DNA from: Candidatus Latescibacterota bacterium
GTDB lineage: Bacteria; Latescibacterota; UBA2968
Direction of reading: 5' to 3'
Assembly (NCBI GenBank): GCA_038279365.1
Contig: JAYODI010000072.1
Location: 1 to 14,851 of the forward strand
Length of the DNA stretch: 14,851 bases
The notes under the pieces are model-generated. The model saw nothing but the letters and a program-made list of their open reading frames with translations, searched no databases and was not told where the DNA came from. A program made the translations under genes and the position numbers. How positions within the stretch are numbered: the first letter of the stretch is position 1; the number at the start of each line of letters is the position of its first letter. This document shows, piece after piece, positions 1 to 14,851 of this stretch.

Positions 1-139
1 AGTTGGCCTTTTTTAACGCTATTCCTCAAAGTTGCACTTATAACTTGAATTCAATCATTAAAAAAAGATCTGTAAAGTTTGTTTTTAAAAAGGTTACAAA
101 CGCGTGAGTGATGGTGATCATTCAAAAGGTGAACCTTTT

Positions 140-1339
140 ATGCCCGTCAATTTGAACCATTTTCAAGACCTTATTGAAAACAGCGTCCACATGATTATGA
201 GAACCGATCCCAATGGTTTGATTCTCTATGTGAACCCTGCTTGGCATCAGGCATTGGGATACCCAGGTGCTGCAGTTGGCATGCTTCGCATTATGGATCT
301 GGTGCATCCAGATTATGTGACAGATTTTGAAAAGCTGTTTCGCCAAGTGCTTTCGGGCAATAAACAGGCGCGTGTTGAAACCGCATTTTTGGCAGAAAAT
401 GGACACATGGTGACCATGGAAGGCAGTATGAGTTGCAGTTTTGTCAATCATCGCCCATATGCCATTCAAAGTGTGTTCCAAAATATTTCAGATCGCAAAA
501 GAGCCGAAGATATGCTCGTGCGTCAGGCAACGGAGTTGTTGCGGGTACACAATTCGTTAGAAGCGCGTGATCGTGAATTGGCCGATACTTTAGAACAAGC
601 CCGCAAATACCGCGAAGCACAAAAACGGGCAGAAGAGTTGTCGGAAATAAACAAAGAGCTGACAGCAGAAGTTAAACGTCGCCAAGAGGCGGAAGCGGCC
701 ATTCGGGTCTCTTTACAAGAAAAAGAAGTGCTGTTAAAAGAGATTCATCACCGTGTAAAGAATAATTTGCAGATTATCTCAAGCCTGCTTCATTTGCAGT
801 CGGGTTATATTGATGATGAACGTACCTTGCAAATGTTCAAAGAGAGCCAAAGTCGTATTCAGTCGATGGCACTGATTCACGAAAAACTCTATCAATCTGG
901 AGATTTGGCACGGGTTGATTTCTCGGAATATATGGACAGTTTGGTCAGCTTCTTAACGCGGTCATATGGGGCAGGGGGGGTAGGTGTTTCACTGGATGTG
1001 GCACCTGTATTTCTGAGTTTAGACACCTCTATTCCATGTGGTTTGATTGTGAGTGAGTTGGTGTCCAATTCGTTTAAATATGCTTTTCCAGAGGGGCATT
1101 CGGGGCATATTTATGTGGCGTTAAAGCCCATTGATGACGAACATTATGAACTTTGTGTGGGAGATACGGGTGTTGGGTTTCCTGAAGATGTGGATTTTCG
1201 AGAAACCGAATCATTAGGACTTCAGTTGGTGACAACGCTCGCCAGTCAGTTAGATGGCAAAATTGCACTGGATCGGCGTCGGGGCACAGAATTTCAGATC
1301 CGTTTTCGGGTACATAAGTCCGATCGAATAAAGAAGTAG
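140..1339 (+). CDS. Cytoplasmic PAS-domain sensor histidine kinase, HisKA_2 family
   Basis: N-terminal PAS (TDPNGLILYVNPAW..LGY..DLVHPD..ISDRKRAE), long coiled coil, H-box EIHHRVKNNLQIISSLL, N-box ELVSNSFKYAF, G1 DTGVGFP, SLGLQLV. No TM segment. ATG140 has SD-like AAGGTGA at 126-132; GTG104 is the alternative start. Confidence 0.93.
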   Translation: MPVNLNHFQDLIENSVHMIMRTDPNGLILYVNPAWHQALGYPGAAVGMLRIMDLVHPDYVTDFEKLFRQVLSGNKQARVETAFLAENGHMVTMEGSMSCSFVNHRPYAIQSVFQNISDRKRAEDMLVRQATELLRVHNSLEARDRELADTLEQARKYREAQKRAEELSEINKELTAEVKRRQEAEAAIRVSLQEKEVLLKEIHHRVKNNLQIISSLLHLQSGYIDDERTLQMFKESQSRIQSMALIHEKLYQSGDLARVDFSEYMDSLVSFLTRSYGAGGVGVSLDVAPVFLSLDTSIPCGLIVSELVSNSFKYAFPEGHSGHIYVALKPIDDEHYELCVGDTGVGFPEDVDFRETESLGLQLVTTLASQLDGKIALDRRRGTEFQIRFRVHKSDRIKK

Positions 1340-1390
1340 CAAGATGTTGGCATCACTTATGGGTTTGAGCTGTTATCATACACAAAGATG

Positions 1391-1418
1391 CGCCACTTAT
1401 ATCTAAGTGGCGTTTTTT
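1391..1418 (+). terminator. Intrinsic terminator after the kinase
   Basis: CGCCACTTA-tatc-TAAGTGGCG (9-bp stem) followed by T6. Confidence 0.85.
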
Positions 1419-1608
1419 AATTTTAATGGCTGATATGGTGCATGCCTGGTCTTTTGGCGCAAATATGCGTCATATCAAGCACTTTGGGTTCAAAAATGAA
1501 AATGTGTGGTTTTGAACCATTTAATTTTTTTAAAAAAAATAGTATAAAGTGTTGGTATTTATTGATATGATCATGTAATTTATGAATTGTGTTCGAAATT
1601 TGTCTAAT

Positions 1609-1625
1609 TGGGTACGGGCTTTGCA
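1609..1625 (+). promoter_or_regulatory. Putative sigma54 (-24/-12) promoter of the lipoprotein-TPR-kinase operon
   Basis: TGGGTACGGGCTTTGCA: GG(1611-12)-N10-GC(1623-24), close to TGGCACG-N4-TTGCW; AT-rich tract and palindromes upstream. Confidence 0.65.
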
Positions 1626-1725
1626 TATATAAATATCTAACACAAATCATTGTGATGTAGATCATATCGCACGGTAATTAAAACAAGCACATTCTATGCA
1701 AAGCCAACATTCCCCTGGAGGCAAT

Positions 1726-2442
1726 ATGAAAAAAATGAAACCATACATGCGCAGATCACGTTTTTTGTCGGTTGCGATTCTAATTGCGTTTATGACTGTG
1801 GTGGGGTGTGGTGAATTAAACCACTCACCAATGGGCACACAGGAGTCGTCTGAATTACAAACGGCTACAGAGGCACCGGCTGGTTATTTGGTGTTTTCAC
1901 CATTCATGGCCAGGCAGGTTGCTGCAAAGACGGTCAAAGTATCGGTTGGTCAGGCTTTTACGCACAGCGTGACAAAGGGTTTTGAATTTGATGAAAATGA
2001 GAAATTAGAGATTGAATTTGATGCTGAGAAACGTTCTTGGAGTGATTGGAAGGATAGGAATGCCACAATTGGGGTCGAAAAGGCCACATTTTTTGTTCGG
2101 AAAAATTCTATTGATATCTCAGAACTGACCAAAGATCAAATTTCAGAGTATGTGCATCGAAAAGAAATTGATATCACCATGGCTGTTTCTTCTGGTACGA
2201 CATTGGAAGAGGTGGCTGTGGGGTTTGGTCCTTCGGGTCTCTTGTTTCGTCCGTCTGCAAAATTGGAGATACAGCTTACGGGTAATCTCAAGGGTTTGAT
2301 TGCTGAAGGTCAAAGTTTTGCCTACCACATTGATGCAGATGGTAGCATTACAAAAGTGGAGATGGAGGTCGATGTTAATTCAAATGGTGCAAAGTTGCGT
2401 ATTGAAGTGCCAGGCTTTTCACGTTATACAATTGACGATTAA
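1726..2442 (+). CDS. Putative lipoprotein with ZU5-like domain (paralog 1)
   Basis: GGAGG at 1717-1721 before ATG1726 (ORF track starts at 1696). Basic N-terminus, hydrophobic stretch, lipobox VVGC. FGPSGLLF..AKL motif; C-terminus VPGFSRYTIDD. ZU5 assignment is by motif resemblance only. Confidence 0.7.
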   Translation: MKKMKPYMRRSRFLSVAILIAFMTVVGCGELNHSPMGTQESSELQTATEAPAGYLVFSPFMARQVAAKTVKVSVGQAFTHSVTKGFEFDENEKLEIEFDAEKRSWSDWKDRNATIGVEKATFFVRKNSIDISELTKDQISEYVHRKEIDITMAVSSGTTLEEVAVGFGPSGLLFRPSAKLEIQLTGNLKGLIAEGQSFAYHIDADGSITKVEMEVDVNSNGAKLRIEVPGFSRYTIDD

Positions 2443-2481
2443 GTTCAATGGGTCATCTTAGTTTATTTCGCGGAGGTTCAC

Positions 2482-3069
2482 ATGTTTTCAAAGATTTTCA
2501 AACGTACGATGGTGGGTGTGTTGACTTTGGGGTTGGCATTGGTCATAAACGGGTGTGGTCAGGTCGATCAAGCACCTGTTGCCTCTGATGTGGCACAAGC
2601 AGAAGGCATCTCATATATCGCATTTTCACCACAAGCACCCTTTCGGGCTGCCAAATATAGTGATGGTGGTATCCTTGTCGATTCCGACTTGATAGGTGCC
2701 GCAGGTGATACATTGTATGTCGAAGATTTGGGTGATGAAGGCCCTGCCGATGATTTGGCACTTAACTTTGAAGTGTTTGCTGGTGGCTTAGACAGTGAGC
2801 ATCAAATTACGATGACAGTGACCAAAGGGTCGTTGTCGCAGGTTGTGGCTGCTTTTCAACCCGTTGGTTTGAACTTTTTGATTGATTCAGAACTTCAGTT
2901 TATTGTGGGTAGTGACCTGGTTGATGTGGATTTGTCTTCGTTGATCGCTTGGCATATTCACGGTGATGGTTCTGCCGAACATGCACAAATGTGGGCCGAA
3001 GTGGTTGGCGACAAAACGATTGTACACGTGAAGGTGCCTGGTTTTTCACGGTATTCTATTGACGATTAA
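2482..3069 (+). CDS. Putative lipoprotein with ZU5-like domain (paralog 2)
   Basis: GGAGG at 2472-2476; signal peptide ending INGC. IGAAGDTL..FEVFAGGL..ITM..FQPVGLNF pattern resembles ZU5; C-terminus VPGFSRYSIDD. Confidence 0.72.
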   Translation: MFSKIFKRTMVGVLTLGLALVINGCGQVDQAPVASDVAQAEGISYIAFSPQAPFRAAKYSDGGILVDSDLIGAAGDTLYVEDLGDEGPADDLALNFEVFAGGLDSEHQITMTVTKGSLSQVVAAFQPVGLNFLIDSELQFIVGSDLVDVDLSSLIAWHIHGDGSAEHAQMWAEVVGDKTIVHVKVPGFSRYSIDD

Positions 3070-3125
3070 GCGTTGATTGTTGCAAAAGTATTCTCTGTTT
3101 TGGTTTTTATTGAGAAAGCATTCCA

Positions 3126-4319
3126 TTGGCTGATCACACCAACATATCGGCTCTGATAGGCAATTTAACAGAGCTGCAAAAAGACCTCAAGGTTGAAGAC
3201 ATATTGGCACAAGCCTTGTCTGAACCCATGCCCACCGAAGAACGGTTGCGGCAGGTTGAGCAGGCGCTTGAGACCTTTAAGAGTCTGGGAATCTTGGGGG
3301 GTGAAGATGCGCGTGATTTGCATTTGTTGCTCACTTTAGGACGCACCTATGAGCGTTTGTCACACTTTGAAAAAGCCTACGAGACCTATGAAACGGCTTT
3401 GAAGTTGGCAGAGCGCCACGATGATGCGGCGAGTAAAGCGGAGTTGTTTAGCCAAATGGGGCGGGTGCTCACACGGTGGCAGCGTTGGGATGAGGCGGTT
3501 CATTATCTTGAACAAAGCAGTCAGGTTTATGAAGCACTCGGTGATGTTTTGGGTCAGGTACAAACGATTGTGCGCCGTGGCACTGTGTATTTAGAGCAAG
3601 GCAACTATGAGGCCGCCCAAGAGGTATATGAACAAGCTTTGCAATTGGGTGAGCAAATAGACGACAAAAAAACGATTGCCCGGGTAAATAACAATATGGC
3701 AATATTGGCCACCATCCAGGGCAATATGGATGAGGCCATTGCAAAGTATGAAGCTTGTTTGGTGATGTATGTTGAGTTGGGTGATGAACGTGGTATGGCA
3801 AGTGCTTATCACAATTTGGGTATGACCTACGCCGATTTGGAAGATTGGACATCGGCGATGGATGCCTATGAAAAAGGTTTTGAAGTGGCTCAAAAAAGCA
3901 GTCACTTAGACATTATGGCCAATATTCACCTGAGTATGGCCGAGGTGATGCTCGAAATGGGCAACAGCATGATGGTTCCCATGTGCTGTGCACGCGCTCT
4001 GGATATTTATCGCAAAACAGGAGATCGGTTGGGTGAGGCAGATGCCTATCGGTTGCTGGGTCGCACGTTTGGCATGCGCAAAGACTGGGACACGGCAAAT
4101 CAGTTGTTTAAAGACAGTTTAACACTCAATGAGGAACACAGCAATCCGTTGGGGGTTGCAGAAACACAACGCGATTGGGGAAAGATGCTGATGAATCGTG
4201 GCCTAAAAACAGACGCACAACACATGTTAGAGGTTGCACAGATAGGGTTCGAAAAATTGGGTGCGCAGGCCGATGCCCAAAAGGTGGAAACGGCTTTGGA
4301 AGAACTCAAACAAATTTAA
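3126..4319 (+). CDS. Tetratricopeptide repeat protein (8 tandem 40-aa repeats)
   Basis: TTG start. Eight consecutive repeats with an exact 40-residue period, e.g. AYHNLGMTYADLEDWTSAMDAYEKGFEVAQ. No signal peptide and no recognisable catalytic or HTH domain. Confidence 0.9.
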   Translation: MADHTNISALIGNLTELQKDLKVEDILAQALSEPMPTEERLRQVEQALETFKSLGILGGEDARDLHLLLTLGRTYERLSHFEKAYETYETALKLAERHDDAASKAELFSQMGRVLTRWQRWDEAVHYLEQSSQVYEALGDVLGQVQTIVRRGTVYLEQGNYEAAQEVYEQALQLGEQIDDKKTIARVNNNMAILATIQGNMDEAIAKYEACLVMYVELGDERGMASAYHNLGMTYADLEDWTSAMDAYEKGFEVAQKSSHLDIMANIHLSMAEVMLEMGNSMMVPMCCARALDIYRKTGDRLGEADAYRLLGRTFGMRKDWDTANQLFKDSLTLNEEHSNPLGVAETQRDWGKMLMNRGLKTDAQHMLEVAQIGFEKLGAQADAQKVETALEELKQI

Positions 4320-5881
4320 TGCATAAGCAGGTTGTGTTAATGAATAGTACGCGTATTTTGGTGGTAGAAGACGAGCAAATTGTATCCAAAGACATTCAAC
4401 TGCGGTTGAAGCGTTTTGGATACGAGATTGTAGGTGCTGTTGCTTCCGGTGAAGATGCCATTGCATTGGCCAAAGATACGCGGCCTGATTTGGTTATGAT
4501 GGATGTGATGCTCAAAGGTGATATGATGGGCACTGAAGCAGCTGCCGTGATTCACCGTGAGTATGATATTCCGGTGATTTATTTAACTGCTTATGCCGAT
4601 CAAAACACTCTCAATCAAGCCAAAGTAACCGAACCTTATGGGTATGTGCTCAAACCATTTGATGAGCGCGAGTTGCAAACTGCCATTGAAATGGCGCTGT
4701 ATAAATATCGTGCTGAAAAGGAAAAACAAGCATTAAAAGAACAATTGTTACAAGTACAAAAACTTGAGGCCATTGGTCATTTGACCACTGGTGTGGCGCA
4801 TAATTTTAATAATGCACTCAATGTCATTATTGGCAATTTAGAGTTGGCTCGGATGCATGCCGATGATACCATATTGCCCTATTTGAATAGATCTCAAAAA
4901 GCTTCGGAGGGAGCCGCTCGCATTGTGGATGGGTTGTTGGCTTTTTGTCGTGAAAGAAAAATGAAACAGGATGTGTTTGATGTGTGTGGGGTTGTTTGTG
5001 AGGCGGCAGATATGTGTCGCCAATCTCTTAAGGGCGAAATGAACTTACAGGTTCATGTTCCCGATGAGACATTTTTTGTTGTTGGCGATGACAATCATAT
5101 TCAACAAGTGATTTTGAATTTGTGTCTAAACGCCCGTGATGCGGTTGAAGAAATTGAAGATGCACGTGACCCGCAAATAGATGTGCACATCCAAAAAATT
5201 GAGCGTGCAGGTGTTCAATATGTATGCATTTTGGTTGAAGACAATGGCATTGGGATGCGCGAAGATGTGAAGCAACATATTTTTGAACCTTTTTTTACGA
5301 CCAAGCCTGTTGATCGGGGTACGGGTTTGGGATTGGCAACCGCATATGGGATTGTCAATGATCACCATGGATGTATTGCTTGTACCAGCGAAGAAGGTGT
5401 TGGCACGACGTTTTCTGTTTATTTGCCATTGACGGACAGTCACGTTAAAGATATAGAAGTGATAGCCCCTCCCCCATCTATTAATCATATCAAGGATGCA
5501 CGAGAAGATGCGCGGGGCCATACGGAAACGATCTTGGTTGTGGAAGATGAAGAATTGGTGCGGCGCACCACAACGGAATTGCTCAAGATAAAAGGATACA
5601 AAATTATTGAGGCTGTGGATGGACGGGCTGGGTGGGAAGTTTTTCAGGCACAAAAAGATGAAATTGATTTGGTGATGTTGGATTTGTCTATGCCGTGGAT
5701 TTCGGGTTTGGAATTGCTCAAGTTGATTATAGATCTGGCCCCAGATACACGGGTGATTATTGTGACGGGTAACCCGCCTGAAAGTATTTTGGCCCCTGGT
5801 GCCAAAGCTGTTTTGGCAAAACCTTTGATGCCCAACTTGATGTTTGATTTGGTTCGCCGTGTCCTAGATGATGAGGAGTGA
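4319..5881 (+). CDS. Hybrid histidine kinase/response regulator (REC-HisKA-HATPase_c-REC)
   Basis: REC1 ILVVEDE..MMDVML..LTAY..KPF; H-box GVAHNFNN; QVILNLCLNARDA, DNGIGM, FEPFFTTK, GTGLGLA; REC2 VVEDE..MLDLSMP..KP. Start is ATG4319 (TAATG overlap with the TPR stop) or ATG4340; the 4175 start in the ORF track lies inside the TPR gene. Confidence 0.93.
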   Translation: MHKQVVLMNSTRILVVEDEQIVSKDIQLRLKRFGYEIVGAVASGEDAIALAKDTRPDLVMMDVMLKGDMMGTEAAAVIHREYDIPVIYLTAYADQNTLNQAKVTEPYGYVLKPFDERELQTAIEMALYKYRAEKEKQALKEQLLQVQKLEAIGHLTTGVAHNFNNALNVIIGNLELARMHADDTILPYLNRSQKASEGAARIVDGLLAFCRERKMKQDVFDVCGVVCEAADMCRQSLKGEMNLQVHVPDETFFVVGDDNHIQQVILNLCLNARDAVEEIEDARDPQIDVHIQKIERAGVQYVCILVEDNGIGMREDVKQHIFEPFFTTKPVDRGTGLGLATAYGIVNDHHGCIACTSEEGVGTTFSVYLPLTDSHVKDIEVIAPPPSINHIKDAREDARGHTETILVVEDEELVRRTTTELLKIKGYKIIEAVDGRAGWEVFQAQKDEIDLVMLDLSMPWISGLELLKLIIDLAPDTRVIIVTGNPPESILAPGAKAVLAKPLMPNLMFDLVRRVLDDEE

Positions 5882-5930
5882 TCTCGTCTTTTAATTGAAA
5901 TATTTTATTGAATTTATCAAATTGTTGCCG

Positions 5931-5975
5931 AATAAACAAACGCGGTTGCTCAACATGAGCAACCGCGTTTTTATT
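5931..5975. terminator. Bidirectional intrinsic terminator between convergent genes
   Basis: Perfect 15-bp inverted repeat AAACGCGGTTGCTCA-aca-TGAGCAACCGCGTTT (5938-5970), A-rich on the left and T-rich on the right. Confidence 0.88.
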
Positions 5976-6261
5976 TGTTTTTATAGAGGCTGTTTGCTTT
6001 ATAGACAAATGCGAGGAGTTCAGCTATGGTGCGATAAAGTTCGGGTGGAATTTCTTGGTCGAGATCTAACTTGGCCAACACGGCCACCAAATCGCGATCT
6101 TCACGAATGGGAATGTTGTGTTCTTTTGCCAGTGCAATGATGCGATCGGCAACTTCACCCTGCCCTTTGGCCACCAATTTGGGTGCATCTGTTTTGGCGG
6201 GGTCGTAACCGAGTGCGGCTGCGATGCGACGCAGTTTGGGGTTTTCTGAGGGATTGGGCAT
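5971..6261 (-). CDS. FlhB C-terminal-domain-like protein (FlhX/YlqH; EscU/YscU/HrcU family)
   Basis: AAALGY..APKLVAKGQGEVADRIIALAKEHNIPIRED..L..LDLDQEIPPELYRTIAELLAFVY is the stand-alone FlhB-CC pattern. Confidence 0.92.
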   Translation of the reverse strand: MPNPSENPKLRRIAAALGYDPAKTDAPKLVAKGQGEVADRIIALAKEHNIPIREDRDLVAVLAKLDLDQEIPPELYRTIAELLAFVYKANSLYKNK

Positions 6262-6268
6262 AAAGAAC

Positions 6269-6389
6269 GGTCTCAGGTTTGCAGGTCACAGGCATGGTTT
6301 TTCTGATTCGAACTTGTGACTTTCATACTTGCGACCCTGTTTTATGGTTCTGACATGAGACTTGCAGACTTGTGACCTGTGACCTGTCT
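6269..6389. repeat. Degenerate 7/8-mer repeats in opposite orientation at the two ends of the spacer
   Basis: CAGGTCACAGG (6282-6292) is the reverse complement of CCTGTGACCTG (6376-6386); tandem units CATGAGA CTTGCAGA CTTGTGA CCTGTGA CCTGTCT. Confidence 0.7.
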
Positions 6390-6390
6390 G

Positions 6391-7674
6391 TTATTCTTTT
6401 GGTTCAAACACTGCTTTGCCACCCAAGTAGGGGCGCAACACCTCGGGAACGATAACACTGCCATCGGCTTGTTGATATTGTTCGACAATGGCTGGGATGA
6501 GTCGGCTGGTGGCCAAGCCCGATGCGTTGAGGGTATGTGCAAAGGCGTTTTTGCCGGTGTCACTGCGTTTGTATCGGATGTTGCCACGACGGGCTTGGTA
6601 ATCGTTTGCATTGGAAGCCGAGCTGACTTCTTTAAATTCGTTCATGCTCGGAATCCATACCTCAATGTCATAGGTTTTGGCCATAGATGCACTGGCGTCT
6701 TTGGCGGCCAACTTAGAAACTTGATGATGTAAACCCAAGCCCTGTACGAGACGCTCTGCTTTTTCGATGAGTTCTTCTAGTGCGTTGTTGGAATCTTCGG
6801 GGCGTGTGTATTGAAACATTTCAATTTTGTTGAATTGGTGGCCACGAATCATGCCACGTTCTTGGGCGCGATAGCTGCCGGCTTCTTTGCGGTAACACGG
6901 TGTGTAAGAGAAGTATTTTTTGGGGAGCTCATCTTCGGGAATAATTTCGTCTCTGTGAAAGTTGATAAGCGCTGTTTCGGAAGTGGGCAGTAAAAATTGA
7001 ACTTTTCCATCGTCATTTTTAAGATGAAACACATCATCGGCAAATTTGGGAAATTGCCCCGCGGCATATCCACAGGCTTCATTTAGGATGTGTGGGGGCA
7101 ACACAAATTCATATCCATCTTGGGTGTGCTGATCCATAAAATAATTAAGCAAAGCCCATTCAAGTCGGGCACCATCGCCAATGTAGAGCCAAAAACCGGT
7201 ACCGCCCATTTTGACACCACGTTCGTAATCGATAAGGCGAAGGGAAGTTACAAGGTCTACATGGTCTTTGGGTTCAAAACCAAAAACGGGCAATTCTCCC
7301 CAAGTGCGTACGACCTGATTGTTTTCTTTGCCACCGGCCACCACATCATCTGCGGGCATGTTGGGCAATTCGTCAAGAAAGTCGTGAATGTTTTGTTCGA
7401 TTTGCGATAAATTGCTTTCGATGGTTTTGATTTGGTTCGAGACTTCTTTCATTTCTTGCTGGAGAGACGTGGTGTCTTCTCCGGCTTTTTTCATTTTTGG
7501 GATTTGACCTGAAACGGTGTTGCGCTTTTCACGCAAAAGCCCCACTTGGGTAATAAATTCTCTGCGTTGTTTGTCCCACAAAAGCAGTTCTGTAAAGTCA
7601 ACGCTGTCCATGCGTTTGAGCAGGGCTTGGCGTACGGCTTCGGGATTTTCTCTGATGAGGTTGATGTCCAGCAT
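6391..7674 (-). CDS. serS: Serine--tRNA ligase
   Basis: MLDINLIRENP start with GGAG SD, N-terminal coiled-coil arm, LLPTSE, YRKEAG, RGHQFNKIE, TYDIEVW, EVSSASN, HTLNASGLATSR. Confidence 0.98.
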   Translation of the reverse strand: MLDINLIRENPEAVRQALLKRMDSVDFTELLLWDKQRREFITQVGLLREKRNTVSGQIPKMKKAGEDTTSLQQEMKEVSNQIKTIESNLSQIEQNIHDFLDELPNMPADDVVAGGKENNQVVRTWGELPVFGFEPKDHVDLVTSLRLIDYERGVKMGGTGFWLYIGDGARLEWALLNYFMDQHTQDGYEFVLPPHILNEACGYAAGQFPKFADDVFHLKNDDGKVQFLLPTSETALINFHRDEIIPEDELPKKYFSYTPCYRKEAGSYRAQERGMIRGHQFNKIEMFQYTRPEDSNNALEELIEKAERLVQGLGLHHQVSKLAAKDASASMAKTYDIEVWIPSMNEFKEVSSASNANDYQARRGNIRYKRSDTGKNAFAHTLNASGLATSRLIPAIVEQYQQADGSVIVPEVLRPYLGGKAVFEPKE

Positions 7675-7738
7675 AAAAACTCCAAGGAAATCACAAAACA
7701 AGAAACGGCATGTTAAAGCGGGTTCTTGATGTGCTGTT

Positions 7739-8299
7739 TTATTTTATTTTTGCAATGGCTTGGTCGCGTCCATTGCGCTTGAGTAGGGTAATGATGGGCA
7801 GGGCTTTGGCCGGTTGCATGTGACTGATCACTGTGGCCAAATCGGCATCTGGCAATGGCAAGAGCACTTGCATGGCTTCACCTGGTTCTAAGGGTTCACA
7901 CCGGCGGGCCAATTGTTTCAATTTTTGGTTGTGTTCTTCAAGGGTCAATTTGAGACGTTTTTCTAAGTCTTTGCGCAGTTGCGCCAATTCTTTTTGTTCT
8001 TTTTCCAATTCTTGATAAACCTGCCTGCTGGCTTGTGCTGTGGGTGATGTTTGTGGGGATACGGGTTTTGGTTTAGGAGACGTTTTGGCAACCTCTTTGG
8101 TTTCATTTGTCAACAAAGTGTCTTTGGGGTGGTTTAGGGTATCTGGGGCAATGGCGACTTGTTGGGTCACCACCGTTTTTGTGGTTTTTGGGCGTTGGCG
8201 TGGTGGTTCGGGGCGAAAAATGGCGATCATGACACCTAAAATGATCACAAAAGACCCGAACATGATGACGATCAGCAAAGTGGCAGGATTGAATTTCAT
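7739..8299 (-). CDS. MotE/FlbB/YlxF-like flagellar membrane protein (MgtE_N-like C-terminal domain)
   Basis: Single N-terminal TM helix, Pro/Thr/Lys-rich linker, coiled coil, then LARRCEPLEPGEAMQVL..LPDADLATVISHMQPAKA helical repeats. Confidence 0.7.
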   Translation of the reverse strand: MKFNPATLLIVIMFGSFVIILGVMIAIFRPEPPRQRPKTTKTVVTQQVAIAPDTLNHPKDTLLTNETKEVAKTSPKPKPVSPQTSPTAQASRQVYQELEKEQKELAQLRKDLEKRLKLTLEEHNQKLKQLARRCEPLEPGEAMQVLLPLPDADLATVISHMQPAKALPIITLLKRNGRDQAIAKIK

Positions 8300-8345
8300 T
8301 GTCTAAAAATGAAAAAATATGTTGTTGTGTGCGTTCAATCACATT

Positions 8346-8372
8346 GGATCGGGCAAAAAATGTCGATCTTTA
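8346..8372 (-). promoter_or_regulatory. Possible sigma28-like promoter
   Basis: Minus strand TAAA-N15-CCCGATCC versus consensus TAAA-N15-GCCGATAA (5/8 in the -10), upstream of a flagellar-type gene. Confidence 0.3.
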
Positions 8373-8634
8373 TAAACAATACTGGTTTTTAGCGTTTATA
8401 AAGATGGTAGATCACAACGAGTTGAATGAGCATCACAATGGCGGCGAGAAGTGCAAACATTGCATTGTACCAATGTCAAGATGGCAGATGTTGCCAAATC
8501 AAGGTCAGTTTGAGGTCATTTTAACCAATGTGATGTAAATATGACACACTATTTTTCAAATTTTAAATCAGATAAAAAATTATAACTAATTTAAAAATAT
8601 GAATTTACGATACATGTTGTATTTTTTGTTATTT

Positions 8635-8651
8635 TTGGCACCTAATTCGCA
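8635..8651 (+). promoter_or_regulatory. Putative sigma54 (-24/-12) promoter
   Basis: TTGGCACCTAATTCGCA: GG(8637-38)-N10-GC(8649-50), after an AT-rich tract and 56 nt upstream of ATG8707. A TATAAT at 8654-8659 is an alternative sigma70 -10. Confidence 0.62.
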
Positions 8652-8706
8652 TGTATAATGGGTGTCCATTCATTTATTAAATTGTCCCGATTTAGGGGAG
8701 GAAGAT

Positions 8707-8868
8707 ATGACGAGCACAAATTTAGAAAAACGCGATCAATTGGCCTATTTGGCTTTGTATTATGCCATTCATGGTGAAGACGAACGTTCTGAAAAAATCC
8801 GTTTGGCCTTGCGACAGTTAGATAGCATGATTTCTGGGCATCAAGTTGCTGAACCTGTTGGTGCGTAG
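8707..8868 (+). CDS. Small hypothetical protein (53 aa)
   Basis: Strong SD GGGGAGGA (8695-8702), ATG8707, promoter upstream, helical-looking sequence MTSTNLEKRDQLAYLALYYAIHGEDERSEKIRLALRQLD. Confidence 0.7.
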   Translation: MTSTNLEKRDQLAYLALYYAIHGEDERSEKIRLALRQLDSMISGHQVAEPVGA

Positions 8869-8873
8869 GGGAT

Positions 8874-8922
8874 AGCGATCAGCTATCAGCAGTCAGCTAT
8901 CAGCAGTCAGCTTTTAGCTTTA
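8874..8922. repeat. Heptamer tandem repeat (AGCnnnn x7)
   Basis: AGCGATC AGCTATC AGCAGTC AGCTATC AGCAGTC AGCTTTT AGCTTTA. Confidence 0.9.
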
Positions 8923-8933
8923 AAAGCAAAACC

Positions 8934-10031
8934 TTAAAAAACGCTGAGTACGCGTTCGGTAATGTGTTGAATGTGTTCGCGTGTGAGTTCGGGATAAAGC
9001 GGTAGAGACAGGATCTCTTTGGCTGTTTTTTCTGCAACAGGAAAATCCCCTTCTTTGTGACCCATTTTTTTAAATGCGGGTTGTTGGTGAAGGGGGATGG
9101 GGTAGTGCACTTGGGTGGCAATGTCTTCTTTGTGCAATACCGTTTCTATTGCGTCGCGCTTTTGCGTTCGAATGACGTAATATGTATGCACATGCCGGTT
9201 GCCATCACGCTCAACGGGTGTTTGGATTGGGGTGTTTTTAAAGCACGCGTTATAAAATTGTGCATGGTCGCGTCGTTTTTCTAACCATGTTTCAAGATGG
9301 CTGAGTTTGACCTGTAATATTGCCGCCTGTAAGGGATCAAGGCGATAGTTATAGCCTGATATTTCGTGCTCGTATTTTTCTACACGGCCGTGGTTGGCGA
9401 GCATTTTCATTTTTTGGGCCAATGTTCCATCTTTGGTGATCACGATACCTGCATCACCAAATGCACCTAAAATTTTGCCGGGAAAAAAACTAAACGTGGC
9501 AGCCGTTCCAAAATGGCCTGCCCGATTTTTTTTGTACTCTGCGCCATGTGCTTGTGCGGCATCTTCGATTACAGCAAGCTGGTGCCGATTGGCGATTTCC
9601 ATAATGGCATCCATATCGGCAAGTTGACCGTATAGATGTACGGGAACAATGGCGCGTGTTTTGTTTGTGATGGCTGCTTCGAGCTTGGTGGGGTCTAAAT
9701 TCATGGTGTCTTCACACACATCAACAAAGACCGGTTTTGCACCTGTTTGCACAATGGTTTCAACGGTGGCAATAAAGGTGTTTGGCACGGTGATGACTTC
9801 GTCACCTGGGCCAATGCCCAGGGCTGCAAATACAAGGTGCAATGCAGTGGTGCCCGAGCTTGTACCCACGCCAAAAGGGACGCTGCAATAGGCTGCAAAG
9901 GCGTCTTCAAATGCTTTGAGGTATGGGCCACCAATGAAGGCGCTGTCTCGAATGACCTGTTGCATGGCATCATCAATTTCGGGTTTGATGGATTGATATT
10001 GTGCATAGAGGTCAATGAGCGGAATGGCCAT
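8934..10031 (-). CDS. DegT/DnrJ/EryC1/StrS family PLP-dependent sugar aminotransferase
   Basis: SSGTTALHL, GIGPGDEVI, PVHLYGQ, IEDAAQAHGA, SFFPGK (PLP lysine), GYNYRLD, LSLPLYP. Confidence 0.96.
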   Translation of the reverse strand: MAIPLIDLYAQYQSIKPEIDDAMQQVIRDSAFIGGPYLKAFEDAFAAYCSVPFGVGTSSGTTALHLVFAALGIGPGDEVITVPNTFIATVETIVQTGAKPVFVDVCEDTMNLDPTKLEAAITNKTRAIVPVHLYGQLADMDAIMEIANRHQLAVIEDAAQAHGAEYKKNRAGHFGTAATFSFFPGKILGAFGDAGIVITKDGTLAQKMKMLANHGRVEKYEHEISGYNYRLDPLQAAILQVKLSHLETWLEKRRDHAQFYNACFKNTPIQTPVERDGNRHVHTYYVIRTQKRDAIETVLHKEDIATQVHYPIPLHQQPAFKKMGHKEGDFPVAEKTAKEILSLPLYPELTREHIQHITERVLSVF

Positions 10032-10033
10032 AT

Positions 10034-11176
10034 TTACTCCGTGTTGAGTTTGGCGGTGAGCCCTCGTTGTTGAAGTTCGGCCTGTGCTTTTGCAAATCCA
10101 TCAACGGCTTCTTCTTCACGGGCCCATTCAACGAGTTCTTCCATGCCTTGTTCAAATGTGACCTTGGGATCAAATCCCAAGGTTTTTTTTATGCGTGAAA
10201 TGTTTGCGATGCTGTGGCGCGTGTCGCCCTCACGGTAGTTTTTGGTGATTTCGGGCGTGAGGTGTTCCACACCGAGAATGTTGGAGAGGGTATGGGCAAT
10301 GTGCTCTATGGATATGGCTTTTCCAGACCCGACATTGAAAGCTTGGTAATCGCCGTCTGGTTTTTCCATGGCCAGCATGTTGGCTTGTACGATGTCGTGA
10401 ACAGAAATAAAGTCGCGCGATTGTTTGCCGTCTTCGTAGATGACGGGACGCTTGCCATTTTTGAGGCGGCTCATAAAAATAGCTCCCACGCCCGTGTAGG
10501 GGTTAGAGAGCGACTGGCGTGGGCCAAAGATATTGAAATACCGCAAGGCTACGGCAGGAATTTTGTAAGCTTTGCCAATGCTGAGCACCATATCCTCTTG
10601 GTGTGTTTTGGTTTGGGCATAAATGGCATAACAAATGCGTTCGGTATCTTCTGAAACGGGTGCGGCTGGCATGTCGGTTTGGCAAATGGGACATTTGTGT
10701 TCCCACTCGTGTTTTTCAAGTTGTGACACGGGGCGCAAACCTGGGTGTTGGATGCCGTGTTCGGGGCAAGTATAGAGGCCTTCACCATAGCTGGTTTGTG
10801 AGGCTGCGACGATCATTTTTTCAACGTTGTGTTTGTTGTTGGCCAAAATGTCGAGCATGTTGGCTGTGCCACCGGTGTTGACATCGACATACTTTTTGAT
10901 CTCGTATTGCGATTGGCCCATGCCCACGGCTGCGGCTTTGTGAAAGATGATATCCATGCCATCGAGTGCCTTTTTAAAGGCATCGTAATCGCGTACATCG
11001 CCTTGTATAAATTCGGCATGAGGGTTGGCATATTTGGGCACACTGCCCGTTGTATGCACTTGTGGATCGAGGCAGTCGAATATGCGCACTTGGTGGCCGC
11101 GTTGCACCAGTTCATCTACCAGATAAGAACCGACAAACCCCATTCCACCGGTTACGAGAATTTTTTTTGAAGACAT
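10034..11176 (-). CDS. NAD-dependent nucleotide-sugar epimerase/dehydratase (extended SDR)
   Basis: ILVTGGMGFVG Rossmann motif, YAQTK (YxxxK), LRYFNIFGP, DGKQSRDFISVHD. Confidence 0.95.
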   Translation of the reverse strand: MSSKKILVTGGMGFVGSYLVDELVQRGHQVRIFDCLDPQVHTTGSVPKYANPHAEFIQGDVRDYDAFKKALDGMDIIFHKAAAVGMGQSQYEIKKYVDVNTGGTANMLDILANNKHNVEKMIVAASQTSYGEGLYTCPEHGIQHPGLRPVSQLEKHEWEHKCPICQTDMPAAPVSEDTERICYAIYAQTKTHQEDMVLSIGKAYKIPAVALRYFNIFGPRQSLSNPYTGVGAIFMSRLKNGKRPVIYEDGKQSRDFISVHDIVQANMLAMEKPDGDYQAFNVGSGKAISIEHIAHTLSNILGVEHLTPEITKNYREGDTRHSIANISRIKKTLGFDPKVTFEQGMEELVEWAREEEAVDGFAKAQAELQQRGLTAKLNTE

Positions 11177-11196
11177 GGAAACTTTCGATGTTAAAG

Positions 11197-11297
11197 GCAG
11201 TGAAATGGCAGACGTGAAATGGCAAAAGTAAAATCTTTAGAAGCAGTGAAATGGCAGACGTGAAACGGCAAAAGTAAAATCTTTAGAAGCAGTGAAA
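11197..11297. repeat. 46-bp tandem duplication (2 copies + 9 bp) built from heptamers
   Basis: GCAGTGAAATGGCAGACGTGAAA(T/C)GGCAAAAGTAAAATCTTTAGAA at 11197 and 11243 with one mismatch; partial third copy at 11289. Confidence 0.95.
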
Positions 11298-11333
11298 CAA
11301 AAAACCTACCCCTCAATCTCATAACAAGGTTGA

Positions 11334-11355
11334 TTCGTTTGCCGTTTGCCGTTTG
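11334..11355. repeat. Heptamer repeat (CGTTTGC) complementary to the upstream AAACGGC units
   Basis: TTCGTTTGCCGTTTGCCGTTTG; TTTGCCGTTT (11338-11347) is the reverse complement of AAACGGCAAA (11263-11272). Confidence 0.8.
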
Positions 11356-12336
11356 TTATTCTAACACTTTGCGAACATTAAATTTTTCACCGGGTTGTGG
11401 GCCTCGGGTGAGCATGTCGGCCAAGAGACCGGTGCAGATAAATTGCACACCGAGCACGGTGAGTAAGACGCCCAATGTGAGCAGGGGGTGTCGGTTTTGA
11501 ATGGTGCCTGTTTGGAGCCAAAGGTATGCAATAAAGCTGTTGACGCTCATGCCAAGAATGCCAAAGATGAGGCCCATGGTGCCAAAGAGGTGAAGGGGGC
11601 GCCCCATGTACTTTCCGATATACATGACGGTGAGCAGGTCGAGAAACCCTTTGAGCAAACGCCCCATACCGTATTTGGTCACCCCAAATTGACGCGGGTG
11701 ATGTTGTACGGGGATTTCTGCCACGCGATAACCTTCAAGGTTGGCCAAAACGGGGATGTATCGGTGGAGTTCGCCAAAGACGCGTACGTCTTTGGTTACT
11801 TCGTTGCGATAAGCCTTGAGGCCACAGTTGAAATCGTGAATTTTGATGCCTGAAACACGGCCTGTTACCCAGTTAAAAAACTTGGAGGGTAGGGTTTTGC
11901 CCAAAGGATCAAAGCGTTTCTTTTTCCAGCCCGAGACGAGGTCATATCCTTCATCCAATTTGGCGAGCAGGCCTGGAATTTCTGCGGGGTCGTCTTGGAG
12001 GTCGGCATCCATGGTGATGACAAATTGACCCTTGGCGCGTGCAAAACCTGCGGTGTAGGCGGCGGCTTTGCCAAAGTTACGTCGAAATTGAATGACGTTG
12101 ACTTCTTTGTGTGCGGCGTGAAGTTCTTCGAGCACGTGCATCGAACCGTCTTTGGAGCCGTCGTCTATGAAGATGATCTCGTATGTCAGACCACTGTTGT
12201 TGAGTGTGTCTCGGATTTTTTCCATTAAGGGCCGCAAACTCTCTTCTTCATTGAGCAGAGGAATGACCAGTGTGAGATCAACTGGGTATTTGGGCTCAAA
12301 AGGGACGGTGGCGTCAGATGGTGATTGTGTGTTCAT
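11356..12336 (-). CDS. GT2 polyprenyl-phosphate glycosyltransferase (ArnC/DPM-like)
   Basis: VIPLLNEE, IDDGSKD, RRNFGKAAA, MDADLQDDP, HDFNCGLKAY, GELHRYIP, two C-terminal TM helices. Confidence 0.95.
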   Translation of the reverse strand: MNTQSPSDATVPFEPKYPVDLTLVIPLLNEEESLRPLMEKIRDTLNNSGLTYEIIFIDDGSKDGSMHVLEELHAAHKEVNVIQFRRNFGKAAAYTAGFARAKGQFVITMDADLQDDPAEIPGLLAKLDEGYDLVSGWKKKRFDPLGKTLPSKFFNWVTGRVSGIKIHDFNCGLKAYRNEVTKDVRVFGELHRYIPVLANLEGYRVAEIPVQHHPRQFGVTKYGMGRLLKGFLDLLTVMYIGKYMGRPLHLFGTMGLIFGILGMSVNSFIAYLWLQTGTIQNRHPLLTLGVLLTVLGVQFICTGLLADMLTRGPQPGEKFNVRKVLE

Positions 12337-12483
12337 AGCGTTCCAAGGATGGGTGGATCAGTGAATCGGCAAGACGACGAATTGACGCACGGGCGAAGCC
12401 TACAACGATAATCAACACATAGGTGTTGTCTCAACGTGCGTAACGAATCGCGGATGGGTTTCGTTTTTACGACGTCTATTCGT

Positions 12484-13542
12484 TTATGGTGTAATCTGTT
12501 CTACTTTTAGGCCTGTGGGATCAATTTCCACAGGCAGTATTTGTGCTGTGGGTACTGTACTTAGAATCTTTTGCCATTGATCAGATAAGGTGGTGATTTG
12601 CTCGGGTGTTTGCGCCAAAGCCCAGACACACCCGCCATTGCCACTGCCTGCTGTGGCAAACCCAATGTTTATGTCTTTGCAAATGGCTTGAAGCTTTTCA
12701 CCGATATTGGTGATGCGACTGGGTACGATGCTGCATCGAATTTGGGTTTCTTCGTTGATCAGTTTGCCTGCGGCTTCCCAATTTGAATGTTGTATTGCTT
12801 GAGCAAATTCATTGGCAATTTCGTTGATTCGAAACCATTTGGCTCGATTTTTACCTGCAAGAAAGTCGGTCACCTGTTTGCTGTTCACATCATTGGAGTC
12901 GTGGCTTCTTCCCACATAGGCAACCAAGATGCGTTTGCTGACGTCGTCATAATTATCGAGCAATTGTTCTCGGCGAAATTTGCCATGTAATTCGCCATAG
13001 GTCCAATGCCAACGGCTGATGCCTCCAAAGGCGGCGGCACATTGATCTTGTAGGCCGGTAAACGAATATCGCATGCCATCTTCGATGTTGTAGACGAGTT
13101 CGACAATGGCTTCGCGTGAGAGGTTGCCACCACCGGCCAGTTCTTGTGCGCGCGCCAGTGCACCTGCCAAAGCAACGGACAAAGTGCCAGACCCCCCCAC
13201 ACCGCTTCTGGGCGGACACCCATATCCGATTTCGATTTCCATGCCACTGAGCCCAAAATAAGCCACAATGGCATAAAGCAAACCAAAGTGACTGCTCATA
13301 TCGATGTTGTCGATGGGAAATTCTTCGTGGTGTTGGTCATCAAAAATTTTGACCCAGCCAGGTTTAAAGCTGCGAATGTGGATGCGTGTGCGTATGGTGA
13401 GGGCCAAATTTGTGGTGACAGGGTTGACGTGTACGTAGGGCAGTGCAAAACATTTGAGGTCCCAAGTACCCCCTACATCTACACGACTTGGGGCCGATGA
13501 GAGGATGTTGATGTTTTTCAGTTTTTCGCTGATATCGGGCAT
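12484..13542 (-). CDS. GHMP-family sugar kinase (HddA-like)
   Basis: SAPSRVDVGGTWD, PPRSGVGGSG (GHMP ATP loop), GLQDQCAAAFGG, GSGNGGC. Substrate uncertain. Confidence 0.85.
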   Translation of the reverse strand: MPDISEKLKNINILSSAPSRVDVGGTWDLKCFALPYVHVNPVTTNLALTIRTRIHIRSFKPGWVKIFDDQHHEEFPIDNIDMSSHFGLLYAIVAYFGLSGMEIEIGYGCPPRSGVGGSGTLSVALAGALARAQELAGGGNLSREAIVELVYNIEDGMRYSFTGLQDQCAAAFGGISRWHWTYGELHGKFRREQLLDNYDDVSKRILVAYVGRSHDSNDVNSKQVTDFLAGKNRAKWFRINEIANEFAQAIQHSNWEAAGKLINEETQIRCSIVPSRITNIGEKLQAICKDINIGFATAGSGNGGCVWALAQTPEQITTLSDQWQKILSTVPTAQILPVEIDPTGLKVEQITP

Positions 13543-13560
13543 AGAAATTGGTAAACCAGA

Positions 13561-13652
13561 AGAAGTGGAAAGGTAGAAGAAAAAAGCAAAAAGAAAGAAG
13601 CGGGTAATGATTTTGTCTTCATCCCTCTTCCTTCTCTATTTTTCTGTTTTTC
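13561..13652. repeat. Purine-rich degenerate heptamers followed by a pyrimidine-rich tract
   Basis: AGAAGTG GAAAGGT AGAAGAA AAAAGCA AAAAGAA AGAAGCG, then TCTTCATCCCTCTTCCTTCTCTATTTTTCTGTTTTTC. Confidence 0.5.
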
Positions 13653-13702
13653 AAAGATAGCAAAGAGCGGGTTTTTTGACAAACATAAAGGTTTTCAAGT
13701 CT

Positions 13703-14722
13703 TTAGGCTGATAGGTTGAAGCTGTCAAATGCATCTATTACGTGTGATGTAGGGATGGTGGCCATGGCTTTGTCGTCTCGTGGGACTTCGGGAGGTGGTT
13801 CAACGACAATTCGTGGATATGTGCCAGGGTATGGCCCCCATTGTTGGCTGCTGTTGGCTCCCATAATGGCAATGGTGGGGATTTCTACGGCAGCAGAGAC
13901 ATGCATTGGAAATGAGTCGATGGTGATCATGGCCCGACATCTTTTGAGTAGTCCTGCAAATTGGAGCAGAGAAAATTTGCCCACCAAACTGATGGCTTGG
14001 TGTTTCATGTGCGTTTTGACAGCCTCTATTTCTGCGCCATCAGATGGGCCACCGTTGAGCAATATTTGAAACCCTTTTTCGGCAATATGATCGGCTACAC
14101 TGGCCCATCGCTCGGGCATCCAGGCTTTGTCTGGGCGACCCGAGGTGATGCCGAGGACAATAGCTGGTGGCAAATTTGTCAGAAGTTGATCGATGGGAGA
14201 GAGGTCTTCGGTTTCGGGGAAGATGCGAAATTGAACTGGTGCTTGGTTTACACCTGCGGCGTGCATAAGTGCCATGTAGTTGTCTACAACGTGGCGTGTG
14301 GGGTCAAAGCTGACTTTGTTGTTCCACGCCCAAGCTGATTTTGCAACATTGAACCCCCAGCGTTGTTTGCCACCCAATAAGCGAGAAAATGCGGCGGCTT
14401 TGGCGGCTACACGGAAATTGAAGATGTGGTCGAATTTTTGTGCGCGAATGTGTGCTATGGCTTTGGGCAACGGTTGCCATGAGGGATGACCTGTGCGATC
14501 CAGCCACGGTAAGTTACATGGAATGATCTCGTTGAGATCGGGATTGCCTTTGAGTATTGATGTTGCCCACGACCCGGCTAAGACGCTGATATGGGCTTCG
14601 GGATAGGTTTGACGAAGCGCGTAAATGGCCGGTGTGGTGAGGAGCATGTCGCCCAAGTGATCGGGGCGGAAGATGAGGATTTTTTGATTGTTCAAGGGGT
14701 TCGGATCACAGGTCAATGCCAT
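13703..14722 (-). CDS. Glycosyltransferase family 9 (LPS heptosyltransferase-like)
   Basis: ILIFRPDHLGDMLLTTPAI..LRQTYPEAHI, KAWMPERW, LVGKFSLLQ, TIDSFPMHVSAA, WGP. Confidence 0.93.
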   Translation of the reverse strand: MALTCDPNPLNNQKILIFRPDHLGDMLLTTPAIYALRQTYPEAHISVLAGSWATSILKGNPDLNEIIPCNLPWLDRTGHPSWQPLPKAIAHIRAQKFDHIFNFRVAAKAAAFSRLLGGKQRWGFNVAKSAWAWNNKVSFDPTRHVVDNYMALMHAAGVNQAPVQFRIFPETEDLSPIDQLLTNLPPAIVLGITSGRPDKAWMPERWASVADHIAEKGFQILLNGGPSDGAEIEAVKTHMKHQAISLVGKFSLLQFAGLLKRCRAMITIDSFPMHVSAAVEIPTIAIMGANSSQQWGPYPGTYPRIVVEPPPEVPRDDKAMATIPTSHVIDAFDSFNLSA

Positions 14723-14785
14723 TCATGTTTATTGCTTCACGAAATGCAAAATGGCCGATAAATACGCGATATAAAATGATTTATT

Positions 14786-14839
14786 GTAGGGGCAAGGTTC
14801 CCTTGCCCTGCTTTTTCCCAAAAATCAAGGGCGCGGGGA
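14786..14839 (+). repeat. GTAG-type REP-like palindrome with a degenerate inverted partner
   Basis: GTAG immediately followed by stem GGGCAAGG-ttc-CCTTGCCC (14790-14808); partial partner AGGGCGCGGGGA at 14828-14839. Confidence 0.6.
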
Positions 14840-14851
14840 TCGTTAAAAATC

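Follow-up and report, generated by a model that had tools for sequence, protein, structure and literature searches.

Cytoplasmic TPR receptors are, to our knowledge, known in peptide signaling only from Firmicutes and their phages, and we know of ZU5 self-cleavage as a signaling device only from animal proteins (PIDD, NLRP1/CARD8 and adhesion GPCRs). The four-gene locus described here lies in a 14,851 nt contig of a Candidatus Latescibacterota bacterium, and this whole stretch of analyzed DNA is referred to as the window. The cassette to which the locus belongs may constitute an undescribed peptide-signaling circuit, one that may join TPR-receptor peptide signaling and ZU5 self-cleavage in uncultured diderm phyla.

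Among described systems, the RRNPP family (Rap, NprR, PlcR, PrgX, AimR) likewise places the gene for a cytoplasmic TPR protein of about 400 amino acids beside that of an exported precursor, which would supply the ligand from its C-terminal end. The targets of Rap proteins are receiver domains, and the kinase encoded here has two. Unlike in RRNPP systems, the precursor is a lipoprotein of 195-238 amino acids with its own predicted cutting site rather than a short pro-peptide, the host is a diderm and not one of the Firmicutes, and the outputs are histidine or Ser/Thr kinases together with sigma54 activators. LGN/Pins and kinesin light chain, which bind extended, often acidic, peptides in a concave groove, share with the TPR protein repeats of the 40-residue TPR_12 type but are eukaryotic scaffold proteins. 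As in RcsF-RcsC/D and NlpE-CpxA, an exported lipoprotein is tied to a histidine kinase pathway, and the Rcs kinase is also hybrid; in those systems, however, membrane kinases meet the lipoprotein in the periplasm, whereas the kinase and TPR protein here have no membrane segment, and the RcsF and NlpE families are unrelated to that of lipoA and lipoB. The -24/-12 promoter, rpoN and a histidine kinase recall NtrB/NtrC, as do the REC-AAA-HTH activators in the cassettes of relatives, although the window itself contains no activator gene and, in particular, no cognate enhancer-binding response regulator. Lastly, lipoA and lipoB appear to share with the self-cleaving ZU5 superfamily (PIDD, UNC5CL, the NLRP1/CARD8 FIIND, Nup98/Nup145 and GAIN/GPS) a beta-sandwich fold and those features given in PMC3210808, namely an x-F-S sequence ending the last strand, invariant Phe and Ser, and a required, possibly distal, His. 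Lipoproteins of this type differ from that superfamily in being stand-alone bacterial proteins of about 200 amino acids, with position -2 usually Gly, and in ending only 6-36 residues after the predicted site, whereas the other members continue into a folded domain or 7TM receptor.

The operon and its recurrence in relatives

A sequence-only reading of the window had described four co-oriented genes, separated by gaps of 39 nt and 56 nt and a 1-nt overlap, between a -24/-12 motif and a strong terminator. The coordinates agree with this description at every point, and the features are as follows.

1455-1472, + strand: candidate activator-binding inverted repeat TGGCGCA-N4-TGCGTCA, in a block conserved with the same-genus genome G001; function putative
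1610-1625, + strand: sigma54-type -24/-12 promoter GGGTAC-N5-TTGCA, from the motif and a 25-nt identity with G001
1726-2442, + strand: lipoA, 238-aa lipoprotein; lipobox VVGC (Cys28), probable ZU5-like beta-sandwich, C-terminal VPGF231-S232-RY
2416-2421, + strand: predicted scissile F231/S232 of lipoA, from motif and fold alignment; tail SRYTIDD at 2419-2439
2482-3069, + strand: lipoB, 195-aa paralogous lipoprotein; lipobox INGC, homology to lipoA
3043-3048, + strand: predicted scissile F188/S189 of lipoB, from the family motif; tail SRYSIDD at 3046-3066
3126-4319, + strand: TPR gene, 397-aa cytoplasmic protein with eight LGN-like TPR repeats (Pfam TPR_12); candidate sensor
4319-5881, + strand: soluble hybrid histidine kinase REC-HisKA-HATPase_c-REC, 520 aa (Pfam)
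5938-5970, + strand: intrinsic terminator, a 15-bp stem followed by a T run

The lipoA reading frame spans 1696-2442, and its likely start is the ATG at 1726, with GGAGG just upstream. The TPR stop codon and the kinase start codon share 1 nt in TAATG at 4317-4321. Eight of the 15 bp in the terminator stem are GC, and the gene 3' of the terminator is serS. RNA-library contigs from three studies span the lipoA/lipoB and lipoB/TPR junctions, a weak sign of expression across them. One sigma54-driven operon, the local version of a wider cassette, is the best explanation for the four genes.

Counted in the window alone, the loose -24/-12 pattern is not above chance (4 observed vs 2.4 expected). A 25-nt block over the element is, however, identical at 25/25 positions in G001, where the surrounding spacer has diverged. 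The inverted repeat, some 150 nt farther upstream, also falls in a block that the window shares with G001 amid otherwise diverged spacer. Upstream of homologous lipoprotein arrays, sites scoring at least 9/11 occur in 20 of 34 cases, compared with a background rate of 0.062 per 470 nt, and rpoN is found in the source genome.

Conservation of the neighborhood, on which the sequence-only reading had staked its proposal, is borne out: lipoprotein-TPR adjacency recurs across the phylum and on metagenome contigs, as do kinases, NtrC-type activators and sigma54 promoters. In the related genomes, which are not independent samples, 23 of 36 arrays have a TPR gene of 100 bits or more that begins no farther than 350 nt downstream, and a weaker-scoring STAND-TPR abuts three further arrays (26/36), leaving 10 of 36 arrays with no adjacent TPR. 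The same adjacency is seen in 7 of 13 metagenome arrays, and the lipoprotein is present in 16 of 18 TPR-bearing genomes. Outputs vary by locus while the lipoprotein-TPR pair stays constant. The TPR either stands alone, with a soluble histidine kinase in trans, or forms part of a fusion with a STAND NTPase or Ser/Thr kinase. The cassette was found to contain no conserved transporter or membrane protein. At its core, it consists of a small lipoprotein gene with a specific LGN-like TPR domain directly after it. A conserved, undescribed signaling cassette of Latescibacterota and other uncultured phyla best explains this distribution, and that the cassette is real and sigma54-controlled seems to us highly probable. 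The literature searched yielded no description of it, in agreement with the earlier reading, in which the gene combination was not recognized as a described system.

The lipoproteins and their C-terminal motif

In both lipoA and lipoB, the signal peptide begins with a basic n-region, continues in a hydrophobic core (Kyte-Doolittle 2.15 and 1.76) and closes with a lipobox Cys (VVGC and INGC), marking the two as exported lipoproteins, as had been proposed. The two are 36% identical across the last 89 residues, and lipoB scores 169.8 bits against the family HMM. Their family, which is unnamed, comprises at least 808 cluster representatives (profile search, E<=1e-3). Of 150 members, 140 carry the lipobox Cys and 9 of the other 10 show a gap at that position, and solved lipoproteins are matched by the family profile in their signal regions.

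The label 'ZU5-like' given to these proteins at the outset is upheld by fold, not by Pfam, as neither lipoA nor lipoB matches the ZU5 model (PF00791) at E<=0.1. Three of 150 family members match that model at E<=0.01 (best 2.7e-5), and half the members of a neighboring Atlas cluster carry ZU5. The AF2 model of lipoA has a mean pLDDT of 70.5 (75-94 in the core). In a wide VIA-align search with this model, ZU5 or GAIN domains make up 14 of the 20 best rows, with ankyrin ZU5 first (Z 8.2, 7.3 and 6.9); the best match, AnkB ZU5, has an rmsd of 2.8 over 110 residues at Z 8.2, and a Z of 7-8 is moderate, in a range that the tool's own note calls common for unrelated models. The best Foldseek match is the GAIN domain of GPR56 (E 6.7e-4). 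A ZU5-like fold is, on this modeling, likely.

The C-terminal motif, G/H-F-S-x-Y, is near-invariant (F in 148, S in 146 and Y in 142 of 150 members), and its position matches the self-cutting place of ZU5/FIIND/Nup98 domains. The fold alignment of lipoA stops at 231/232. This is where the aligned chains of the NLRP1 ZU5 fragment and Nup145N end, and we take those ends to be their cleavage sites. His201 is found in 146 of 150 members; of the four lacking it, three have a His at -2, where most members have Gly rather than His or Ser. Of the 58 locus proteins, 45 carry His201 alone and 12 carry His(-2) alone; the two never occur together, and a single protein lacks both. Exactly one of the two histidines is thus found in 57/58, and its position changes within a single genus. 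PMC3210808 describes SF/S and HFS motifs, a buried Phe, a Ser nucleophile and essential distal histidines, and PMC3482391 places ZU5 autopeptidases in bacteria. We lean toward self-cleavage of the lipoproteins between Phe and Ser.

The stretch after the predicted site is 6-36 residues long (median 15). The tails of lipoA and lipoB are equal at 6 of 7 positions, compared with 25% identity between their bodies. Median tail identity is 0.42 for paralogs of one locus and 0.17 for proteins of different loci whose bodies have diverged equally far. The TPR proteins of G000 and G001 are 91% identical and their lipoproteins 42%, the tail nevertheless being kept. The scissile F-S motif, the either/or histidine and the short, locus-conserved tail together lend support to the idea of a lipoprotein-derived ligand.

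The TPR protein and the hybrid kinase

Pfam detects eight TPR_12-type repeats in the 397-aa protein (E 3.5e-42), the orthologs of which are 392-401 aa in length. Hydropathy nowhere exceeds Kyte-Doolittle 1.4 in this protein or in the kinase, which agrees with the earlier observation that neither has a signal or TM segment. The source genome encodes only two strong copies of the TPR protein (655 and 591 bits, against less than 70 for the remaining 32), and both adjoin its only two lipoprotein loci. Considering the best 60 of 128 profile matches among solved structures, the closest natural ones are LGN/GPSM2 (1.4e-32) and KLC (1e-19), and no RRNPP chain is among these 60. An AimR model aligns over about 40 residues (E 8.3e-5) with 21.8 bits against a cut-off of 70, and no HTH or Rap-type N-terminal domain was found by Pfam. 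Of the comparisons first offered for this protein, that with LGN and kinesin light chain fits, these being closest by sequence, while that with RRNPP receptors is an analogy only, no sequence kinship being detectable. That the TPR protein senses a lipoprotein-derived ligand we propose tentatively. The 10-11 OppA-type binding-protein genes of the source genome would at most permit peptide import.

In the kinase, Pfam finds two Response_reg stretches (1.5e-41), HisKA (4.1e-6) and HATPase_c (5.6e-23), and the translation has the acidic pocket, Asp, Thr and Lys in both receivers, plus an H-box. The absence of a membrane receptor, as first claimed, is true of the operon, with the caveat that the N-terminal receiver is an ordinary alternative input. 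Because it has this receiver of its own, the kinase needs no input from the TPR protein, which counts against a model of TPR control.

A possible circuit and its competitors

We propose, at a probability of roughly 0.45, a circuit running from a self-cut lipoprotein tail through the TPR protein and the kinase to the sigma54 operon. Once exported, lipoA and lipoB would cut themselves between Phe and Ser, exposing or freeing an acidic heptapeptide (SRYTIDD, SRYSIDD). Either this peptide or the tail of the precursor would occupy the TPR groove, and the liganded TPR protein would make the REC-HK-REC kinase, to which it is translationally coupled, more or less active. The kinase would in turn feed an NtrC-type activator, of the sort encoded in relatives' cassettes and absent from the window, and the activator would turn on the promoter before lipoA, closing an autoinduction loop. 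Topology counts against this model, since the lipoprotein is exported whereas every TPR form is cytoplasmic and no transporter is conserved. Other points against it are the missing cognate activator in the window, the 10 of 36 arrays with no adjacent TPR, the usual Gly at -2, the fold Z of only 7-8 and the failure of lipoA and lipoB to match Pfam ZU5. The more specific version for diderms, a peptide pheromone in which the shed tail of 6-36 residues re-enters the cell and is read by the LGN-like TPR, with interchangeable outputs and NtrC-type/sigma54 self-induction, is doubtful. If true, it would do outside Firmicutes what RRNPP quorum sensing does within them, and would be the first case of ZU5 self-cleavage used for signaling in bacteria. 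The circuit, if real, would extend bacterial cell-cell or envelope signaling by a novel type of precursor and a novel class of receptor, and self-cleaving ZU5 would have signaled in bacteria before its use in animal immunity. The cassette in any case gives a lead to the function of a distinct TPR subfamily and its kinases.

The lipoprotein could instead be a mere co-regulated envelope output of a cytoplasmic kinase network (TPR scaffold/STAND sensor, HK, STK, FHA, REC and NtrC-type activator) that senses an unrelated intracellular cue, with F-S-x-Y serving maturation or stability. The lipoprotein gene does come first after the sigma54 promoter, the other parts are all cytoplasmic in a cassette with no conserved importer, and the kinase possesses its own receiver input. 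Histidine kinase types, STK and STAND vary, however, around a constant lipoprotein-TPR pair, which ties the lipoprotein to the sensor module and not to the outputs; the TPR subfamily is almost restricted to places with the lipoprotein, and within a locus the tails are better conserved than the bodies. We consider this explanation unlikely. Mislocalized lipoproteins RcsF and NlpE signal to Rcs and Cpx, and the TPR protein might similarly catch the C-terminal tail of unexported precursor and report stress in secretion or lipoprotein maturation. Such export surveillance would solve the topology problem with no importer and would account both for the match of tail to receptor within loci and for a cytoplasmic TPR, but it gives no reason for a scissile motif that hardly varies or for a histidine kept at one of two positions, and a promoter that supplies yet more precursor would heighten the stress being reported; it is improbable.

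A STAND-based conflict or anti-phage system, with the ZU5 protein as a processed effector or decoy, is very improbable. STAND NTPase-TPR and kinase-STAND-TPR proteins do occur at many loci, the kinase domain matches PADLOC kinase models, and bacterial conflict systems do include ZU5 autopeptidases (PMC3482391 and PMC8195603). Against this, PADLOC does not match the lipoprotein and matches the TPR protein only generically, no toxin or nuclease domain is found in the cassette, sigma54 promoters, NtrC-type activators and histidine kinases are part of its wiring, and it is retained even in genomes of 1.3-1.8 Mb.

With regard to the activator step of the proposed circuit, the source genome encodes 26 EBP paralogs, and even the best of them is only 42-50% identical to the activator in the G001 cassette. 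Its second lipoprotein locus has a receiver-less activator of PspF-like architecture.

Gene order and conservation of the lipoprotein-TPR pair

The operon comprises four genes, all on the forward strand, and a terminator:

1696-2442, forward strand: lipoA open reading frame; the likely start is the ATG at 1726, with GGAGG five bases before it
2482-3069, forward strand: lipoB open reading frame
3126-4319, forward strand: TPR gene, with Pfam TPR_12-type repeats over the whole 397 aa of the product
4319-5881, forward strand: kinase gene, with Pfam REC, HisKA, HATPase_c and second REC domains
5938-5970, forward strand: operon terminator with a 15-bp stem

The gap between lipoA and lipoB is 39 nt, that between lipoB and the TPR gene is 56 nt, and the TPR stop and kinase start have one base in common (TAATG). 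The genes, spacing, -24/-12 motif and terminator listed in the sequence-only reading were all found in the window. Its view of lipoA and lipoB as exported lipoproteins also holds, each having a lipobox cysteine that follows a basic N-terminus and a hydrophobic core, as does its view of the TPR protein and the kinase as free of membrane helices, neither containing a segment hydrophobic enough to form one.

In the genome from which the window comes, the two copies that score strongly with a TPR profile reach 655 and 591 bits, and 32 generic TPR proteins stay below 70 bits; a lipoprotein profile finds three genes at two loci, and both strong TPR genes lie beside exactly these loci. The neighbourhood, on whose recurrence the sequence-only reading had staked its case, is conserved in other genomes: 23 of 36 related-genome arrays (an array being the lipoprotein gene or genes at one locus) have a TPR-subfamily gene downstream on the same strand, scoring at least 100 bits and starting no more than 350 nt from the array. 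Three more abut a lower-scoring STAND NTPase-TPR gene, one ends at a contig edge, and the remaining arrays include lone or decayed copies. A metagenome scan with an 18-row lipoprotein alignment returned 13 arrays on 12 contigs, some of them duplicates, with adjacency in seven and a contig edge in two. Across 168 genomes of the phylum, the lipoprotein occurs in 23, the TPR protein (E<=1e-60) in 18 and both in 16. In the seven genomes with the lipoprotein alone, the TPR forms found at the locus are fused to STAND domains, and the two TPR-only genomes show, respectively, a fragment and a contig beginning at the TPR gene. At least eight families have the pair, and some of its carriers are genomes of 1.3-1.8 Mb, the related genomes not being independent of one another. 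The conserved neighbourhood speaks for the lipoprotein-TPR set being a system. Neighbourhood scans found no conserved membrane protein or transporter in the cassette, by which we mean the lipoprotein, TPR and output genes together.

A solo TPR gene is often followed directly by a soluble histidine kinase gene, as in the window, in the same-genus genome G001, in the related genome G002, at the second locus of the window's own genome and at fetched loci L024, L025, L026 and L030, with overlap in some of them. At other loci, the same TPR domain is C-terminal in an AAA_16 STAND NTPase (~800 aa) and in a Pkinase-AAA_16-TPR protein (~1100 aa), and these loci also carry a short HisKA-HATPase kinase (~330 aa), a single receiver, a zinc-ribbon-FHA protein and an NtrC-type activator (REC-AAA-HTH). 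The cassette has a constant part, lipoprotein plus TPR, and a variable output. STAND proteins sense through their C-terminal repeat region. With lipoprotein and TPR constant and the output variable, the lipoprotein is linked to the sensing side. No activator gene is present in the window; G001 has one directly after the kinase gene, and the window's own genome encodes 26 activator paralogs, none more than 50% identical to it.

Several individual loci merit description. The second own cassette (L019:1121-5700, on contig C185 of G000, the window's own genome) begins with a receiver-less sigma54 activator (AAA+ and HTH only, 339 aa), followed by a sigma54 site, a lipoprotein with a canonical A-H-F-S-E-Y motif and a 26-residue acidic tail, the TPR gene, and a kinase with a degenerate receiver-like N-terminus. 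As this activator lacks a receiver, the TPR protein might there act on it directly. A 40-kb region of the related genome G080 (C1:7928000-7968000, loci L025 and L026) holds at least five lipoprotein genes, several hybrid kinases, a kinase-STAND-TPR gene and three of the four strong TPR copies of that genome; four of its lipoprotein tails end in ...DDEGW(W). At L024, L027, L038 and L039, a 126-aa zinc ribbon plus FHA protein and single-receiver proteins lie between the activator/kinase pair and the lipoprotein gene, a recurrence that points to Ser/Thr-phosphorylation cross-talk with the two-component pair. In the cassette of G036, an IS-type transposase gene (HTH_38 plus rve; L015:14018-15001) separates the kinase-STAND-TPR and short histidine kinase genes.

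Lipoprotein fold and putative cleavage site

The two lipoproteins are paralogs over their last 89 residues (36% identity). A word-indexed search retrieves only nine relatives, and a profile search of 1.84 billion representatives retrieves 808 at E<=1e-3, 321 of them at E<=1e-10; most are 190-260 aa long. A word-indexed search with the wide alignment and a cluster look-up for 10 representatives yielded hardly any organism names, so that beyond the Latescibacterota the range of the family is taken from Atlas taxa only. The lipobox Cys is present in 140 of 150 aligned members. Genome contigs searched with the close-family alignment gave one weak, irrelevant match, and the lipoprotein profile matched only signal peptides among solved sequences. 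Tat export of lipoA was considered and rejected, the twin arginine not being kept in relatives, as was a C-terminal sorting signal, there being no hydrophobic helix after the motif described below.

An AlphaFold2 model built on 16 sequences has a mean pLDDT of 70.5, with the N-terminal 49 residues disordered and the beta core at 75-94. A structure search independent of Foldseek places ankyrin ZU5 domains at the top, with Z scores of 8.2, 7.3 and 6.9, values near 8 being common for unrelated models according to the tool's own warning. Next come the ZU5 domain of ZO-1 (6.5), adhesion-GPCR GAIN domains (~6-7) and the ZU5 domain of UNC5b (5.7), then NLRP1 FIIND (4.5), the Nup145 autoproteolytic domain (3.9) and CARD8 (3.8); ZU5 or GAIN domains fill 14 of the top 20 rows. 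The top match in Foldseek is the GPR56 GAIN domain (E 6.7e-4). Since a Z score of about 8 is by itself uninformative, the fold call depends on the consistency of the list together with two hints from sequence: Pfam ZU5 is reached by three of the 150 family members (best 2.7e-5), and an Atlas neighbour cluster has ZU5 on half of its members. The label 'ZU5-like' given in the sequence-only reading therefore stands for the predicted fold but not as a named family, since Pfam and NCBIfam name neither lipoA nor lipoB; we class the lipoproteins as ZU5-like on the evidence of fold and motif, and as predicted self-cleaving proteins.

The C-terminal motif V-P-G-F-S-x-Y is strongly conserved, the Phe being kept in 148, the Ser in 146 and the Tyr in 142 of the 150 members. 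In lipoA, the last beta strand ends at F231-S232, and the structural alignments end at model residue 231/232, opposite the end of the NLRP1 ZU5 fragment (1212) and the Nup145N chain end (606), both of which we take to be natural cleavage points. His201 (lipoA numbering) is present in 146 members, and three of the four without it have His at -2, the residue before the Phe, giving the canonical HFS. Among 58 family proteins from the fetched loci, 45 have only His201, 12 only His(-2), one neither and none both. One genus has C-Y-H ... D-G-F-S in one species and C-Y-C ... K-H-F-S in two others. In this genus (L057-L060; G066, G067 and G069, genomes of 1.3-1.8 Mb), the His is accordingly in the inner strand or at -2, and the tail RYAWA is identical in both. 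This trading of position likens the histidine to a catalytic or orienting residue beside the scissile bond, rather than a structural one.

ZU5, GPS and the Nup96/98 domain have been placed in one autopeptidase superfamily, with bacterial members reported (Zhang et al. 2012, PMC3482391). As described by D'Osualdo et al. (2011, PMC3210808), CARD8 and NLRP1 are cut at S-F|S and PIDD and Nup98 at H-F|S; a buried Phe puts the backbone under strain, with the Ser as nucleophile, the -2 residue is of little importance for cleavage, and histidines elsewhere in the cleaving domain are essential. The lipoprotein family follows the same motif logic as these four proteins. On the strength of this logic and the either/or histidine, we consider it likely, by a modest margin, that the lipoproteins cleave themselves between Phe and Ser, in which case the products would be SRYTIDD (lipoA) and SRYSIDD (lipoB).

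The C-terminal tail and the TPR protein

The tail after the motif spans 6-36 residues in the 150 members (median 15) and differs widely between loci, being alike among tandem paralogs at one locus: TIDD/SIDD in the window, DDPPEGE... twice at L024, ...DDEGW(W) four times in G080 and SLGE twice at L029. For 16 within-locus pairs, median identity is 0.32 in the body and 0.42 in the tail beyond S-x-Y, and when 728 pairs from different loci with equal body identity are compared, the tails reach a median of 0.17. Between the window's own genome and G001, the TPR protein is 91% and the kinase 71% identical, and the tail is kept (SRYSFDD) although the lipoprotein is only 42% identical. Such a pattern would be expected if it is the tail, rather than the body, that has to fit the receptor encoded next to it. 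A rule assigning basic tails to STAND partners and acidic tails to solo TPRs was rejected, as L051 and L052 break it. Among family members P0048, P0062, P0105, P0106, P0149 and P0150 are tails with two cysteines and aromatic ends, such as ...C-x-G-C-G-F and ...C-W-G-W, which might form disulfide-closed peptides. A RiPP precursor was rejected, the HaaT model scoring 83 bits against a cut-off of 1125, and is also disfavoured by neighbourhood scans, in which the only conserved extra families were receivers, FHA/zinc-ribbon proteins and housekeeping genes.

The TPR protein consists of eight 40-residue repeats, nearly all orthologs having 392-401 aa. A 91%-identical TPR protein is from a MAG named in the source as Candidatus Latescibacteria, with more distant ones from MAGs named there as Handelsmanbacteria and Planctomycetota. 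Among solved natural proteins, the profile of the window's TPR protein is closest to LGN/GPSM2/Pins (1.4e-32), SPINDLY/OGT, TONSOKU, kinesin light chain (~1e-19) and AfsR (1e-11), and no RRNPP receptor is among the best 60 solved matches. If the alignment is read in the usual TPR register, conserved Asn residues would occupy helix-A position 6 of repeats 4-6 and conserved Arg/Lys groove positions of repeats 1, 2, 7 and 8, side chains that could accommodate an extended peptide, acidic at one end.

Promoter, proposed circuit and window surroundings

Two elements precede the operon:

1610-1625, forward strand: sigma54-type -24/-12 element GGGTAC-N5-TTGCA, after the terminator of the PAS-HisKA_2 gene
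1455-1472, forward strand: inverted repeat TGGCGCA-N4-TGCGTCA, a candidate activator site in a second G001-conserved block ~150 nt upstream

A loose -24/-12 pattern occurs four times in the window against 2.4 expected, which is not above chance. The promoter is credible despite this count, since four further results support it. The own genome encodes sigma54; a 25-nt block over the element is identical at 25 of 25 positions in G001, with the spacer around it diverged; 20 of 34 homologous lipoprotein arrays are preceded by a sigma54 site (9 or more of the 11 consensus positions matched, GG and GC fixed), where a same-loci background of 0.062 per 470 nt predicts about two by chance; and RNA-library contigs from three studies cover pieces of 1736-4253. 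These contigs bridge the lipoA/lipoB and lipoB/TPR junctions (three runs each) but do not extend over 1300-1735 or most of the kinase gene, holes from which nothing is concluded. As contigs do not establish a single transcript and may stem from carried-over DNA, they lend weak support to co-transcription of lipoA, lipoB and the TPR gene.

The best reading of the cassette is a self-inducing circuit. The lipoprotein precursors would be exported, lipidated and self-cut, and the tail would be sensed by the TPR protein, which may set the activity of the coupled REC-HK-REC kinase; the kinase would in turn feed an NtrC-type activator at the sigma54 promoter. Such a circuit would work like RRNPP signalling without being a member of it. 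Its main difficulty is topology, since a ligand made outside the cytoplasm would have to reach a receptor within it; the 10-11 OppA-type binding proteins of the own genome permit import and prove nothing. A rival places the lipoprotein outside the circuit, as a merely co-regulated envelope protein, with the N-terminal receiver of the kinase as the conventional alternative input; against it may be set the tie of the lipoprotein to the sensing side. Less probably, the cassette might survey failed lipoprotein export, or be a STAND-type conflict system, a reading that the STAND-fused forms would favour; PADLOC gave no match to the lipoprotein. Overall, the cassette is a putative signalling system of known domains in an undescribed combination; the literature searched holds no description of lipoprotein, TPR and kinase together.

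Downstream in the window, serS (6391-7701) abuts the cassette on the opposite strand and converges on the 5938-5970 terminator. In G001 (L020, contig C309), a serS fragment and a phage-type integrase gene flank a solitary lipoprotein gene, and this difference in setting suggests rearrangement at the serS spot. Positions 7739-8299 (reverse strand) encode a 186-aa protein with no Pfam match, in which a Pro/Thr/Lys-rich linker joins an N-terminal membrane helix to a coiled-coil-like C-terminal half; Rfam and tRNA scans of the window found nothing. Envelope-sugar genes occupy 8934-14722 (reverse strand), encoding a DegT-type aminotransferase, an NAD-dependent epimerase/dehydratase, a family 2 glycosyltransferase, a GHMP kinase and a family 9 (heptosyl)transferase. 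Just upstream of the cassette, at 104-1339 (forward strand), is the gene for a soluble PAS-HisKA_2 histidine kinase with its own terminator (1390-1413); this kinase may serve as an input to the hybrid kinase at its N-terminal receiver. A PAS-HisKA_2 kinase gene (79% identical) also precedes the cassette in G001, with a single-receiver gene upstream of it there.
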